This document shows positions 1-64,000 of a DNA stretch of 64,000 nt, one piece after another. The DNA comes from Candidatus Heimdallarchaeum aukensis. Its GTDB lineage: Archaea > Asgardarchaeota > Heimdallarchaeia > Heimdallarchaeales > Heimdallarchaeaceae. Numbering within the stretch: position 1 is the first letter of the stretch; every line of letters starts with the position of its first letter. The notes below the pieces were generated by a model. It was not told where the DNA came from, ran no database searches, and saw only the letters and a list, made by a program, of their open reading frames with translations. The stretch spans positions 672,001 through 736,000 of the forward strand of contig CP084166.1 in the NCBI GenBank assembly GCA_021513695.1, in the 5' to 3' direction. Position numbers and translations under genes: made by a program.

Positions 1-888
1 ACCATTCCAAATAAAATAAAGCTAATAAATAGGAGTAAGATACTCCCTCTCACTTCAATACCAAAAACAAATATTCCAAAAATCATTATCGCAAAAATCA
101 TTAGCAAACCAATTATAGTTAAACCAAAAACATACCCTAGCATTCTCTCTGTTGCAGTTAAAGGTGTAGAGTATAATCTCGATTCTGTACCACTTATTTT
201 TTCTCTAATTAAAGTAACTAAAGAGATAAGAAGAAGCAGAAAAGATAGCACATAAGCCATTGAAGCAGACATCCCAACCTCTAAACCAGTATATTCTGAT
301 CCACCATGAGCTATAATTTGGTTAATTTGTATTCCTTGGCTACCCCTAATTTCTGCTAAAGCATCATAAAGAGAGTTTAAAACACTTGCTCTTACATTTG
401 GTTCAGTTGCATCAATATACACTATAATTTCAATAACAGTATTATAACCCATCGACAATCTGTATATACCCTCCGAGAAATTCGAAGGAATTAATATTGC
501 AGCTATATATTTTCCTTCTTCTACTTGTTGAATATTATCTTCATATGAACCCAAATATACATCTACTCTAGTATCATTAATTAGAAAATCAGTGATATTT
601 GTTCCAATGTCAAGTGAGATAGGACCAATATCAAAACCTTCATCTTGATTATCTATAATTATTGGAACATCTTTAACTTCACCACTAAAAGCCAAACCAA
701 AAACAATCATTATGATAGATGGTACAACAATAAGAAGACCTAAAGTCCTAGGATCTCTCTTAAATGAATTAAGAATTCTTATTGTAACAGCTAGAACTCT
801 TTTCCAAGAAAAAGTCTTTAATTCTTGATTTCCCTTTGTTTTCTTTTGTTCTTTGTTTATATTTTTATTTTTATCTTCTACCTTCATT
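1..888 (-). CDS. ABC-2 type transporter permease, partial (C-terminus lies beyond the window start)
   Basis: Reverse-strand ORF runs off the window edge. Manual translation from the ATG at 886-888 gives MKVEDKNKNINKEQKKTKGNQELKTFSWKRVLAVTIRILNSFKRDPRTLGLLIVVPSII... That is a basic N-terminus followed by hydrophobic helices, typical of ABC-2 permeases. Its ATG overlaps the stop of the upstream ATPase gene (ATGA at 884-888). Confidence 0.55.
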
Positions 889-1633
889 CGCTTTCCCCCA
901 CATCGCTCAATTTTATGAATATCTCCTCTATTGTACTTGTATGATACTTTTCTTTCAGTTCTGACGGAATTCCTTCCTCAATTAACTTTCCTTTTCTCAT
1001 TAACCCTATTCTATCAGCTCTCTCTGCTTCATCCATAACATGCGAGGTTAGAATTATTGTCTTTTCTTGTTCTTTAACCAAGGACCTAAAATAATCCCAA
1101 AAGAACTTACGTTGAACTGGATCTATGCCTACAGTAGCCTCATCAAAAAACAACAAAACAGGATCGTGAATAAGAGCACAAGCAATACTTACTCTTCTCT
1201 TCATCCCTCCTGACAAATTTTTAACAACTGTCTTTCTTTTTTCATGTAAAGAGAGTATAGTTAGTAAATGATCTAATCTTTCTCTAAATTCAGATTTAGA
1301 CTGCCCATAAAGAAGTGAAAAGAAACGAACATTTTCTTCTAATGTGAGTTCATTATAAAGAGAATATTCTTGGGGGGCAATACCTATGAAATTGGCTGTT
1401 TTTTTTCTATCTTTTGGAATAGCATAATCAAGAATTCTAACTTTTCCTGAAGTTGGATAAAGAGCACCTGTTAAAACATTTATTGTTGTAGTTTTTCCAG
1501 AACCGTTTGCTCCTATTAAAGCGTAAATCTCTCCTCTTTTAATTTGTAAATTGAGGTTATCTACAGCTTTGATATTCCCCGTTTTATAGACTTTTACGAG
1601 ATCTTTGACCTCTATAATATAATTATCCATATT
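884..1633 (-). CDS. ABC transporter ATP-binding protein (ABC-2 type)
   Basis: Walker A GANGSGKTT, ABC signature LSGGMKRR, Walker B LLFFDEATVGID and the H-loop are all present. The likely start is the internal Met of MDNYIIEVKDL rather than the far-upstream hydrophobic Met of the ORF track. Coupled to the downstream permease. Confidence 0.85.
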   Translation of the reverse strand, partial: NMDNYIIEVKDLVKVYKTGNIKAVDNLNLQIKRGEIYALIGANGSGKTTTINVLTGALYPTSGKVRILDYAIPKDRKKTANFIGIAPQEYSLYNELTLEENVRFFSLLYGQSKSEFRERLDHLLTILSLHEKRKTVVKNLSGGMKRRVSIACALIHDPVLLFFDEATVGIDPVQRKFFWDYFRSLVKEQEKTIILTSHVMDEAERADRIGLMRKGKLIEEGIPSELKEKYHTSTIEEIFIKLSDVGESE

Positions 1634-1783
1634 GCGTTTTTTTAGAAAATAAATATATAAAACTATTTGAGAAAAATGAAATTTTAGAAATAAATTTTGA
1701 AAAACAAAAAAATAAAGATATACCACAATAAATTAACAAAATAAAGTTAAGAAACTAAAGTAGATTATAAAAAAATGGTAGGA

Positions 1784-2248
1784 TTACCTTTTTTTTACAT
1801 AAATACCGTTAGGAAAAACAGAATAAAAAGCTTGTTTATATTTTTTAGACCTAAAAAAGCCCATAATTCTTCCACTACTATGATAAAAATGAGCATAGAA
1901 TCTAGAAACATCACGCCTTAATAAAAGGTGGAACATTAAAAAACCTATAGAAGGAGCAAGTATAATTAATCCTAACAGTTCAGGACCATCACTAAAGAAA
2001 CCTAAAGTCCAGAGGAAACTTAAAAGTGATAATATCGAGAGTATAGCTACAGAAAAAATAAATCTCATTTTGCCAATATTATAACAATATTTACAAATAT
2101 AGGTTGTAACATTGAGTTTTACAGACTGATTTTGAGTATATCCTTGATACTGTGTTTGACTTAAAAGCTGCGACCATGTATATTGCTGTTTAATTAGATG
2201 ATTCTCATTCTCATTTCCACATCGTACACACATAACAGGCCAAGACAT
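1784..2248 (-). CDS. hypothetical membrane protein with N-terminal zinc-ribbon (CxxC...CxxC)
   Basis: CVRCGN...CKYCYN cysteine pairs are followed by predicted TM helices. No family recognised. Confidence 0.4.
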   Translation of the reverse strand: MSWPVMCVRCGNENENHLIKQQYTWSQLLSQTQYQGYTQNQSVKLNVTTYICKYCYNIGKMRFIFSVAILSILSLLSFLWTLGFFSDGPELLGLIILAPSIGFLMFHLLLRRDVSRFYAHFYHSSGRIMGFFRSKKYKQAFYSVFPNGIYVKKR

Positions 2249-2621
2249 AAAAAAAGAGATTCACAGCTTTATAAAAAGGTTGTTAGATTTTTTTATATTC
2301 AACTAATATCTGCAAATTATCAACTTTTTAATGGTTATATACTTCTTAAATGCTAATATTGAAATTTCAGAAAAAAATTACTTTAGGATATAACAATACT
2401 TGAAGACAAATCTGAACTAAGAAAGAAACAGTTTGGATAAAGGTTACTCCAAAAAGAAAAATTGCTATTTATGGTGTAGGAATAAAACTTTTAGAAATGA
2501 GAAAAACAGGAAAACTGGAAATATTGTAGAATTAACATAGCTTTTTTCTTTTTATTAAACTAGTTCTTAATGTACGGATAATATTTACTCTTATAAATAA
2601 ACTTGAAAAAGTTGTACTATC

Positions 2622-3350
2622 TTGCGAATTTCTAAGAACACAATAAAATTAAGAGAATACTCTATTCCGTATAGTATTGAACTTAGAGATGTAAAATACG
2701 CAAGAATTGAAATATTACCAACAAAAAAAATACGATTAATTTTCCCAAAAGGATTAGAAAACATTGATAATAAGAAGATATTAAATGAACATAAAGAATG
2801 GTTAAAAAAAAGAATTCAAAGAATTGACGAATCATTAAAAAAAATAGGCTTTAGTTGGAATAAGATAGGAGAGCATGAAATAGTTTTTGGAAAGAGATAC
2901 CAACTAAGAATTTACAGAAGCTACTACGATTCTGTTTTCTTTGAAGGTTCAATAATTTCAGTATCTGTTCGAGATATTGATAATGCTTTAAACTACCTAA
3001 GATCAATAATATATGCTGAATTTTCTAAAAAGGTTGAAACTTTCACAAATTTCTTTGCAAGAAAAATGAATGTAGAAGTAAAAAAGATTTCAATTAAAAA
3101 ACAAAAAAATATCTGGGGGAGCTGCTCAACTAAAGGAAATATAAATATCAATTTTCGTGCAGCTATATTGAGTGATGAACTATTGATGTTCTTAATTGCT
3201 CACGAAGTGGCACATCTTCAACATCCTAACCATGGACCTGGCTTTAAACAACTTCTTTCTTCCTTTTTTGAGGATATTAAAGAAAAAAATGATTTATTGG
3301 AAGCTTTTTGGTTTATTTCTCATAGTTCCAAAATTTTTTCTTTTGAATAA
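2622..3350 (+). CDS. YgjP-like (DUF45) metal-dependent hydrolase, M48-related
   Basis: Motif AHEVAHLQHPNHGPGF matches the HExxHxxxxNH..F signature of the YgjP/DUF45 family. Size about 240 aa. Confidence 0.65.
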   Translation: MRISKNTIKLREYSIPYSIELRDVKYARIEILPTKKIRLIFPKGLENIDNKKILNEHKEWLKKRIQRIDESLKKIGFSWNKIGEHEIVFGKRYQLRIYRSYYDSVFFEGSIISVSVRDIDNALNYLRSIIYAEFSKKVETFTNFFARKMNVEVKKISIKKQKNIWGSCSTKGNININFRAAILSDELLMFLIAHEVAHLQHPNHGPGFKQLLSSFFEDIKEKNDLLEAFWFISHSSKIFSFE

Positions 3351-3439
3351 TCAAATCTCAACTTCTAATCATTTTTAAACGATAAACCGACAAGTTTAAA
3401 TAGTTTATAGGGGGCATATATTTACTCAATATAAAGTGA

Positions 3440-4678
3440 ATGAAAATGAGTCCATTTGAGATAAAGATTGATGAGGAGAAAAAGAAATTAGTGAAAGAGC
3501 TAATAAAGAAATTGCACCAAGGAGAAAATATACAAGAAGTGAGAAAGCAGTTTAAAGAAGTATTAAGAGATATGAATGCTTTAGAGATCACACAAGTAGA
3601 ACAGGAATTAATTAAAGAGGGAATGGATCCAAGAGAGATTTTTTCTATGTGTGACATACATTTAGAAGTGTTTAAAGAAAACCTAAGTACAAATTTGGAT
3701 TTAGCTCCACCAGGACATCCTATTCATACGTTAATGCATGAGCATGTAAAACTAGTCGAATTTGGAGAAAAGTTGTTCCAAACGACCAAGGATTTAAGAA
3801 AAGTGAAAGATTTTCCTTTTGCAGGAAACATTTTAGGAGCTATTCAAGATATTGTTAACCATTTTAAAGAAGCAGAAAAGCATTACTTAAGAGAAGAGAA
3901 TATTCTATTTCCATACTTGGAAAAACACGGAATTACGCAACCACCCAAGATTATGTGGATGGATCATGATCGTATTAGAGAATTAAAGAAGGAGATTTTT
4001 GAACTAGTAGAAGGACGAAAAATAACGGACTATTCTGAGTTTGTTGATAGACTTGAAAAGGCAAGTTTAGCATTAGCTGAATACCAAAGTGGTCATTTTG
4101 AGAAAGAAAACAAAATTCTATTTCCAACTGCTATGAAAGTTATTTCTGAAGAGGAATGGAAAGATATAACAAAGGAATTTAATGACATTGGTTATTGCTG
4201 TTTCTCACCTAAAGAAGCTGTTGAAGCAGTAGAAGAAGAACAAACTCAAAAAGCTACACTCGACTCAGGAATAATCGAATTTGAAACTGGAAAAATAGAT
4301 GTTAAAACATTAGAAGCAGTCCTAGATACACTTCCTTTTGATATCACGTTTGTTGATAAAAATGATAGAGTAGCCTATTATAGTAATTCTAGCGAGAGAC
4401 TGTTTGTTAGAACTAAAGCTATTATTGGAAGAACAGTGCAAAATTGCCATCCTAATAAAAGCATTCATATAGTAAACAAAATCATCAATGATTTTCGTGA
4501 AGGAAAGAAAGACAAGGCTGAATTTTGGTTCAGATTAGGAGACAAATACGTTTACATTCGCTACTATGCAGTTAGAAGTAGAGAAGGAGAATATTTAGGA
4601 ACTTTAGAAGTCAGCCAAGATATAGCACAAATAAAACAAATCGAAGGTGATAAGAAGCTTTTAGATTGGGAAGATTAA
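3440..4678 (+). CDS. DUF438/hemerythrin-like domain protein with C-terminal PAS domain
   Basis: HPIHTLMHEH and later His/Glu-containing helices resemble hemerythrin-like cation-binding motifs. The C-terminal approx 110 aa (ITFVDKNDRVAYYSNSSERLF...) look like a PAS fold. Confidence 0.55.
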   Translation: MKMSPFEIKIDEEKKKLVKELIKKLHQGENIQEVRKQFKEVLRDMNALEITQVEQELIKEGMDPREIFSMCDIHLEVFKENLSTNLDLAPPGHPIHTLMHEHVKLVEFGEKLFQTTKDLRKVKDFPFAGNILGAIQDIVNHFKEAEKHYLREENILFPYLEKHGITQPPKIMWMDHDRIRELKKEIFELVEGRKITDYSEFVDRLEKASLALAEYQSGHFEKENKILFPTAMKVISEEEWKDITKEFNDIGYCCFSPKEAVEAVEEEQTQKATLDSGIIEFETGKIDVKTLEAVLDTLPFDITFVDKNDRVAYYSNSSERLFVRTKAIIGRTVQNCHPNKSIHIVNKIINDFREGKKDKAEFWFRLGDKYVYIRYYAVRSREGEYLGTLEVSQDIAQIKQIEGDKKLLDWED

Positions 4679-4693
4679 AAGGAGGAAATAAAA

Positions 4694-4924
4694 ATGGTAA
4701 AATATAAAATAACTATTAATCGAGATGAATGTATAGCTTGTGGATTATGTTATTCAGACGACCCTGAACATTTTAAAGCTGATGATTCAGATATTTCAAT
4801 GGTTGTTGGAGGAGAAACAACCGACGACTTATCAGAAGGACACTTTGATGATGACGAGATTGAAAATGTTAGAGATATAGCTTCTGAATGTCCAGCAGAG
4901 ATTATACATGTAACCGAAGAGTAA
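4694..4924 (+). CDS. small ferredoxin (single Fe-S cluster)
   Basis: CIACGLC...ECP pattern, 76 aa, acidic. A strong GGAGG Shine-Dalgarno sits 7 nt upstream. Confidence 0.65.
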   Translation: MVKYKITINRDECIACGLCYSDDPEHFKADDSDISMVVGGETTDDLSEGHFDDDEIENVRDIASECPAEIIHVTEE

Positions 4925-4932
4925 ATCTCTTC

Positions 4933-4941
4933 TTTTTTTTT
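4933..4941 (+). terminator. T9 run after ferredoxin gene (possible archaeal oligo-T terminator or spacer)
   Basis: tcttttttttt immediately after the stop at 4924. The next gene starts at 4953, so read-through is possible. Confidence 0.2.
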
Positions 4942-4952
4942 GGTGATTAAAG

Positions 4953-5870
4953 TTGAGATTTCCTTGTGAATATGTTACTTCTGAATTTTTACCTGGTTTA
5001 AGGATCAGAGTCAGTCATTTGTTACGTGAAGCAGGATATTCTCAAAATGAAATTGCTGAAAAACTCGGTGTTAAGCAACCTGTTGTAGTAAGTTATCTTA
5101 AAGCATATGAAAAGAGAATTATAAAAGAAAAAGAGGACAATTTTCATTTGGATAACTTAGCTAACGAAATAACTAATGCTATTTTGGAGGGTAAATCTAC
5201 AGCTTTTTTGATTCGAACAGTTTGTACTCGATGTAAGTCTTTAAGAGTAGATAGTTTCATCTGCACTCAACACAAAAAACTTATTCCAGAGTTAAGTAAC
5301 ATAAAAAACTGCGACTTGTGTATGGGCTTTCCAGATAAAATGCCTACAATAGAAGAACGTAAACATATTAAAGATGAAATGATTGAGATGTTCAATTTAC
5401 TTACTTCGTATAAAGAATTCATTAATTGGATACCTGAAATTGGTGGACAAATTGCTCATTGTGATGATAAAGCTCTAGAATTAGATGATGTTGCCAGTTT
5501 TCCAGGAAGAATAGTGAAAGTTAAAAACGAAATTCGAAGATTAAGTGACCCTGAATTCGGTGAATCAAAAACAATGGCTCATTTATTAATCTGGGTTAGA
5601 AAATTTCAATCTAATATTAAGTGGATTTTAAGCATTAAAAACAAACCTGTTCTTCAAAAGAAACTGAAAAATCTAAATTTACCTATTTTAGAAACTCAAG
5701 AAATTGACACAAAATGGAAAAAAACTTTAGACAAACTTTCAAAAAATCCAGATATTTTCCAGTTTAGATTTTTGTTAGATAGTGGCGGAAAAGGATATGA
5801 GCCTATCACATATATCTTTGCAGAAAACAAAAACGAACTTGAAGAACTTTTGAAAAAAGTTTTTGCTTAA
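4953..5870 (+). CDS. HTH-domain protein, possibly ThiN-type regulator
   Basis: N-terminal SQNEIAEKLGVKQPVVVSYL helix-turn-helix. The C-terminal half contains IPEIGGQIAHC, reminiscent of the ThiN domain. Weak. Confidence 0.35.
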   Translation: MRFPCEYVTSEFLPGLRIRVSHLLREAGYSQNEIAEKLGVKQPVVVSYLKAYEKRIIKEKEDNFHLDNLANEITNAILEGKSTAFLIRTVCTRCKSLRVDSFICTQHKKLIPELSNIKNCDLCMGFPDKMPTIEERKHIKDEMIEMFNLLTSYKEFINWIPEIGGQIAHCDDKALELDDVASFPGRIVKVKNEIRRLSDPEFGESKTMAHLLIWVRKFQSNIKWILSIKNKPVLQKKLKNLNLPILETQEIDTKWKKTLDKLSKNPDIFQFRFLLDSGGKGYEPITYIFAENKNELEELLKKVFA

Positions 5871-6057
5871 GTAACAAATATGTTAAGGAGGTAATTCTTC
5901 TGTTTCATCTTTTTCCTTGTTAGCTAGTTGAAACATCAGGTAAACGCTAGTTACAATTATTACTACGATGAGAAGAAACAAGAAACTCCATAGTAATGCC
6001 GAAATCATTAAATCAATTTTACTATTCTGTTTATAAAGATTCTTAAAAAACGTTATA

Positions 6058-6729
6058 ATGTCTAAAGATGCTATTCTTTTGCATATGGAAGTTGAGATTA
6101 TTAAAGTATCAGCAAAGCTTGCAGAAGATGAACTAACTAAAGTAATCAAATATCTTGAAGAAGAAAAAACAGTTATTTTTCCTACTGATACTGTATATGG
6201 TATAGGCTCTGATCTCTTCAAAGAAAAAGCTGTAAAAAGGTTGTTCGAGATCAAAAGACGACCACTAGATAAACCAATTAATGCTTTAGTATCTTCAATG
6301 AAGCAAGTACAAATGATTGTAGAAGATATTCCTGATTTAGCCGTAAAATTAATGGAAGAATTCTGGCCAGGTGGATTAACTATTATCTTAAAGAAAAAAG
6401 AAATTGTTCCAGATATAGTTACAGCAGGGAAAAAAACAATTGGAGTAAGAAAACCTAACAATAAGATTATTCTTCAGATACTTAATAAATTTGGAAAACC
6501 TCTTGCAGCTACTAGCGCTAATATTTCAGGCTTACCAAGTCCAATTACTGCAAACGAAGCTATACAACAACTAGGAAAGGAAGGTTATTTGGTTATTGAT
6601 GGAGGGAAGACATTTGAGCAACAACCATCTACAATTATTGATTTATCCTCAAAAAATCCTCTAATTCTTCGTAAAGGAAGTGTAAATGTAGAAGAACTAA
6701 AGAAAATAGTACCTTCAATTATTGAATGA
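6058..6729 (+). CDS. L-threonylcarbamoyladenylate synthase, YrdC/Sua5/TsaC family
   Basis: VIFPTDTVYGIG motif and the overall YrdC-fold pattern (KxR...P..L...). A TATA-like TTTATAAAG lies about 30 nt upstream. Confidence 0.8.
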   Translation: MSKDAILLHMEVEIIKVSAKLAEDELTKVIKYLEEEKTVIFPTDTVYGIGSDLFKEKAVKRLFEIKRRPLDKPINALVSSMKQVQMIVEDIPDLAVKLMEEFWPGGLTIILKKKEIVPDIVTAGKKTIGVRKPNNKIILQILNKFGKPLAATSANISGLPSPITANEAIQQLGKEGYLVIDGGKTFEQQPSTIIDLSSKNPLILRKGSVNVEELKKIVPSIIE

Positions 6730-6769
6730 ATTTATAAATGAAAAAGATAATAATATAGCTTGAATTAAG

Positions 6770-7438
6770 ATGACCTCGAGTAAAAAAGAGAAAGTTACAA
6801 CTATTTTTTGGGACGTCGACACACAGCGAGACTTTATTGAGCCAAACGGAAAACTATATGTAAAGAATGCTGAATTGATTAAACCTAATTTAGAAAAACT
6901 TACTCAATATGCAAGAATGGCAGGAATTAGAATTCTGGGTTCCGTAGACTGGCATGTTATTGGAGATGAAGAGATAGTTGAAAAACCTGAAGAAGCAGAT
7001 TTTGATAAACATTATCCCCCACATTGTTTGAAAGGTGATCCTGGCTCAGAAAAGATAATGGAAACTCGTTCAGATACTGCAATTTTTGTAGACTATATTC
7101 CATATAATGAAGAAAGAATCAACGAAATAGTAAATAGTAATGCACCTATTTATTTCAGAAAAAAAGAGTTTGATGTCTTTACAAACCCTAACGTTTTACC
7201 TATATTAAACAAGATTAACCCCTCAAAAATTGTGATTTATGGTGTTGCTGCAGATGTATGTGTCAAATATGCTATTGATGGTTTAGCGATGAGAGGAAAT
7301 GCAGAAATTTATCTAGTAATCGATGCTATTGAAGGAATAAATGAAATAGAAACCAAAAGATTAGTCCATGCATGGCAAGTTGTAGGGATTATTCCCATCA
7401 CAACAGAGCAGGTCCTCAAAGGAAATTGGATTAAATAA
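6770..7438 (+). CDS. isochorismatase-family cysteine hydrolase (nicotinamidase-like)
   Basis: N-terminal Asp (FWDVDTQRDF), Lys, and catalytic Cys in VYGVAADVCVKY, as in PncA/isochorismatase-fold enzymes. Confidence 0.6.
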   Translation: MTSSKKEKVTTIFWDVDTQRDFIEPNGKLYVKNAELIKPNLEKLTQYARMAGIRILGSVDWHVIGDEEIVEKPEEADFDKHYPPHCLKGDPGSEKIMETRSDTAIFVDYIPYNEERINEIVNSNAPIYFRKKEFDVFTNPNVLPILNKINPSKIVIYGVAADVCVKYAIDGLAMRGNAEIYLVIDAIEGINEIETKRLVHAWQVVGIIPITTEQVLKGNWIK

Positions 7439-7528
7439 TTAAAAACAGTTTTCTTTTTTCAAATTTCTTTTTTAGATTAGAAAAAAAAATAAAAAAATGA
7501 CTGGAGAAATTACTGAGTTATTGAATAT

Positions 7529-9352
7529 TCAATAATGTTTTTTTTCTCTTCTTTTGTTGATTATTGAAACTGAAATTACGATGAACATAAGAATTGAAAT
7601 GGTGCTCTCAAGGTTATAACTTACTGAGTTTGTGTTAGTCGTATCATCACCAGGTAAAGTAGTGTTGTATTTTATATCATAACCAGCAAACTCCATATAT
7701 TGTCTAGCAAGATAAATATCATAAATATACGGTTCAAGATCGCTATCAAAACCAATACATCCTTCTGGCATGGGTGATACACCAGGTGCTCCTTGTCCTT
7801 CTAAAATTTCGTTTACTATCATTTCACGTGGAACAGAATGGCTTATGGCTTTTCTAATGAACTTCGCTGCTTCTGCAGTTCCTAAAGGAGTAAGTTCTCC
7901 TGTCCCAAGGATAGGATGACGCATGTTGATTGCCATTTCTTGTGTAGATGTGATTTTTGTAAGGGCAAGATTAGTATCGATTCCCTCAAAATCTGAAAAA
8001 TGTAAACCATATTGAGAATCTACAATGTCAACTATCCCTTCTGTAAAAGCATCAATGGCCTTACTTTTACTAGGAACAAAGGTAAATATCAAACTATCTA
8101 GCAAATCATCATCTGTTAAGTTCCAATAAGGATTAGGATAAAGTATGACTGTACTTGAAGTAACATTAAAATCACTTACATTAAGCATAAATGGCCCACA
8201 ACTAGTTACAAAAGCTTGATCTAGAACATCCATGCTATAGCCATTTAAATTGATGTAATTTTGGACAAGATTCTTGTTAATTATACCATAGCTCAATAGA
8301 CTTAAACTAAAAGCATATCGTTTTTTGAAAGTAAACTGAATAGTGTCTTCATCTAAAGCTTTGATAGATTCGTTATTTTCAAAGTAAGTAGTTAAGGGGT
8401 CATATAATACGGAATCAACAGCAGGTGTCATGTATAACTCATAAGTGTAGTCAACATCATAAGCAGTTACAGGTTCTCCATTACTGAAGTAAGCATTAGG
8501 ATTAATATCCACTGTAATGGTTAATTTATCTTCTGATACACTGTAATTCTTTGCTATTACTGGCTCCATTAAACGCTTATTTTGACTTCGTTCAAAAAGT
8601 CCATAATAAACACAACTCATCCATAGAGCATCATAATACCATTCTTGAACAAAGATGTTATATTCTCTAAATTCTGCAGGTTGAGCATAAGTAATATTGT
8701 TCTTTAATGAATTTCTCCAATTTTCAGCTCGATGAGCACTATCACTTAACAATTGTGTATCAATTCCGCTAATTGACTTATTCAACGCATAGATCTCTCT
8801 TGGATACAATATTGTTATAGCTGGTAAATCATCATAAAGGATAGCTTGCAGTTCCTTTCCTTTAGCGATACGTTTAGTACCATCAAGTTCAGTAGTATAT
8901 TCTACTAGTTTTTCATCAAATTCTGGATTACTGTACTGGTAAACATTGTCTCCCGCGGGAACAATGCTTTCTGTATCAAAAAGACCTGTTGGATCCCAGT
9001 CTAATCCCCAGCTCCAACCTACAAAGAGTATATCATATCCTCCTTTATCATATGTAGGGATATAATCATAATAGCCTTCTTTACCAACAGGATAGAGCCA
9101 TGTTCTAGGAGCAATATTTCCCCAACCTGTTGTTTCATGGAAAGCTATACCTATACCTATTTTTGGTAACTCTTCTTCCATCAGGAATGCCCATTGATAT
9201 CTATAAGTACAACTAATTGGTGAAAGTAAATTAAGATAAAAGAGAGGAAGAGGATTTTCTTCTTCATCTGCATGTAGAGGAAGAACACTAGTTACGAAAA
9301 AAAAACAAATAACTAATGAGAGAAAAATCGTTTTTCTCTTTTTCATATTCAT
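7529..9352 (-). CDS. secreted solute-binding protein (ABC family-5, OppA/DppA-like) with C-terminal membrane anchor
   Basis: N-terminal signal peptide (KKRKTIFLSLVICFFFVTSVLP), about 550 aa binding-protein body with SCGPFML. C-terminal hydrophobic stretch plus KRREKKHY tail. Confidence 0.5.
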   Translation of the reverse strand: MNMKKRKTIFLSLVICFFFVTSVLPLHADEEENPLPLFYLNLLSPISCTYRYQWAFLMEEELPKIGIGIAFHETTGWGNIAPRTWLYPVGKEGYYDYIPTYDKGGYDILFVGWSWGLDWDPTGLFDTESIVPAGDNVYQYSNPEFDEKLVEYTTELDGTKRIAKGKELQAILYDDLPAITILYPREIYALNKSISGIDTQLLSDSAHRAENWRNSLKNNITYAQPAEFREYNIFVQEWYYDALWMSCVYYGLFERSQNKRLMEPVIAKNYSVSEDKLTITVDINPNAYFSNGEPVTAYDVDYTYELYMTPAVDSVLYDPLTTYFENNESIKALDEDTIQFTFKKRYAFSLSLLSYGIINKNLVQNYINLNGYSMDVLDQAFVTSCGPFMLNVSDFNVTSSTVILYPNPYWNLTDDDLLDSLIFTFVPSKSKAIDAFTEGIVDIVDSQYGLHFSDFEGIDTNLALTKITSTQEMAINMRHPILGTGELTPLGTAEAAKFIRKAISHSVPREMIVNEILEGQGAPGVSPMPEGCIGFDSDLEPYIYDIYLARQYMEFAGYDIKYNTTLPGDDTTNTNSVSYNLESTISILMFIVISVSIINKRREKKHY

Positions 9353-9473
9353 CTCCTTACTAGTAAAAATTAGTATAAAAAAGATATAAATGTTCCTTTT
9401 CTTTGAGATTTAGGTTTAGATTTTCTCATTTTCAGATATAGACCTAAAGATAATGTTTTTTCGTTTCCGAAAT

Positions 9474-9481
9474 CTTTTAAA
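9474..9481 (+). promoter_or_regulatory. TATA-box-like element (TTTTAAAT) about 28 nt upstream of the tldD start
   Basis: An AT box at archaeal BRE/TATA spacing relative to the ATG at 9506, suggesting a leaderless transcript. Confidence 0.3.
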
Positions 9482-9505
9482 TGTGTATGACCCTTTCTTT
9501 ACAGA

Positions 9506-10948
9506 ATGGAAGATATAATAAATTTAGCTCTAAAAGAAGCAGAATCAAAGAATGTTAACTTTGCAGAAGTTAGAATCTTTGGTTATGATAGCGAAGTAAT
9601 CGCTTTAAGGAATGCTGAAATTGATCAAATAGGAAGGGCTTACAATATAGGTTATGGAGTTAGAGTGATTAAGAACGGTGCATGGGGCTTTGCTAGTTCA
9701 GCAGATATTAGTAAAGAAAGGGTAAAAGAAGTAGTAAATAACGCAATAAAAGAAGCTGATGCCACAAGTAAAGTAATTAAAAGGCCAGTAGAATTATCAG
9801 AAGAACCAATAATTAAAGACACCTACAAAACTCCCTTTAAAATCGACCCTTTTGATGTTGATATTGAAGAGAAACTGGAGATTTTGAAAAAAGCTGATGG
9901 AATTATAGCAGAAAAAGGAGATGCAATTAAAGTAAGACAAACTGAAATGGGTTTTTACAAAGTATACCTGAATTATGGGAACACAGAGGGAACTAGAATA
10001 AAACAAGAAGAGCTTTTCACTGGAGCAAAAGCATCAGCCACTGCAATTGCTAACGATAATCAGAGAAGAGCGATTGGACTCTATGAAATGAGAGGATTTG
10101 AATATATTGATATGTATAATTTTGAGGAGAAATCAGAACAAGTAGCTCAAGAAGCTATTGTTCTTGCAACTGAAGCTGTAGCTCCTAAACAACAAAAAAC
10201 TGCTTTTATCTTGGAACCTTTTCAACTAGGATTAACTATTCATGAGAGTTGTGGACATCCTACAGAATTAGACAGAGTACTTGGTTGGGAAGCTGATTTT
10301 GCTGGAACAAGTTTTCTTACTTTGGATAAACTGGGTAAGAATTATCAATATGGTTCTGAAAAAGTTAACCTTGTTAATGATCCTACTATTCCTTATGTTC
10401 TCGGACATGAGAAATATGACCATGAAGGAGTAGAAACTAAACGATTCTATGTTGTCAAGAACGGTATTTTTAACGATTACCAAACTGATAGACAAACAGC
10501 TAAAATTATTGGTAAAGAACACAGCAACGGTAACGCTAGAATTGCTAGATATAACAGAGTTCCTTTAGTAAGAATGAGTAACTTGTATTTAGAAGCCGAC
10601 CCTGAAGGACCAAAAGATATTGATGAATTAATAGCAGAAACTAAAGAAGGAATCTATGGAATCGGTTGGAAGAGCCATTCTATCGATGATAAAAGAACTA
10701 ATTTTCAGTTTAGTGTTCAACTAGCTTATGAAATAAAAAATGGGGAATTAGCTATACCTCTAAAGAACACTATTTATCAAGCAGTTACCCCTGAATTCTG
10801 GGGAGGACTTGACTTAATGACTAAAGAGTGGAGAATCGACGGTCTTGGACCAAGTTGTGGTAAAGGAGCACCTCATACACAAACTATGTGGGTAAGCCAT
10901 GGAGGGCCTTATGCTCGTTTCCAAGGGGTGAATATCTTTTCAGGATAA
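9506..10948 (+). CDS. tldD: TldD metalloprotease
   Basis: 480 aa with the HESCGH zinc-binding motif and GxC...motifs of the TldD/PmbA family. Followed immediately by the paralogue. Confidence 0.85.
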   Translation: MEDIINLALKEAESKNVNFAEVRIFGYDSEVIALRNAEIDQIGRAYNIGYGVRVIKNGAWGFASSADISKERVKEVVNNAIKEADATSKVIKRPVELSEEPIIKDTYKTPFKIDPFDVDIEEKLEILKKADGIIAEKGDAIKVRQTEMGFYKVYLNYGNTEGTRIKQEELFTGAKASATAIANDNQRRAIGLYEMRGFEYIDMYNFEEKSEQVAQEAIVLATEAVAPKQQKTAFILEPFQLGLTIHESCGHPTELDRVLGWEADFAGTSFLTLDKLGKNYQYGSEKVNLVNDPTIPYVLGHEKYDHEGVETKRFYVVKNGIFNDYQTDRQTAKIIGKEHSNGNARIARYNRVPLVRMSNLYLEADPEGPKDIDELIAETKEGIYGIGWKSHSIDDKRTNFQFSVQLAYEIKNGELAIPLKNTIYQAVTPEFWGGLDLMTKEWRIDGLGPSCGKGAPHTQTMWVSHGGPYARFQGVNIFSG

Positions 10949-10949
10949 G

Positions 10950-12332
10950 GTGAAAAAAATGAGTCTAGAAGAACAAAAAAATCAAGTTTTGGAACTCACA
11001 GATTTAGCTCTTGAAAAAGCAAGAGCACTGAATTGTGATGCTTCTATAAATGTAAGTGTAGGAAAAGAGTATGCTACTCGTTTCTCTAACAGCGAGATAT
11101 TACAGAATTATGTAGATTTAAGAAGATTAATTGAGATAACAGTAGTTTATAAAGATAAACAACGTGCTTCTTCCACTACAAATACTTTTACTAAAGAAAA
11201 TATAATTAATCTGGTAGAATTTTTAGCTAAAGTTGCTAAAACTGTTTCTCCTGACCCTTCTTATCCTGGAATTGTAAAAGAAAAACACAGCTATCCTAGC
11301 TTAAAGTTAAACGATACTAAAGCTTCTCGAGTTAACCCTGATTATATTGCGGATAGAATTGCTGCAACTATTGACGCTGGTGAATCAATTGATAAGAGGA
11401 TAGGAGGAGTATCTGGAAACTTACTTTTCTCTAATGGTTTTGAATATCACAAATCTACTACAGGAAACGAGCTTTTCTATCCTTCTACGGTAATTGAATC
11501 AACCATCAATATCAACGCTCTCAGTGGTGGAGAAGAAAGTAGATCAAACAGTATTTTTGGAAGCAGGTTCTTTGATAAATTGCCACTAGAAAAAGAAGCA
11601 GAAGAAGTTGCAGAAAGAGCTTTAAGAGGATTAAATGCCAAATCTATTGAACCAGGTAATTATGAAGTAATACTTGACCACCAAGCAGTGAGTACAATAC
11701 TATTTTTTGTAGGGTATGCAACTTCTTCAAGATTGATAATTAACAGAGCAAGTTTCCTTAATGATAGAATTGGACAACAAGTTTTCGATGATGATCTATC
11801 TCTCATTAATGACCCACATAACCCTGAACATCTATCAGCTAGACCAATCGACGACGAGGGATTACCTACAACTAGGTTTCCAGTGATAGAAGAAGGAATT
11901 CTTAAGAATTACTCATATTCGAGACTAGACGCTGCAAGATTAGGAGCAAAAGCACAAGGAACTGGTTTTTCATTTATGGGTAATGCAATAGGATTTCCAT
12001 TTGCTGAAACAATCCAACCTGGAGACATGAAGGTAGAAGAGATGGTCGCTGATATAAAAGACGGATTACTAATAACAAACCTACATTATACTAACTTTGT
12101 AAATCCTCCTGTTGGAAGTATAACTGGAATGAGTAAAGATGGTTTATTTATAATTAAAAATGGAGAAATAGTTGGTTCTGCAAAGAACATGCGTTTCACA
12201 GATACAATTCCAAACATACTCAAAGATATTGATGTAGGAAAAGAACTTAAACAACCTGGAGGAAGGTTTGCAAATATAGTTGCTCCTATCAGAACAAAGA
12301 ACTTCAGATTTACAAGTAAAACAACTCACTAA
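10950..12332 (+). CDS. pmbA: PmbA/TldE family protein (TldD partner)
   Basis: 460 aa TldD/PmbA-family paralogue lacking HExxxH. Begins 2 nt after the tldD stop. Confidence 0.8.
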   Translation: MKKMSLEEQKNQVLELTDLALEKARALNCDASINVSVGKEYATRFSNSEILQNYVDLRRLIEITVVYKDKQRASSTTNTFTKENIINLVEFLAKVAKTVSPDPSYPGIVKEKHSYPSLKLNDTKASRVNPDYIADRIAATIDAGESIDKRIGGVSGNLLFSNGFEYHKSTTGNELFYPSTVIESTININALSGGEESRSNSIFGSRFFDKLPLEKEAEEVAERALRGLNAKSIEPGNYEVILDHQAVSTILFFVGYATSSRLIINRASFLNDRIGQQVFDDDLSLINDPHNPEHLSARPIDDEGLPTTRFPVIEEGILKNYSYSRLDAARLGAKAQGTGFSFMGNAIGFPFAETIQPGDMKVEEMVADIKDGLLITNLHYTNFVNPPVGSITGMSKDGLFIIKNGEIVGSAKNMRFTDTIPNILKDIDVGKELKQPGGRFANIVAPIRTKNFRFTSKTTH

Positions 12333-12448
12333 CTTCTACTTTTTTTCAATTTTTAACAGTAAAAATGCTGTGCGTATCATTTCTTTCTTTGAAAAACTTT
12401 TGAATTCAAGAACAACTAAGAAAAATCAGTCCAAAATAATCAACATTG

Positions 12449-12456
12449 TTTTATAT
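12449..12456 (+). promoter_or_regulatory. TATA-box-like element (TTTTATAT) about 26 nt upstream of the methyltransferase ATG
   Basis: Matches the archaeal TATA consensus at the spacing expected for a leaderless mRNA. Confidence 0.3.
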
Positions 12457-12477
12457 TGAAATAATTTTTTTGTTTTA

Positions 12478-13563
12478 ATGAAAATTAATCGTATTTACAA
12501 GAGAGATTGTATTGAAGGATTAAAGCAACTTCAAGAAAATTCAGTGGATTTAATATTTGCAGATCCACCTTATAATCTACAATTGCGTAACGAACTTTAT
12601 CGCCCTGATCAATCCAAAGTAGATGCGGTTAATGACAAATGGGATAGATTCTATTCTTTTGAAGAATATGACAATTTCTCTTTAAAATGGCTGAAAGAAT
12701 GCAGACGTGTATTGAAACCCACAGGCTCTATATGGGTAATAGGGACTTATCATAATATTTTCAGGATAGGTAAAATTATGCAAGATTTAGGTTTTTGGAT
12801 ACTAAACGACATAATTTGGGTAAAAACAAATCCTATGCCCAATTTTAAAGGAACAAGGTTCAATAACGCACATGAGACACTTATTTGGGCTGCTAAAGAA
12901 AAAAATGCAAAACAAACTTTTCATTACAAATCAATGAAGATTATGAATGATAATAAACAAATGCGAAGCGATTGGTATTTACCTATTTGTATTGGTAATG
13001 AAAGGTTAAAAAATAATGGAAAGAAGGTTCATTCTACTCAGAAACCTGAATCTCTCCTCTACCGTATAATTTTATCTTCTTCCAATGTTGGAGATCTAGT
13101 TTTAGACCCTTTTATGGGTACAGGAACAACTGCTGCTGTTGCTAAAAAACTGCGAAGGAATTACATCGGATTTGAGATTGATGATTATTACATTAGTGAA
13201 GCAGAAAAAAGAATTGCTAAAGTTTTACCTTTATCCGAAGATCTTTTAGATTACAAAATTGAAAAAAAACCTCCTAAAGTATCCTTTGGTATGCTAATTG
13301 AGAACAAATACATCAATCCGGGGGATTTTCTTTATTCCAGAGATTTAAAACACAAAGCAATTATTAAGGCTAATGCTTCAATTGAATATGAAGGGAAAGT
13401 GGGTTCTATTCATTCTATTAGTGCTTTTATTTTAGGAAAAAAAGCAAATAACGGTTGGGAATTCTGGTACTTAAAGAATAGCTCTGGTGAATTGGTATCT
13501 ATTGATTCACTAAGAAAAAAATTCGCAGTGAATGAATGGGGTGAAGAATGGAATGTCATCTAA
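12478..13563 (+). CDS. DNA methyltransferase, beta-class N6-adenine/N4-cytosine (DPPY before FxGxG), with approx 110-aa C-terminal extension
   Basis: Motif IV FADPPYNL near the N-terminus and motif I FMGTGTT downstream (beta permutation), as in the CcrM/M.RsrI group. C-terminal extra domain with GWEFWY. Confidence 0.85.
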   Translation: MKINRIYKRDCIEGLKQLQENSVDLIFADPPYNLQLRNELYRPDQSKVDAVNDKWDRFYSFEEYDNFSLKWLKECRRVLKPTGSIWVIGTYHNIFRIGKIMQDLGFWILNDIIWVKTNPMPNFKGTRFNNAHETLIWAAKEKNAKQTFHYKSMKIMNDNKQMRSDWYLPICIGNERLKNNGKKVHSTQKPESLLYRIILSSSNVGDLVLDPFMGTGTTAAVAKKLRRNYIGFEIDDYYISEAEKRIAKVLPLSEDLLDYKIEKKPPKVSFGMLIENKYINPGDFLYSRDLKHKAIIKANASIEYEGKVGSIHSISAFILGKKANNGWEFWYLKNSSGELVSIDSLRKKFAVNEWGEEWNVI

Positions 13564-13627
13564 AAAGAATAACCTTCAACTCACATTAAATGGAAAAGGT
13601 TATCATAGATAAGATCCATTTAGCTTT

Positions 13628-14938
13628 ATGAAGTTATCCAAGGACAAAGTCAACTATCTTATTTTTGAAGGTGGTGGAGGAAAAGGAGTTACTTATATTG
13701 GGGCTTTAGAAGCTCTTGAAGAATTAGGTATTCTCAGATTTACTGAAAAAAATATAGGAGAAAAGGTTGTTACTCATCTTGCTCCAAATTGCTTGAAAGG
13801 AGTAGCTGGAACTTCAGTTGGTTCACTTTTTGCTTTACTTGTATCTTTGGGCTACAACTCACAAGAAATAAGAGAATTATTAAAAAGCAACTTAACTGAC
13901 GAGTTTCTAGATACTATCGAATTTGGTTTGATTCAATCAATTTATAGCCAGCTTACTGAACAATCTTTTGTTAAAGACCCTCAACTAGAAATATCTACAA
14001 ATTTCGTTGAGAATAAATGGTCTTCTTTTCTTCAAAAACAAGAGAAATCTTTCAAAGATTTGTTTGCTTACCCTCTTAAAATGATCAAGCAAGCAAATTA
14101 TTATATCCTCTCAATGTTCATCAAATTTCTTCTTTATTATGAATCAAGAAAAATAAAGAATGAAAAACCATCTAACGAAACAGAAACTACATTTATCCCT
14201 ACATTACGAGACTTTGCGCAGTCAAAAACTCTAAAAAATGCTGTAGATAAAATTTTGGATAAACCAGCCGATGCTCTTAATAGTCTTAAATATGAATTTG
14301 GTTTTTTCCTTGGCAATGGGGCAAGAGAAGTTATAGATAGGTTAATTGAAGAAAGAACAGGAGTGAAAAACTGTACTTTCAATCAATTTTATGAAATTTT
14401 AGGAATTGATCTTGTTATTACTTCTTTTGATTTACAGACAAAACAAGTTGAATACTTAAGAAAAGATTCTAAATGGAAAAACCTTTGTGTGGCAGATGCA
14501 GTAAGAATGTCAATTTCTATTCCATTAGTCTTCAAACCTGTTGTTATTAACATGAAAGACGAGTTCATTCTTCCAATTACAGATGATGTTTCTTATGCTC
14601 ATTATTTCATTGATGGTGGAGCAGCAAACAATTTTCCCCTTCATGTTTTTGATGATAGAGAAGACAAACTAAATCCCTACGTTCTAGGATTTACTCTATC
14701 GTATAAAAGACAATATAATCCTTTTATTGAAGAAATTACTTTCTTTGAATATTTAGAAGATGTCTTCCTTTCAGTTCTTAAACAGACAACAAATTTACAA
14801 TTCAAAAAGAAAGAAGAACAAGAACAAGTGATAGAACTTGACCCAGAGTACATAAAAGTACTTGACTTTTCTTTTGATGAGATACCAGAAAAAACAATAC
14901 AAAAAGCAAAGAAGAAAACACTAGAATATTTCAAATGA
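13628..14938 (+). CDS. patatin-like phospholipase
   Basis: Oxyanion hole FEGGGGKGVTYIGAL, nucleophile elbow GTSVGS (GxSxG), and catalytic Asp in IDGGAANNFPL (DGG). There is a long insertion between GxSxG and DGG. Confidence 0.75.
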   Translation: MKLSKDKVNYLIFEGGGGKGVTYIGALEALEELGILRFTEKNIGEKVVTHLAPNCLKGVAGTSVGSLFALLVSLGYNSQEIRELLKSNLTDEFLDTIEFGLIQSIYSQLTEQSFVKDPQLEISTNFVENKWSSFLQKQEKSFKDLFAYPLKMIKQANYYILSMFIKFLLYYESRKIKNEKPSNETETTFIPTLRDFAQSKTLKNAVDKILDKPADALNSLKYEFGFFLGNGAREVIDRLIEERTGVKNCTFNQFYEILGIDLVITSFDLQTKQVEYLRKDSKWKNLCVADAVRMSISIPLVFKPVVINMKDEFILPITDDVSYAHYFIDGGAANNFPLHVFDDREDKLNPYVLGFTLSYKRQYNPFIEEITFFEYLEDVFLSVLKQTTNLQFKKKEEQEQVIELDPEYIKVLDFSFDEIPEKTIQKAKKKTLEYFK

Positions 14939-15032
14939 TAATAATTTATTTGTTTCATCCAATGCAAAAATTTAGTAATCATTAAGAAAACTAACAGAAA
15001 TGTTTTTTTATCTTAAATAGATTTTTTTTTGA

Positions 15033-16100
15033 ATGATTAGAGAATTAAACGTTGAGAACTTCAAATCAATAGAAAATCTTTATCTTAAATGCTCAAAAAT
15101 TAACATCTTTATTGGAGAACCAAACGTAGGAAAATCAAATATTATTGAGTCTTTAGGATTGTTTTCATCTATTTTATTTCATGAAAATTCTTCAAATAGA
15201 AATGAAGCTATTAACAAAGAGTTTATACGTTATAACAATTTTATTGACCTATTTCATAACAGTAATCTAAGAAAAAAAATCAAAGTATCTACAGATAAAT
15301 ACCAAATTGAAATTAGAGCGGAAGAAAATAATTTCTATATTTCTGTTTATCGAATTCAACTAAGTTCAGAAGAAAAAGATAAAAACTTTAGTAAAAGAAT
15401 CATTAGATCAGAAAATATCTTACAAGTAGAAGCAATAGCAAATTCACCTGGAATATATTCTTGGAACTTTAAGACTAATTTTAACGATTTTAAGAAAGAA
15501 AAGAATTTCCCAAAGATAATGTATTATAAAAATATGGAAACAGAAAAATTCGTTTCTCTAAACTTTGATTTTTTGAATCCTCCATCAGGAAATAACCTTC
15601 TAACTATATTGCAAACAAATACAGATCTTTACAAAAAAATCAATGAGATACTTTTTTCTTTCAATCTCAAATTAATGCTGAGAGAAGTAGAAAAGACTAT
15701 CGAACTTGTAAGAGATATAGAAGGAAAATTAATTGCTATTCCCTTTAAGCTAGTTGCTGAATCTTTCCATCAACTTTTCCTTTTACTAAGTGCGATGAAT
15801 ACATGTAAAGATTCTATTATCTGTTTGGAAGAACCAGAGACACATCTATTCCCAAAATATACAAAGTTAATAGCTGAACTCATAGCTAAAAATAAAAACA
15901 ATAATCAGTATTTTATTTCAACACACAACCCCTATTTTTTGATTTCATTAATAGAAAAAGCAAAAAAAGAAGATTTAAGTATTTTTGCAGTAAGTTTTCA
16001 GAATAATCATACAAAAGTTTCAAAAATACAAGAAAATGAGATAAGAGAACTCTTAGAAGGAGAAGATCCATTTTTTAACATCAATAAGTACTTCGAGTAG
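15033..16100 (+). CDS. AAA_21/ABC-type ATPase of the OLD/AbiL/PARIS-AriA kind
   Basis: Walker A GEPNVGKSN, Walker B ICLEEPETHLFP (the EEPE..LHP-type motif typical of AAA_21), H-loop ISTHNPYF. The stop TAG abuts the ATG of the next gene. Confidence 0.7.
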   Translation: MIRELNVENFKSIENLYLKCSKINIFIGEPNVGKSNIIESLGLFSSILFHENSSNRNEAINKEFIRYNNFIDLFHNSNLRKKIKVSTDKYQIEIRAEENNFYISVYRIQLSSEEKDKNFSKRIIRSENILQVEAIANSPGIYSWNFKTNFNDFKKEKNFPKIMYYKNMETEKFVSLNFDFLNPPSGNNLLTILQTNTDLYKKINEILFSFNLKLMLREVEKTIELVRDIEGKLIAIPFKLVAESFHQLFLLLSAMNTCKDSIICLEEPETHLFPKYTKLIAELIAKNKNNNQYFISTHNPYFLISLIEKAKKEDLSIFAVSFQNNHTKVSKIQENEIRELLEGEDPFFNINKYFE

Positions 16101-16597
16101 ATGTCAATGATACTAGTTGAATGTTATGCTGATGAAAGATTAGTGAGAACACTTCTACCAGAATTATCTAAAAAAGAATATTCTCATGCAGGTAACAAAA
16201 CAGGGGTAATCAAAAGGTTAATTAAAATAAAAAATGGAAAAAAATACATTGGATTAGTTGATAGAGATCCCCACTCTAATCCTCCTGGTTTTTTCCACAA
16301 CTTTACTCTTCTGGAAAATCATGAAGAATCAAAAATATCTATTTACTTTTTCAAAAAAAAAACAATGCTAAACTTGTCGTTATTGAACCTGAACTTGAAG
16401 GATGGATTGTAAACATCGCTCATTCGATTCACTTTAAACTCAGAGATTATGGTTTACCTGAAGATCCAGATAAATTGCATGAGGTTATCAACGAAAAAAG
16501 AAACCTAGATAATTTCTCAAAGCTTGTTTCAGACTTACTACAAAAAAGTGTTCACCTTTCTAAATTAAAAAAAATTTTATCAAAAAGTATAGATTAA
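16101..16597 (+). CDS. Toprim-like small protein (DUF4276/OLD-family Toprim-like), interrupted by a -1 frameshift in an A10 tract
   Basis: The N-terminal ORF (16101-16412) has ILVECYADE (Toprim Glu) and GLVDRDPHS (DxD). After the A10 run at 16353-16362 the frame continues as NNAKLVVIEPELEGWIVNIAHSIHFKLRDYGLPEDPDKLHEVINEKRNLDNFSKLVSDLLQKSVHLSKLKKILSKSID, ending at 16597. One additional A would give a single approx 165-aa protein. Confidence 0.55.
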
Positions 16598-16613
16598 AAA
16601 AGAAAAAATTCAT

Positions 16614-17099
16614 TTAATCTATAACAGCTTTCTTGTTTTTCTTACCACTCATATATGAAATATTGATCTTTCCTATTTTTACATTTATTATTGATTTTTC
16701 AGTGAGATACTCCTTGTTCTTTTTTTCTGGTTCTTTTTCAAACTTCTCAATTAAAAGCTCTAAAGCTTTCTTTTTTTCTTCAAATTCCTCAATAAAGGTT
16801 ACGTTACTTTGGAAATGTACTGAAGCGTAATTATGGTCACATTCTCCTTCTAGGTAGCCAAAGTCAAGCATTGCTTCTCCCCAGATTAAATTGTTTTTTT
16901 CTAAAATTTCTATCTTTTTTCCTTTTTTAGCACAATGGAAGTAAATACACTTTTGATCATTATCAAGAACAAAGTTTAGGGTTACTAAATAGGGAATATT
17001 ATTGTTACACATCGCAATTGTAACATAGAGAGCTCTGTTTAAAATTCTCAATTGTTCTTCTTCATCTATAGCTTTTTCCTTTCTTCTTATTTCTCTCAA
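16614..17099 (-). CDS. pyridoxamine 5'-phosphate oxidase-like FMN-binding split-barrel protein
   Basis: Start MREIRRKEKAIDEEEQLRILNRALYVTIAM...YLVTLNFV...IYFHCAKKGKK matches the PNPOx-like/NimA pattern. Confidence 0.5.
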   Translation of the reverse strand: MREIRRKEKAIDEEEQLRILNRALYVTIAMCNNNIPYLVTLNFVLDNDQKCIYFHCAKKGKKIEILEKNNLIWGEAMLDFGYLEGECDHNYASVHFQSNVTFIEEFEEKKKALELLIEKFEKEPEKKNKEYLTEKSIINVKIGKINISYMSGKKNKKAVID

Positions 17100-17170
17100 A
17101 ATATTCAGCTCCTACAATAGAAATAGACTAAATACCCTTAAAAGTATTTATTAGGTGAAAAAAGGAAAAA

Positions 17171-18133
17171 TTAGAAGATTATACCTAGCAACCAGAGTAA
17201 AAAGGCCATTACCATAAACATAGATGCAAGTTTAAAAATCAGCCATGTGGTTTTTTCACTGGGCCTAATAAGATTCTTTATGGATAGAAAAATAAAAAAT
17301 AAAGCTGTTAAACAAGCGAGGATATGGATTACAATATTTACTTTTAGTGAAAGGCTGATTAAAATTGTAATGATTGCACTAATTATTGATGAAAGAGTTA
17401 TAACTATTATAGTTCTATCTTTTCCTTTCACTACAGGCCACATAGGAACACCAGCGAGTTGATATCCTTCTAGGTTTTTGGGTATCAAAGCTAATGTTAG
17501 AATGTGCATTGGTATCCAGGCTAGTATAAACACTCCAAACATTATTGCCAAAGAATCAATTTTGTTTATTGCTGCTGTTCTACCAGCAATAGCCGGTAAA
17601 GCTCCTGCTATTCCTCCAAAAAGAATTGAAAATCTTGTTCTTCTTTTTAACCAGTAAGAGTAGATAATCACATCAAAAAAAGCCCCCAATAAGATTACAA
17701 GTCCTGTAAGGGCATTTAGGAACACTACTGCACTCATAATTCCGCTAATTGTGAATACTATCCCATGTCCAACTACTGTTTCTTCTGCTATTTTTCCAGA
17801 TGCTAGAGCTCGATTTTTTGTTCTTTCCATTATCTTGTCGATATCTTGGTCAATGTACATATTTAGTAACGTTGATCCAGAGATAGAAAAAAAGAGGGCG
17901 ATTATTAACCAACTTAGGGTGAATAAACTAAAATCTTTCCACGAGCTTATTAAATAGGTGAGCACTCCAGTATATACAAGTAAAAAAGTCTGCTTTGTTT
18001 TGATTAGTTCAAAATAAACCTTAATAGGAAGAAAAAAAGGAATGATGTTCTCATTTTTACTTGTTCCAATGTTCACGTAGGCTTCTACATTTGAATTGTT
18101 AGTGTTGTATATATTTGGAGTTTCTTCAGTCAA
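17171..18133 (-). CDS. UbiA-family prenyltransferase, heme O synthase (CtaB/CyoE)-like
   Basis: Asp-rich motif NMYIDQDIDKIMERTKNRAL matches the N..DxDID..M.RT..RP signature of protoheme IX farnesyltransferases. Has 8-9 TM helices. Confidence 0.55.
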   Translation of the reverse strand: MTEETPNIYNTNNSNVEAYVNIGTSKNENIIPFFLPIKVYFELIKTKQTFLLVYTGVLTYLISSWKDFSLFTLSWLIIALFFSISGSTLLNMYIDQDIDKIMERTKNRALASGKIAEETVVGHGIVFTISGIMSAVVFLNALTGLVILLGAFFDVIIYSYWLKRRTRFSILFGGIAGALPAIAGRTAAINKIDSLAIMFGVFILAWIPMHILTLALIPKNLEGYQLAGVPMWPVVKGKDRTIIVITLSSIISAIITILISLSLKVNIVIHILACLTALFFIFLSIKNLIRPSEKTTWLIFKLASMFMVMAFLLWLLGIIF

Positions 18134-18150
18134 TTAATTCACCAATTAAA

Positions 18151-19623
18151 TTATTCTTCTAGATCTATGGATATCTTTTCTTTGTAAACCTTGCTTTGGA
18201 TTATTTTAACTAATTGATATACACAGAATATACCGATTGCAGTTAAAATTAGAACGATTCCAACATCTGTAAGATACATATACCATGCTGACATATCTGG
18301 CCATTTAAGCATATAGAACATAACAAATCCGAAAGCAAAGGTGCTTCCAATAGTTATTCCCCAACCTAATATTTCTCTTATCCACTTCTTTTTTATCCTA
18401 ATTGAATCAATGTACATCAATAAAATCATCATTGCAGATAAAGTTGCTAAAACGTGCCAATGACCAACATTATAAGCATATTCTAGTTCAAAAGGTCCAG
18501 CTCTCACTTCATCAAGATTCAAGGCAATGTATATTCCAGGAACAGTAACAACTAGATTAACCCATATGAATAAGAAATACAATCCTGAAAGCACAGAATC
18601 TTTGAAGATTGCGAGAAATTTCTTGTAAAAGGGAGCTTCATCATACTTTTCTCCTAGAACTTTTTTAGACACTTTTCTAAAACCATCAACAATCAACACA
18701 ATAGAAGCTAAAATTAAAATCGATACTCCAACATTTATTATCATGTGTGCAGATTCAACATCAGCTGGAACTAACCACCCACCAGCATCAGTAATAAGTA
18801 TACCTGGTATTATAGCTATTTGAGCAACAAGATACCATTTTCCTTTTGTTTTTGTAAATTTAAAGGCTATAAGTAAAATAGCAGCATCAATTAAAGCCAA
18901 CATAATATGCAAGTGTGCAACTATCATTCTAACATACACTGCTTCAGGAGTAAAACCACTATGATCGATTCTCACTCTTGCTTCAGCTATAAATGCTTCA
19001 AAATTGAGTGCTGAATCTGGATTTCCAAAATTAGCACCCACAATAGCACCAAGTGTAGCTGTAACTATTAAAGATAAACCTACAAGAACTAAATTCAAAT
19101 TTTCTAGATTAATCTTTCCAATTATTGGCCCTTCTTTACTCTCAGGAAAACTCTTTGTAGGCCATACTCCAACAACAAAAGCCATTCCTGAGTACCACAC
19201 TAAGCTTAATCCTACCACAAAAAGACCATGTAAAATCATATTTTCTTGGAAAATATATGCATAAGTTAATCCGCTAACACTTGTAAGCATCGAACCGTAA
19301 AAAAGAGGCCATTTTACATGTGATTCAGCTCTTTTTCTTATTGGAAACAAGTCTAGAATAAAGAATACAACAGCTGCAAGGAAAGGCATAGCTATAGAAT
19401 GGTAAAGCATAATTATTCTTCCTACTCTTGTTTCTTCAGATAGATCAATATTAATTAAGGAAAAACCTAATATTTTCTCAACAGGTTCAGAAAAGGAACC
19501 CAAGAAAAGTATTACTAAAATCAGGTAAGCAATTATAAACGTTATAAGACCAGTATATGTTCCAAACCCATAATTGAAAATATTTTTTATTCTTAATGAC
19601 AGATTTTCTTTTGTCTCTGACAT
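18151..19623 (-). CDS. polytopic membrane protein with conserved intramembrane histidines (function unknown)
   Basis: 490 aa, more than 12 predicted TM helices. His residues lie within helices (HSIAMPF, VAHLHIML, GHWHVLATL). 17 nt upstream of the UbiA gene on the same strand. Confidence 0.4.
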   Translation of the reverse strand: MSETKENLSLRIKNIFNYGFGTYTGLITFIIAYLILVILFLGSFSEPVEKILGFSLINIDLSEETRVGRIIMLYHSIAMPFLAAVVFFILDLFPIRKRAESHVKWPLFYGSMLTSVSGLTYAYIFQENMILHGLFVVGLSLVWYSGMAFVVGVWPTKSFPESKEGPIIGKINLENLNLVLVGLSLIVTATLGAIVGANFGNPDSALNFEAFIAEARVRIDHSGFTPEAVYVRMIVAHLHIMLALIDAAILLIAFKFTKTKGKWYLVAQIAIIPGILITDAGGWLVPADVESAHMIINVGVSILILASIVLIVDGFRKVSKKVLGEKYDEAPFYKKFLAIFKDSVLSGLYFLFIWVNLVVTVPGIYIALNLDEVRAGPFELEYAYNVGHWHVLATLSAMMILLMYIDSIRIKKKWIREILGWGITIGSTFAFGFVMFYMLKWPDMSAWYMYLTDVGIVLILTAIGIFCVYQLVKIIQSKVYKEKISIDLEE

Positions 19624-19852
19624 ACATTTTTTTCAATTCAACAGTTTTAAAATATTTTGCATAAAAGAAGACAAAAAATATAGTTTAGAAATTAAAAATT
19701 AGGAATCAAATATTGTTATTTTTTATTCTAAGAGTTAATTTAAGAATAAAACCTTATCAATAAATCGCCAATCAAATTCAAAATAATACGCCTAGTTCTT
19801 ACTATGAAAAAATTTATTTTTGATAATATGATTCTTTAGAAGTGATTATTTA

Positions 19853-20698
19853 ATGAAAAAAGAAAATCTTGATTTACAACTAACTAATCTTTTTTTAGAA
19901 CTAGAAAAGAAAGTAGATGAGTTTAATAAAGAAACAATAGATAGTAAAGAGATTTTAACATATTTTAAAAAATATTATTTCGAATTTTACACTTCTTTCT
20001 CTTCTAAATTTTCTTACAAAAAACTCAAAGCCAAGAAAGAAAAATTGAGAATGAATACTACTTTCACAAGAGGAGAAAAGAAGTATCTTGACTCGTTATC
20101 AATGTTAAATCAATGTCTTATTAAAATAATTTCAAAAAACCAACAAAAAATTGTCACTTTACAATATTTTGACCCAAAAATAGAATCATTAGAAAAACTA
20201 ACAGAGAACTTTGCCACGCAGAAAGAAGAATCAAATGAGGTAATATCTGTTTTAAGAACTATAACGGATTGGTTTCTCAAAAATAGAGAATATTTCAATT
20301 CATTAAATTCAGAAAAAACAGAGCTAATAATTAGGAAATTACTCTCGACATCCAATATTCTTTCAAAAGTAAGTACCCAGATAGACCTCCAATTAGAGAG
20401 AATAAAATTCCAAGACTATTTAGAGAACCTTAAAAGCAGAAGAGAAGAAATACTGAAAAAAATCATTTATGAGCGAGAGAAAATTCCTCTGCAAGAACTT
20501 TCTCCTCTTTTAGAATTCAATGATGTATTAGAACTTGAAAGATGGATATTGCATTTACCTACTAAACTTTTCAAAATTGATGATGAAATAGTTATTATCA
20601 ATAAAGATGAGCAAGATTCTGACATTGTCTCTGCTATTTCAATGTTACTTGATAAATTCCAAGAGTATGAAGAATTAGGATTAGGTAAGAAGATTTAG
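19853..20698 (+). CDS. hypothetical alpha-helical/coiled-coil protein
   Basis: 281 aa, Lys/Glu-rich, no recognised motif. The stop is immediately followed by the start of the LRR gene. Confidence 0.4.
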   Translation: MKKENLDLQLTNLFLELEKKVDEFNKETIDSKEILTYFKKYYFEFYTSFSSKFSYKKLKAKKEKLRMNTTFTRGEKKYLDSLSMLNQCLIKIISKNQQKIVTLQYFDPKIESLEKLTENFATQKEESNEVISVLRTITDWFLKNREYFNSLNSEKTELIIRKLLSTSNILSKVSTQIDLQLERIKFQDYLENLKSRREEILKKIIYEREKIPLQELSPLLEFNDVLELERWILHLPTKLFKIDDEIVIINKDEQDSDIVSAISMLLDKFQEYEELGLGKKI

Positions 20699-21637
20699 GT
20701 GATAGAGATGAAAATCAAACTTAACACTATAAAAGGAGAAAAAGAAATATCTCTGAAAAAAAATCAGCATATAATTGATCTTTCGAATATGAATCTTTTA
20801 ACTATAAATTTAGATTTTTTGGAAGAATTACCAAATGTTGAAGCAATAAACCTGTCAAATAACAGTTTATCCAGGTTAGATTTAACCCCAATAGAAAACT
20901 GTTCTAACTTATCTTCTCTACGTTTATCTAATAATAATTTAGTCAAAATTAGACTAGAACCGCTAAGAAATTGTCCCAATCTCGAGATATTAGATTTATC
21001 AAACAATCAGCTTACAGAAATCGATTTATCTCCTATTATATCTTGTACTATGATCAAATCTCTTAATCTATCTTTCAATAAGTTAGAGTCTATAGATCTT
21101 TCTCCTCTTTCTCTTTTCCCTAATCTACGAACGCTTAATATTTCCAATAATAGACTTACCTTCGTCAACTTAAAAAAGATAGTTTTCTGCATTGCACTCA
21201 AAGAGCTAGATATTTCAAACAATAATTTCAGAACTTTAGATTTAACTCCAATTTTTGGTTTTAGAAATTTGGTTCGTTTATACTTATCTGAAAATGAAAA
21301 AAAAGTAGCTGACTGGGATGTTTCCTACTTAAAATATCAACAATTGTCAAGTGGTTTAAGATATTATTTTCAAGAGATTAAAAAACAAAACCTGAAAGTT
21401 CAAAGAAATGATATTTTCAAGAAAGTACTAGAAAAATACATATCAATCAGGCTTTCAAAACTAGCCATATTTCTCGGATTCGATGAATTAATAGATTTAG
21501 AAAATTGGATTTTGGGTTTAAATTTGAATAATGTCACCATAAAAGGGAATTATTTGCTGATAGATCAATCAGTTTATGTTGACATAGATAAGGAAATGAA
21601 TAAATTAATGCAAAGTTTTGACGGGTTAAATAGATAA
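20699..21637 (+). CDS. leucine-rich repeat (LRR) protein
   Basis: About eight tandem 22-23-aa repeats of the form LxxLDLSNNxLTxIDLSPIxxCxxL, plus an approx 100-aa C-terminal non-LRR region. Confidence 0.7.
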   Translation: MIEMKIKLNTIKGEKEISLKKNQHIIDLSNMNLLTINLDFLEELPNVEAINLSNNSLSRLDLTPIENCSNLSSLRLSNNNLVKIRLEPLRNCPNLEILDLSNNQLTEIDLSPIISCTMIKSLNLSFNKLESIDLSPLSLFPNLRTLNISNNRLTFVNLKKIVFCIALKELDISNNNFRTLDLTPIFGFRNLVRLYLSENEKKVADWDVSYLKYQQLSSGLRYYFQEIKKQNLKVQRNDIFKKVLEKYISIRLSKLAIFLGFDELIDLENWILGLNLNNVTIKGNYLLIDQSVYVDIDKEMNKLMQSFDGLNR

Positions 21638-21700
21638 CAGATAAACTATTTAGTGAATGAAAATTTTTATTTGGAGTTTGAAAGAAAAGTAAAGATTTTC

Positions 21701-21952
21701 TTAATTTTCTTTTAAAGAATAAATTAACTTTAATTTTTCCATAGCTTCTTGAATAGGCAATTCTCTGAGTTTTGAAGCTTGCTCTAAATGTTCATTACAA
21801 AACCATTCTGCATTTATTGGATGACCAACCTTTCCTTCTCTTTCCATTTTTTTATTCCATTCTTTAACTTCCTCAGTTTCTTTGAAATAGATTATATCTC
21901 CAGTTCCTGGTGAAAATCTCTTTCCACAGATAACACAAATTGGGGGTTTCAT
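21701..21952 (-). CDS. small zinc-ribbon protein
   Basis: CVICGKR...CNEH cysteine/histidine pairs, 83 aa. Confidence 0.35.
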   Translation of the reverse strand: MKPPICVICGKRFSPGTGDIIYFKETEEVKEWNKKMEREGKVGHPINAEWFCNEHLEQASKLRELPIQEAMEKLKLIYSLKEN

Positions 21953-22126
21953 TAGAAATAAACAATTATCGTTCTTTAAAAAATTATCTTATTTTTTAGA
22001 TAATCAAAACAAATTTTCTTCTTTTTTTTCACAGACACTAGTTTTTAATTATAATATATCTAATTAGCATCTCCTAATACGGTTATGTTTAAATAATTTA
22101 GACTAACCTTATTTTTTTAGATAAAA

Positions 22127-22371
22127 ATGGAAAATATTATCGAAGCAAAGGATATTACAAAAACTTACAACGGAAAAACAATTCTGAATAAACTTTCATT
22201 TCAAGTCAAAAAAGGAGAATTATTCACATTAATTGGCCATAACGGTGCAGGAAAAACAACTCTTTTCAAGATTCTTACAGGACAAATTAAACAAGATAGT
22301 GGTACAGCAAGAATCTTTGATACTAATGTTGAATCGCAATTAAAGAGTAAGTATAAATTACGTATCAGCTA
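22127..22371 (+). pseudogene. ABC transporter ATP-binding protein, N-terminal fragment (disrupted by IS insertion)
   Basis: Walker A GHNGAGKTT and Q-loop region up to KLRISY. The remainder of the ORF (DLLFYVKFFALCLAREKTKGSLIS) is not ABC-like and reads into the inserted element. Confidence 0.7.
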
Positions 22372-22640
22372 TGATTTACTTTTTTACGTAAAGTTTTTCG
22401 CACTCTGTCTTGCAAGAGAGAAAACTAAAGGAAGTTTAATCTCTTGAACTCAACCAAGCCATACAATGCCATGAAGGGGTTGAGACAGACATCATACACG
22501 AAACGTGGGAATCATAAAGAAGAATAGAAAGTTTTTCTTTCTTTTCTTCACTCCACGAGAGACAAAAAAAAGAATTACTCCTATAATAGAGAAGGAGTTA
22601 CTTTCCTTTTTGTCTACTGGGACTGCAACCAATGGCTGAG
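22372..22640 (-). ncRNA. putative omega-RNA (reRNA) region at the right end of the TnpB element
   Basis: In IS200/IS605 TnpB elements the guide RNA overlaps the 3' end of tnpB and the right end. The region is GC-richer and structured-looking. No direct evidence of transcription. Confidence 0.25.
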
Positions 22641-24062
22641 CCCTCGGCAAACAGTGAAATGGGAAGAACTGAACCTTTGACCAGTGAGGTAATCAGTGAT
22701 AGTTGTTCCTCGAGGACGAAAAAGATCTCCAAGGAACTTACGAGCGATATTCATTGCTCCTGTGAGGTCAGAGTGGAAAGTGTAATTGCAAGAGGAGCAA
22801 TGAACTAAACCTCTTACTGGACGGATAACTTTCCTTCCACAACGAGCACAGTGAGAAGATGTCCCTCTTTCATTCATTGTTAATATTCGGTGAGGTTCAA
22901 AACCTCGAAGTATCAATGCCCGACGGAGAAGAGCAAGAATAAGAGAAAAGTTCCACCGATGAAGTTTCCTGCGAAACTTACGAGTACTTTTACCTTTTCC
23001 TTTCTCCTCACGAACATGTTTAGGATAACCTACAACGACGAAAAGGTCATATATTCGCGCATAAGTCTCTATCGTCTGCACGATGTCGCTTACAAATTGG
23101 TAAATATAGGCTCGTTTAACGTTTCTATATCTTCTTCGGAGGAGACTAAGAAAACGATAAACTTGGTGTTTTTTACCCGACTGGTCATTTAAAGCCGCTT
23201 TCCTCTGAAGACGGGAAAGTTTGAGTTTATATCGATGATTGACTCTATTCCACTGTTTGGTATACCAGAACTTTATCTCTTTGTTTGTTAATTTCTTTTT
23301 AGGGGTCAGTAACACTCCTGTAGCAGGAATGTTTATCCCTATATCTATTCCCAGCACAGCTGGGGGAAGAGAAGAAGAACTTTTTTCTTCAGGAGGATAA
23401 AAAGAAGAAGGAAGAACTTTTAATTGGAAATACACCCACCACTCACGTGTAGAACGTTTATATCTTAGTTCTAGACTTTTTATTCTTCCTTTCTTTAACT
23501 CCTTCTGGTGGAAATCACTCATCTCTAAAGGTAACCATATTTTCTGATGATAAGGGGTGTTTCTTTTCCACGTATCTAACGAGTCTCTTATCCCCACCCA
23601 CCAACGAGTGAGAGTGTTATTCTTCTCTTTTGGTAGATGAACGAGAATGAACCTCTTTGCATTAATTAGTTGTTTTCTAGCTCTCTTTATTGGAGGACGA
23701 GTATTGTTAGGCCTATACCCTTGTTCATATAGTTGCACGCCTATATCTCTACATTCTTGGAATTCATTGTGAGAACAATAAAGGAACATTTTCTTAAGAT
23801 CGTGAGGAACAGTCTTTCTTCTCTCTTCTTCTTTAACTTTTGAAGTAGTTAGCGTCAGTTCATCTAGTTTTCCTCTATGTACTCTTATTTTCCCTCTCTT
23901 AGTTTTAGTACATATTTTTCCTCTGTTATGATGTATTATTCTCACATACTTCTCTATTATCCTCGTGTCTCTCCCCGTTATTCTCCTTAACTTTTCCTTC
24001 TTCCTCGTCGTCAATACCTCATTCTTTATTCTCACTTTCAAGGTTTTGACGACGTCCTCCAT
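22614..24062 (-). CDS. tnpB: TnpB (OrfB) RNA-guided endonuclease-like transposase-associated protein
   Basis: 482 aa. RuvC-I LGIDIGI, C-terminal zinc finger CARCGRK...CSSCNY, and RuvC-III HSDLTGAMNIARKF. Basic N-terminus. Confidence 0.85.
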   Translation of the reverse strand: MEDVVKTLKVRIKNEVLTTRKKEKLRRITGRDTRIIEKYVRIIHHNRGKICTKTKRGKIRVHRGKLDELTLTTSKVKEEERRKTVPHDLKKMFLYCSHNEFQECRDIGVQLYEQGYRPNNTRPPIKRARKQLINAKRFILVHLPKEKNNTLTRWWVGIRDSLDTWKRNTPYHQKIWLPLEMSDFHQKELKKGRIKSLELRYKRSTREWWVYFQLKVLPSSFYPPEEKSSSSLPPAVLGIDIGINIPATGVLLTPKKKLTNKEIKFWYTKQWNRVNHRYKLKLSRLQRKAALNDQSGKKHQVYRFLSLLRRRYRNVKRAYIYQFVSDIVQTIETYARIYDLFVVVGYPKHVREEKGKGKSTRKFRRKLHRWNFSLILALLRRALILRGFEPHRILTMNERGTSSHCARCGRKVIRPVRGLVHCSSCNYTFHSDLTGAMNIARKFLGDLFRPRGTTITDYLTGQRFSSSHFTVCRGLSHWLQSQ

Positions 24063-24215
24063 CTTTCTCTTTTCTCCTTCTTTCCTCTTTTTTTGTTTCT
24101 TCTTCTCTTTTTTATTCTACTTTTTTTCCCTATAAAAACCCCTCCCCTTCTTCTCTTCCCTTTTTTCTCTCTACATCTTCCTCAACAATTATAAATTACG
24201 CAAAAAATAGACGCA

Positions 24216-24951
24216 TGTTCCACAAGCAGATCTTCTTTGGGATAATCTAACTATAAAAGAAAACATCTCTCTAATGGGTAATCTTTATGGATTAAAGAAA
24301 GCACAAATTGAAGAAAAAGCAAACAAATTTCTTACTGATTTTAATTTGGTTGAACATCAAAAAAAACTTGCTGATAAACTGTCTGGAGGTATGAAAAAGA
24401 AATTATCAATTGCTATGTCTTTGATGAATGATCCATTACTTCTATTTTTAGATGAACCAACTACAGGACTTGATGTTGAAGCAAGAACTTTGTTAATTGA
24501 AGATTTGAAAAGGCTGAAAGAAGAAGGAATAACCATTATTCTTACTACCCATTTAATGGAAGTAGCAGAATCACTAGCGTCAAAAGTTTTAATCATCGAC
24601 AAAGGACAAGTAGTTGCATTTGGAACAGTAGAGAATATAATTAATGAATCTATAGGTGATAAAATCCTCCAAGTAGGATTAATCAAAAGAAATAATGAAT
24701 TTGAAGATTTTATTGAAAAAGAAATCAAACATTCAAAAGAAGTCGATTATATTCAAATCAAACAAACATTTTTCTTCAAGGGAGAAAAGTTACCAGAACT
24801 TATACAAGTAATTTCTTCTTCTGAATTTATTAAAGACATCTATGAAATTAACATTAAAAAAAGTTCTCTAAAGGAAGCTTTTCTCTTTATTACTCATAAA
24901 ATTTACAAGAATGGGAATAACTTTAATTCTTTACTGGAGGTTCAAAAATGA
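24216..24951 (+). pseudogene. ABC transporter ATP-binding protein, C-terminal fragment (same gene as 22127-22371)
   Basis: Reading upstream of the annotated Met stays in frame as THVPQADLLWDNLTIKENISLMGNLYGL. ABC signature LSGGMKKKL, Walker B LLFLDEPTTGLD, H-loop TTHLM. Confidence 0.7.
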
Positions 24952-26354
24952 TCTTATACCTTACTCTTATTCGAATAAAACAGATAATCAGAGAAAAGGA
25001 ATTTTACTTTTATGTAATAGTTTTTCCATTATTCTTCTTAATTCTATTTGGTTTTCTTAGTTCAAGCTGGGTACAAACAACAACAACTATTCCTATTGGA
25101 TACATTTCTGAAGATTTAGGAATTAGTGATGATATCCTTAACGAAACAATAATGTTTGATGAAGCATTCTACAATTTCTTGAACAAACACCACTTAGAAA
25201 ATAATATCAAAACTTTCGAGATACATAATTATACAGAAGTAAATTCTTTGGAAAATGATATCAACAATAGAATTATCGATGGAGGAATAGTAATTCCTTT
25301 CGATTTTTCAGAACAAATGCTTAACATATCAAGGTTTTACAGTTCTCTTATTCTAGTTAATTTCCTTGGGAGTCAATTTAATACTTATGCTTCAGAATCT
25401 GCTAATATTTCTGCAGCTATTAACTCTCTTTCATCTCATCTTCAAGGAACAGCTAATTTATCTTTACTTTTCTATGGTGATATAACAATCGACACAGCTA
25501 TGACTTCTTATTCTGTTCTTTGGCAAGTGATAAACGACTATGTTCAAAACACAACTCTTTCTTACACTGAAAAGATTTGGAAGGTTATTAAGAATGAATT
25601 CGATCTATCTTTCAATTTCTCTTCTACAAGTAATGATTCTTCGCAAAACTCTATAACCTATAGTATTATCGTAGTTGATTCTGGAACAGGAGAATTAGTT
25701 ACCAACTTCAGAAAAGAATATATTTCCAATATCCTTCCAGGTCAAATTATACAAAGCATCCTAATGTCTTCAATCTCTGTAATATGGTTGACTGAAATGG
25801 AAGAACGAAAAGAAATTTTAAAACGATTAAAATTGACTAAACTTACTGCTGGAGGATATATAGGAAGTATAATTCTCGCATGGGGAACTATTGCTTTACT
25901 TCAAGGTTTATTTTTGATTACTGTTTCTGCTGTGCTTGGATTCTTCAGTTTTTCTGTTGGTCCATTAGCTTGGTTGATGACTATTTTGACCTTAGTTTTT
26001 CTAGGTTTCATTACTGCAACTATTTCTTTACTTGTGACAAGTTTCATTAAACCTCGAACGGCAACTCCAATATTAGTTCTTTCTAGTACTGTTCTGGCTA
26101 TGTTTGTAGGAGAATATTTCTTTCAAGTTAAACCTGCTTTTACTTTTGCAAAGAAAAACTTTACTTGGTTAGACATATTTCCTGTTCGACCAGCTTTCCT
26201 TGTTATGAAGAATGCTCTATTATTAGGAAAAAATGGAGACATCACTATTTTGCTTTTTGACTTTGCTCTTGTTGTTTTATGGACAATTTTAATATTTGCC
26301 ATAAGTAGTTTCGCTTTTAGCAAACTAAAACTCAAATATATAGAAAAAGAATGA
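24948..26354 (+). CDS. ABC-2 type transporter permease with large extracytoplasmic domain
   Basis: N-terminal TM, approx 250-aa non-membrane region, then 5-6 C-terminal TM helices. Overlaps the ATPase stop by 4 nt. Confidence 0.55.
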   Translation: MILYLTLIRIKQIIREKEFYFYVIVFPLFFLILFGFLSSSWVQTTTTIPIGYISEDLGISDDILNETIMFDEAFYNFLNKHHLENNIKTFEIHNYTEVNSLENDINNRIIDGGIVIPFDFSEQMLNISRFYSSLILVNFLGSQFNTYASESANISAAINSLSSHLQGTANLSLLFYGDITIDTAMTSYSVLWQVINDYVQNTTLSYTEKIWKVIKNEFDLSFNFSSTSNDSSQNSITYSIIVVDSGTGELVTNFRKEYISNILPGQIIQSILMSSISVIWLTEMEERKEILKRLKLTKLTAGGYIGSIILAWGTIALLQGLFLITVSAVLGFFSFSVGPLAWLMTILTLVFLGFITATISLLVTSFIKPRTATPILVLSSTVLAMFVGEYFFQVKPAFTFAKKNFTWLDIFPVRPAFLVMKNALLLGKNGDITILLFDFALVVLWTILIFAISSFAFSKLKLKYIEKE

Positions 26355-26368
26355 GAAATTCTTTTCTA

Positions 26369-27277
26369 TTATATCTTTTTTTGACTTTTTTCTTTTGAAA
26401 CAATTAATAACAAAATTCCAAGAACAATTAGCATTAGAGAAAAACTTAAACCCATTTTATTTGCAAACGACATTGTTTCCCACTCTCTTAAAAACAGAAC
26501 TGCATAAATTGTAGGAAATATGAGAACTGAAGAGTGGTAAATTGGAACTATTACAATCGCTTTAGCTTTTTGGTAAGAAATTTGCATTAGAATTGTTGCT
26601 ATGTTTGCTAGTAACATATTTAGTCCTCCTAAAAGCCAGAATTTAAAATCTGTTACATCGATTGAAATTGGTATAGAAAAGTATATACTCCAACCTTTCA
26701 TGTTAATTATTGCAAGCGACATTAATATCCCAGCAGTTAATGTGTTTGGTACTCCACTATATACAGAACTGAATTTGACTACAATTTCAAAAACAAGCAG
26801 TATTGTAGCAATAAAAAAGAGAATTAATTGAAAAATAACAGAAGGTTGATAAACATAAAGATTCCAAAACTCATCTATTGATGATTGAGTATAAGTTTGA
26901 GAAGAAAAAAAGCTAGATACAACTACTCCAACTATAATTAAAAGAAAGCTTACGATCTCTTTTACATTCATTTTCTCTTTTAGGATTAAATAAGAGAAAA
27001 TTGATAAAAAAACTAAACCAGAACCATTAATACTAGCTATTAACAAAATGTTTCCGTAAGAGTATGCAAATATTGCTGCAGGTACAGAAAAGGTAGTAAA
27101 CAGTAGTCCTAATAACCATACAGGGTTAGTGAAAAAGTTCTTTATTGTTTTCCTAATTCTCGTCTTTTCAATTGGCTCCATTGTCTCAGTAGCTTTTTTT
27201 TGTAAAACATAACCTAGCATAACAGAAGCGTTTCCAGCTAAAGCTATTGGGATTGCCAAGAGCGAAACATTAATCAC
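26369..27277 (-). CDS. membrane protein, possibly DMT/EamA-like
   Basis: About 10 TM helices in two similar halves. No specific motif. Confidence 0.4.
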   Translation of the reverse strand: MINVSLLAIPIALAGNASVMLGYVLQKKATETMEPIEKTRIRKTIKNFFTNPVWLLGLLFTTFSVPAAIFAYSYGNILLIASINGSGLVFLSIFSYLILKEKMNVKEIVSFLLIIVGVVVSSFFSSQTYTQSSIDEFWNLYVYQPSVIFQLILFFIATILLVFEIVVKFSSVYSGVPNTLTAGILMSLAIINMKGWSIYFSIPISIDVTDFKFWLLGGLNMLLANIATILMQISYQKAKAIVIVPIYHSSVLIFPTIYAVLFLREWETMSFANKMGLSFSLMLIVLGILLLIVSKEKSQKKI

Positions 27278-27336
27278 AAAGAAATTATAGGTTTTAAAGA
27301 ATAAAAATTTTTGTAAAGTTCAAGACTCTTTCAAAA

Positions 27337-27609
27337 TTAAGATAATGCTTTTTTCATAATCGCTACAAGCGTTGACCAACCAAATGATTTTGCTCTTATT
27401 CTATCACCTGTATAAGGATTATAGAATTCTTTAATACCACTTTTCTTTACTAAATCCAAAGTCTTTGTTGCTAGTTTGTTAGCTAAATCCAATTCATTTT
27501 GTTCTTTCAAACCCAACCAAATTAGAAAATTTGTATTGACCCATGCATTTCTACAATCCTTCATTTCCTTCAAATATGGCGGCAAAGCGAGAGTTAATCT
27601 TAGGGGCAC
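27337..27609 (-). pseudogene. orphan C-terminal fragment of a six-hairpin glycoside hydrolase-like protein
   Basis: 90-aa ORF ending EFYNPYTGDRIRAKSFGWSTLVAIM resembles the C-terminal tail of trehalase/GH15/GDE-like enzymes. No upstream coding continuation. Confidence 0.3.
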
Positions 27610-27948
27610 GTAATTCTTTTATCTTATCGATAATTTTTATCAAATAATCATATTTTAAGCCATTTTATCATTGCTCTAGTTGTTTTTGTCCCTTAAATGT
27701 TTTTACAATCAAATTAAGTTTTAATTAACATGTTGGCAAAATTAGTTAATGCTTAAGCAATATAGTATCAGACAAAAAGAAGTTTAAGAGTAAAAAATTT
27801 GGTTGATATAGGTTGTTTAGAATGTTTTTTACTTAATACACAAGGAGCAAGATAACTTCATATTTTTGTATAAAAATTAATCTAATGAAACTAAGAAGCA
27901 TTTTTTAAATTAAGAAATAAATTTTTATTTAGTGAAGAGAACGTTAGT

Positions 27949-29124
27949 TTGACCAAATTGATTTCATTAAGAGTGATAAAAACTTTCACTTGTATTTCAT
28001 TTTTCTTTCTTAATCTACTACTTATTTCTGATTTTTCAAACGCAAATATGAAAAAACAAAGCCAGTACACGTTTAAAGTTGGTATCTATGACAACGAACC
28101 TTTAGTTTTCAAATCAAAAGAAGGAGATTATAAAGGAATATACATAGATATTCTAACATATATCGCAGAAATTGAAAATTGGGAACTAGAATTTGTTGAA
28201 GGTACTTGGAACGAAACTTACAATGCCTTACTTAACAATGAAATTGATATAATGACTGGAATTGCATATTCTATAGAAAGAACAGAATATATTGATTTTA
28301 CTAATGAAACTTTATTATTAAACTGGGGAACGGTTATCACTCGAAAGAACCTAAAAATTAAATATTTTTTTGATTTAGAAGGATTGAAAGTTGGAGTGCT
28401 TTCCAATGATATTTATTTTGATTATCCTGGTGGAATTAAGGCAATATTAAACAAATTTCAAATAAATTGTACATATCAAGAATATAACGACTATAAAGAA
28501 ATAACTAAAGATATCCAGAATAAGCTAATAGATGCAGGGGTAGTAAACAGAATTTTTTATCAAAGTTTAGTGGATAAAAGAGATTTAAAAGAAACAAATT
28601 TGATTTTCCAACCTGTACAACTTCATTATGCTTTCAATAAGAATAATTCCTACAAGTCATATTTAATTGAACGAATAGATCATCATTTATCGGAACTCAA
28701 AAAAGACAAACAGTCAATTTATTATAGTATTTTAGATGAATATCTAAACCCTAAAATTAAACTGCAAATTTCATGGTGGGGCATTCTAATTATTATCTTT
28801 TCAGTAGGAGTTAGTGTAATTTCAATTTCTGCATTTATTTTCTTTAGATATAAAAATAAAGTTGAACTCAAAAAATCAAAGATTAAACAAAAAAAACTAG
28901 TTTCAATTCTTCTTGAAAGTTATGAACAACTAGAAAGTCTTATTGATAAACTAAGGAATCAACTTCAGTTGATTTCAGGAAAGCTAGAATTTTTTGAATC
29001 AGAAGATATAAAATTTATAAAAGAGTTAGAAAGGTTAAAGCTGACGTTGGATGATCTAGATTCCATCTTTTACACTTATGTAAAAGAAAAAAAACAAGCA
29101 CTAAAAGAGGAGGAAAAAACTTAA
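27949..29124 (+). CDS. membrane sensor with periplasmic solute-binding (SBP_bac_3-like) domain, TM helix and cytoplasmic coiled coil
   Basis: Signal/TM, FKVGIYDNEPLVF...GIYIDIL...DIMTGIA binding-protein motifs, TM (WWGILIIIFSVGVSVISISAFIFF), then an approx 100-aa coiled-coil. No kinase domain. Confidence 0.5.
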   Translation: MTKLISLRVIKTFTCISFFFLNLLLISDFSNANMKKQSQYTFKVGIYDNEPLVFKSKEGDYKGIYIDILTYIAEIENWELEFVEGTWNETYNALLNNEIDIMTGIAYSIERTEYIDFTNETLLLNWGTVITRKNLKIKYFFDLEGLKVGVLSNDIYFDYPGGIKAILNKFQINCTYQEYNDYKEITKDIQNKLIDAGVVNRIFYQSLVDKRDLKETNLIFQPVQLHYAFNKNNSYKSYLIERIDHHLSELKKDKQSIYYSILDEYLNPKIKLQISWWGILIIIFSVGVSVISISAFIFFRYKNKVELKKSKIKQKKLVSILLESYEQLESLIDKLRNQLQLISGKLEFFESEDIKFIKELERLKLTLDDLDSIFYTYVKEKKQALKEEEKT

Positions 29125-29148
29125 GTTAATAAAAACAAAGAGAGATAG

Positions 29149-29531
29149 AAGATTGATGAGGAAGTAGAATCTAGAGTAGAAAATATCAAAAAATTACTTA
29201 TCGTAGATAATGATGAAGATATAGTTTTCCTTTTTAAAAAATAACTAGAGCGAGAATTTTTTGTAACTACAGCAATAAACGGTATTGAAGCTTTAATAGC
29301 AGCAAAAAATCAAAAACCAAATATTATACTAATGGACATTTGCATGCCAGTAATGGATTGAATAAAGCAGCAAAGCTCATTAAAGAAAAAAATAAAGAAA
29401 TAATCATCATTGCTGTAACTGCGTATAGCGAAGTAGAAGAAAAACACTTAGATAGTAATCCTTTCGATTTTTATGTGAGAAAACCTGTTTCAATGAAAAA
29501 TCTTTTACTAATAATAAAAGATATTGATTAA
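29149..29531 (+). pseudogene. CheY-like response regulator receiver, decayed (in-frame TAA plus frameshift, no clear start)
   Basis: Frame A: KKLLIVDNDEDIVFLFKK*LEREFFVTTAINGIEALIAAKNQKPNIILMDICMPVMD*. Frame B continues NGLNKAAKLIKEKNKEIIIIAVTAYSEVEE...KPVSMKNLLLIIKDID. The TAA sits where receivers usually have Tyr. 1-nt deletion at about 29352. Confidence 0.55.
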
Positions 29532-29783
29532 AATAACAATAATCTTTTTTACTTTTTTACAGTTCGATTTCTCAGGAAAAAACTCCTTTGGAATAATCTA
29601 TGCTTTTAATGCGAATTTACAATAACTATTCTAAATAAAGATTTTTTGTAAATTAATTATTCTGCTATAAATAAAAATCTATTCACACTTACGAACATTG
29701 ACATATTTATTTTTTAACATAATTTTTTAACAAGTAATATCTTTTCTTGGATTTTGCTATTTTAAAATATAAGAATGAAAAAA

Positions 29784-31217
29784 TTATTTTTTATTATTAG
29801 GGCACTTTGGTACTTCAATTTCAAAGGTAACGTTTCCTTCTTCATTTGAAACTAATGTAATTTTTCCGCCTAGTAACGAAATAAGTTTATTAGAGATAAA
29901 TAACCCCATACTTGTTCGATCTCCTTTTTGTATAGTTTCTACAAATAACGAATTTACAATTTCTTCTTTTATTTTTAATCCGTTATTAGAAATCCTGATA
30001 ATACATGTTTTATTTCTTGAAAGAATTTTCAATCTAACTAAAGTTGCAGAACCATGAGTAACTCCATTTAGAATAATGTTGTAAATAACTGAAATAAGTG
30101 TTTTATTTGCTCTTGCTTTACAATCTCCTTCTTTAACTATTTTTACATTAAATTTCTTTATAATATCATCTAATTCTTTTCCAATATCTAAAACATAAAC
30201 AATATCTGTTAATTCTTCGGTAAGTATAGAGCTAATGTTTTCCATTTCAACTAGAGCCAATTCTAAATTCTCCATCCCTTTCTGAAAATAGGGGTCTATT
30301 TTTTCTTCATTATATATTTCAAAGAATCCAATTGCCGCACTTAATCTATTCCTTAAGTCATGCTTGATTAAACTGTAGATTATTTTATGAGTTCTATTCA
30401 TTAATTTTATTTTCTCATTTTTTTCGATTAACTCTTTGAATATTAAATTGTAAGGGTTTTGAATTCCTTCTTTAACAAAGACAACAAATAGAAAACCCAT
30501 AGAGACAAACAACGAAAGATGCCCGAAAACATTAGATATTCCATAAACACTGACATAAAAAGTGAAAAAGATTTCTCCTATTGTATTAAAAATTAGTGAA
30601 AAAATTATAAGCCTACGAATTTTAGGGGTAAAAAGTCTAAATTTATAAATTAAAAAACATGTAACAATAAACAGGAACGAAATAATGTACTCGCTTATAA
30701 TTTTAAATAATGTTAATCCTTCACCTTCAATATAACAAGTTGGAAAAATCCTTGCAAATATTAAAAAAATCATAGTTCCTGTTACTATCGAATACCCGAT
30801 CATAATGTGCAAAAGTTTTATTTTCTTTTTAGTAAAAGCAAAAATCATAACAAAAGTCAAGGCATCTAGATATCTTGCTAGAATCCACAAAGAAGTTGGT
30901 AAATTAGCATCATATCCATAAATGATGTTCATTCCTTTATAGCTAACTACATGTAGAAACTCAACCAATGCAACAAATATTTTAGAAATACCAAGAATAA
31001 GTAAAAAGTCTGTACTAAGAAACTTTCTACCATACCAGCTAATAATAGATATAAAGATTATACTTATTATTATAGAAATTTCAACGAAAATATGAAAAAG
31101 GAGAAAATTAAAATTGCTCAAAAAAAACAATCCGGTGATAACAGAAACTGATGCGGTAAAAATAAGTAGATATTTAACATAATCTTTCTTATATAAATTT
31201 AATATAGATTGCAACAT
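29784..31217 (-). CDS. membrane sensor histidine kinase
   Basis: About 7 N-terminal TM helices, H-box HDLRNRLSAAIGF, and C-terminal HATPase-like region (GHGSAT...GLFISNKLISLLGG). Confidence 0.75.
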   Translation of the reverse strand: MLQSILNLYKKDYVKYLLIFTASVSVITGLFFLSNFNFLLFHIFVEISIIISIIFISIISWYGRKFLSTDFLLILGISKIFVALVEFLHVVSYKGMNIIYGYDANLPTSLWILARYLDALTFVMIFAFTKKKIKLLHIMIGYSIVTGTMIFLIFARIFPTCYIEGEGLTLFKIISEYIISFLFIVTCFLIYKFRLFTPKIRRLIIFSLIFNTIGEIFFTFYVSVYGISNVFGHLSLFVSMGFLFVVFVKEGIQNPYNLIFKELIEKNEKIKLMNRTHKIIYSLIKHDLRNRLSAAIGFFEIYNEEKIDPYFQKGMENLELALVEMENISSILTEELTDIVYVLDIGKELDDIIKKFNVKIVKEGDCKARANKTLISVIYNIILNGVTHGSATLVRLKILSRNKTCIIRISNNGLKIKEEIVNSLFVETIQKGDRTSMGLFISNKLISLLGGKITLVSNEEGNVTFEIEVPKCPNNKK

Positions 31218-31472
31218 AGGAATTTTGACAGAAGAATTAAAAATTTTTCTGTAAACAAATCCTTTTTAAAATGAAAATTGATTTTAAGAAAAATCTCTTA
31301 TACTTACTTTGACACCTATTTTTCAATAAGATACCCCCTTTTTTCTAATAATCTAGCTTATTAGATAGGAGACATTATTAGAAAACAACTATTTAGGTCT
31401 CTTCAAACTATGAGTTTACTTGTAATCAGTAAAAAAAATAGTTCAAAGAAAGAAATGATAATTTGAGAGTAT

Positions 31473-32963
31473 TTATTCTGAAATTTGTCTGTGATTCATT
31501 TTCCCATTTTTGTCATCCCATAGTGGAATAAGCAACGAAACTATTAATCCTGTAGGCTTATTATCTGATAAATTCAGTTTTCCTCCTAAAGATTCTATTG
31601 TTCTTTTTGCTAAAGATAATCCTACTCCACCTGAATTTGTTGTAGGAAGATCAGCCTGCAATATTTTTTCTTTTTCTTCATCAGTCATTCCTTTTCCATT
31701 ATCTTTTATTTGGATTTCAGCATAACTGTCTTTTATAAAGCATTCAATTTTGACATTAGTTGTTTTTTCACCGTGAATAAACGCATTCGAAATTATATTG
31801 TAAAGAATTAAATTTAATAACTTATTTCCTCTCACAAAAACATTCTTTTTTGGTAATTTAACTGAAACGTTTTGGAAAAGATAAGAAATATTAGAAGCAA
31901 ATGAGAGAGGGATTTTCTGTATCTCTAGATTCGACAGTATATCCTTTGTTGATATTTGTTTATTTATTCTACTTTCAACTTCCTTTATTCTGTTATCCAA
32001 TAAATCTAAAAATTGTTTATCACCAGTTTCTCTGTACAATTCAAGTGAAGAACTTAATACCACAAGATCATTATTTAAATCATGTCTAAAGAATTTATTT
32101 AGTATAACTAAAAAGTGAACAAGTTCTTCCATTTCTTTATACAATACACTGAGTTCTTCTTTTTCTCTTTCAATTTCAGTAAGGGTTTTTGCTTCTGTTC
32201 TCGGAGAAATAACAGAAAAAATGATAATGGTGATGAAAATGTAAATAAAGAAAATACTACTGAATTTTGATGTCTTAACAATGCTGAAATATTCAAGGAT
32301 AGAAAACAAGTCAGACAAGTATAAGAATGTTGCAGATATCATTCCCGTTGCAAAAATCTTAAACTTCTTTTGCTGATAATAAACAATAAAAAGCAATATC
32401 ATAAGAGATAAGACAGTAACATCTAAAGTAATTTTTACAATCAAATAATTGAAATAAAAAACGTTATATTCAGATTGTAGAAAAAATAGAATCATTTGAT
32501 TGAGACCAAATACTGAAAAAACAAGCAAAACAAAAAGAATTACCCCCATCAATAAAGAATAGTGGGTAAAAAAATTTCTATCCTTGTAAATACGCATTAA
32601 AATGAGAAGAAAAAGGGGAAAATAGCCAGAGAGCATTATAGAAAAGAAGATTATTTCGACATTTTCGATAAAAGGTGAAGCAATTATGTAAAAAAGAATA
32701 GAGATTGCAACGATAATTAAAATTGCCAATAAAGTGTAATACATGTTTCTGATCTCGTGTGAAAATTGATTTCTAATGACAAACACGGAAAGAACTATCA
32801 AAAAACAGAACGAAATTACGATAATATTAAAGAATAATTTAAAAGTTTCTTCATTTTTAATAAAGAGTAAAAACAATGGAAAAATTGCTAAAAATAAGAT
32901 TATTATATATTTTAGTTTATTAAAGTTAACTTGATTTACAAATAATTTTCCTCTTAAATTCAT
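31473..32963 (-). CDS. membrane sensor histidine kinase
   Basis: Multi-TM N-terminus, H-box FRHDLNNDLVVL, N/G boxes (NAFIHGEK, DNGKGM, GGVGLSLAKRTIESLGG). Confidence 0.75.
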   Translation of the reverse strand: MNLRGKLFVNQVNFNKLKYIIILFLAIFPLFLLFIKNEETFKLFFNIIVISFCFLIVLSVFVIRNQFSHEIRNMYYTLLAILIIVAISILFYIIASPFIENVEIIFFSIMLSGYFPLFLLILMRIYKDRNFFTHYSLLMGVILFVLLVFSVFGLNQMILFFLQSEYNVFYFNYLIVKITLDVTVLSLMILLFIVYYQQKKFKIFATGMISATFLYLSDLFSILEYFSIVKTSKFSSIFFIYIFITIIIFSVISPRTEAKTLTEIEREKEELSVLYKEMEELVHFLVILNKFFRHDLNNDLVVLSSSLELYRETGDKQFLDLLDNRIKEVESRINKQISTKDILSNLEIQKIPLSFASNISYLFQNVSVKLPKKNVFVRGNKLLNLILYNIISNAFIHGEKTTNVKIECFIKDSYAEIQIKDNGKGMTDEEKEKILQADLPTTNSGGVGLSLAKRTIESLGGKLNLSDNKPTGLIVSLLIPLWDDKNGKMNHRQISE

Positions 32964-33027
32964 AGTAATCCAACAAGTTTTTTTATAAAAAAAAAGAAAG
33001 AAAGGATAAAAGTATTACTCTTCTACT

Positions 33028-33324
33028 CTACTTTGCATGTTCATTTAATGCACTTTGGATCATGTAAACTCCAATTGGGTTGAAGATTACAAGAGCTAAA
33101 AATAGAGCAAATGCACTTTTTCCTGTTGCTTTTCCATATCCAACAATGTATTTAATCATCCAATATATGTTTAGAATAGGAATGAATACAAAGATGTAGG
33201 ATGGGATATCAGCTCCTAGTTCATTTAACTCGTTTTTAGTCCAATAATACCAAAATAGTGCATAAATTCCAAAAGTTATCATCATCAGGATAATAACTAC
33301 TATGGGGTTTCTTTCTTTAATCAT
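33028..33324 (-). CDS. small membrane protein
   Basis: 98 aa, 3 predicted TM helices. Confidence 0.35.
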   Translation of the reverse strand: MIKERNPIVVIILMMITFGIYALFWYYWTKNELNELGADIPSYIFVFIPILNIYWMIKYIVGYGKATGKSAFALFLALVIFNPIGVYMIQSALNEHAK

Positions 33325-33441
33325 AGTAACTTTTTATTTATAACGCTTTCTTATAAATATTTTCTATAAGAAAATATAAATAACTCATTAATTTTTCAGG
33401 TCTAATTACTTGAAAAGTTAGTTTTCTTAAGAAAAGTATGA

Positions 33442-35235
33442 TTATATCTCACCCTTCCAAATTCTTTGCATTTCTTCAGATTTAGCAAGTAATTCATCTA
33501 ATTTTCCTATTTGTTCTATTTTACCATCTTTAAGTAATATTATTTTATCTGCTTTTTTTAACACCATTTTTCTATGTGAAACAGCAAAACAAGTCATTTC
33601 TTTGTTCCTAAAAATTCTTTTCCATAATTCTTGTTCAGTTTTTACATCAAGTGCACTTGACAAATCATCAAAAATATACAAATCAGATTTTCTTGCAAAC
33701 ATTCTTGCTGTGGCTAATCTTTGTTTTTGTCCTCCTGAAAGCATCACTCCTTTTGGTCCAATCAGAGTTTTGCTTTTTTTCTCAAACTTTTCTATTTCTT
33801 CTTCTAATACTGCTAATTTGAGTGCTTTTTCTATGTCGATGTTATTTTCTTCTAATCCTAAGAGTATATTCTCTTTTATAGTATCACTAAACAAGTGCGG
33901 AACTTGAGGAGTATAAGCTGTTCTAGGAGGAATAAAAAATAAAGAACAATCTTCTACTTTTTTGTTATTCCAACTTATTTCTCCTGATTGTTTATCGTAC
34001 AATCCTAAAAGTGTCCTTAATAAGGTTGTTTTACCAGAACCCACACGGCCTGTTAAAACTGTAAAAGTTCCTCGTTCTATTTCAAAAGATACATCTTCTA
34101 TCCCTTTATTAGAGTTAGGAAAGATATACGTTAAATTCCTAACAACTAGTTTTTGTAAAGGTTCGTAATCTTCATTTAAATCAGATTTTTGGTCAGTATA
34201 AGGCTTATTAATGTACACAGGACCATAAATAACAAGTTTTTCTTCTAGTTTCTGATAACTCTCTCTTTTTCTTCCTCGTACCAATTTGAATATTCTTGAA
34301 TAAGACACTTTTGTTCTTAAATAACGAGGAATAAAGTCTCCAATGTCCCAAATAAAATTGGCAAGAGAATTTAAGATCCCAACAAACAAAGCCAAATCTC
34401 CAATAGTAAATGTATTATTGGTTAAACTATTTCCAACGATGTAAAGAACTATCCCGATTCCTACAGAAACAGTGATTCGGTATATTGAGTTTAATATAGC
34501 AACAAATAATTCATCTTTGATTTCTGCTTTTCTCCTCTTTTCATTTATAGTGTTAAAATATCTCAAAACTCTTTCTTCAGAATTAGTAATTTTTATTGCT
34601 TGGATAGAATGATAAATCTCTCCTATTGCTCTCGTTACTGCTCCTGCTGCTTTTCTTCTTGTCTTTCTTAACTCAATAATCTTCTTCTTCGAAAAAAGCA
34701 CTAAAAAGATCATTACAGTAAAAGGAATAGATAGATAAGCTGTGACTTGCCAATTTATTTTCTGCATTACAAAAAAAGAGAATCCTGCAAACACTGCAAT
34801 AGAAAATTTCTGTGTAATTTCATATGTAAACCAAATCGCTTCTTCCACATCACCTCTAAATCGTGAAACAGACTCTCCTGCTGTATCTGTCAGAGCTTCT
34901 GCTCCAGGCAAGCTAAATATTTGAATAAGCATATTTTTTCTTAACAATATTTGTGCTTGTTTAACATAAGGCATCATTGTAACAAAAAATATAGCATCAG
35001 CTAGAAAATTAAATGCTCGTGCTAAAGGAATCAAGAATAGAATTAACACCCAAATACTAATATTAAAACTCGAGATATTCTCTATTTTATTAAATATTTC
35101 ACGTATAACTAAACTTACCATTAAAGGAGTTAAGAAGAACAAAATGTCAGATAAGAAACCTAAAAACACTAATACTGGCTTAAATTTAAGCAATTTCCAG
35201 CTTAGTTTCAAAACTCTGATTTTTTCTTCTTTCAT
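33442..35235 (-). CDS. ABC exporter, fused permease-ATPase (MdlB/type I exporter half-transporter)
   Basis: Six TM helices then NBD with GRVGSGKTT, LSGGQKQRLATAR and Walker B. Overlaps its partner by 4 nt. Confidence 0.85.
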   Translation of the reverse strand: MKEEKIRVLKLSWKLLKFKPVLVFLGFLSDILFFLTPLMVSLVIREIFNKIENISSFNISIWVLILFLIPLARAFNFLADAIFFVTMMPYVKQAQILLRKNMLIQIFSLPGAEALTDTAGESVSRFRGDVEEAIWFTYEITQKFSIAVFAGFSFFVMQKINWQVTAYLSIPFTVMIFLVLFSKKKIIELRKTRRKAAGAVTRAIGEIYHSIQAIKITNSEERVLRYFNTINEKRRKAEIKDELFVAILNSIYRITVSVGIGIVLYIVGNSLTNNTFTIGDLALFVGILNSLANFIWDIGDFIPRYLRTKVSYSRIFKLVRGRKRESYQKLEEKLVIYGPVYINKPYTDQKSDLNEDYEPLQKLVVRNLTYIFPNSNKGIEDVSFEIERGTFTVLTGRVGSGKTTLLRTLLGLYDKQSGEISWNNKKVEDCSLFFIPPRTAYTPQVPHLFSDTIKENILLGLEENNIDIEKALKLAVLEEEIEKFEKKSKTLIGPKGVMLSGGQKQRLATARMFARKSDLYIFDDLSSALDVKTEQELWKRIFRNKEMTCFAVSHRKMVLKKADKIILLKDGKIEQIGKLDELLAKSEEMQRIWKGEI

Positions 35236-37013
35236 CTCAGTACCTCTTCAATTTTTCCAGTTTTTAGTAATTGATAAAAGTAAGAATTCTTATCGTTTAC
35301 AAGCTTCTTTCTTTCTCCATATTCAATCACTTTTCCTTTATCAAGTACTAAAATTTCATCTACATGATTTAGAGTCTCTAATCTATGGGCAATAATTATT
35401 GCAGTTCTATTAACTAACAATTTATCAATTGCAGTTTTGACCAAATTCTCTGTTACAGGATCAAGGCGAGAAGAAGCTTCGTCAAGAATAACTAAATTTG
35501 GTCTTTTCAAAAAAACACGAGTTAATGTCAAAAGTTGAGCTTCTCCCGCAGATAATCCTTGTTCATCAGAACTTATTATTGTGTCTAAACCATCGGGTAA
35601 TCGTTCGAACCATTCTTTTAGACCTAAATCAAACATAATGTGTATAATTTTTTCATCAGAAATCCTGTCATCAAAAAATGTTATATTATCTCTTAATGAA
35701 GCTTGAAATAATTCAATATCCTGAGTAACATAAGCGATATTACTTCTAAGGTTTTTAATATCATATTCTTTGATATCTTCCCCATTAATTTTTATTCTCC
35801 CATTTCCTTCATTAATATCATAGAGTCTGAAAATTAATCTTGAAATCGTAGTTTTACCAGAACCAGTATGACCTACCAGACCCAATTTTTTTCCTTTATT
35901 TAGTTTAAATGAAACACCCTTTAGGACAGGTTCAGTATCAATATAAGAAAAGTTTACATTTTCAAACTCTAATTCTATAGCTCCAGGAGCTACTTTCTTG
36001 GTTCCACTTGCTTTAATTTCAGACTTAATATGGAATAAGGAAGTTATTCTCCTAATTGAAGCAGCTGCTTTTTGAAACTGTTGAACTTGCCTAATAATAC
36101 GATAAATTGGAAGAATTAATATTCCAACAATCATCTGAACAAAAAAAATTGTTCCTAAAGTTATTTTTCCATTTTCAAAAAGCAGAAATGAAGGAGAAAA
36201 AACTAAGATATCAGCTAAAGAAAGTAAAATCCAACTTCCAAATATTATGTACAATTCTTTAATTAGTGCGTTCATAAATGTTTTATAATTGTATCTCGAT
36301 TTATCAAAGAATTTATTTAACGCGAAATCTATTGCATCATTGGTTTTTATATCTTCAATTGCATTCAAGTTTTCTTCAATAACACCAAAAAGTTCAGAAC
36401 TTGATTGCCTTTCTTTTTCCCAATTTTTGACAGAAATATCTCTAAGGAAATAAATTAGGATAAATGCAAAGATTGTAAAACCGAAAAACACCAACCCAAT
36501 AATCCAATTTTTAATAAACAAAACTGTTATGATTCCAATAATTAACAGAAATGAGGTCAGCAATTGAACTGAAAATTGTGAGAAAAATTGTGCTAAAGTA
36601 TTTATATCTCCGTCTATTCTTTCTATCATCTCTCCAGCTTTAAACTTATTATGAAAAGACATGTCTAAGTTAATAGTATGAGATGTAAGATCATATCTGA
36701 GTTTATTTGTTGTTGACCAAGCTAGATCTTGACCTATGTAAACTGTTCCTAAATACATGGTAAATTGTAACAGAGAGAGAATAATGTATAAAAAAGCATA
36801 GAAGTTTAGTGTTTTTTTAACACTTGAAAATAGTATTCTACCAATATTTTCTGTTGCTAAATCGATATACCACTGAATTAGAAAAGGAGAAAAAACTTGG
36901 ATAAGTGTCATTGAAAATAGTAGTAAACCCAATAATATAACTTTGATAAAATGAGGTTGCAAATATTTCTTTTGCAAATTCCAATAATCTGACACTTGAA
37001 TTTGAGATTGCAT
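35232..37013 (-). CDS. ABC exporter, fused permease-ATPase (partner half-transporter)
   Basis: TMD plus NBD with GHTGSGKTT, LSAGEAQLLTLTR, ILDEASSRLD. Confidence 0.85.
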   Translation of the reverse strand: MQSQIQVSDYWNLQKKYLQPHFIKVILLGLLLFSMTLIQVFSPFLIQWYIDLATENIGRILFSSVKKTLNFYAFLYIILSLLQFTMYLGTVYIGQDLAWSTTNKLRYDLTSHTINLDMSFHNKFKAGEMIERIDGDINTLAQFFSQFSVQLLTSFLLIIGIITVLFIKNWIIGLVFFGFTIFAFILIYFLRDISVKNWEKERQSSSELFGVIEENLNAIEDIKTNDAIDFALNKFFDKSRYNYKTFMNALIKELYIIFGSWILLSLADILVFSPSFLLFENGKITLGTIFFVQMIVGILILPIYRIIRQVQQFQKAAASIRRITSLFHIKSEIKASGTKKVAPGAIELEFENVNFSYIDTEPVLKGVSFKLNKGKKLGLVGHTGSGKTTISRLIFRLYDINEGNGRIKINGEDIKEYDIKNLRSNIAYVTQDIELFQASLRDNITFFDDRISDEKIIHIMFDLGLKEWFERLPDGLDTIISSDEQGLSAGEAQLLTLTRVFLKRPNLVILDEASSRLDPVTENLVKTAIDKLLVNRTAIIIAHRLETLNHVDEILVLDKGKVIEYGERKKLVNDKNSYFYQLLKTGKIEEVLR

Positions 37014-37067
37014 AAAGTTGTCCTTTCCTAAAGATGCCTAAGATATCTATCTTAAAGCTTGTAACAG

Positions 37068-37976
37068 CTATATTTCGATATCGATGAAATTAGAAATTAG
37101 TCCTATAGATTCTGGACCTAAATGCGAAAGAACTGAACCATAAGATCTTGCTACTTCAATTTTAATAGAACTATCCCATTCTTTTATATAATCAACTAAT
37201 TTTTCTGCGTAATCAGGTCTTGTTCCATAAACAATTGACACTTCTTTGGGTCTATTTTGCAAATTGTTTGTACTCAAATTTAGAAGTTCTCTTAATCCTT
37301 CGTCAACTTCTTTTACTGCTTTTACAGGTTCCAGTTCTCCTTCTTCATTCATTGTTATGATAGGCTTTCTCCTCAACATATTTCCAATCAAAAATTTTGT
37401 AGTAGATAAACGTCCTCCTTTCCATAAATATTTTAAAGTAGGAAGAAGAATATGTGTTTTAATATTTAGAGCTTGTTGTCTTAAAATTGATGCTATTTCT
37501 TCACCTGTCTTTTTGGTTTTTTCTATTAATTTCAAAGCCAACCTAATTAGATGTACTTCAGGAAAAGAAGCGGATTTACTATCAATAATGTGAATATTTA
37601 CATCTTTATATTTCCTAGCAATATTTCTAGCAGCTAATCGAGCACTATTTATTGTCCCACTTAATCCTTTGGTAACATGAATAGACAGAATATCTTTTAC
37701 ACCTTCTTCAATTAGAGACTCATAAGCTTGAAAAAATTCTCCAGGAGAAGGTTGAGAAGTTTTCGGAATGAAAGAAAATAATTTTAGTTTAGGTATGTGG
37801 AAATAAGCTTTTTCTTCTTCAAACAGTCTATAGTAAGCATCATAATCAAAATTCTCATCCTCTTTGTATTCTTTATCGTGAATTATTATAGTTAGAGGAA
37901 CAACTTTAATTCCTTTTTCTTTTGCGAAACTCCAGGGAATATCTGATGTTGAATCAGTAACGATTCCAAAAGACAT
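37068..37976 (-). CDS. DegV family fatty-acid-binding protein
   Basis: N-terminal GIVTDSTSDIP...VVPL pattern and length of about 300 aa, typical of DegV/EDD-fold proteins. Confidence 0.65.
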   Translation of the reverse strand: MSFGIVTDSTSDIPWSFAKEKGIKVVPLTIIIHDKEYKEDENFDYDAYYRLFEEEKAYFHIPKLKLFSFIPKTSQPSPGEFFQAYESLIEEGVKDILSIHVTKGLSGTINSARLAARNIARKYKDVNIHIIDSKSASFPEVHLIRLALKLIEKTKKTGEEIASILRQQALNIKTHILLPTLKYLWKGGRLSTTKFLIGNMLRRKPIITMNEEGELEPVKAVKEVDEGLRELLNLSTNNLQNRPKEVSIVYGTRPDYAEKLVDYIKEWDSSIKIEVARSYGSVLSHLGPESIGLISNFIDIEI

Positions 37977-38103
37977 AATTATATTTTATATTTAAATCTT
38001 AAAAAATTATTTATGTTGGATACCAAAAATCAAATCTAAATAAATGAAAGAAATCTATTCTGGTGGACAGAATAAAATTGATTTTATGAACTCAACAACT
38101 ATT

Positions 38104-39336
38104 TTACTGAAGAATTATTAGAGTCGAAAAAAGGACCAGAAAACTTGTAGAGATAAGATCTGCCATTGTGCTTAAAACAGGAATAACTATGTTATCAGGA
38201 TTAAAACCATATTTATATGTTAAAACAGCTGTCACAAAGGCTAATGAACTTATAATTAAGTAAGAAATCAAGTTTGTTAAAATTAAAACCAATAAAAGCG
38301 AAAAATAAAGATTTAGAGTTATGTCAAAAGGATAAATTGCAACTGCAAGAAGACTGTAAATTATAGACATCAGGAAACCTACAGTACCAAAAGCACTGAA
38401 AGGAAGAATAAGCTCTTTTGATCCAATAAAACTTATTTTTGGTTCTAGTGAACCTAGATGTAATTTTGTTGTTGTTGTATTAGCAATAATTGAATTTTGT
38501 GCTCCGACTGTACTAAGAACAGAAGGAAGAACAACTAAAACAATAGGGACTGCTTGCAATAAACTTTCAAATGAAACGAGAATACTTCCAGTTCCTGCAG
38601 CAATAATAGTAGTAACTAGAAGAGGAGGTAAACTTTGTTTTAATCCAAGCATTATGAAATCATTTTTTAAGCAATATACTTGCAAGAAAACAATAAAAGA
38701 TAATACTAAAATCACAAATGGGATACCAACAAATAGAGACAATTTTGTTTTCCATGGTCTATAAAAGATACATATTAGAAAGAATACAATTGTAATTATA
38801 ATATCATTGGCTGTGCTCATTATTGGATAGGTATAAACATCTGGATCACCATTATGCTTGAAAACAAAAAATGAAAAGGCAACTGTTAATGATAAAGAAA
38901 TAACAGTTCCAATAAAGAAAGTTGTAATGACAATAACTAAAATTGATAAAAATTCTATAGGGATTCCTATAATTAAACAAATAATAGAGGATATTATAGT
39001 CACAAAAACTGAATCATAAAAAGATAACATCATAATCAAAGATAAAAGTTCGTAAAACCTTTTTGAATTATCCTTAAAAGAAGGTTTAATTGTACCTAAA
39101 TGGAGAGATGTTCCAAGGTTTCCTGTTAATATTCCGCTTATGTCCCCTCTCACTGTTAAAAGCAATGGAAATATCAGAAAGATCCAAGGTAAATAAGGTT
39201 GGATTTTGTTTAATAATACAGCTGTTCTACCTGCAAAAATCCCTCCGATATTAAAGACAATTGCCCCAAACGCAGAAATAGCTAAAGCACTAAATTCAGT
39301 AAATAGAGATTGTTGTCGTGAAAGGCGTCGAGGCAT
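38104..39336 (-). CDS. multi-pass membrane protein with internal duplication (possible MgtE-like cation transporter domain x2)
   Basis: Two approx 200-aa halves with similar motifs (GNLGTSLHLGTIKP / TKLHLGSLEPK). About 10 TM helices. Confidence 0.35.
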   Translation of the reverse strand: MPRRLSRQQSLFTEFSALAISAFGAIVFNIGGIFAGRTAVLLNKIQPYLPWIFLIFPLLLTVRGDISGILTGNLGTSLHLGTIKPSFKDNSKRFYELLSLIMMLSFYDSVFVTIISSIICLIIGIPIEFLSILVIVITTFFIGTVISLSLTVAFSFFVFKHNGDPDVYTYPIMSTANDIIITIVFFLICIFYRPWKTKLSLFVGIPFVILVLSFIVFLQVYCLKNDFIMLGLKQSLPPLLVTTIIAAGTGSILVSFESLLQAVPIVLVVLPSVLSTVGAQNSIIANTTTTKLHLGSLEPKISFIGSKELILPFSAFGTVGFLMSIIYSLLAVAIYPFDITLNLYFSLLLVLILTNLISYLIISSLAFVTAVLTYKYGFNPDNIVIPVLSTMADLISTSFLVLFSTLIILQ

Positions 39337-39405
39337 ATGTAGGTTTATATTATACGAAATATTAAAGTTGTTGTCAGCTTAAAAAAAAGAAAAAAAATAA
39401 ACAAA

Positions 39406-39990
39406 CTAATACTCTTCACATTTTAACTCAAAGTAATTGTATGAATGTTCACATGCTGGACATTTTTTAGGTGGCTCTGTACCTTCATGGATGTAACCAC
39501 ATTTTTCGCATACCCAGTAGTATTTCTTTTCCTTCTTAAAGACAGTTTTAGCTTTTACTTCTTTGAGGAGCTTTGTATAACGTTCTTCATGGTGAACTTC
39601 TGCTCTTCCAATAGCTCTTAGTTTGATAGCTATTTTTTGAAATCCTTCTTCTTCTGCAACTTTAGCAAATTCAGGATACATTATTGTGTTCTCGTAATGT
39701 TCGCCATCTATTGCAGCTTGTAAGTTTTCTTCTGTTGAACCAATAACAGTTGGAACAGCAGCATCAATTTCTAGTTCTTTTATGTCCATTTTTTCTTTCT
39801 CTAACAATTCGTTTAATAATTCAAACAAAACTTTGGAATGTTCTTTTTCGTTCATTGCAGTAATCTCAAATAATTGTGAAATTTGCATATAACCTTCTTT
39901 TCGAGCAATTTTAGCATAAAATGTATATCTATTTCTTGCTTGACTCTCCCCAACAAAAGCTTTAGCTAAATTTTTTATTGTTTCTTTCAT
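39406..39990 (-). CDS. rbr: rubrerythrin
   Basis: Ferritin-like diiron E..H motifs ([13 protein letters not shown]) plus a C-terminal rubredoxin-like CEKCG...CPAC. Confidence 0.85.
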
Positions 39991-40182
39991 AGTAATAAAA
40001 AATAAGGATTAATTTTTTTTAAATTTATTCATCTGTCTTCTTTTTAATTGTAAAATCATACTGATCAAAATTAATTGAACAACCTGTACAATTAGAACAA
40101 TCAAAGTTGCATCTTTTTGTTTTTCTTCTAAAATCATTGTATATTTTTTTCAAAAATAAAACAAATTTACTCATGCGATCAC

Positions 40183-42297
40183 TCAAATAATTAAATTCAA
40201 GATTTGATAAACAATTGTTGTTATCAAAGTTGTTAAGAACAAAGGCCACAGAATGCTAAATAGAGCCCATTTATTGCTGTTTGTTTCAGATTTTACAGCT
40301 GCAATTGTAGGAAAACATGGAGCATAAGTTAGTTGAAAGAGAAGGAAAGAAATTACTTGGGGGAAAGTCCATAGATTTAAGAGTACTGATTTCAGATCTC
40401 CTGATGCATATATTACTCCTAAAGCAACAATTATAGTCTCTTTTGCTGCTACACCAAAAACAAGAGGGGCAATCATTTCCCATGATAATCCCATTAAAGG
40501 ATAAGTGACGAAGGAGAAAACTTTTCCTAAATAACCTAAAATTGTAAATTCTGGTGAAACATTATAAGGTAAGTTACTTAGTATCCAAATGAATATAGAT
40601 GCTGAAAAAATGAATGTCCCGGCTTTTTTTACAAAAACACCAGCTCTACTCCATGTTAAGTAATAAATATTTTTTAAGATTGGTTTTCTATATTCTGGCA
40701 TTTCAAGAATCAAAGGTAAAGGATCTTCTTTTTCCATAAATAATCTAAGAATACTCGATGAAATAAGAGTTAGAAAGATGCTAAAAGCATACAATCCCAG
40801 CATAATTAATGATGCTTTCCATGGAGCAAAAAATATTCCTGTGATAAATGCAATAACACCTAAAGTTGCTGCACAAGGGATGAAAGAAAGAGAAACTATC
40901 ATTCTTATTCTGTCCTTAGGATTTTTTATAATTCTCGTTGCTAGAATCCCTGCTGCATTACAACCAAATCCCATTACTATTGAAAGAAAAGCTGTTCCTT
41001 GCAGACCAAATTTGCTCATAAACCTATCCATTAGATATGCAGAACGGGCTAGATATCCTGAATCTTCCATTATAGCTACAAGAGTATAAAAAACTATTAT
41101 TAATGGTAAAAATAAAAGAAAAGCACTGATCCCTGAAATAACTCCGTCTACTACAAAACTTGTAATTATTTCTGGAGAACTAGATTGTATCATTACTGAA
41201 CGAATATATTCTGCAAATAAATTAAGTAAGTAAGACATGCCATCTATTATTGGAGAAGATATAGAAAAAGAGATGAAGAAAAATAGGGCGTAAATTAGTA
41301 CCAAAATAGGATATCCAAATATTGGATGTAAAACTATTTTATCAATTTTATCGCTGAGTGTTTCTTTAAACTCAATATCTCCCTTAACTGATTGTGTTAC
41401 AATAGTATGCAATCCTGAATATTTTGTCTTTGCAATCTCTACTTTAGGGTTGATTTTTTCTTTTTCTTTTATTTCCTCTAATGTTTTCAATAGAATATCT
41501 AAATCGAATTCTTTAGCCAGTTCACTTTTGATCCAATTATCTTCTTCTAATAATTTTATTGCTATCCATCTTGTGGGATATTCTTTGAGAACTTTTCTAT
41601 CTTCTATCTGTTCTGAAATTTTCCTAATAAGTCCTTCAATTTTGTCTGAATAGAATATCTTTGCAGGATGAAAGTGGTATTTATCAGTGTGAAGAGCATC
41701 ATAGATAAATTTCTTAAGTTCTATAAGAGAGGAATCTCTTAAAGCACTTACTAAAATGACTGGAACACCTAACGAATTCTCTAATTTTTTCCTATTAATT
41801 TCAAGATTATGTTTCTCTGCAACATCGATCATATTTACAATAATTGCAACTTTATCTGTTAACTCAAAAGCTTGTAAAGCTAAATATAATGTTCTCTCTA
41901 ATCGCATAGCATCAGCAATTACACAGACCAAATCAGGTCTTTCTTGTACAATAAATTCTTCTGTTATTATTTCTTCATCTGACCTTCCAGAGAGTGAATA
42001 AGTTCCTGGTAAATCAACAACTGAAAAATATTCATCTGCTAAGATAAAATGACCTTCCTTCTTTTCAACTGTTTTCCCAGGCCAATTACCTATATGTTGA
42101 TGACTCCCAGTTAATTCATTAAATAAAGAAGACTTCCCTACATTTGGGTTCCCTAAAAAACCTATTACATGCTCTATTGAATGTTTCTTAGATGCATAAT
42201 AATTTCTCTTACATTTCTTCAATTTTTGTTTTTTCTTGTTTTTTCTTTTAGTGCTGTGACAATTACGAAAAACCATATTTTTACACATCGTCTCCAA
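40183..42297 (-). CDS. feoB: ferrous iron transporter FeoB (with unusual Lys-rich N-terminal extension in the ORF as called)
   Basis: G-domain GNPNVGKSSLFN, DLPGTYSL, and a large C-terminal polytopic membrane domain. The true start may be the internal Met (MVFRN...). Confidence 0.85.
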   Translation of the reverse strand: METMCKNMVFRNCHSTKRKNKKKQKLKKCKRNYYASKKHSIEHVIGFLGNPNVGKSSLFNELTGSHQHIGNWPGKTVEKKEGHFILADEYFSVVDLPGTYSLSGRSDEEIITEEFIVQERPDLVCVIADAMRLERTLYLALQAFELTDKVAIIVNMIDVAEKHNLEINRKKLENSLGVPVILVSALRDSSLIELKKFIYDALHTDKYHFHPAKIFYSDKIEGLIRKISEQIEDRKVLKEYPTRWIAIKLLEEDNWIKSELAKEFDLDILLKTLEEIKEKEKINPKVEIAKTKYSGLHTIVTQSVKGDIEFKETLSDKIDKIVLHPIFGYPILVLIYALFFFISFSISSPIIDGMSYLLNLFAEYIRSVMIQSSSPEIITSFVVDGVISGISAFLLFLPLIIVFYTLVAIMEDSGYLARSAYLMDRFMSKFGLQGTAFLSIVMGFGCNAAGILATRIIKNPKDRIRMIVSLSFIPCAATLGVIAFITGIFFAPWKASLIMLGLYAFSIFLTLISSSILRLFMEKEDPLPLILEMPEYRKPILKNIYYLTWSRAGVFVKKAGTFIFSASIFIWILSNLPYNVSPEFTILGYLGKVFSFVTYPLMGLSWEMIAPLVFGVAAKETIIVALGVIYASGDLKSVLLNLWTFPQVISFLLFQLTYAPCFPTIAAVKSETNSNKWALFSILWPLFLTTLITTIVYQILNLII

Positions 42298-42303
42298 TTC
42301 TTT

Positions 42304-42525
42304 TTATCGAACTAAGATTTTTTTTGCAAGCCCTCGACCAATTGCTACTCGAGTTTTTTTAACTTCTACAATTATTGGACCATAGTCGTTTTTTACTACT
42401 CTAACTTTTTCTCCTTCATGGATGCCTAAATCTGCAAGAAAATTGTGTGCTTTAAAACCAGCATTAATTAAGAATATATCTACTTTTTCTCCAGCTTTTA
42501 CATCAATTAATGCTTTTGTCATCAT
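42304..42525 (-). CDS. feoA: FeoA
   Basis: 73-aa SH3-like small protein immediately upstream of feoB. Confidence 0.7.
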   Translation of the reverse strand: MMTKALIDVKAGEKVDIFLINAGFKAHNFLADLGIHEGEKVRVVKNDYGPIIVEVKKTRVAIGRGLAKKILVR

Positions 42526-42723
42526 TCCTTTATCTACTACAAGGGTTTATAAAATTTTGGTTACCCGAAAATTTTAGGTGTTAAGAAAAGTTGCACAAAT
42601 GTTAATGGTAAATTATACTATAGGTTTAAAGCTAGAGAAAGAAAAGAAAAGTACAATTTTACAAGAATTCTTTGATTGATAAAATATGGACAAAAACATA
42701 CAAAAGAATAAAAAATGTTACTT

Positions 42724-43797
42724 TTAAACTGTTTTAACAACAGGAACATAGAGAATAATACGAGTACCCACAGTTTTTCCAGAACGGCGAATATCTTCAA
42801 CTTTTATATTTATCATGTATCTTTCCAATAATGTTTGAATTACTATAAGATCTAATTTCTTTATTGAAGGATATTCTATTAATGCTTTAGTCATTAATTC
42901 TTTCTTTTGTTCATTGGTTAAAATTGCACCTTCAAAGTGCAAAACAATTGTTGCTTGTTCTTTGTTATAGTCTGGCTCTCCAACTGTTATTTCAACGGCA
43001 ATTTTGTGAGAAACCCATTCGTAAACAGATAGAATAAGATTTACAAAAACCCTGTAATAGTAGTCATCTCCAGGAACATAAAAATTAGCTATTCTGATTA
43101 TTTCTATATCTAATATTGAATAAAAAAAGGATTTTAAGTATCTTACCGCATGATTAATAGCATCACCAATATTTTGATTTGTTAATTCTTCAAAATCACG
43201 AAGCATTAGCATGATATTTATATTTTGAACCAAGTAAATGTTTCGCACTGTTAAATCTCTTACTTTTTCAATTAATTGTAATGATGATTCAGAGAGTTCA
43301 GAGTTTACTCCGGCAATTTGCTTAAAAAAGTCAATAAAACCTATTTCAGCATGCAACTTATTTAACAAATCATGTTGAAATAATTCATAAAGAAATTTTC
43401 TTTGAGCATCCGATTGCGCAAGTTCATGGACATCTTTACATATAAAAACAAGATAATTTGATTGTTCATCGCCTATTTTTGTTATAGTTACGTCAAATAA
43501 ACGTATTCCTTGACTTGGTGTATCAAGAGATAAACGCTGCACTGTATATCCTTCTTTTAACACTATTTCGATTAAAGATTTAAGTTTCCTAGACTCCACG
43601 CACCAATTACAAATGTTTTTTCCTCTAATTTGGTTTAAAGTTGTTCTAAAGTATCTTAGAGTTTTGATATTGGCATCTACTATATTACCTTGTATATCTG
43701 TCAATAAGATTAGATCAGGACTATTTTGAAATATTACGTCAAAGGTATCTCGAAGAATGTCAAACTCCCCTTTTTGAATATCTGAAATAAAGAACAC
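42724..43797 (-). CDS. cytoplasmic PAS-domain sensor kinase-like protein
   Basis: N-terminal PAS-like region, H-box-like FQHDLLNKLHAEIGF, and a degenerate C-terminal ATPase region. Confidence 0.45.
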   Translation of the reverse strand: MFFISDIQKGEFDILRDTFDVIFQNSPDLILLTDIQGNIVDANIKTLRYFRTTLNQIRGKNICNWCVESRKLKSLIEIVLKEGYTVQRLSLDTPSQGIRLFDVTITKIGDEQSNYLVFICKDVHELAQSDAQRKFLYELFQHDLLNKLHAEIGFIDFFKQIAGVNSELSESSLQLIEKVRDLTVRNIYLVQNINIMLMLRDFEELTNQNIGDAINHAVRYLKSFFYSILDIEIIRIANFYVPGDDYYYRVFVNLILSVYEWVSHKIAVEITVGEPDYNKEQATIVLHFEGAILTNEQKKELMTKALIEYPSIKKLDLIVIQTLLERYMINIKVEDIRRSGKTVGTRIILYVPVVKTV

Positions 43798-44102
43798 CTC
43801 TCTAAGTATAGTATTTTTTTCATAATTTTCTCATTATCAATCTAACTACACTATTAATTTAAAAATATATCTCTTAAATATTTATTGAGTGAAATAAAGC
43901 ATTAAGTATTGACATTTTACTTTGGATTTATTGCTGTTCTTATGTTTCATCATTGATTAATTAAGATTTCCTCAAAGTAATCTACAACTTATTATCTAAA
44001 AAAGTCATTCAGTTAATTCAATCATATTTAACATTAAAAAATAGTCTTGAAATATATATATCTTCAAGTCCCATATAGTAATATCAAAATTTCAAAGAAC
44101 AA

Positions 44103-44819
44103 TTATTCGGAACTTTTAATAAGTATTTTTTTTAAGACTTTTTCAGCAGCTTTTTTTCTAGCTATTTTTTTCTTTTCTCCAACTGCTCTTTCACAAATAA
44201 TTACATTCCCTAAATTTACTTGACATTCTATTTCAAATTCAGGGCGGTGCTCTTCTCCTCTTTTTTCGATTAAAATAAATTTGGGCATGTCAATCTTATT
44301 TTTTTGACAATATTCTTGTAATTCATTTATTGGATTTTGTTCACATACAGATTGCTCTAGTAGTTTTTCTAAACCTTCTTTAGTTTTACTTTGATTTTTT
44401 ATTGTTTCAAGCTTTTCCTCAAAGATCATTATTACAAACTTTTCTGCTTCTTCTGCTCCTTTACTAACATATATTGCTCCACACATTGCCTCGACACAAT
44501 CTTCTATATCTGAATCTAATATATGATAGTCTTGTGCTGTTATGATATATTTTGCTACATTCAATTTTTTACCTACTTCTGCAAGAGAATCAGTTCTGAC
44601 AACAATTGATCTGAGTTTAGTAAGAATTCCTTCTTTTTCATCAATATTCAGATATAACCATTTAGCAACAACTAGATCAATGACAGCGTCACCTACAAAT
44701 TCAAGTCTTTCATAATTAGGAATGGATGATTGATCAGTGTAGCTAGGGTGTAAAAAAGCTTCAGTAAGTACTTTTTCATCAAGCTTAAGAGTGTCTTTGA
44801 GGTATGAATAAATCTCCAT
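44103..44819 (-). CDS. rnc: ribonuclease III
   Basis: Signature ERLEFVGDAV, catalytic acidic residues, and a C-terminal dsRBD-like region with the KKKIARKKAAEK basic helix. Confidence 0.8.
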   Translation of the reverse strand: MEIYSYLKDTLKLDEKVLTEAFLHPSYTDQSSIPNYERLEFVGDAVIDLVVAKWLYLNIDEKEGILTKLRSIVVRTDSLAEVGKKLNVAKYIITAQDYHILDSDIEDCVEAMCGAIYVSKGAEEAEKFVIMIFEEKLETIKNQSKTKEGLEKLLEQSVCEQNPINELQEYCQKNKIDMPKFILIEKRGEEHRPEFEIECQVNLGNVIICERAVGEKKKIARKKAAEKVLKKILIKSSE

Positions 44820-44911
44820 AGAAAATTAATTTTTAACACAAAAAAAAAGGTTTTGATTAAATCTCTGAATTATTTAGAAATTTTTATTTAGTTTAATGTG
44901 GCTTTGATTTT

Positions 44912-45850
44912 ATGTACTCAATCATTGACACACATATGGATTCATTTGTAAGTGGTAATCAGTATGCTCCGAGGGATTTTGGAAAGAAAACTAATATTGG
45001 ACATGTAGACTATTACAGACTTAAAGAAGGGAATGTTTCTGCAGGTTTCTTTGCAGTCTATCCAGCACATAGTGATTATCTACTAAACTGGGGTACAAAC
45101 GCTTGGTTTGAAATATTGGAGAACTATCCAGAATATTTTTGTCAAATTAAGAAATTTAACGATTTAAAAAAGGTACAAAGTAGCGAAAAAGTTGGTGCGA
45201 TTCTTCATTTTGAAGGTTCAGGGGGTATTGATTCAGAATTTAATAATTTGAAGAACTTTTATCGTATTGGATTAAGAAGCATGGGAATTACTTGGTCCAA
45301 TATGAACAGATTCGGAACAGGAGTTGGAACGAATAAAGACAGAGGTTTAACTGCTGAAGGAAAAGAATTAGTTCAAGAAATGAACAGATTAGGGATTATT
45401 GTAGATGTCAGTCATTTAAATGAAAAGAGTTTTTGGGATGTTATAGAAGTTTCCAACAAACCTGTGATAGCATCACACAGTAATGCTTGGGAAATATGTA
45501 ATCACAAACGTAATTTAAAAGATGACCAAATTGAAGCAATAAAAGAATCAGGTGGTACTATAGGACTTAACCTTTGTATTAGTTTTCTAAAAGAAAAAGT
45601 CGAAAAACCAGAAAAAATAGGATTTAAGCATATCATTAAGCACATTAATTACATTGTAAAAAAAGCTGGAATTGACCATCTAACTTTAGGTTCAGACTTC
45701 GATGGAGCTCGTGTTCCTGAAGTCATAAAAGACGTAAGCTATTATCCTAATTTAATTAGAATATTAGAAGGAGAAGGTTATTCTTCAGAAGATATAGAAA
45801 AAATTACTCATAAAAATATTGAAAGAGTGATAAAAAAAGTATGGAAATAA
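44912..45850 (+). CDS. membrane dipeptidase, peptidase family M19
   Basis: IIDTHMDSF (HxD), DVSHLNEKSFWDV, PVIASHSNAW..HKRNLKDDQIEAIKESGGTIGLN match the renal-dipeptidase family pattern. Confidence 0.75.
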   Translation: MYSIIDTHMDSFVSGNQYAPRDFGKKTNIGHVDYYRLKEGNVSAGFFAVYPAHSDYLLNWGTNAWFEILENYPEYFCQIKKFNDLKKVQSSEKVGAILHFEGSGGIDSEFNNLKNFYRIGLRSMGITWSNMNRFGTGVGTNKDRGLTAEGKELVQEMNRLGIIVDVSHLNEKSFWDVIEVSNKPVIASHSNAWEICNHKRNLKDDQIEAIKESGGTIGLNLCISFLKEKVEKPEKIGFKHIIKHINYIVKKAGIDHLTLGSDFDGARVPEVIKDVSYYPNLIRILEGEGYSSEDIEKITHKNIERVIKKVWK

Positions 45851-45853
45851 TTT

Positions 45854-46303
45854 TTACTCAAGTTCATTATCTTTGTTTATTTTTATTCTTCTCCCAAAAC
45901 CTTCGTCATCTTCAATTAACAATCCTTTAGAAAGGAGTTTATCCACTCTTTCTCTTATTATTCTTCTAGAAGCCGTTCCCCTCTCTTTTCTAACAGCTTC
46001 AGTAAGCTGAGAAATGTTCAATGGCCCCTTTCTTTCTAAAGCAGAGATTATAGCTTTTGATATTTCATCATATCTTAGGAATGGATTTTTTTCAACAATT
46101 GTCTGTGTTAAACTTTTTGTTTTCCTGTATACAGAAAAAGGTGCTTGAGATAGTTGCAATGTGTTTACTACTACTTGAAGTAAATTCAGAATATTATCAA
46201 TATCTTGACCTTGTTCTTTTAAGCTGTTGACTTGTTGTATTAGTTCATTTATCTTGTTCTCCATTGCATTTAACTTCTCTTCAATTGTTTCGTCATCAGC
46301 CAA
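45854..46303 (-). CDS. coiled-coil plus winged-helix DNA-binding protein
   Basis: N-terminal heptad-rich segment. C-terminal LERKGPLNISQLTEAV...LLSKGLLIEDDEG wHTH. Confidence 0.35.
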   Translation of the reverse strand: MADDETIEEKLNAMENKINELIQQVNSLKEQGQDIDNILNLLQVVVNTLQLSQAPFSVYRKTKSLTQTIVEKNPFLRYDEISKAIISALERKGPLNISQLTEAVRKERGTASRRIIRERVDKLLSKGLLIEDDEGFGRRIKINKDNELE

Positions 46304-46632
46304 CAGTTTTCACCTTGGATTCAAATGCTTTTATTAAGTTTAAAATCAAGCAAATTTCTTAATTTAAAAGTTCCAGTTATATATTTATATTGCTTTACCA
46401 GGTCTTTTCTTATATTTCTAGGAACATCAAAAGCTATTAAAGTTCTTTTAAGCTTAAATATCGCTCTCCTCTTCATAATAAAGTTACGTAAAAAAATGTA
46501 AAAAAGAAAAGGGGGAGAAAAAAGTAGGATTTTCAGGATATAATAGATAGAAAGAAAAATTTGACCTACTTTTTTCAGTCTTTGTTTTTGCATTGTAATC
46601 ACAGTTTTTTTTGAAACCTTATAGTAGAGTAA

Positions 46633-47010
46633 TTATTTTTCTTCATCTTCTTCGATGTGTTTTTCAATTTTAACTTGCTTTCCAGTACCTGATTTAATAG
46701 CATCTCCAATAATATTGATTGAACTAGCATATCGCATTACAATTTCTCTGATCATATCTTCAGGTAATCCTTGTTCTTTTAGCTGCTGATAGAGTTGTCC
46801 CACTCCTTTTCCATATTCTTGAGCTATATCTGCACTGTATAACGAACTGAAAATGTTTTTTATAAGGGTTGGTACTTCTGTTGAGACAACAGAAAGTATT
46901 TCTTTAACTTCTTCTGCATCACTTATTTTATCCTTTTTTGTTTTGAATTCTTTTTGGTTTTCCATAATTATAACCTCTTTTTGTTCTAATAAAATATTAT
47001 CATTGGTCAC
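46633..47010 (-). CDS. hypothetical protein
   Basis: 125-aa acidic ORF, no motif. Confidence 0.3.
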   Translation of the reverse strand: MTNDNILLEQKEVIIMENQKEFKTKKDKISDAEEVKEILSVVSTEVPTLIKNIFSSLYSADIAQEYGKGVGQLYQQLKEQGLPEDMIREIVMRYASSINIIGDAIKSGTGKQVKIEKHIEEDEEK

Positions 47011-47082
47011 TGTTTTTTTACATTTCGAAAAGAAGTGACCAAACGATGGTCAGTTTAGTGAAAAGAAGAATTACCCTTTTTT

Positions 47083-48339
47083 TCAGATCTGTATTTTCCT
47101 TGCCATTACATACTTTTTTATAAAAACAAAAAGAACTATAGAAAAGAGGAACGAAACGATTGAAATGTAGAAACTTACTTTCAACATAGAGATTATGGTT
47201 GTGGTTTTATCAGCAACTATACCTAACAATATTACTCCAGCTATTATTCCTAATAGTCCTATAGAGTTAAAGATACCATATGCTGTAGCTCTTCTTTTTA
47301 CGTTTGACAATGAAGTTACTACCCAGTAAAAAGAGATGTTATAGATAGGATACATCGGAACACTGTAAAAAATTAAATTCAAAACTGAATTGTAAGGATT
47401 GAAGGTCATTATTCCAAAAATAATTGCTTGAAAAAACGAAAAAATCATAATCAGAGATGCATTCTTAAGATCAGTTTTCACTTTACCTAAAAGATAAGAA
47501 ACAAAAATTCCTAAAATAGTAACAACAACAAGAAAGTTTGAATAAACCCTTGCTTTTATTTCTAAAAAGTCTATAAAGTATAACGTATTAAAAGACCAAA
47601 ATCCTCCAGAAGCTGCCTGAAAGACAAAACTCAGAGCAATTAAAATAGCAAAAGGAGTAACGAAATCAGTTATTTTTTCTTTACCATCCAAAGAGTTGAC
47701 TTCTGTTTTTTCTTGTTCTAGTTCCTTGCTTTCTTTAACAAAAAATATGATAATTAATGAAACAAAACATGAAATAGAAGCTATACTCATTTGGATTTGA
47801 TAAGAATTATCCATTGTATCAAAAATCTTTCCTGCGATAGGACTCATGATTAACCAAGATAAACTCATAACTATTGATATTTTACTTAAAACAACTTCTT
47901 TTGTCTTTTTTGTACTTTTTGTAGCTAATGCATAAATATTTCCAGTTTGAGCTGAACCAAATAAAAAGCCAATAAAAATTACTACTAGAAAAAAAGTAGA
48001 GGAGTTAGAAAATATAAGAGAAAAATACATTAGAGCCATGGAGCCTAGTCCTAAAATAACAAATTTTTTAGGGAGAAAGATATCTGCTAGTCTTCCCCAT
48101 ATTGGAGTTCCAACTACAATCATTGCATTGGTAATAATGCTAATAGCTCCTAAGGCTGAATAACTGTTGACACTAAATATCTCCTTTAGATAAACAGGCG
48201 CATAAGGTGAAAAATTTGCAAATGAAAGAGAAACAAAAAAGATCGCTAACAAAATTAAAATCTCATTTCTCTCAAAATGATAAATAGGATATCCTTTTTT
48301 TTCTTCTTTAAAATTTGTAGAAGAAGTTAGCGAATCCAT
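47083..48339 (-). CDS. MFS transporter
   Basis: 12 TM helices in 6+6 arrangement, GRLAD motif after TM2. Confidence 0.6.
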   Translation of the reverse strand: MDSLTSSTNFKEEKKGYPIYHFERNEILILLAIFFVSLSFANFSPYAPVYLKEIFSVNSYSALGAISIITNAMIVVGTPIWGRLADIFLPKKFVILGLGSMALMYFSLIFSNSSTFFLVVIFIGFLFGSAQTGNIYALATKSTKKTKEVVLSKISIVMSLSWLIMSPIAGKIFDTMDNSYQIQMSIASISCFVSLIIIFFVKESKELEQEKTEVNSLDGKEKITDFVTPFAILIALSFVFQAASGGFWSFNTLYFIDFLEIKARVYSNFLVVVTILGIFVSYLLGKVKTDLKNASLIMIFSFFQAIIFGIMTFNPYNSVLNLIFYSVPMYPIYNISFYWVVTSLSNVKRRATAYGIFNSIGLLGIIAGVILLGIVADKTTTIISMLKVSFYISIVSFLFSIVLFVFIKKYVMARKIQI

Positions 48340-48483
48340 AATTTCAAGATTTAATGTTGAATATTAACTTTTCTGAATATAATTGAAAAAACTGCTTTAA
48401 CTTTAAAAAATGTAAATTTAGCTTTTTTTCGATTAAGAATAAAAAGACTCTTCAAGCTGTAGCGAAAAATTGATATTCTTGTT

Positions 48484-48493
48484 TTTTTAATAT
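48484..48493 (+). promoter_or_regulatory. TATA-box-like element (TTTTTAATAT) about 25 nt upstream of the ATG at 48516
   Basis: AT box at archaeal promoter spacing. Confidence 0.25.
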
Positions 48494-48515
48494 GAAATTG
48501 AGTGTTTGATTGTAA

Positions 48516-49694
48516 ATGGCTAACGCAAGTAGTGTTAAAGATATTCTTATAGAAATGAAGACACTTTCTGAAATATGCATTGATTTAGCTTTTGCTTCCT
48601 TAATGTATTCAGATGAATTAGTAGCCAAGCAAGTTTTTGTTATTGAAAAACAAATAGATGAACTTTACAAAAAGCTTCTTACACACCTTTCTTTATCAAT
48701 AAAAAGCACATCTATGGCTCAACAGTTTCATATTTACTTCACAATTGGAGAAGCTACAAACATCATCTCCGATTCAGCTGCTGACATTGCGTCCCTAGTT
48801 CAAAGGAATATAGTTGTCGATGATGAAATAAAAGAATTACAAAATCACATGGAACAAGTTGTAGATTTAGTAAGGATAAACGAGAAATCAATTTTTATCG
48901 GAGAATCTGAGCTTTCTTCTGACATACATGATGTTATTGGAGTAGACATTGTAGGAATAATTAGGCCTGAAGAAGGATTCTTCACAGAGTATAATAAAAT
49001 AATGAAAGAAGGAGATTTAGTTATTTTTCGAGCCCCTTTAGAATGTGCGAATGCTTTTATAATGCTCGCTAACGGAGAGATTACTTCTGTTGATGAAGCG
49101 AGAGTAAGAATCATCGAACAAAAAGAAAAGGAACCAGAAAAGAAACTAAGAAGACATCAAGAGCTACTTGTAGATATGAAAGAAAAAGCTGAATTGCTTG
49201 TAGATTTTGCTTATATCCTTGCTCTTGAAGACCTTCCAAATATTAAGAATCTTATCATTCAAACAGAAGAGGAGATAGATGATCTTCAATATAAAATTAT
49301 TGAAGAAGTATTATCTTTGTATAAGAATGACAAAATATCAAAAAGTACTTTAATTGCTTATTTAAGAATGGCAGACTCCTTTGAAGAGATAGCTGATGCT
49401 GCAGTAAAAATAGCTTTTGGCATAGCCACAAAGCACAAACCCTATAGAATTTTAGAGGAAATTGTTGATGATTCATCAGAAGCACTTTATTTTATTAATG
49501 TGACTTCTGATTCTCCTTACCTTAACAAAACAGTTAGAGAAGCAGAGCAAACTGGAGACTATTTCCAGATATTAGCAATTAAGAGAAAAGGAAAAATGAT
49601 TTTTGAACCTGAAGGAGAGATCATAATTAGAAAAGGAGATGGATTAATAATTAAAGAATTCTCTAGTCCAGAAGATGAGAAAAAAGAAGAGTAG
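48516..49694 (+). CDS. PhoU-like domain protein with TrkA-C-like domains
   Basis: Two helical PhoU-like repeats interleaved with two small beta-rich TrkA-C-like segments (DLVIFRAPL..., GDGLIIKE). Confidence 0.4.
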   Translation: MANASSVKDILIEMKTLSEICIDLAFASLMYSDELVAKQVFVIEKQIDELYKKLLTHLSLSIKSTSMAQQFHIYFTIGEATNIISDSAADIASLVQRNIVVDDEIKELQNHMEQVVDLVRINEKSIFIGESELSSDIHDVIGVDIVGIIRPEEGFFTEYNKIMKEGDLVIFRAPLECANAFIMLANGEITSVDEARVRIIEQKEKEPEKKLRRHQELLVDMKEKAELLVDFAYILALEDLPNIKNLIIQTEEEIDDLQYKIIEEVLSLYKNDKISKSTLIAYLRMADSFEEIADAAVKIAFGIATKHKPYRILEEIVDDSSEALYFINVTSDSPYLNKTVREAEQTGDYFQILAIKRKGKMIFEPEGEIIIRKGDGLIIKEFSSPEDEKKEE

Positions 49695-49695
49695 C

Positions 49696-50526
49696 TTAAC
49701 AGAGTGACTCAATCCACTGAATCATATCCTCTATCGCTCCTTTTCCATCCTCAAATATTTCATTATATATCTCATGCTTGCAGTTATCATAAACTATTTT
49801 CTTTTTATTTTCAGAGCCGAAAGAGTTAAACAATTCTTCCTGACCAATCATAGTTGTGTCATCTTTTCCATATTGCATCAAAATTGGAACAGTAATCTGT
49901 TTAAGCTGTTCTTTTACTTTTTTGTAGTGAGTAACGAAATTCTTTCCTAATGCACAAGTAGCTGTTTTATAATTAACTAAAGTGTCATTTATGTATTTCT
50001 CCACATTTTCTTTGTTATAAGATAGACCATTAGGATCAAGCATTGAAGGCAGTCGCAACTTTGGAGCAACAGTACCTAAAAATATCACAATTGGGTTTAA
50101 GATTACAGGATTTGTGCTGTTTCTTGTTCCTGTTCCTGAAAGTATCATTCCTTTGATTTTATCTTGATATTTAATGGCATAGGAATAGGCTATTATACTC
50201 CCCATTGAATGACCTAATATGAATAGGGGTAAATTTTTGTACTCTTTTGTTATTATATCAGTTAATATTTTTTCGTCTTCAACATATTCAAAGAAACTCT
50301 TTGCATGATTCCTTACCCCCTCACTTTTCCCATGCCCCCTATGATCATCCGCGACAACTATAAATCCTCTAGAATTTAGTTTCTTTGCTACATGTTGATA
50401 TCGACCCGAGTGCTCTCCAAAGCCGTGGAAAATTTGAACAATTCCCTTAGGATTTTCAACTTTCCAAATTCTATAAAAGATATTTAGATTATCTTTTGTT
50501 TCAAATGAACTTTCTTTATAATTCAT
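49696..50526 (-). CDS. alpha/beta hydrolase (lysophospholipase/monoacylglycerol lipase-like)
   Basis: HGFGEHSGRY, nucleophile elbow GHSMGS, C-terminal Asp/His. Confidence 0.75.
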   Translation of the reverse strand: MNYKESSFETKDNLNIFYRIWKVENPKGIVQIFHGFGEHSGRYQHVAKKLNSRGFIVVADDHRGHGKSEGVRNHAKSFFEYVEDEKILTDIITKEYKNLPLFILGHSMGSIIAYSYAIKYQDKIKGMILSGTGTRNSTNPVILNPIVIFLGTVAPKLRLPSMLDPNGLSYNKENVEKYINDTLVNYKTATCALGKNFVTHYKKVKEQLKQITVPILMQYGKDDTTMIGQEELFNSFGSENKKKIVYDNCKHEIYNEIFEDGKGAIEDMIQWIESLC

Positions 50527-50562
50527 AATGAAAAAAAAGAGGAAGGTAAAAATAAATTTTTT

Positions 50563-51477
50563 TCAAAAAGTATTTTTATTAGATATTTTTAATTTTTCTA
50601 GAATCAGTTTAGCAATGTTTTCGATTGTTTCTTGAATATCTTTAACAGATTTATCTTCTGAATCTATTTCAACAACAGTTTTTTTCTCAATCATCGCTTG
50701 AGTAAAGATGTGGTTATGCGGTATTTTCGCAATAACAGGAAAGTCTTTTTCAAATTTATCTTCAATCTCTTGAGTTATTTCCATGTTTATGTCACTTTTA
50801 TTGACTACTATAAAACCTGGAATATTGAACTGTTTTAAAAGCTCTAGAACTCTTTCTAAATCGTGTTTTCCAGAAATGGTTGGTTCACTAACAACTATAG
50901 CCAGATGGCTTCCAGATAAAGAACTTATAACCGGACAGCCAATACCTGGAGAGCCATCAATTAAAACCAATGATTTATTCTTTTCTTTTGCAACCTGTAA
51001 GGCTTTCTTTCTTACTTCTGCAACCAACAATCCGCTACTTTCTTCTCCAGGAACAAGTCTTGCATGAATCATTTTTCCAATTCTTGTATCAGAAACAAAA
51101 TAATTACCACTAACTCTTTCAATCATAGTTATTGCATCAACAGGACATACATGTTTGCATAATCCGCATCCTTCACAACGTACTATTTCAATATTTAATT
51201 CTTGATCTATTGCTCCATAACGACATGATTCATAACATTTCATACATTTTGTACATTTATCAAAATCTATTACGGCCTTTTTTGTTCCATAATAATCTGT
51301 TTTTTCTGATTTCTCAGGAGAGAATATAAGATACAAGTCAGCAGCGTCTACATCAGCATCTGCAAGAATAGAATAATTTTGAAGTAAGTAGGCTAAAGAA
51401 GAAATTAGTGAAGTTTTTCCAGTTCCACCCTTACCACTTATTACAGTTACTTGTTTTATATCTGTATTATCACTCAT
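50563..51477 (-). CDS. MinD/ParA-superfamily P-loop ATPase with inserted 2x[4Fe-4S] ferredoxin domain
   Basis: Deviant Walker A GKGGTGKTS. Two Cx2Cx2Cx3CP motifs (CTKCMKCYESC, CEGCGLCKHVCP). Confidence 0.8.
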   Translation of the reverse strand: MSDNTDIKQVTVISGKGGTGKTSLISSLAYLLQNYSILADADVDAADLYLIFSPEKSEKTDYYGTKKAVIDFDKCTKCMKCYESCRYGAIDQELNIEIVRCEGCGLCKHVCPVDAITMIERVSGNYFVSDTRIGKMIHARLVPGEESSGLLVAEVRKKALQVAKEKNKSLVLIDGSPGIGCPVISSLSGSHLAIVVSEPTISGKHDLERVLELLKQFNIPGFIVVNKSDINMEITQEIEDKFEKDFPVIAKIPHNHIFTQAMIEKKTVVEIDSEDKSVKDIQETIENIAKLILEKLKISNKNTF

Positions 51478-52315
51478 TTTTCACTTCCTCCGTAATCTCT
51501 TCTATCATCTGTTGAAATTTCTCTTTCCATTCTGGAAAAGTAGTTAGGAAATTATTACCAACAGAATAGGATTTAGCTATCTTCAGATCAAAAGGAATAC
51601 GTAAAAGAATAGGAATATTATTTTCTTTGCAATAGTTTTCTAATTCTTCATTGCCTATTCCCTCTTTATTTATTATCACTCCAAATTTTTTGTTTAACTG
51701 ATATAAGGTTTCTACTACAACTTTCATGTCAGAAAGACCAAATGGTGTGGGTTCTGCAACGACTATTACATAGTCAACATCTATTACTGTTTCTACCATA
51801 GGACAAGCTGACCCAGGAGGAGAATCAAATATCACATAATCCTTCTTTTTATCTACTTGTTCCTTAAGAGTAGAAATTATAGGTGTTGAGAGTTCTTCTC
51901 CAACTATAAGTTCACCATAGTCAAATCTTCTATTTCCTTTTATTCCTGAAAAGATTTTACCTAAACTCCTATTTTTTTCAGTTATTGCTTCTGTAGGACA
52001 AACAACAGAGCATACTCCACATCCATGACATATTCTATCAAAAACTAATATTTGATTCGGTAAATTAGCTAAAGCATTATATTCACAATTTTTCACACAT
52101 TCACCGCATAAAATGCACTTTGAGCTATCTATAACAGGAATAGGAATTTGTGCGTCTTTTACATGCTGTGTTCTTATATCCAAAAATAGTGAACAATTGG
52201 GTTCATCTACATCTGCATCGATTAATTGTACATTATCCAAGGATAAAAACAAACTTGTGGCAATGGTTGTTTTTCCAGTTCCACCTTTACCTGACACTAC
52301 AGCTATTGAAATCAC
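51470..52315 (-). CDS. MinD/ParA-superfamily P-loop ATPase with inserted 2x[4Fe-4S] ferredoxin domain (paralogue)
   Basis: GKGGTGKTT. CILCGECVKNC and CHGCGVCSVVCP. Overlaps the downstream paralogue by 8 nt. Confidence 0.8.
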   Translation of the reverse strand: MISIAVVSGKGGTGKTTIATSLFLSLDNVQLIDADVDEPNCSLFLDIRTQHVKDAQIPIPVIDSSKCILCGECVKNCEYNALANLPNQILVFDRICHGCGVCSVVCPTEAITEKNRSLGKIFSGIKGNRRFDYGELIVGEELSTPIISTLKEQVDKKKDYVIFDSPPGSACPMVETVIDVDYVIVVAEPTPFGLSDMKVVVETLYQLNKKFGVIINKEGIGNEELENYCKENNIPILLRIPFDLKIAKSYSVGNNFLTTFPEWKEKFQQMIEEITEEVKNE

Positions 52316-52381
52316 TTTCTTTACCTTCCTACATTTGTTTCAAATTAAAAAAAATAAACAAAAACATCTTTAATTGTGTAT

Positions 52382-52756
52382 TTAATGGTCATGATCATGG
52401 TCATGTTCGTGGTGCCCACAACCATCAGTTTTTGAAGCTAGTCTCAGTTTTCCTTCTTTGAAATTGTCAATTACATTCTTTACAGTTCCTTCAGCACCGA
52501 CATATACCCCAAGATTGAGTTCTTCTGCTAGTTGAATAGCTCTTGAACCTATTCCTCCACAGAGAAGAGCATTGCTATGTTTAGCTAAAAATTCAGCAGG
52601 CATCCCTACACCGCCAAAATGATTGCTTTCATTGTTAATTATTTTAAGTTCATTTGTTTCTTCATCCCAAATTGCATATAATGGAGCTCTTCCAAAATGT
52701 GCTGATACAGGGGAATCCCACCCTTTATCGTCTTCTACAGGAATTGCATATCTCAT
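52382..52756 (-). CDS. dinitrogenase iron-molybdenum cofactor biosynthesis-family (NifX/NafY-like) protein with His-rich C-terminal tail
   Basis: Small alpha/beta NifX-like pattern (HFGRAP..., LLCGGIGSRA). Tail GCGHHEHDHDHDH. Confidence 0.7.
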   Translation of the reverse strand: MRYAIPVEDDKGWDSPVSAHFGRAPLYAIWDEETNELKIINNESNHFGGVGMPAEFLAKHSNALLCGGIGSRAIQLAEELNLGVYVGAEGTVKNVIDNFKEGKLRLASKTDGCGHHEHDHDHDH

Positions 52757-52767
52757 CTTTTTTCCTC

Positions 52768-53097
52768 CTAAACTTTTTTTAGTTCATTTTTTTCTAGTTT
52801 CTCTATCAAATTTTTCCAAGGTTCAACTTGACCTTCATAAATCGTGATATTGGAAGCTCGTAACACTTGTTCTGCATTAGGGCCTACTCTTGGAGCAATA
52901 ACTGCTTTTACCCCTTGAGAAACAAGAAATTCAGAAGCTTTAACTCCTGCTCCTCCTCTTGCCATAGCAGAGGGATTTTCATGATATTCATATTCTTTTG
53001 AATCTGAATCGTATATTAGATAATATAACGCTCTTCCAAATCTACTTGCCATTGAAGCATCTTCAGATCTTTCATCTATTGGTATTCCTATTTTCAT
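52768..53097 (-). CDS. NifX/NafY-like (dinitrogenase FeMo-cofactor family) protein
   Basis: MKIGIPIDE...SRFGRA...GVKAVIAPRVGPNA pattern. Confidence 0.7.
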   Translation of the reverse strand: MKIGIPIDERSEDASMASRFGRALYYLIYDSDSKEYEYHENPSAMARGGAGVKASEFLVSQGVKAVIAPRVGPNAEQVLRASNITIYEGQVEPWKNLIEKLEKNELKKV

Positions 53098-53402
53098 AAA
53101 ATCACTTCTTTATCTTTGTTTAATTCTGGTTCAGAGTCGAATTTTATAGCTTGATTTTCAAATAAAGCAGTAGCTATTTTTTTTCTTGCAATTCTTAAAT
53201 CTCTACTATAACTTGACTGAGATATACCCATCTTTTTTGCTGCTTCAACTTGCTTCAATCCCAAGTAATCAGCATAGTACAACACAGTTATTTCTTCTTT
53301 TGTTAGTATTTGTGTCTCCAGCTCCTTAAATGGTATAGCCACTGGCTTGAACACATGTTCGTTTACATCTATACAACAACGTTTTATCTTCCTCTGAACC
53401 AT
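53094..53402 (-). CDS. DUF134-family predicted DNA-binding protein
   Basis: VFKPVAIP...LTKEEITVLYYADYLGLKQVEAAKKMGISQSSYSRDLRIARKKIATAL matches the DUF134/UPF0251 pattern (sigma-70 region-4-like HTH). Confidence 0.6.
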   Translation of the reverse strand: MVQRKIKRCCIDVNEHVFKPVAIPFKELETQILTKEEITVLYYADYLGLKQVEAAKKMGISQSSYSRDLRIARKKIATALFENQAIKFDSEPELNKDKEVIL

Positions 53403-53535
53403 ACATCAGAAATTTTTCTAATTGATTATATAAACATTTAGTTATGAATAATTATTCACATATATGGTGATAAACACCTTTATTCTAAGAAGAAAAAGTC
53501 AAAAATTAGGGTTTAAAGCAAAATAGAAAGAAAAA

Positions 53536-53967
53536 TCAGTCAGTTATTTCTATCTCAATAAGGTTATGATTAATAATTGAATGAGCAATCCTTTTTCTAA
53601 GACCTTTAAGATAGCGCCAAACACTTGTTTGAGATATTCCTAATTTCTCGGCTATCTCTTTCTGAGTTAGCTCCTCTACATCAGCCATTTTTAAAATTTC
53701 TAATTCAAAACTGGATATAGCAAGAATATTATGAGGTTGATTTATTCTACGATTAATAGGGATAGAATAAGCTACAGGAGGACGCCCTTTCCTAAAATGT
53801 TTTCTACGTATGCCATGCGGACCATGCATTCCTCCTCTTCTCATTCCTCGCCTAGGTCCTCCGCCCATACCTCTTCTCGGAGGAAAGAGTTGATTATTAA
53901 GATTAGTTTTTTCTTCTTCTTTTCTCGTTTTTTCACCGTTTGATGGTTCGTCATTCATACTGTTCAC
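53536..53967 (-). CDS. DUF134-like HTH protein with Arg/Gly/Met-rich N-terminal low-complexity extension
   Basis: C-terminal ELEILKMADVEELTQKEIAEKLGISQTSVWRYLKGLRKRIAHSII. N-terminal PPRRGMGGGPRRGMRRGGMHGPHGIRRKHFRKGRPP. Confidence 0.5.
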   Translation of the reverse strand: MNSMNDEPSNGEKTRKEEEKTNLNNQLFPPRRGMGGGPRRGMRRGGMHGPHGIRRKHFRKGRPPVAYSIPINRRINQPHNILAISSFELEILKMADVEELTQKEIAEKLGISQTSVWRYLKGLRKRIAHSIINHNLIEIEITD

Positions 53968-54004
53968 TCTTTGAAAAAAGAAAAAAACAAATAAAAAAGT
54001 GTTT

Positions 54005-54355
54005 TTACTTATTCAATTTCTGTTTTTCTTCTTCTAGTAAAGATATTTCTTTTTGAAGATACTCTATTTGCTTTTCGATTAATGAAATCTCATAATCTAT
54101 GGCGTTTTCATTGGATGGTTTTCCATATGGATCCCATTGTGCATTTGTTGGTGGATTTTCTACTCCTTGATATTCAGGCATTGCCCACCAACCCCTTGGT
54201 CTGTCGGGGAAAAAGTCACAATTTGGACTTATCCATCTACGTCCTCCAAAACCTGCACCAAATCCTCTTCTAAATCCAAATCCTCGTCCATAACCGTATC
54301 CTCTTCCATACCCATATCCGGGGCCATATCCATATCTTCTATATCTGTATGCCAT
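54005..54355 (-). CDS. DUF5320-like low-complexity (Tyr/Gly/Arg-rich) protein with C-terminal coiled coil
   Basis: MAYRYRRYGYGPGYGYGRGYGYGRGFGFRRGFGAGFGGRRW followed by a Trp/Pro-containing linker and the heptad-rich ISLIEKQIEYLQKEISLLEEEKQKLNK. Confidence 0.5.
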   Translation of the reverse strand: MAYRYRRYGYGPGYGYGRGYGYGRGFGFRRGFGAGFGGRRWISPNCDFFPDRPRGWWAMPEYQGVENPPTNAQWDPYGKPSNENAIDYEISLIEKQIEYLQKEISLLEEEKQKLNK

Positions 54356-54514
54356 TTTTTCACCTCAAATGTTTTTGAGTTATTACTCAATATTAGTTAG
54401 ACTTTGCCGATATATAAAGTTTATGTTTTGCGTTATAATTCAAAAATTGTTTTCAGTAATTACACAACTACAAATTTAAAAAAGGTTGAATTGGAAATAA
54501 GTCGGTAGATAATA

Positions 54515-55792
54515 ATGGTAGACGTGAAACCTTTTCGAGGGATAAGATATACTGAAAAAGCAGGAGATATAGCAAATTTAATTGCACAGCCATATGATAA
54601 AATTGATGAAGAAATGCAGAAAGAATACTATGAAAAATCAGAATATAATTACTGTAGACTAACATTACCAATGGAAGAAGACAGATATAATGTTGCTAGA
54701 AAAAGATTAGAAGAATGGTTAGCTAATGAAATACTACAAAAAGATGAAGACCCAGCCTTTTATGTTTATTTCCAAGAATTCGAACTTTTCGGAAAAAAAT
54801 TTATTCGTAAAGGCTTTATTGGAGCATTAAGACTACACCCATTTGAAGAAAATATAGTTCTTCCTCATGAGAAGACTCACAAAGGACCAAAAATCGACAG
54901 ATTAAACATGCTAAAAACAACTAAACACACTTTAGAACCTGGATTCATCCTTTATTCTGATAATGATAAAGTAACGATTAGTATTTTTGAAGAGGTTGCC
55001 CAAAAAGAAAAACCAATAATTGATGTAGTCGACAGTTTAGGAGCCAGAAATAGAGTATGGAAACTTACTGATCCCGAAAAAATAAAAAGAGTTCAAGAAA
55101 TTTTCAAAGATCAACAGTTAGTAATTGCAGATGGACATCACCGGTATGAAACAGCTTGTACTTACAGAGACATGAGAAGGGAAGAAAAGAAAGATTGGGA
55201 CGAAAATGATGCTTTTAATTTTAGAATGACTTATTTAGTTCCTGTAGAAGATGAAGGTCTAGTAGTACTTGCTACACATAGATGTCTAGCAAAAGTAAAA
55301 GTTACACCAGAACAAGAAGAGATTTTTAAGAAGTACTTTGAGATAGAGGAAATATCCAAAGAAAAAATACCTGAATTTTTGGAGAAAAACCAAGACAATC
55401 ATGTCTTTGTTTATTATCAAGATGGCAAAGCTAAATCTATGATTATGAAGGATCCTACCACAATCAATGAATTTGTTAAAGATAGAAGTGAAGAATACAA
55501 GAATCTAGATGTCGTAATTCTTCGAGACATGATCTTTCAAGGAATTATGGGACTATCAGATTTAAAGATAGATGATGATATTTTCTACGAGAGATGGTGG
55601 AATGAAGCAATTCAGAAAGTTGATGAAGGAAAATATAAAGTTGTTTTCATTCTCAATCCTACTAGAGCAAAACAAGTTTTAGCTGTTGCCAAAAATCATG
55701 AAAGAATGCCTCAAAAATCTACAGACTTCTATCCAAAAATGATTAGTGGTCTTACAATGATGAGTTTAGAAGATGGAGAAAAATTGAACTAA
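54515..55792 (+). CDS. DUF1015-like protein (full-length copy)
   Basis: N-terminal VKPFRGIRY...AQPYDKIDEE pattern and about 425 aa. Weak family recognition. Confidence 0.45.
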   Translation: MVDVKPFRGIRYTEKAGDIANLIAQPYDKIDEEMQKEYYEKSEYNYCRLTLPMEEDRYNVARKRLEEWLANEILQKDEDPAFYVYFQEFELFGKKFIRKGFIGALRLHPFEENIVLPHEKTHKGPKIDRLNMLKTTKHTLEPGFILYSDNDKVTISIFEEVAQKEKPIIDVVDSLGARNRVWKLTDPEKIKRVQEIFKDQQLVIADGHHRYETACTYRDMRREEKKDWDENDAFNFRMTYLVPVEDEGLVVLATHRCLAKVKVTPEQEEIFKKYFEIEEISKEKIPEFLEKNQDNHVFVYYQDGKAKSMIMKDPTTINEFVKDRSEEYKNLDVVILRDMIFQGIMGLSDLKIDDDIFYERWWNEAIQKVDEGKYKVVFILNPTRAKQVLAVAKNHERMPQKSTDFYPKMISGLTMMSLEDGEKLN

Positions 55793-57260
55793 AGTTTTCT
55801 AAACTCTTTTTTCTTCATATTTTTAATCTACTTTAATTGCATATCTTTTTTCTGCTTCTTTAGAATATAAAGCCAAGAGTTTATCGAAATTCTCTTTTTC
55901 TAGATAACCATGTGCTGTCATCATTTCAGTGAATCTTTTCGGGAATTTTTGATAAGCTTCTTTAAGACTAAAGCCTTCTGCATATTTGAACTGTAATCTT
56001 TTTCTCTGTATTTCTTTTCCTATTTTTAGTAGTCTTCATCAGTTCTGTTGATTTTTAAGCTCTCTAAAGCTTGAATTGTTGTATTCATATCGTATACTCC
56101 TCTAGCAAAAAGGCAAATAACCATGCTGTTTAGAACGTTTCTCCACTCTTCTTCATTCATTAGAGAATTCATTCCTTGTTCAAAAGTTATTGGTTTATTC
56201 AGTACTTTTTGGTCCAGTGAATAACCAGCGTTGTCTAGATGACTGTGTCTTCCACCAACGAGAAAACCCATAATAGCATAATATCCAGTTCTATAACCTG
56301 CAGGTTCTAGTTTTGCTACTCTTATACCGAAATCATTTCCGCCATATTTCTCTACAAGAGCTTCTACTCCCTTTGAAGCTGTATAATAAAGTTCGCTTTC
56401 TTCTGTAGCTTTAGATATTTTTCCGATGATAGATAAGAAATCATCCACCCTACCAAATCTAATTAATTCTCCTTCTGTGTCTTTAGGACTAATTAAGTTT
56501 CTTTCATATGCTTCAGCTAACCAAGCCAGAACAACTCCTGTAGATATAGCGTCCATTCCTTCTTTCTCAATAGCTTCAATTAGTTTTAAGATATCTTTGG
56601 CATTACCTATCTTAAGATTTGAACCAAGAGCATAGATGAGTTCGTAATCGTAAGATACAGCAATAGAGTGAATGTCAGCTACAGTTCCTTTTTCCCATCT
56701 TTCTCTTAAGATTGCTAAATGAATACAACCGATTGGACAACCTCCGCAAGCTACTCTTTTGCCTAACAATTCTGAAGCGAAATATTCACCAGAGATATTT
56801 TCAGCTTCTTCAAAGTAGCTTTCTGCAAAGTTCTTAGTAGGTAAGGATTTTAACGCATTTAGAGGTAATATTCCCGCAGCTGTCCCAAGAACATGATATT
56901 TGGCCATTAAATTTGTTTCAGTAGTTTTCTTGTATATTTCTCTAAACACTCTTCTATATTGTTTATAATTAGTATTTGACTCCAAAGAAATGGGTTGATC
57001 TCCGATAATTGCGAAACCTTTAACATTCTTGCTTCCTAAAACTGCGCCTAGACCTGTTCTACCGAAATGCCTTGTTCTGTCTACAGTTGCACAAGCATAA
57101 GGAATTAATCTTTCTCCTGCTGGTCCAATTGTTACCACAGAACGATTACCAGGATGACCTATCTTTTCTCTTATAATTCTACCAGTTGTATTGGGAGACA
57201 TATACATTAGAGGTTTAGCATTAACAAATTGAACTCCATCTTCATAAGAAACAAAGTAGA
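54801..57260. repeat. tandem direct repeat, copy 1 (approx 2.46 kb)
   Basis: Sequence from 54801 is repeated from 57261 with a 2460/2461-nt offset. Verified at multiple points; differences listed in findings. Confidence 0.9.
55823..57260 (-). pseudogene. aldehyde:ferredoxin oxidoreductase, 5'-truncated and frameshifted duplicate copy
   Basis: Identical to the C-terminal approx 480 codons of the AOR gene at 58283-60085, except for a 1-nt deletion near 56034 (agtcttc versus agttcttc) that terminates the frame (…INRTDEDY*). The N-terminus is cut by the duplication junction at 57260. Confidence 0.6.
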
Positions 57261-58252
57261 TTATTCGTAAAGGCTTTATTGGAGCATTAAGACTACACCC
57301 ATTTGAAGAAAATATAGTTCTTCCTCATGAGAAGACTCACAAAGGACCAAAAATCGACAGATTAAACATGCTAAAAACAACTAAACACACTTTAGAACCT
57401 GGATTCATCCTTTATTCTGATAATGATAAAGTAACGATTAGTATTTTTGAAGAGGTTGCCCAAAAAGAAAAACCAATAATTGATGTAGTCGACAGTTTAG
57501 GAGCCAGAAATAGAGTATGGAAACTTACTCCTCCCGAAAAAATAAAAAGAGTTCAAGAAATTTTCAAAGATCAACAGTTAGTAATTGCAGATGGACATCA
57601 CCGGTATGAAACAGCTTGTACTTACAGAGACATGAGAAGGGAAGAAAAGAAAGATTGGGACGAAAATGATGCTTTTAATTTTAGAATGACTTATTTAGTT
57701 CCTGTAGAAGATGAAGGTCTAGTAGTACTTGCTACACATAGATGTCTAGCAAAAGTAAAAGTTACACCAGAACAAGAAGAGATTTTTAAGAAGTACTTTG
57801 AGATAGAGGAAATATCCAAAGAAAAAATACCTGAATTTTTGGAGAAAAACCAAGACAATCATGTCTTTGTTTATTATCAAGATGGCAAAGCTAAATCTAT
57901 GATTATGAAGGATCCTACCACAATCAATGAATTTGTTAAAGATAGAAGTGAAGAATACAAGAATCTAGATGTCGTAATTCTTCGAGACATGATCTTTCAA
58001 GGAATTATGGGACTATCAGATTTAAAGATAGATGATGATATTTTCTACGAGAGATGGTGGAATGAAGCAATTCAGAAAGTTGATGAAGGAAAATATAAAG
58101 TTGTTTTCATTCTCAATCCTACTAGAGCAAAACAAGTTTTAGCTGTTGCCAAAAATCATGAAAGAATGCCTCAAAAATCTACAGACTTCTATCCAAAAAT
58201 GATTAGTGGTCTTACAATGATGAGTTTAGAAGATGGAGAAAAATTGAACTAA
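57261..58252 (+). pseudogene. DUF1015-like protein, N-terminally truncated duplicate copy
   Basis: Identical to codons approx 96-425 of the gene at 54515-55792, except GA to CC at 57530-57531 (Asp to Pro). The first in-frame Met is at 57368. Confidence 0.55.
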
Positions 58253-59723
58253 AGTTTTCTAAACTCTTTTTTCTTCATATTTTTAATCTACTTTAATTGC
58301 ATATCTTTTTTCTGCTTCTTTAGAATATAAAGCCAAGAGTTTATCGAAATTCTCTTTTTCTAGATAACCATGTGCTGTCATCATTTCAGTGAATCTTTTC
58401 GGGAATTTTTGATAAGCTTCTTTAAGACTAAAGCCTTCTGCATATTTGAACTGTAATCTTTTTCTCTGTATTTCTTTTCCTATTTTTAGTAGTTCTTCAT
58501 CAGTTCTGTTGATTTTTAAGCTCTCTAAAGCTTGAATTGTTGTATTCATATCGTATACTCCTCTAGCAAAAAGGCAAATAACCATGCTGTTTAGAACGTT
58601 TCTCCACTCTTCTTCATTCATTAGAGAATTCATTCCTTGTTCAAAAGTTATTGGTTTATTCAGTACTTTTTGGTCCAGTGAATAACCAGCGTTGTCTAGA
58701 TGACTGTGTCTTCCACCAACGAGAAAACCCATAATAGCATAATATCCAGTTCTATAACCTGCAGGTTCTAGTTTTGCTACTCTTATACCGAAATCATTTC
58801 CGCCATATTTCTCTACAAGAGCTTCTACTCCCTTTGAAGCTGTATAATAAAGTTCGCTTTCTTCTGTAGCTTTAGATATTTTTCCGATGATAGATAAGAA
58901 ATCATCCACCCTACCAAATCTAATTAATTCTCCTTCTGTGTCTTTAGGACTAATTAAGTTTCTTTCATATGCTTCAGCTAACCAAGCCAGAACAACTCCT
59001 GTAGATATAGCGTCCATTCCTTCTTTCTCAATAGCTTCAATTAGTTTTAAGATATCTTTGGCATTACCTATCTTAAGATTTGAACCAAGAGCATAGATGA
59101 GTTCGTAATCGTAAGATACAGCAATAGAGTGAATGTCAGCTACAGTTCCTTTTTCCCATCTTTCTCTTAAGATTGCTAAATGAATACAACCGATTGGACA
59201 ACCTCCGCAAGCTACTCTTTTGCCTAACAATTCTGAAGCGAAATATTCACCAGAGATATTTTCAGCTTCTTCAAAGTAGCTTTCTGCAAAGTTCTTAGTA
59301 GGTAAGGATTTTAACGCATTTAGAGGTAATATTCCCGCAGCTGTCCCAAGAACATGATATTTGGCCATTAAATTTGTTTCAGTAGTTTTCTTGTATATTT
59401 CTCTAAACACTCTTCTATATTGTTTATAATTAGTATTTGACTCCAAAGAAATGGGTTGATCTCCGATAATTGCGAAACCTTTAACATTCTTGCTTCCTAA
59501 AACTGCGCCTAGACCTGTTCTACCGAAATGCCTTGTTCTGTCTACAGTTGCACAAGCATAAGGAATTAATCTTTCTCCTGCTGGTCCAATTGTTACCACA
59601 GAACGATTACCAGGATGACCTATCTTTTCTCTTATAATTCTACCAGTTGTATTGGGAGACATATACATTAGAGGTTTAGCATTAACAAATTGAACTCCAT
59701 CTTCATAAGAAACAAAGTAGATT
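57261..59723. repeat. tandem direct repeat, copy 2
   Basis: See copy 1. The distal junction at 59720-59723 reads gtagatt|ggttctgg, where the unique AOR 5' sequence resumes. Confidence 0.9.
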
Positions 59724-60085
59724 GGTTCTGGAGATTTACCCTTTAAAATTATAACTCCTAAGTTATTAAAACGCATTGCTGTTGATAACCTTCCTCCAGC
59801 ATAAGATTCACCTAAATTGCCAGTTAATGGACTCTTAAAAACTGCACAAGTTTTGGAAGCAACGGGAAAATATGTATTTAGAGGTCCAATAGCAAAAATT
59901 ACAACATTTTCTGGAGAAAGAGGATCTACTCCTGTTTGAAGATGTTGATTGAGTAATTCAATACCTACACCTATTCCTCCCATATACTTATCAAAAAGAT
60001 TCTCTGATTCATAAATCTCGAATGAGAGATCACTTAAATTAATTTCTAAAATATTTGGATATAACACTTTCAACTCACCTACCAT
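58283..60085 (-). CDS. aor: tungsten-type aldehyde:ferredoxin oxidoreductase (AOR family), full-length
   Basis: About 600 aa. N-terminal MVGELKVLYPNILEINLSD...GGIGVG, GLGAVLGSKNVKG, and C-terminal AFOR_C-like helical domain. The likely start is the internal Met of the ORF-track protein (60085), giving a 7-nt overlap with the ferredoxin gene. Confidence 0.85.
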   Translation of the reverse strand: MVGELKVLYPNILEINLSDLSFEIYESENLFDKYMGGIGVGIELLNQHLQTGVDPLSPENVVIFAIGPLNTYFPVASKTCAVFKSPLTGNLGESYAGGRLSTAMRFNNLGVIILKGKSPEPIYFVSYEDGVQFVNAKPLMYMSPNTTGRIIREKIGHPGNRSVVTIGPAGERLIPYACATVDRTRHFGRTGLGAVLGSKNVKGFAIIGDQPISLESNTNYKQYRRVFREIYKKTTETNLMAKYHVLGTAAGILPLNALKSLPTKNFAESYFEEAENISGEYFASELLGKRVACGGCPIGCIHLAILRERWEKGTVADIHSIAVSYDYELIYALGSNLKIGNAKDILKLIEAIEKEGMDAISTGVVLAWLAEAYERNLISPKDTEGELIRFGRVDDFLSIIGKISKATEESELYYTASKGVEALVEKYGGNDFGIRVAKLEPAGYRTGYYAIMGFLVGGRHSHLDNAGYSLDQKVLNKPITFEQGMNSLMNEEEWRNVLNSMVICLFARGVYDMNTTIQALESLKINRTDEELLKIGKEIQRKRLQFKYAEGFSLKEAYQKFPKRFTEMMTAHGYLEKENFDKLLALYSKEAEKRYAIKVD

Positions 60086-60510
60086 TCTCCTGTAGCTTCT
60101 TCCATTACTAAAACACCAGTAGAGCAATATTGAACGCAAGCTCCACACTGACGACATACTATTGCTTTATTGATATCAACATCAATATGTATTGCACCAG
60201 GGATAGGACATGCTTCTATGCATTCTTGATTACACTTACTTGCATCACAAATTTCTCTGTCGACAATAACCCCTCCACCCTGTCTTGGTTTAATCGCTCC
60301 AGGAATAGGACAAGCAGGAGCACAAGGAGGAGATCTACAACCTCTACAGACTACGACAACATAATTGCGTTCTATTCCCCCACTTGCTTTAACTGTAATT
60401 GAACTACGATAATTAGACAATAATTTTTCATTTGTCCTAGAACAAGCATAAACACATTCTAAACAACCAATACATCTATCTAGATTTTTGACTCTTAATC
60501 TTTTGCCCAT
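60079..60510 (-). CDS. multi-cluster 4Fe-4S ferredoxin (AOR-associated electron-transfer subunit)
   Basis: Four Cys clusters: CIGCLECVYAC, CRGCRSPPCAPACP, CNQECIEACP, CRQCGACVQYC. Confidence 0.7.
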   Translation of the reverse strand: MGKRLRVKNLDRCIGCLECVYACSRTNEKLLSNYRSSITVKASGGIERNYVVVVCRGCRSPPCAPACPIPGAIKPRQGGGVIVDREICDASKCNQECIEACPIPGAIHIDVDINKAIVCRQCGACVQYCSTGVLVMEEATGEW

Positions 60511-60709
60511 AAATAAGATATGGATTTAAACCTTAAAAAAGAAATTGGTTCATTTTTTCTATTATTAAGACTTATTTGTAAATAAACGAGGAAAAAAGGC
60601 TTTGATTAAGTATCTAAAATATGCTTGTTAATTACTAAAATCTAAATAAAGTTTAAATTCTTTTACTTATCATTGTTTATAATCAGAAAAATCAAGTAGT
60701 TGATTACTA

Positions 60710-62038
60710 ATGCGTAAAGTAAAGATATCAGTAGTCTCATTATTAATAATTATAATTTCAGCAATTCTTTCAACTAACCAATTAGTTATAGTTGGACAAG
60801 TTGAAGAAGGGAAAAATTCTAGAGATTTAATAATTAATTCTTTCAATGCTACTGCTTCTGATAACTTTTTCAATGAAACAAAGGATCCAAGATATCACTT
60901 AATAACTAAACCCTTAACTCTATTATTTTATCCAAACAAAGGTTATCCTATAATTACTGAATATGACAAACAATTTTCTATTAAAGTTTCAGCTCCAGAA
61001 GAGACTACAGGATGGAATCTGAGTTTGATTTCAGAAACAGCTAACGTTTCGCTAGAAATTCTAAATACAAAGTTTGATTCTGAAAAAAAGAGATGGATCA
61101 TTGAAGTAAAACCAGAACAAGAAATTGAAGGATTATTTGATCTAAAACTTGTTTGCAGTGCAGGTAATGATTATCAAACTCATTCTGTAAAACTTGTGGC
61201 AAAATTTAGTTACCCCTTTTCATTTGTTCAAATAAGTGACAGTCACTTTCCAGGTTATGCTCCAGATATTAACAGTACAGCAATTGACCTTGAAGTAATC
61301 CAAAAAATCAAGGAGTTAAATCCTGATTTTGTAATCCACACGGGAGATGTAATTGATGGCCCAAATACGGTTTTTGTTGATCCTAATACAGGAAAATCAA
61401 TAGCAGCAGAAGTGCAACTTAAACTAGCTCTTTGGGCTTTAGATAAACTCGATGTCCCTGTTTTTATAGTTGCAGGAAACCACGATTTTGAAACAAGTAA
61501 TTTGATTCCAGATAACCCAGAGGAAGTGTGGAACAAATATTTTGGATATGGTCGTATTCAAAATTTCAGTTTTCTAGATTGGGATTTCACGGGATATAGT
61601 GTGTCTTTTGAAGGGTTATCCGATTTCTTTTATTCTTCATTGAGAGAGCATCTAGAACAAAACAGTAATGGTTCTGATGTCTTATATTATCATTATGATT
61701 TCAAAGAGCAAGCAACTAATATTCTAAAGAATTATAACATAGAGATAGCTTTATGGGGGCATGAGCACCGCGAAAGGTTTTACTATTCTCAAGGAACATT
61801 ATATCATTGCCAGGATGCAATGTTTAAGAATCAAGATAGCTATACTCTATTTACAATGGAAAGTGAAAACATTTTTACTGTGAAAGAAGAGACCTTCAAC
61901 ACTTCTACTTTTATAAGAGAAGAAACTGAAAGTCCAACTACTAAAACATCATTTCCTACAATATTATCACTGATTTTTCCTTTCTTTGTAACCACAATCT
62001 ATATGCTTAAAAGAAGAAAAATGTCAAGAAAAACATAG
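60710..62038 (+). CDS. secreted calcineurin-like metallophosphoesterase with C-terminal TM anchor
   Basis: Signal peptide, then FVQISDSHF, GDVIDG, GNHDF, WGHEHRE phosphoesterase motifs. C-terminal FPTILSLIFPFFVTTIYMLKRRK. Confidence 0.7.
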   Translation: MRKVKISVVSLLIIIISAILSTNQLVIVGQVEEGKNSRDLIINSFNATASDNFFNETKDPRYHLITKPLTLLFYPNKGYPIITEYDKQFSIKVSAPEETTGWNLSLISETANVSLEILNTKFDSEKKRWIIEVKPEQEIEGLFDLKLVCSAGNDYQTHSVKLVAKFSYPFSFVQISDSHFPGYAPDINSTAIDLEVIQKIKELNPDFVIHTGDVIDGPNTVFVDPNTGKSIAAEVQLKLALWALDKLDVPVFIVAGNHDFETSNLIPDNPEEVWNKYFGYGRIQNFSFLDWDFTGYSVSFEGLSDFFYSSLREHLEQNSNGSDVLYYHYDFKEQATNILKNYNIEIALWGHEHRERFYYSQGTLYHCQDAMFKNQDSYTLFTMESENIFTVKEETFNTSTFIREETESPTTKTSFPTILSLIFPFFVTTIYMLKRRKMSRKT

Positions 62039-62114
62039 CGAATAAGTAAAATTAACAACAGCCTTTATTTTTTTTTACTAAGATATAAATATATCAAGGA
62101 CTTTTATTATACAA

Positions 62115-62603
62115 ATGAGTATTGACATCGATTTGAGTCCTCTATCACACCCTTCGACTTTAAAGTTATTTTTATTTGCAAAATCTTGCTATCCTGATGA
62201 TTTTGGAGTGAGAGAAGCTAAAAGAAAATTAGAATTTCATAGCATAAGTAATGTCGCTTGGCACCTAAACAAACTTGAAGAAGCTGGATTAATCGAAAAA
62301 TTACCTTCAAACAGATATAAATTGCTAGAAAATAGTTTAAAAATTAAAGAAATTGAAGTCCCTGTAACACTAACAGCACAACTTATAAAAGATGAAATCA
62401 TTACAAAGAAGGTTTTTCTTTTATCTTTTATGATTACAGCAACAATAGCAACAATAATTGTAATTTTCTTCAACCCTTTAGTTGCAGCATTAAATGGGAT
62501 TTTTCTATTAGTTATTAATTGTGTATTTTATTTGGAAGAATATTTTTCAACTAAAAAACAACTTTCTTTTTACAAATGGAAAGAAAAAAAGAAGAATAAT
62601 TAA
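62115..62603 (+). CDS. membrane-anchored winged-helix (ArsR/MarR-like) protein
   Basis: SNVAWHLNKLEEAGLIEKLPSNRYKL wHTH followed by two TM helices. Confidence 0.4.
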   Translation: MSIDIDLSPLSHPSTLKLFLFAKSCYPDDFGVREAKRKLEFHSISNVAWHLNKLEEAGLIEKLPSNRYKLLENSLKIKEIEVPVTLTAQLIKDEIITKKVFLLSFMITATIATIIVIFFNPLVAALNGIFLLVINCVFYLEEYFSTKKQLSFYKWKEKKKNN

Positions 62604-62698
62604 GAAAAACCTTCTAGAAGAACTGTACTAGGTATTGAACACGAGTGTTCTTGTTCTAGTTTTATAAGTATAGAAAAATAATACTAAATTAGATTAAA

Positions 62699-64000
62699 AT
62701 GAAATTCAGAAATCCGATTTTAACTGGAATTATAATAGCACTAATAATAAGTGCTTTTTCAATAGGAGGGTTTCTTATTATAAGAAATACCTCTCCAGGG
62801 TTGATTGGACCAGGAGAAAATATTCAACAACAAATACCATTAGCTATCAATACTACTTTCGCAACTTATAATTTACAAGGATTGAATTATTCTCCCTCTA
62901 TAGTTCCAACAAAAATTAAGAGTGGGCTTTCAAATGTTGATCTTCAAGGATTAAAGGATGAACTGACATCAGATATAATTAAAGATTTAGAAGAATATGG
63001 TTTTGCTCTAGTGGACAAAGGAATAGAAGATATTTATGAACCTGTGGACTTCGATATGAATATCGAGACCCCTATGTATGTTAGTACTGATCTATGTTTA
63101 CACACTCTTCATTCACTATTCGATAACTACTTGCGTATTCTTGAGTATCAATATTTTAACGAATATTTTACAAGTATGGTAAAGGCATTAAGAGACAAAC
63201 AGATAGTAATATACGATGGTACTTCTGTCGAACAGTCTCTTAAGCCTATCTTAGAAAAGAATATTGCATATTTATCTGTAATCCTTAAGCTGTTGGATAA
63301 TGAAACATCTATACCAGATTATGTAGAAGATATAGTTAATGCAGAGTTAGAAAATATTAACTTAGGAATACCTGCTTACTCTTCTATTTTTGGCTATTTA
63401 GAAGACTTTTCGCAATACAAACCTAGAGGACATTATACCAGAAATGAAAAATTAGCAAGTTATTTCCAAGGAATGATGTATGCAGGAAGAATGAAATTCC
63501 TTTTAGATGACAAGACAGAAGAAAACACTTTAGGAATTGAGCAAACGAAGATGGCTTTATTATTGGTTTACACTCTTTCTGCAGAGTTAGACAATCAAGT
63601 TATATGGGATTACTGGGATAAAATTGTTAGAACAACTAGTTTTCTTGTAGGAATAAGCGATGATCTTACACCAAAGGAATATTATGAAGTGTGGTTAAAC
63701 CAGACAGATGGAAATATTGAACTATCTGCACTAACAGACGAAGATTTTGTAAAAGAGATTATAGTAGAATTGCAAAAACTACGTGCACCAAAGATAAATT
63801 CAAGGATCACAGCAGCTTTTGAAGGCGAAGAAAGCTCTGAAAAAGGAATGAGTTTGTTTGGACAAAGCTATACCCCTGACGCATATATTTTCCAAGAACT
63901 AGTATATGATAATTTACCTAATCGAATGTTTCCAAAAGGTTTAGATATTTTCTCTGTGTTTGGAAGTGAAAGAGCAGAATACCATCTAGAAGCAGAAAAG
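62699..64000 (+). CDS. DUF3160-like secreted/membrane-anchored protein, partial (continues past window end)
   Basis: ORF not in the track because it has no stop within the window. N-terminal TM (ILTGIIIALIISAFSIGGFLII), then a soluble domain with the YKPRGHYT motif that I associate with DUF3160. Confidence 0.4.
   Translation, partial: MKFRNPILTGIIIALIISAFSIGGFLIIRNTSPGLIGPGENIQQQIPLAINTTFATYNLQGLNYSPSIVPTKIKSGLSNVDLQGLKDELTSDIIKDLEEYGFALVDKGIEDIYEPVDFDMNIETPMYVSTDLCLHTLHSLFDNYLRILEYQYFNEYFTSMVKALRDKQIVIYDGTSVEQSLKPILEKNIAYLSVILKLLDNETSIPDYVEDIVNAELENINLGIPAYSSIFGYLEDFSQYKPRGHYTRNEKLASYFQGMMYAGRMKFLLDDKTEENTLGIEQTKMALLLVYTLSAELDNQVIWDYWDKIVRTTSFLVGISDDLTPKEYYEVWLNQTDGNIELSALTDEDFVKEIIVELQKLRAPKINSRITAAFEGEESSEKGMSLFGQSYTPDAYIFQELVYDNLPNRMFPKGLDIFSVFGSERAEYHLEAEK

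Follow-up and report, generated by a model that had tools for sequence, protein, structure and literature searches.

A conserved gene pair in Asgard archaea

Two adjacent genes on the minus strand of the 64 kb window (the whole stretch of DNA analyzed) encode proteins with low-complexity N-terminal heads. The first (54005..54355), taken from the ORF list, encodes a DUF5320-like protein of 116 residues. The second (53536..53967) encodes a DUF134 protein (PF02001) of 143 residues when read from a GTG at 53967; gene callers instead begin this frame with an ATG at 53958, which yields 140 residues. A preliminary description had singled out both proteins, and its coordinates and quoted peptides match ours exactly. 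Three overlapping ORFs, at 54229-54390 (minus strand), 54137-54400 (plus strand) and 53731-53943 (plus strand), were discarded as real genes because conserved protein families sit in the reported frames.

At 23 of 23 Asgard loci, the RG-headed DUF134 gene comes directly after the DUF5320-like gene on the same strand, and one conserved promoter/operator precedes the pair. The earlier suggestion of a functional pair is therefore borne out. The intergenic spacer (53968..54004, minus strand) is T-rich and may contain an attenuating oligo-T terminator; runs of at least five T occur within the spacer, 37-70 nt long, in 22 of the 23 loci. Scans for sigma-70 promoters and intrinsic terminators returned nothing above shuffled expectation, as expected for an archaeon. 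Judged by sequence and synteny, the two genes appear to constitute a conserved operon of Asgard archaea, with a predicted promoter, transcription start site and terminator.

The DUF5320-like protein joins a disordered head to a single-Cys core and a helix

Residues 1-41 of the first protein (54233..54355, minus strand) form a Gly/Arg/Tyr/Phe head with a net charge of +9. Its composition (36.6% G, 22% R, 19.5% Y, and 9.8% F) agrees with the preliminary description: these four residue types account for 36 of 41 positions (88%; binomial P ~4e-21), against a background of 19% in the 44 long ORFs of the window, and the highest value among 14,443 other 41-residue windows is 46%. AlphaFold2 predicts residues 1-44 to be disordered (pLDDT <50). 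The protein is best conserved in a stretch that separates the head from the C-terminal helix, SPNCDxxPDRPRGWWAMPxY, present here as SPNCDFFPDRPRGWWAMPEY (54170..54229, minus strand; residues 43-62). This stretch holds the only Cys of the protein, and Cys46, Pro50, Pro53, Arg54, and Trp56 are invariant. The preliminary description had overlooked this core and its single Cys.

The C-terminal segment (54011..54109, minus strand; residues 83-115) is an acidic, amphipathic helix with a pI of 4.5, modeled as a single helix with pLDDT values of 84-92. It had been described as a coiled coil: the helix itself stands, while similarity to coiled coils in the PDB is weak and non-significant. A search of PDB sequences with the whole protein returned no solved relative, only such coiled-coil peptide matches. 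This putative coiled coil probably oligomerizes the protein.

Direct scans of the 116-residue protein against Pfam and NCBIfam gave nothing significant, and its family placement came from profile searches only. PF17253 (DUF5320) scores 13.0 bits (E=0.25, residues 11-105), below the 27-bit gathering threshold, and only 1 of the 44 closest homologs has a precomputed match to it. The named members among 53 homologs are all Asgard. Searching with a profile built from the Asgard proteins and those nearest to them recovered 104 cluster representatives, nearly all of 80-125 residues. Among these, 81 distant representatives were scanned and 67 proved to match PF17253 (best E=2e-26). Aligning the Asgard-only alignment to the remainder with hhalign gives 99.6% probability (E=8.5e-25, 108 columns), a score that low-complexity columns may inflate. 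The window protein shares the family architecture of a Gly/Arg/aromatic tract, a single Cys and a C-terminal helix within ~90-130 residues. By these profile comparisons, it is a divergent Asgard subfamily of DUF5320, so the first guess at its identity was right at the superfamily level.

Within the family, the pattern C-x(1-4)-aromatic-P-x-[LR]-P-R-x-W is found in 120 of 153 members, 88% of which contain exactly one Cys, and the head keeps a composition of 30% G, 16% R/K, 22% aromatic, and 1% acidic residues. The window protein has the common helix type, E-x-L-x-x-x-L-x-x-I-x-K-R-L-x-E-L. In contrast, it and all Asgard orthologs lack the canonical N-terminal signature MPxGDGTGPxGxGPxTGRGxGYC, which is present in four representatives (P0151, P0177, P0178, and P0185), and the window protein has an Asgard-specific core, SPNCDxYPDRPRGWW, and an extra WDPYGxP segment. 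Three family variants (P0137, P0152, and P0182) carry a Cys/His-rich C-terminus in place of the helix, which points to metal chemistry.

The DUF134 protein places an Arg/Gly-rich arm ahead of a sigma-region-4-like domain

PF02001 matches residues 76-138 of the second protein with 43.2 bits (cut-off 27), covering model positions 22-89 of 98. The NCBIfam model PRK04217 scores 48.4 bits against a cut-off of 115, which makes the protein a member of the family and not that equivalog. AlphaFold2 predicts a folded DNA-binding domain (53542..53742, minus strand; residues 76-142) consisting of a strand, a three-helix helix-turn-helix (HTH), and a second strand, with pLDDT values of 91-98 over residues 80-143. 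At the N-terminus, pLDDT is mostly below 50 for residues 1-54, and the model shows no secondary structure ahead of residue 77. The best Foldseek match of the model in the PDB is sigma-70 region 4 of SigB/SigF (rmsd of 0.8 Å over ~48 residues), and the top matches comprise sigma region 4 and LuxR-type HTH domains at 0.7-0.9 Å; the E-values are non-significant because the domain is short. Sequence searches of the PDB produced only marginal sigma-factor matches (SigF, E=5e-4). According to the model, the second gene encodes a DUF134 transcription factor with a sigma-70-region-4-like HTH.

The RG segment reported ahead of this HTH is a 34-residue arm, PPRRGMGGGPRRGMRRGGMHGPHGIRRKHFRKGR (53782..53883, minus strand; residues 29-62), with 29% R, 29% G, and a net charge of +12 (P ~3e-17). 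An acidic leader precedes it and KGRPPV closes it. This head is shared by 45 homologs. The tract occurs in 45 of 46 subfamily members, where it spans 13-32 residues with 80% G+R and a mean charge of +8.4, is anchored by [GK]R[PL][PSA]V, and follows a leader that is net negative in 69%. The end of the arm is nearly invariant: its consensus in the subfamily is RGRPP, and the window protein has KGRPP.

Like other members of DUF134 (UPF0251, COG1342), which are predicted DNA-binding proteins, the window protein combines an HTH with a basic, R-P-containing N-terminal segment and a genomic linkage to NifX-like genes. It differs at the N-terminus: canonical members begin with MPRPxKxRxV, often with Cys, whereas the RG-headed form lacks Cys and has the acidic leader followed by an RG tract of 13-32 residues and RGRPPVAYP. 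The Asgard DUF134 thus has no obvious sensor ligand. The core of an AT-hook is R-G-R-P flanked by basic residues, which contacts the minor groove of AT-rich DNA. The (R/K)GRP end of the arm resembles this core, a likeness at the level of the motif only.

Both heads are conserved in composition and widespread among prokaryotes

The preliminary description reckoned with lineage-specific noise should the heads prove variable among orthologs. They are conserved in composition in the Asgard orthologs of both genes, and we conclude that neither tract is noise. At 29 loci with the SPNCD motif, the head of the DUF5320-like protein varies from 28 to 46 residues while its composition stays constant. The DNA encoding the two tracts has a GC content of 45% and 53%, above the 30.6% of the window, and therefore opposes the mutational bias. 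DNA encoding the DUF5320-like head is a degenerate 18-bp repeat. Recent repeat slippage was considered as its origin and ruled out, since the repeat units match at only 75% of positions; the orthologs retain composition but not repeat register.

The tracts had also been called eukaryote-like and rare in prokaryotes. Neither view is supported: the Gly/Arg/aromatic tract family is found in Bathyarchaeia, DPANN, Thermoplasmata, Nitrososphaeria, Peptococcaceae, Deferribacteres, and Aerophobetes, and the tract, the single Cys and the C-terminal helix are hallmarks of DUF5320, an archaeal and bacterial family. Pfam scans of the pair detected no RRM, KH or other eukaryote-type partner domain, and no eukaryotic homolog was identified. 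That the heads are compositional noise, or a eukaryote-derived or -ancestral RGG module with no specific prokaryotic role, is hardly credible. Drift in head length and exact sequence among orthologs would suit such an origin, as would the source organism, an Asgard archaeon close to Ca. Heimdallarchaeum endolithica. It is contradicted by conservation, with a constant composition in more than 20 species despite a strong AT bias, and by phyletic spread, the module occurring in many non-Asgard archaea and bacteria. In addition, the profile search, run on a library without organism names, gave only small DUF5320-type proteins apart from two long ones, P0172 (848 residues) and P0192 (434 residues), matched through the repeat tract alone.

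Conserved palindromes flank the putative TATA box of the pair

On either side of the pair's TATA box lies a conserved palindrome, TGART-N4-AYTCA, which recurs upstream of the next operon. The operator spacer reads WWWW. The proximal copy, TGAGTAATAACTCA as written on the minus strand (54376..54389), is located at the expected transcription start, upstream of a GAGGTG ribosome-binding site; it matches the pattern exactly, and the window contains two such matches where 0.14 are expected. The distal copy, TGAATTATAACGCA on the same strand (54429..54442), is just upstream of a TATA-box-like element, TTTATATA (54411..54418, minus strand), which was read from the sequence and is a putative promoter element. 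Orthologous loci have TTTATATA or TTTAAATA between both palindromes, and 21 of the 23 Asgard loci have an equivalent of the distal site, at a distance of 49-54 bp (mostly 53-54) from the proximal one. The comparison with Ca. Heimdallarchaeum endolithica (CP084167) covered 12 kb of that genome.

The third copy, TGAATAATTATTCA (53445..53458), precedes the downstream operon's TATA box (53427-53434) by 11 nt, and six loci (L003, L009, L010, L023, L024, and L025) have an identical 14-mer in the same place. Allowing up to one mismatch, these promoter sites are the only three matches in the window. The motif has 44 matches in 2,990 nt upstream of the first gene versus 15 in 294 kb elsewhere, a 288-fold enrichment, and 7 of those 15 are exact copies in the downstream-operon promoter.

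Non-Asgard lineages have the same operator layout with another half-site. In Bathyarchaeia and relatives, the half-site GTGCA-N3-KCAC accompanies a DUF134 recognition helix of SRGTIWRLL; Iainarchaeum pairs TGAACATATGTTCA with SRPTFSRVL; and the Asgard half-site TGART/AYTCA accompanies SQTSVWRYL. The half-site thus changes with the DUF134 recognition helix across the three lineage groups compared.

Gene neighborhoods and fusions link the pair to NifX-like and MinD-ferredoxin proteins

The downstream operon is headed by a canonical DUF134 gene (53094..53402, minus strand; 102 residues) with an N-terminal CC, no RG tract and a PF02001 score of 48.9 bits. Two NifX-like genes follow (Nitro_FeMo-Co, IPR003731-type; 52382..53097, minus strand; PF02579 E=8e-19 and 2e-16), the second ending in GCGHHEHDHDHDH, and then two genes for MinD/CbiA-type P-loop ATPases with inserted 2x[4Fe-4S] ferredoxin domains (50563..52315, minus strand), which are Orp3/Orp4-like and match Pfam CbiA/ParA and Fer4. 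The same neighborhood of DUF134, NifX-like and MinD/ferredoxin genes surrounds DUF5320 genes elsewhere: among 22 non-Asgard loci, DUF134 is less than 1 kb from the DUF5320 gene in 15, and NifX and/or MinD-ferredoxin genes are present in 19. At 16 of the 23 Asgard loci, neither gene type occurs within ~6 kb of the pair, so the link to the cluster is not obligatory.

The earlier idea of fusion or fission also finds support in natural proteins. DUF134::DUF5320 fusions (PF02001 plus PF17253) occur in other archaea and in bacteria, and such fusions also appear in Table S7 of PMC7565180. Ours were retrieved with an artificial chimeric query that joined an Iainarchaeum DUF134 to the M. mazei RG fragment of that table; inspection of the sequences indicated that the proteins retrieved are natural. 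One NifX::DUF5320 fusion was found, in L043 (PF02579 3e-26, PF17253 6e-12).

These fusions bear on a decidedly unlikely reading, drawn by analogy to anti-sigma factors, in which the DUF5320-like protein would be an anti-factor for DUF134: its acidic helix would bind the RG arm or HTH, while the Cys/Trp core senses a signal. Joint function is suggested by the fusion of DUF5320 to DUF134 elsewhere and by the strict pairing at 23 of 23 loci, read as co-transcription. In fold, DUF134 most resembles sigma region 4, a domain that anti-sigma factors commonly hold, and the charges are complementary, with the helix (pI 4.5) facing the arm (+12) and the acidic DUF134 leader facing the head (+9). However, the DUF134::DUF5320 fusions retain the Gly/Arg part and usually lose the helix, and DUF5320 fuses to NifX as well. 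Such a switch is compatible with the explanation we favor below and does not exclude it.

A second alternative, the one taken in the preliminary description, concerns what the tracts bind. RG/RGG tracts are classic nucleic-acid binders, and both tracts could bind DNA or RNA, G-quadruplexes for example, making the DUF5320-like protein a small oligomeric nucleoid- or RNA-binding partner or a co-regulator of DUF134, with condensates possibly forming on nucleic acid. Both heads are strongly cationic and the module is fused to the DUF134 HTH in many lineages, as this idea would lead one to expect. In Methanosarcina mazei, a FIMO scan for a G4-binding RG motif placed DUF134 and DUF5320 among its four top matches (PMC7565180). 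Yet cluster-binding domains of the NifX-like type, with no evident use for nucleic acid, are also joined to this module, and at those 19 of 22 non-Asgard loci the family is linked with NifX and MinD-ferredoxin genes. Few G-quadruplexes would be expected at 30.6% GC, and nucleic-acid binding leaves the invariant single Cys and the Cys/His-rich variants unexplained. On balance we regard it as rather unlikely. The NifX-like and MinD/ferredoxin context, together with the IssA-type tails described below, points to an inorganic Fe–S polyanion as ligand at least as strongly as to nucleic acid.

A proposed autoregulated iron-sulfur scaffold

Our best reading of the sequence evidence is that the pair comprises divergent members of two uncharacterized prokaryotic families, self-regulated and attached to an iron-sulfur-handling cluster of anaerobes. 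In its full form, which we hold tentatively and at somewhat under an even chance, the pair is autoregulated through DUF134, and the effector under this control is the DUF5320-like protein, which is tied to the Fe–S cluster system and whose head may act like the tail of the storage protein IssA in trans. A DUF134 dimer would bind TGART-N4-AYTCA; the two operator copies, about five helical turns apart, lie on either side of the TATA box and extend over the expected start of transcription. The third copy, beside the TATA box of the downstream operon, leads us to propose that the pair is both autoregulated and co-regulated with the ORP/IssA-like metal-sulfur cluster system. Further contacts to AT-rich DNA probably come from the RG arm, which ends in an AT-hook-core-like RGRP, and the T-rich spacer would allow the product of the first gene to be made in excess of its regulator. 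The DUF5320-like protein would serve as an oligomeric cationic-aromatic scaffold for anionic Fe–S (thioferrate-like) or thiometallate material, which the tail-less NifX-like and MinD/ferredoxin proteins would handle. The analysis shows that the genes are real, their family membership, the synteny, the domain fusions, and the operator motif with a half-site that changes along with the DUF134 recognition helix. The identity of the DUF134 protein at the operator, the sign of its effect (repression or activation), the part played by the RG arm, and the Fe–S polyanion ligand are inferred. RG tracts and the RGRP motif suit plain DNA binding equally well.

A more far-reaching version, which we consider improbable, treats the Gly/Arg/aromatic tract as a portable module for inorganic polyanions (thioferrate or another Fe–S or thiometallate polymer) shared by NifX/IssA as a storage or scaffold domain, DUF5320 as an oligomeric coiled-coil protein, and DUF134 as a transcription factor, with the ligand in Asgard archaea competing with operator DNA for the RG arm. 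Build-up of Fe–S polymer would then switch on its own scaffold, and scaffold and NifX proteins together would gather the mineral into condensed protein-mineral particles. If true, RGG-driven condensates would have a prokaryotic counterpart that is templated by mineral and carries its own transcriptional feedback.

DUF5320 and DUF134 (UPF0251, COG1342) are widespread in anaerobic archaea and bacteria, and the searchable literature contains passing mentions but no functional study of either family or of DVU2107. The locus offers a testable frame for both: a defined operator sequence with a candidate cognate regulator, a strictly conserved effector/regulator pair, and fusions that tie the low-complexity module to NifX/IssA-type storage proteins. 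Should the head not bind thioferrate-like material, the attractive but unsupported eukaryote-like reading is still corrected.

Comparison with known systems

The RG/RGG and YG low-complexity domains of eukaryotic FUS/hnRNP-type proteins share composition and predicted disorder with the two heads, a likeness that is compositional only.

A parallel in gene content is the ORP (orange protein) complex found in Desulfovibrio vulgaris, described with the genes Orp3/4/5/8/9 (PMC6345978), a cluster type specific to anaerobes. Its two paralogous MinD-type ATPases with ferredoxin inserts and its single-domain NifX-like proteins (Orp3/4/5/8) correspond to the window genes at 50563-52315 and 52382-53097, and DUF5320 and DUF134 components go unmentioned in the text consulted. 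The window cluster lacks an Mrp/NBP35::NifX fusion (MrpORP/Orp9), the proteins tested scoring 25-57 bits against the 450-bit cut-off of NF041136. Unlike the ORP genes, which have a sigma-54 activator, the window cluster is proposed from its sequence to be regulated by DUF134.

The thioferrate iron-sulfur storage protein IssA of Pyrococcus furiosus (UniProt Q8TZG9; PMC5524996) offers a model for the head. Its 70-residue tail is cationic, aromatic and Gly-rich and contains the sole Cys of IssA; wrapping of anionic thioferrate by this tail has been proposed, not demonstrated (PMC5524996). We liken the DUF5320-like head to this disordered single-Cys segment from the published description and from IssA-type tails, not from an alignment, and association with an IPR003731/NifX-like domain is common to IssA and the locus. 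Published criteria for the IssA clade are a pI of at least 9, fewer than five Cys and a disordered terminal segment with a Gly content of 20% or more; for the DUF5320-like protein the pI is 9.0, Gly makes up 37% of the head, and there is one Cys. The two NifX-like proteins of the window (pI 5.9 and 5.3) fall outside this clade and lack such tails, with 5% and 12% Gly in their last 40 residues. In contrast to IssA, the segment of the window protein is N-terminal and belongs to a separate putative coiled-coil protein: Pfam detects no PF02579 in either protein of the pair, and the domain resides on the neighboring genes at 52382-53097. Homologous clusters elsewhere do contain IssA-type tailed NifX proteins and the one NifX::DUF5320 fusion. 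In four of them (L038, L044, L048, and L034), NifX proteins with GRG/aromatic tails, within the published IssA-clade limits, adjoin DUF5320 genes. By this analogy, the DUF5320-like head may act like an IssA tail supplied in trans. If it binds thioferrate-like material, the storage principle of IssA would reach beyond Thermococcales to many anaerobes, among them the archaea most closely related to eukaryotes, and disordered RG/aromatic regions would have an old prokaryotic use unrelated to RNA.

Two adjacent genes encode conserved low-complexity tracts

The low-complexity segments noted in the preliminary description are real features of two adjacent minus-strand ORFs. The first (54005-54355) encodes a 116-aa protein that starts MAYRYRRYGYGPGYGYGRGYGYGRGFGFRRGFGAGFGGRRW. 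Gly, Arg, Tyr and Phe make up 88% of its residues 1-41, the head (net charge +9), against a background of 19% in the window's long ORFs (binomial P ~4e-21), whose next-highest 41-residue stretches elsewhere reach at most 46%. The second ORF (53536-53967; 143 aa, or 140 aa from the ATG at 53958 chosen by gene callers) includes PPRRGMGGGPRRGMRRGGMHGPHGIRR, and Arg plus Gly account for 59% of residues 29-62 (net charge +12; P ~3e-17). The tract-coding DNA has a GC content of 45% and 53%, respectively, compared to 30.6% for the window, indicating that composition is held against mutational bias. In the DNA of the head, repetition goes no further than a degenerate 18-bp unit (75% matches). AlphaFold2 predicts disorder for residues 1-44 of the 116-aa protein and a single confident helix at 83-115. 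In the second protein, pLDDT is mostly below 50 over residues 1-54 and secondary structure is predicted from residue 77 onward, with a confident strand-HTH-strand domain spanning residues 77-142.

Pfam and NCBIfam searches with the 116-aa protein returned nothing significant (DUF5320, E=0.25). Every named member among its 53 homologues is Asgard archaeal, and the most distant carry PF17253. A profile of these homologues, searched against 1.84 billion cluster representatives, retrieved 104 proteins, nearly all of 80-125 aa; 67 of 81 scanned distant representatives match PF17253, and hhalign aligns an Asgard-only profile with the remaining family members at a probability of 99.6%. By sequence comparison, the protein is thus a divergent Asgard subfamily of DUF5320. 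Its residues 41-116 share 96% identity with the copy in Candidatus Heimdallarchaeum endolithica PR6, a close relative of the window's source organism, where gene order is the same. The best-conserved stretch, SPNCDxxPDRPRGWWAMPxY, holds the sole cysteine and was missed in the preliminary description. Of the 153 family proteins, 120 contain the core C-x(1-4)-aromatic-P-x-[LR]-P-R-x-W. The head ahead of this core has a median of 37 residues (30% G, 16% R/K, 22% aromatic, 1% acidic), and 88% of the 120 have exactly one Cys. Some DUF5320-type proteins (P0137, P0152, P0182; L033 2352-2777) keep the head and a C-x-x-F-P-x-x-P-R-G-W-W core, with a Cys/His-rich segment, H-x-N-C-x-H-F-x-N-G-x-C-x-L-R-G...C-x-S-F, replacing the C-terminal helix. 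This segment is possibly a small metal-binding domain, and it also points to metal chemistry.

The second protein belongs to DUF134 (43 bits against a Pfam cut-off of 27), and its folded domain most closely resembles sigma-70 region 4. In 45 of 46 members of its RG-headed subfamily, an acidic leader (median 17 aa) precedes an RG tract of 13-32 aa (80% G+R, mean charge +8.4) anchored by (R/K)GRPPV; these proteins are essentially without Cys. At the 29 loci with the SPNCD motif, the head of the DUF5320-like protein is 28-46 residues long and constant in composition. The preliminary description had looked to loss of the tracts in orthologues as a sign of noise; we found the contrary, and this conservation, together with the phyletic spread, contradicts both noise and a eukaryotic origin.

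The gene pair is conserved in Asgard archaea and the neighbourhood recurs beyond

On the minus strand, the window encodes in order the DUF5320-like protein, the RG-headed DUF134, a canonical DUF134, two NifX-like proteins (the second with a His-rich end) and two MinD/ferredoxin proteins. At all 23 Asgard loci, the RG-headed DUF134 gene comes next after the DUF5320-like gene on the same strand, across a spacer of 37-70 nt (13 nt in one locus) that is T-rich at 22. NifX/MinD-ferredoxin genes lie downstream in 7 of the 23, with a MoxR/VWA block intervening in one. In the Heimdallarchaeaceae contig L003 (8938-14756), an insertion between the pair and the canonical DUF134/NifX cluster encodes an AAA ATPase of the MoxR type together with a VWA protein (864 aa) and an unknown protein (745 aa). 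We took 22 further loci as outside Asgard (from Bathyarchaeia, Iainarchaeum, Woesearchaeota, Thermoplasmata, Nitrososphaeria, Helarchaeota, Peptococcaceae, Deferribacteres and Aerophobetes): DUF134 and DUF5320 genes lie less than 1 kb apart in 15, and NifX and/or MinD-ferredoxin genes are present at 19.

Another small protein family occurs between the DUF134 and DUF5320 genes at locus L008 (5599-5994), and also at L035, L041, L051 and L043. It combines a conserved GLPGWxRFGFSPGWxG segment with a DUF5320-like C-terminal helix; no Pfam match is precomputed for the copy at L008. Aldehyde:ferredoxin oxidoreductase genes are found near the pair in the window (56026-57207, minus, truncated ORF) and in L003 (1-704). 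The truncated ORF and the 3′ part of a DUF1015 gene are contained in a 2.46-kb tandem duplication (54801-57260 and 57261-59720, ~99.9% identity). The 12-kb H. endolithica locus (L010), which covers ~5.9 kb upstream of the pair, showed no comparable self-repeat; the duplication is either strain-specific or an assembly artefact.

Palindromes mark a candidate operator

A TGART-WWWW-AYTCA palindrome lies upstream of the DUF5320-like gene at Asgard loci, with two copies in 21 of 23, spaced 49-54 bp (mostly 53-54 bp) apart. One copy is directly 5′ of a TTTATATA or TTTAAATA element, and the other sits at the expected transcription start, 5′ of the ribosome-binding site. Matches number 44 per 2,990 nt of upstream sequence versus 15 per 294 kb in the remaining sequence (288-fold enriched); of these 15, seven lie in the canonical DUF134/NifX operon promoter and share the identical sequence TGAATAATTATTCA. 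If a single mismatch is allowed, the 64-kb window holds just three matches (54429-54442, 54376-54389 and 53445-53458); two matches are exact, against 0.14 expected.

The same layout recurs with a GTGCA-N3-KCAC half-site in divergent DUF134/DUF5320 promoters of Bathyarchaeia, Nitrososphaeria and related loci (19 per 1,485 nt versus 12 per 86.7 kb; 92-fold). Nine loci (L034, L036, L040, L046, L047, L041, L051, L042 and L043) have one to three copies per promoter, seven of them two or three, and copies flank a TATA-like element wherever there are at least two. In Iainarchaeum, which shares this layout, the element upstream of DUF134 is TGAACATATGTTCA. The DUF134 recognition helix changes with the half-site, from SQTSVWRYL (Asgard) to SRGTIWRLL (GTGCA-N3-KCAC loci) and SRPTFSRVL (Iainarchaeum). 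This covariation is good indirect evidence for DUF134 as a putative local regulator and autoregulator with the DUF5320 gene as its primary target, and the palindromes, new in this analysis, form a conserved candidate operator.

The RG arm ahead of the DUF134 HTH ends in RGRP, which may be analogous to an AT-hook, and would make extra contacts to the AT-rich operator; the T-rich spacer would attenuate transcription into the regulator gene. Nucleic-acid or condensate binding is a possible role of the tracts and may well apply to this arm, and the data are compatible with the DUF5320-like protein being an anti-factor.

One module is found free or fused

NifX and DUF5320 are joined in a true NifX::DUF5320 fusion in one protein of Nitrososphaeria (L043; PF02579, 3.4e-26; PF17253, 6.4e-12). 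GRG/aromatic tails end NifX-like proteins adjoining DUF5320 genes in Iainarchaeum, Woesearchaeota and Bathyarchaeota, and these proteins show the published hallmarks of the IssA clade (pI at least 9, fewer than 5 Cys, Gly at least 20% of the last 40 residues). In Woesearchaeota, Methanosarcinaceae and other groups, numerous DUF134 proteins have at their C-terminus an MPxGDGTGPxGxGP...GRG segment with a PF17253 annotation, and a zinc ribbon often comes after it (zinc-ribbon-like C-x-C-P-x-C-G...C-P-K-C in P0209, P0250, P0221 and P0204). The fusions thus reveal one low-complexity module that occurs free with a helix, on the DUF134 regulator or on a NifX/IssA domain. This bears out the fusion/fission event suggested earlier; the description of the segments as eukaryote-like and rare in prokaryotes does not hold, as the same module is present in archaea and bacteria.

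DUF5320 and DUF134 are catalogued, and the feature is a real, conserved variant of these known, uncharacterised families. A G-quadruplex survey lists the RG motif of M. mazei DUF134 and DUF5320 proteins once, and its Table S7 already contains, unremarked, DUF134 with a DUF5320-type segment (PMC7565180). The searchable literature yielded no functional work on either family and no description of the subfamily found in Asgard archaea, of the strict pairing of the genes, of an RG arm placed N-terminally on DUF134, of the operator or, as a set, of the NifX/DUF134 fusions.

Relation to the ORP complex and IssA

The window's two ferredoxin-insert MinD-type ATPases and single-domain NifX-like proteins resemble the Desulfovibrio orange-protein (ORP) complex (Orp3/4/5/8; PMC6345978). 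Computed evidence supports the pair as a putative effector/regulator operon that would regulate itself and share its control with an ORP/IssA-like set of metal-sulfur genes. Both heads are cationic, making direct mutual attraction impossible, so any co-assembly would depend on a polyanion common to both, whether DNA, RNA or an inorganic polymer. An Fe-S polyanion is a testable hypothesis suggested by analogy with IssA, the thioferrate storage protein of Pyrococcus furiosus. IssA joins a NifX-like domain to a 70-residue disordered tail that is cationic, aromatic and Gly-rich, contains the sole Cys and is proposed to wrap anionic thioferrate (PMC5524996). The second NifX-like protein of the window (52382-52756, minus) ends in a Cys/His-rich segment, GCGHHEHDHDHDH, which suggests metal binding of a kind other than that of the IssA Gly/Arg tail. 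Whereas the NifX-like domain of IssA carries its tail, those of the window belong to acidic proteins that lack one; the comparable segment resides on the neighbouring DUF5320-like protein, borne by a putative oligomerising helix, and this protein would play the part of the IssA tail in trans.

Follow-up and report, generated by a model that had tools for sequence, protein, structure and literature searches.

Two adjacent and nearly identical copies of a 2.46-kb segment are present in the stretch of the Candidatus Heimdallarchaeum aukensis chromosome analyzed here (64 kb, referred to below as the window), and the question raised by this locus is whether they represent a recent duplication or an assembly artefact, the choice with which the initial annotation had ended. 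Direct comparison confirmed the tandem repeat, which had been placed at 54801-57260 and 57261-59723, and set the limits of the maximal copies given in Table 1. At an offset of 2460, positions 54801-56033 were identical to 57261-58493 except at 55070-55071 (GA), where 57530-57531 has CC; at an offset of 2461, positions 56033-57262 matched 58494-59723 with no mismatches. The copies lie head to tail in direct orientation across 54801-59723 with nothing between them. A 2.46-kb repeat at 99.9% identity cannot be a chance match. Neither other long repeats nor runs of N were found within the window. The unit starts around codon 96 of a DUF1015 gene and stops around codon 121 of a convergent AOR gene, and the ORF positions and profile matches bore out the earlier description of a segment running from the middle of the one (+ strand) to the middle of the other (- strand).

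Table 1. Coordinates of the repeat copies, the join and the associated genes and gene fragments in the window.
Feature	Position	Strand	Description
Copy 1	54801..57262		2462 nt; ancestral GA at 55070-71; one T absent after 56032
Copy 2	57261..59723		2463 nt; derived CC at 57530-31; ancestral T at 58493
Join point	57261..57262		TT common to copy 1 end and copy 2 start; 2-nt microhomology; novel sequence AAAGTAGATTATTCGTAAAGG
Intact DUF1015 gene	54515..55792	+	425 aa; codons ~97-425 inside copy 1
5'-truncated DUF1015 fragment	57263..58252	+	residues 97-425; carries Asp186>Pro; without its own promoter
Intact AOR-family gene	58283..60085	-	600 aa from ATG at 60085; AFOR_N and AFOR_C
AOR fragment	55823..57261	-	5'-truncated and frameshifted; without residues 1-121
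4Fe-4S ferredoxin-like gene	60079..60510	-	immediately upstream of the intact AOR gene, whose start it overlaps; outside the duplication

The DUF1015-like and AOR labels given to the two genes held up in matches to the PF06245, AFOR_N and AFOR_C profiles. The match of the intact DUF1015 gene to PF06245 was full-length (E 1.6e-85; positions 1-324 of the 325 in the profile), and the intact AOR gene gave full-length matches to both the N-terminal AFOR_N domain and AFOR_C, which comprises domains 2 and 3 (E 2e-56 and 3.4e-55), as membership in the family calls for. The solved structures nearest to the latter were the P. furiosus FOR (1B25) and AOR (1AOR), with E ~1e-54, and by its sequence the product belongs to the tungsten-type aldehyde:ferredoxin oxidoreductase family. 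The arrangement proposed earlier, in which one intact copy of each gene is kept and two 5'-truncated copies diverge from the join, was also observed. The DUF1015 fragment has an in-frame TAG directly before the join and its first ATG at 57368, giving a 294-aa ORF, and it matched only positions 135-324 of PF06245, the C-terminal part. With respect to the AOR fragment, comparison of the translations located the frameshift in the truncated copy, as initially reported: a 1-nt deletion after 56032 stops the frame at 56026, and the final 70 residues are swapped for 'DY' and a stop owing to the missing T. Its longest ORF, 56026-57207 (393 aa), matched AFOR_N at positions 141-198 only, and the match to AFOR_C stops at 291 of 385. 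Compared with the respective families, the fragments lack the N-terminal 121 (AOR) or 96 (DUF1015) residues, and in the AOR fragment the C-terminal 70 residues are gone as well. By this measure the AOR fragment would not be a full-length AOR family member, and on the predicted products neither fragment qualifies as a working member of the AOR or DUF1015 family.

A microhomology of 2-3 nt had been suggested for the junction, and comparison of the breakpoints fixed this at 2 nt (TT). The right breakpoint lies between AAAGTAGATT and ggttc, the left between aaaaaaat and TTATTCG, and the sequence at the join reads AAAGTAGATTATTCG. Between the parental breakpoints brought together there (AAAGTAGATT/ATTCGTAAAGG), TT is the only homology. 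It is present once and not twice, and the join is seamless, with no Ns. A transposon, IS or other mobile element was considered and rejected: the unit consists of only the 3' parts of the DUF1015 and AOR genes, and no transposase, terminal repeats, inverted repeats, tRNA or Rfam match was found in it.

The ancestral state was evident from five relatives, all of which carry a single, collinear copy reading through both breakpoints. Four of these are JGI metagenome contigs with 98.9-99.4% identity to the window; the fifth, Ca. Heimdallarchaeum endolithica (CP084167.1), is the nearest other genome, with ~85-86% nucleotide and 91% amino acid identity in this region. For H. aukensis and H. endolithica as a whole, the genome paper gives 88% ANI and 90% AAI. 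Because both copies of the repeat share the same 14-20 substitutions relative to these sequences, the duplication post-dates the divergence of the strains. One further metagenome contig, 99% identical, spans the left breakpoint only and is uninformative.

Logan contigs, which are assembled independently from raw reads, were used for runs SRR15988954 and SRR15988958, to contigs of which the window showed 100% identity, and a k-1 of 30 was read directly from the contig overlaps. In SRR15988954, the 30.7-kb contig _7362 stops at 54830, the 2463-nt contig _19524 corresponds exactly to the unit (54801-57262 / 57261-59723), and contig _14780 starts at 59694; at each unit boundary the neighboring contigs share exactly 30 nt (k-1). 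The same three contig ends, 54830, 54801 and 59694, recurred in SRR15988958. Support for the join in the reads is indirect but strong, and comes from the graph topology together with the inability of a de Bruijn assembler to invent the k-mers of a join. The contigs break at both ends of the unit, and the reads therefore hold a second connection at both ends. The join itself would be expected as a unitig of 58 nt, which is below the Logan contig cut-off of 150 bp. Co-assembled strain variation was rejected as the main cause of the contig breaks, because the flanking contigs are continuous over 30 kb and 6.6 kb and both boundaries are exact in two runs. None of the Logan contigs of the enrichment runs encodes a full-length DUF1015 or AOR product, and the only recorded products identical to those of the window were fragments starting at the unit ends. 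The contigs of SRR15988954 were error-free relative to the window and those of SRR15988958 differed from it by homopolymer-length errors only, as would be expected for Illumina and Nanopore data, respectively. According to the genome paper, MDA was applied only ahead of the Nanopore libraries, and because the branch points are also present in the Illumina-like run, an MDA chimera appears unlikely. The topology of the Logan graph makes it very unlikely that the join is a scaffolding artefact. Of the two options left by the initial annotation, a real join is the one favored by the breaks at both boundaries and by the single-copy relatives.

Although three differences between the copies had been reported, these amount to three changed nucleotides arising from two mutational events, the GA>CC change and the absence of one T, and not to three independent ones. 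The first makes Asp into Pro, as had been described (Asp186>Pro in the fragment), and the second concerns a single T, present in GTAGTTCTTC (copy 2, 58493) and absent from GTAGTCTTC (copy 1, after 56032). With the five single-copy relatives as outgroups, both differences are derived and both lie in the dead copies. The position of D186 is occupied in 15 homologues by D, E, N or Q, and by P in none. A nearby direct or inverted template explaining GA>CC by template switching was searched for and none was found. The independent unit contig of SRR15988954 was ancestral at both variable sites (GA and T), and GA was seen in the unit contigs from SRR15988958 as well. Products with the derived alleles, whether the P-variant (as a 294-aa ORF or as a 329-aa fragment) or the frameshifted 411-aa AOR fragment, are not on record; this does not settle whether such alleles exist in the reads, because bubble popping would remove genuine ones as well. 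The earlier suggestion that the differences argue slightly against an artefact proved a weak argument, given that the derived alleles occur in no independent contig and the unit contig is ancestral. D186P and the frameshift are either real or unpolished errors, and may be residual polishing errors within the repeat.

We consider it likely that a chromosomal segment of 2461 bp was genuinely duplicated, very recently and in direct tandem orientation, in the Heimdallarchaeum enrichment-culture population. The duplication is of the ordinary microhomology-mediated kind, and would have formed by illegitimate recombination, whether through an unequal exchange between sister chromosomes or through a template switch during replication, with a point within the AOR gene (after 59723) being joined at the 2-nt TT to a point before 54801, within the convergent DUF1015 gene. 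The left flank together with copy 1 keeps DUF1015 intact, and copy 2 together with the right flank does the same for AOR. Because the unit starts and stops inside genes, there is no gain in gene dosage. Both fragments at the join, promoterless, 5'-truncated and placed back to back, are expected to behave as inert pseudogenes and are presumably not expressed. The population would carry exactly two copies, and these would be fixed. Tandem duplications with short junctions that arise independently of RecA, the join-point duplications of Salmonella and E. coli, are reportedly covered in a review by Reams and Roth. The present locus is like these in having direct copies that abut head to tail, a downstream point joined to an upstream point at a microhomology of 0 to few nt, a single-copy ancestor, and near-identical copies that point to a recent origin and an expected instability. 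It is unlike them in that the host is an Asgard archaeon and in that the unit begins and ends inside genes, so that it amplifies none of them and offers no apparent selective benefit.

A number of other explanations were weighed against this one. The join could be real in the DNA while the assembler arrived at a two-copy chromosome simply by taking the shortest path through a loop, the underlying structure being a transient, unstable polymorphism in part of the population, an array of more than two copies, or an excised circle of ~2.46 kb, the closure of which would produce an identical join; we regard this as unlikely. The Logan graph (flank, unit and flank with 30-nt overlaps) would look the same for a subpopulation, for more than two copies or for a circle, and a unit contig that is ancestral at both sites, with the derived alleles found nowhere else, fits a duplicated minority. 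Tandem duplications in bacteria with kilobases of perfect homology are quickly lost by homologous recombination, and such loss would lead one to expect heterogeneity here. Against this, the join branch outlasted the graph cleaning of Logan/Minia in both runs, and polishing of the published assembly at 346x left the join in place. A circle would in addition have been formed at a 2-nt microhomology, with no obvious replication origin or means of maintenance. It is more doubtful still that the true genome is single-copy and that either the scaffolder concatenated two unit-bearing contigs or a chimera recurred during MDA or PCR. MDA does create chimeras, most of which are inverted and not direct, whereas the duplication here is direct. 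The published assembly was made with metaSPAdes, scaffolded by LRScaf with MDA-amplified, PCR-barcoded Nanopore reads and polished with Pilon, a route in which errors readily arise within repeats. The locus resembles the false tandem duplications of hybrid or scaffolded assemblies in this combination of short-read assembly, long-read scaffolding and Pilon, in its near-identical adjacent copies, and in having a few odd differences where the repeat is least amenable to polishing: both fall within 56033-57531, the stretch across the join, and the missing T is at unit position 1233 of 2463, where uniquely mapped short reads are least able to reach, as would fit unpolished errors. It differs from false duplications formed by concatenation at contig overlaps or by long-read chimeras in its seamless join with shared microhomology. 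Plain concatenation of contigs carrying the 2463-nt unit would double the TT (AGATT+TTATTCG) or leave Ns, and neither is seen. Furthermore, the independent k-mer assemblies of the Illumina-like and the Nanopore-like run branch at both exact unit ends and at no other place in 30 kb of flank, while with a true single copy and no alternative connection the Logan contigs would be expected to cross both ends uninterrupted, in the manner of the JGI contigs.

An older, stably inherited duplication with decaying dead copies, in which D186P and the frameshift are real and tolerated only there, appears extremely improbable. It would account for the placement of both derived changes by the five outgroups in non-functional copies (p = 0.25 for both landing there by chance) and for a proline at a position where the 15 homologues never have one. 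The derived alleles are nevertheless in no independently assembled product, the unit contigs having GA in both runs and T in SRR15988954. With two events per 2.46 kb, the duplication would moreover be about one tenth as old as the split from the ~99% strains, a long time for a perfect 2.46-kb tandem repeat that is not under selection to evade loss or gene conversion. We attach a very low probability, too, to the duplication being maintained, either with the unit amplified or excised as an eccDNA-like circle or with the intact 294-aa D186P ORF expressed from a fortuitous AT-rich promoter, which would make it a new DUF1015 paralogue with a shortened N-terminus.

For annotation and comparison of this genome, 57263-58252 and 55823-57261 should be regarded as pseudogene fragments and not as additional DUF1015 or AOR paralogues, and D186P and the frameshift should be handled as unverified. 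If the locus is the young tandem duplication favored here, one clean 2-nt microhomology join in a Heimdallarchaeum chromosome would indicate that illegitimate recombination or template switching is at work there. As a single event without a change in gene dosage, it has little bearing on Asgard genome expansion. Were the improbable reading of a maintained structure true, the locus would represent gene birth by partial duplication, caught in the act in the archaeal lineage closest to eukaryotes.

Comparison of the window with itself at an offset of 2460 showed that 54801-56033 equals 57261-58493 except for GA (55070-71) versus CC (57530-31), and at an offset of 2461 that 56033-57262 matches 58494-59723 with zero mismatches, bearing out exactly the location of the repeat in the initial annotation. 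The single-base difference is a T at 58493, present in copy 2 (GTAGTTCTTC) and missing in copy 1 (GTAGTCTTC). The dinucleotide TT at 57261-57262 is common to both copies and is the sole homology between the left (...aaaaaaat/TTATTCG) and right (...GTAGATT/ggttc) parental breakpoints. No other long repeats and no Ns were found within the 64-kb window. Features are collected in the table.

Features of the duplicated locus, its flanks and the matching Logan contigs (window positions)
Feature	Position	Strand	Detail
Conserved cluster upstream of duplication	50563-53402	-	
DUF134 regulator gene	53536-53967	-	93-nt polymorphism in Arg/Gly/Pro-rich N-terminal region
Gly/Tyr/Arg-rich small ORF	54005-54355	-	site of ~65-nt polymorphism
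Full-length DUF1015 protein gene	54515-55792	+	PF06245, E 1.6e-85
Copy 1, maximal extent	54801-57262		
Copy 2, maximal extent	57261-59723		
AOR-family enzyme gene	58283-60085	-	600 aa; AFOR_N + AFOR_C
SRR15988954 contig, 30.7-kb	ends at 54830		
SRR15988954 contig, exactly 2463 nt			the unit
SRR15988954 contig, 6.6-kb	begins at 59694		
SRR15988958 contigs	end at 54830, start at 54801, end at 59694		

The DUF1015 and AOR genes are convergent. Because the unit extends from codon ~97 of DUF1015 to codon ~121 of AOR, the locus reads DUF1015 5' part, copy 1, copy 2, AOR 5' part. Intact DUF1015 is thus formed by the left flank with copy 1, and intact AOR by copy 2 with the right flank. The AOR fragment in copy 1 lacks residues 1-121 and, because of the missing T, the last 70 residues too; the DUF1015 fragment in copy 2 lacks residues 1-96 and bears Asp186>Pro. 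The two fragments diverge from the join, and neither retains its native upstream region. A TAG sits immediately 5' of the join in the DUF1015 frame, and the AOR frame has no start codon upstream of 57207, so that neither frame yields a chimeric ORF. These results support the structure proposed in the initial annotation, whose description was accurate. The closest solved relatives of the AOR-family enzyme are the P. furiosus enzymes FOR (1B25) and AOR (1AOR), at E ~1e-54. A 4Fe-4S ferredoxin-like gene precedes the AOR gene, its stop region overlapped by the AOR ATG (60085) by 7 nt (60079-60085), which suggests from sequence that the pair is co-transcribed. The mechanically listed 624-aa AOR ORF, which begins at 60157, probably overshoots by 24 codons.

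Whether the join exists in DNA was judged indirectly from Logan contigs, in which each SRA run is assembled independently by de Bruijn graph. If the tandem duplication is true, the unit should come out as a separate contig, with each flanking contig reaching k-1 bases into it before ending. Contigs were searched for by the partial gene products so predicted, and these products were found. The contigs of SRR15988954, SRR15988958 and SRR15988959 were 100% identical to the window or differed by homopolymer errors only. Six contig ends lay at the predicted base, with 30 kb of flank otherwise unbroken, and the SRR15988954 contigs overlapped by 30 nt exactly at each of the two boundaries. Full-length DUF1015 product occurred on JGI contigs only and the window's 600-aa AOR product had no record at all, so neither gene is intact on any contig of these runs. 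Judged from error pattern, SRR15988954 is error-free and Illumina-like, while SRR15988958 contigs show only homopolymer-length differences, a Nanopore signature. In SRR15988958_5958 and SRR15988958_654 these were indels in A5-A7 and T5-T8, plus in the former one mismatch adjacent to a homopolymer indel at its extreme end; this pattern points to a Nanopore run. Nanopore runs assembled from k-mers in Logan retain errors that shift reading frames: one DUF134 product comes out at 80 aa rather than 102 aa.

For the H. aukensis assembly, metaSPAdes was run on Illumina PE150 reads, LRScaf did the scaffolding with Nanopore reads from MDA-amplified DNA, and Pilon polished the result at 346x; MDA was applied to the Nanopore libraries only (Wu et al. 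2022, PMC8813620). Contig breaks at the unit ends in both Illumina-like and Nanopore-like runs indicate that the reads of two different libraries contain a second connection at both ends. Blunt concatenation of two unit-bearing contigs would yield TTTT or Ns; the assembled join is seamless, with TT once. An assembly artefact is accordingly unlikely, and there is a good probability that the join is present in DNA as a chromosomal tandem duplication. The Logan graph alone fits equally well with two fixed copies, a duplication in only some of the population, a higher copy number, or the unit as a circular molecule.

The closest species-representative genome, Ca. Heimdallarchaeum endolithica PR6 (CP084167.1; DUF1015 91% aa identity, DNA ~85-86%), is collinear with a single copy of the unit; it is the sister species of Ca. 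H. aukensis (88% ANI, 90% AAI; Wu et al. 2022, PMC8813620). Four JGI metagenome contigs (3300033141/48/49/50; 98.9-99.4% identity over the unit) likewise carry one copy, and in all five both breakpoints are read straight through. The 14-20 substitutions between JGI contigs and the window are all common to both copies, so the duplication is younger than the divergence of these ~99% strains. Every outgroup shows GA, and none lacks the base at the indel site, which makes CC (Pro) and the deletion the derived states. Each lies in a non-functional copy, and at the site of Asp186 the 15 homologues have D, E, N or Q (P in 0/15), which fits relaxed selection, with two events only (p = 0.25 by chance). 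In the independent unit contigs, all variable sites covered are in the ancestral state, and no derived allele was found among the independently assembled products looked up. The deletion, at position 1233 of 2463, sits where uniquely mapped short reads reach least, and both differences fall within a 1.5-kb stretch across the join. On these grounds, true changes and errors are about equally likely. Should both differences be errors, the duplication may be as young as the nine-month enrichment.

In the left flank, relative to a ~98% identical JGI contig, in-gene length polymorphisms of 93 nt (53832-53924) and ~65 nt (54345-54409) were observed; the small ORF holding the latter contains an 18/36-nt tandem repeat (54257-54340), and two other JGI strains have the long forms. 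Both look like slippage in low-complexity coding repeats. The upstream cluster encodes two CbiA/MinD-type ATPases with 4Fe-4S motifs, two small Nitro_FeMo-Co (NifX/NifB-like) proteins and two DUF134 putative regulators, in unchanged order in all Heimdallarchaeum relatives fetched. To the right, positions 3296-5146 of a ~99% strain contig (JGI 3300033148, Ga0366832_1009239) correspond to ~60700-62600; the metallophosphoesterase, at 60710-62038 in the window and 442 aa long, is annotated there as a 233-aa piece and several small ORFs, and identity falls to 92% past 62324, a sign that the region immediately right of the AOR operon may be disrupted or diverged in this strain.

Nothing points to a mobile element: no transposase, terminal repeat, tRNA or Rfam hit was found. 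The direct repeat would have formed by RecA-independent illegitimate recombination or a replication template switch between sister chromosomes, for either of which a join with zero to few nt of homology is the expected product. Gene dosage is unchanged, so there is no apparent selective advantage, and the duplication was probably carried along by a clonal bloom. It is ordinary of its kind and probably transient, and gives two pseudogene fragments; it is of use chiefly as a caution for annotation and as one documented case of a microhomology join in Heimdallarchaeum.
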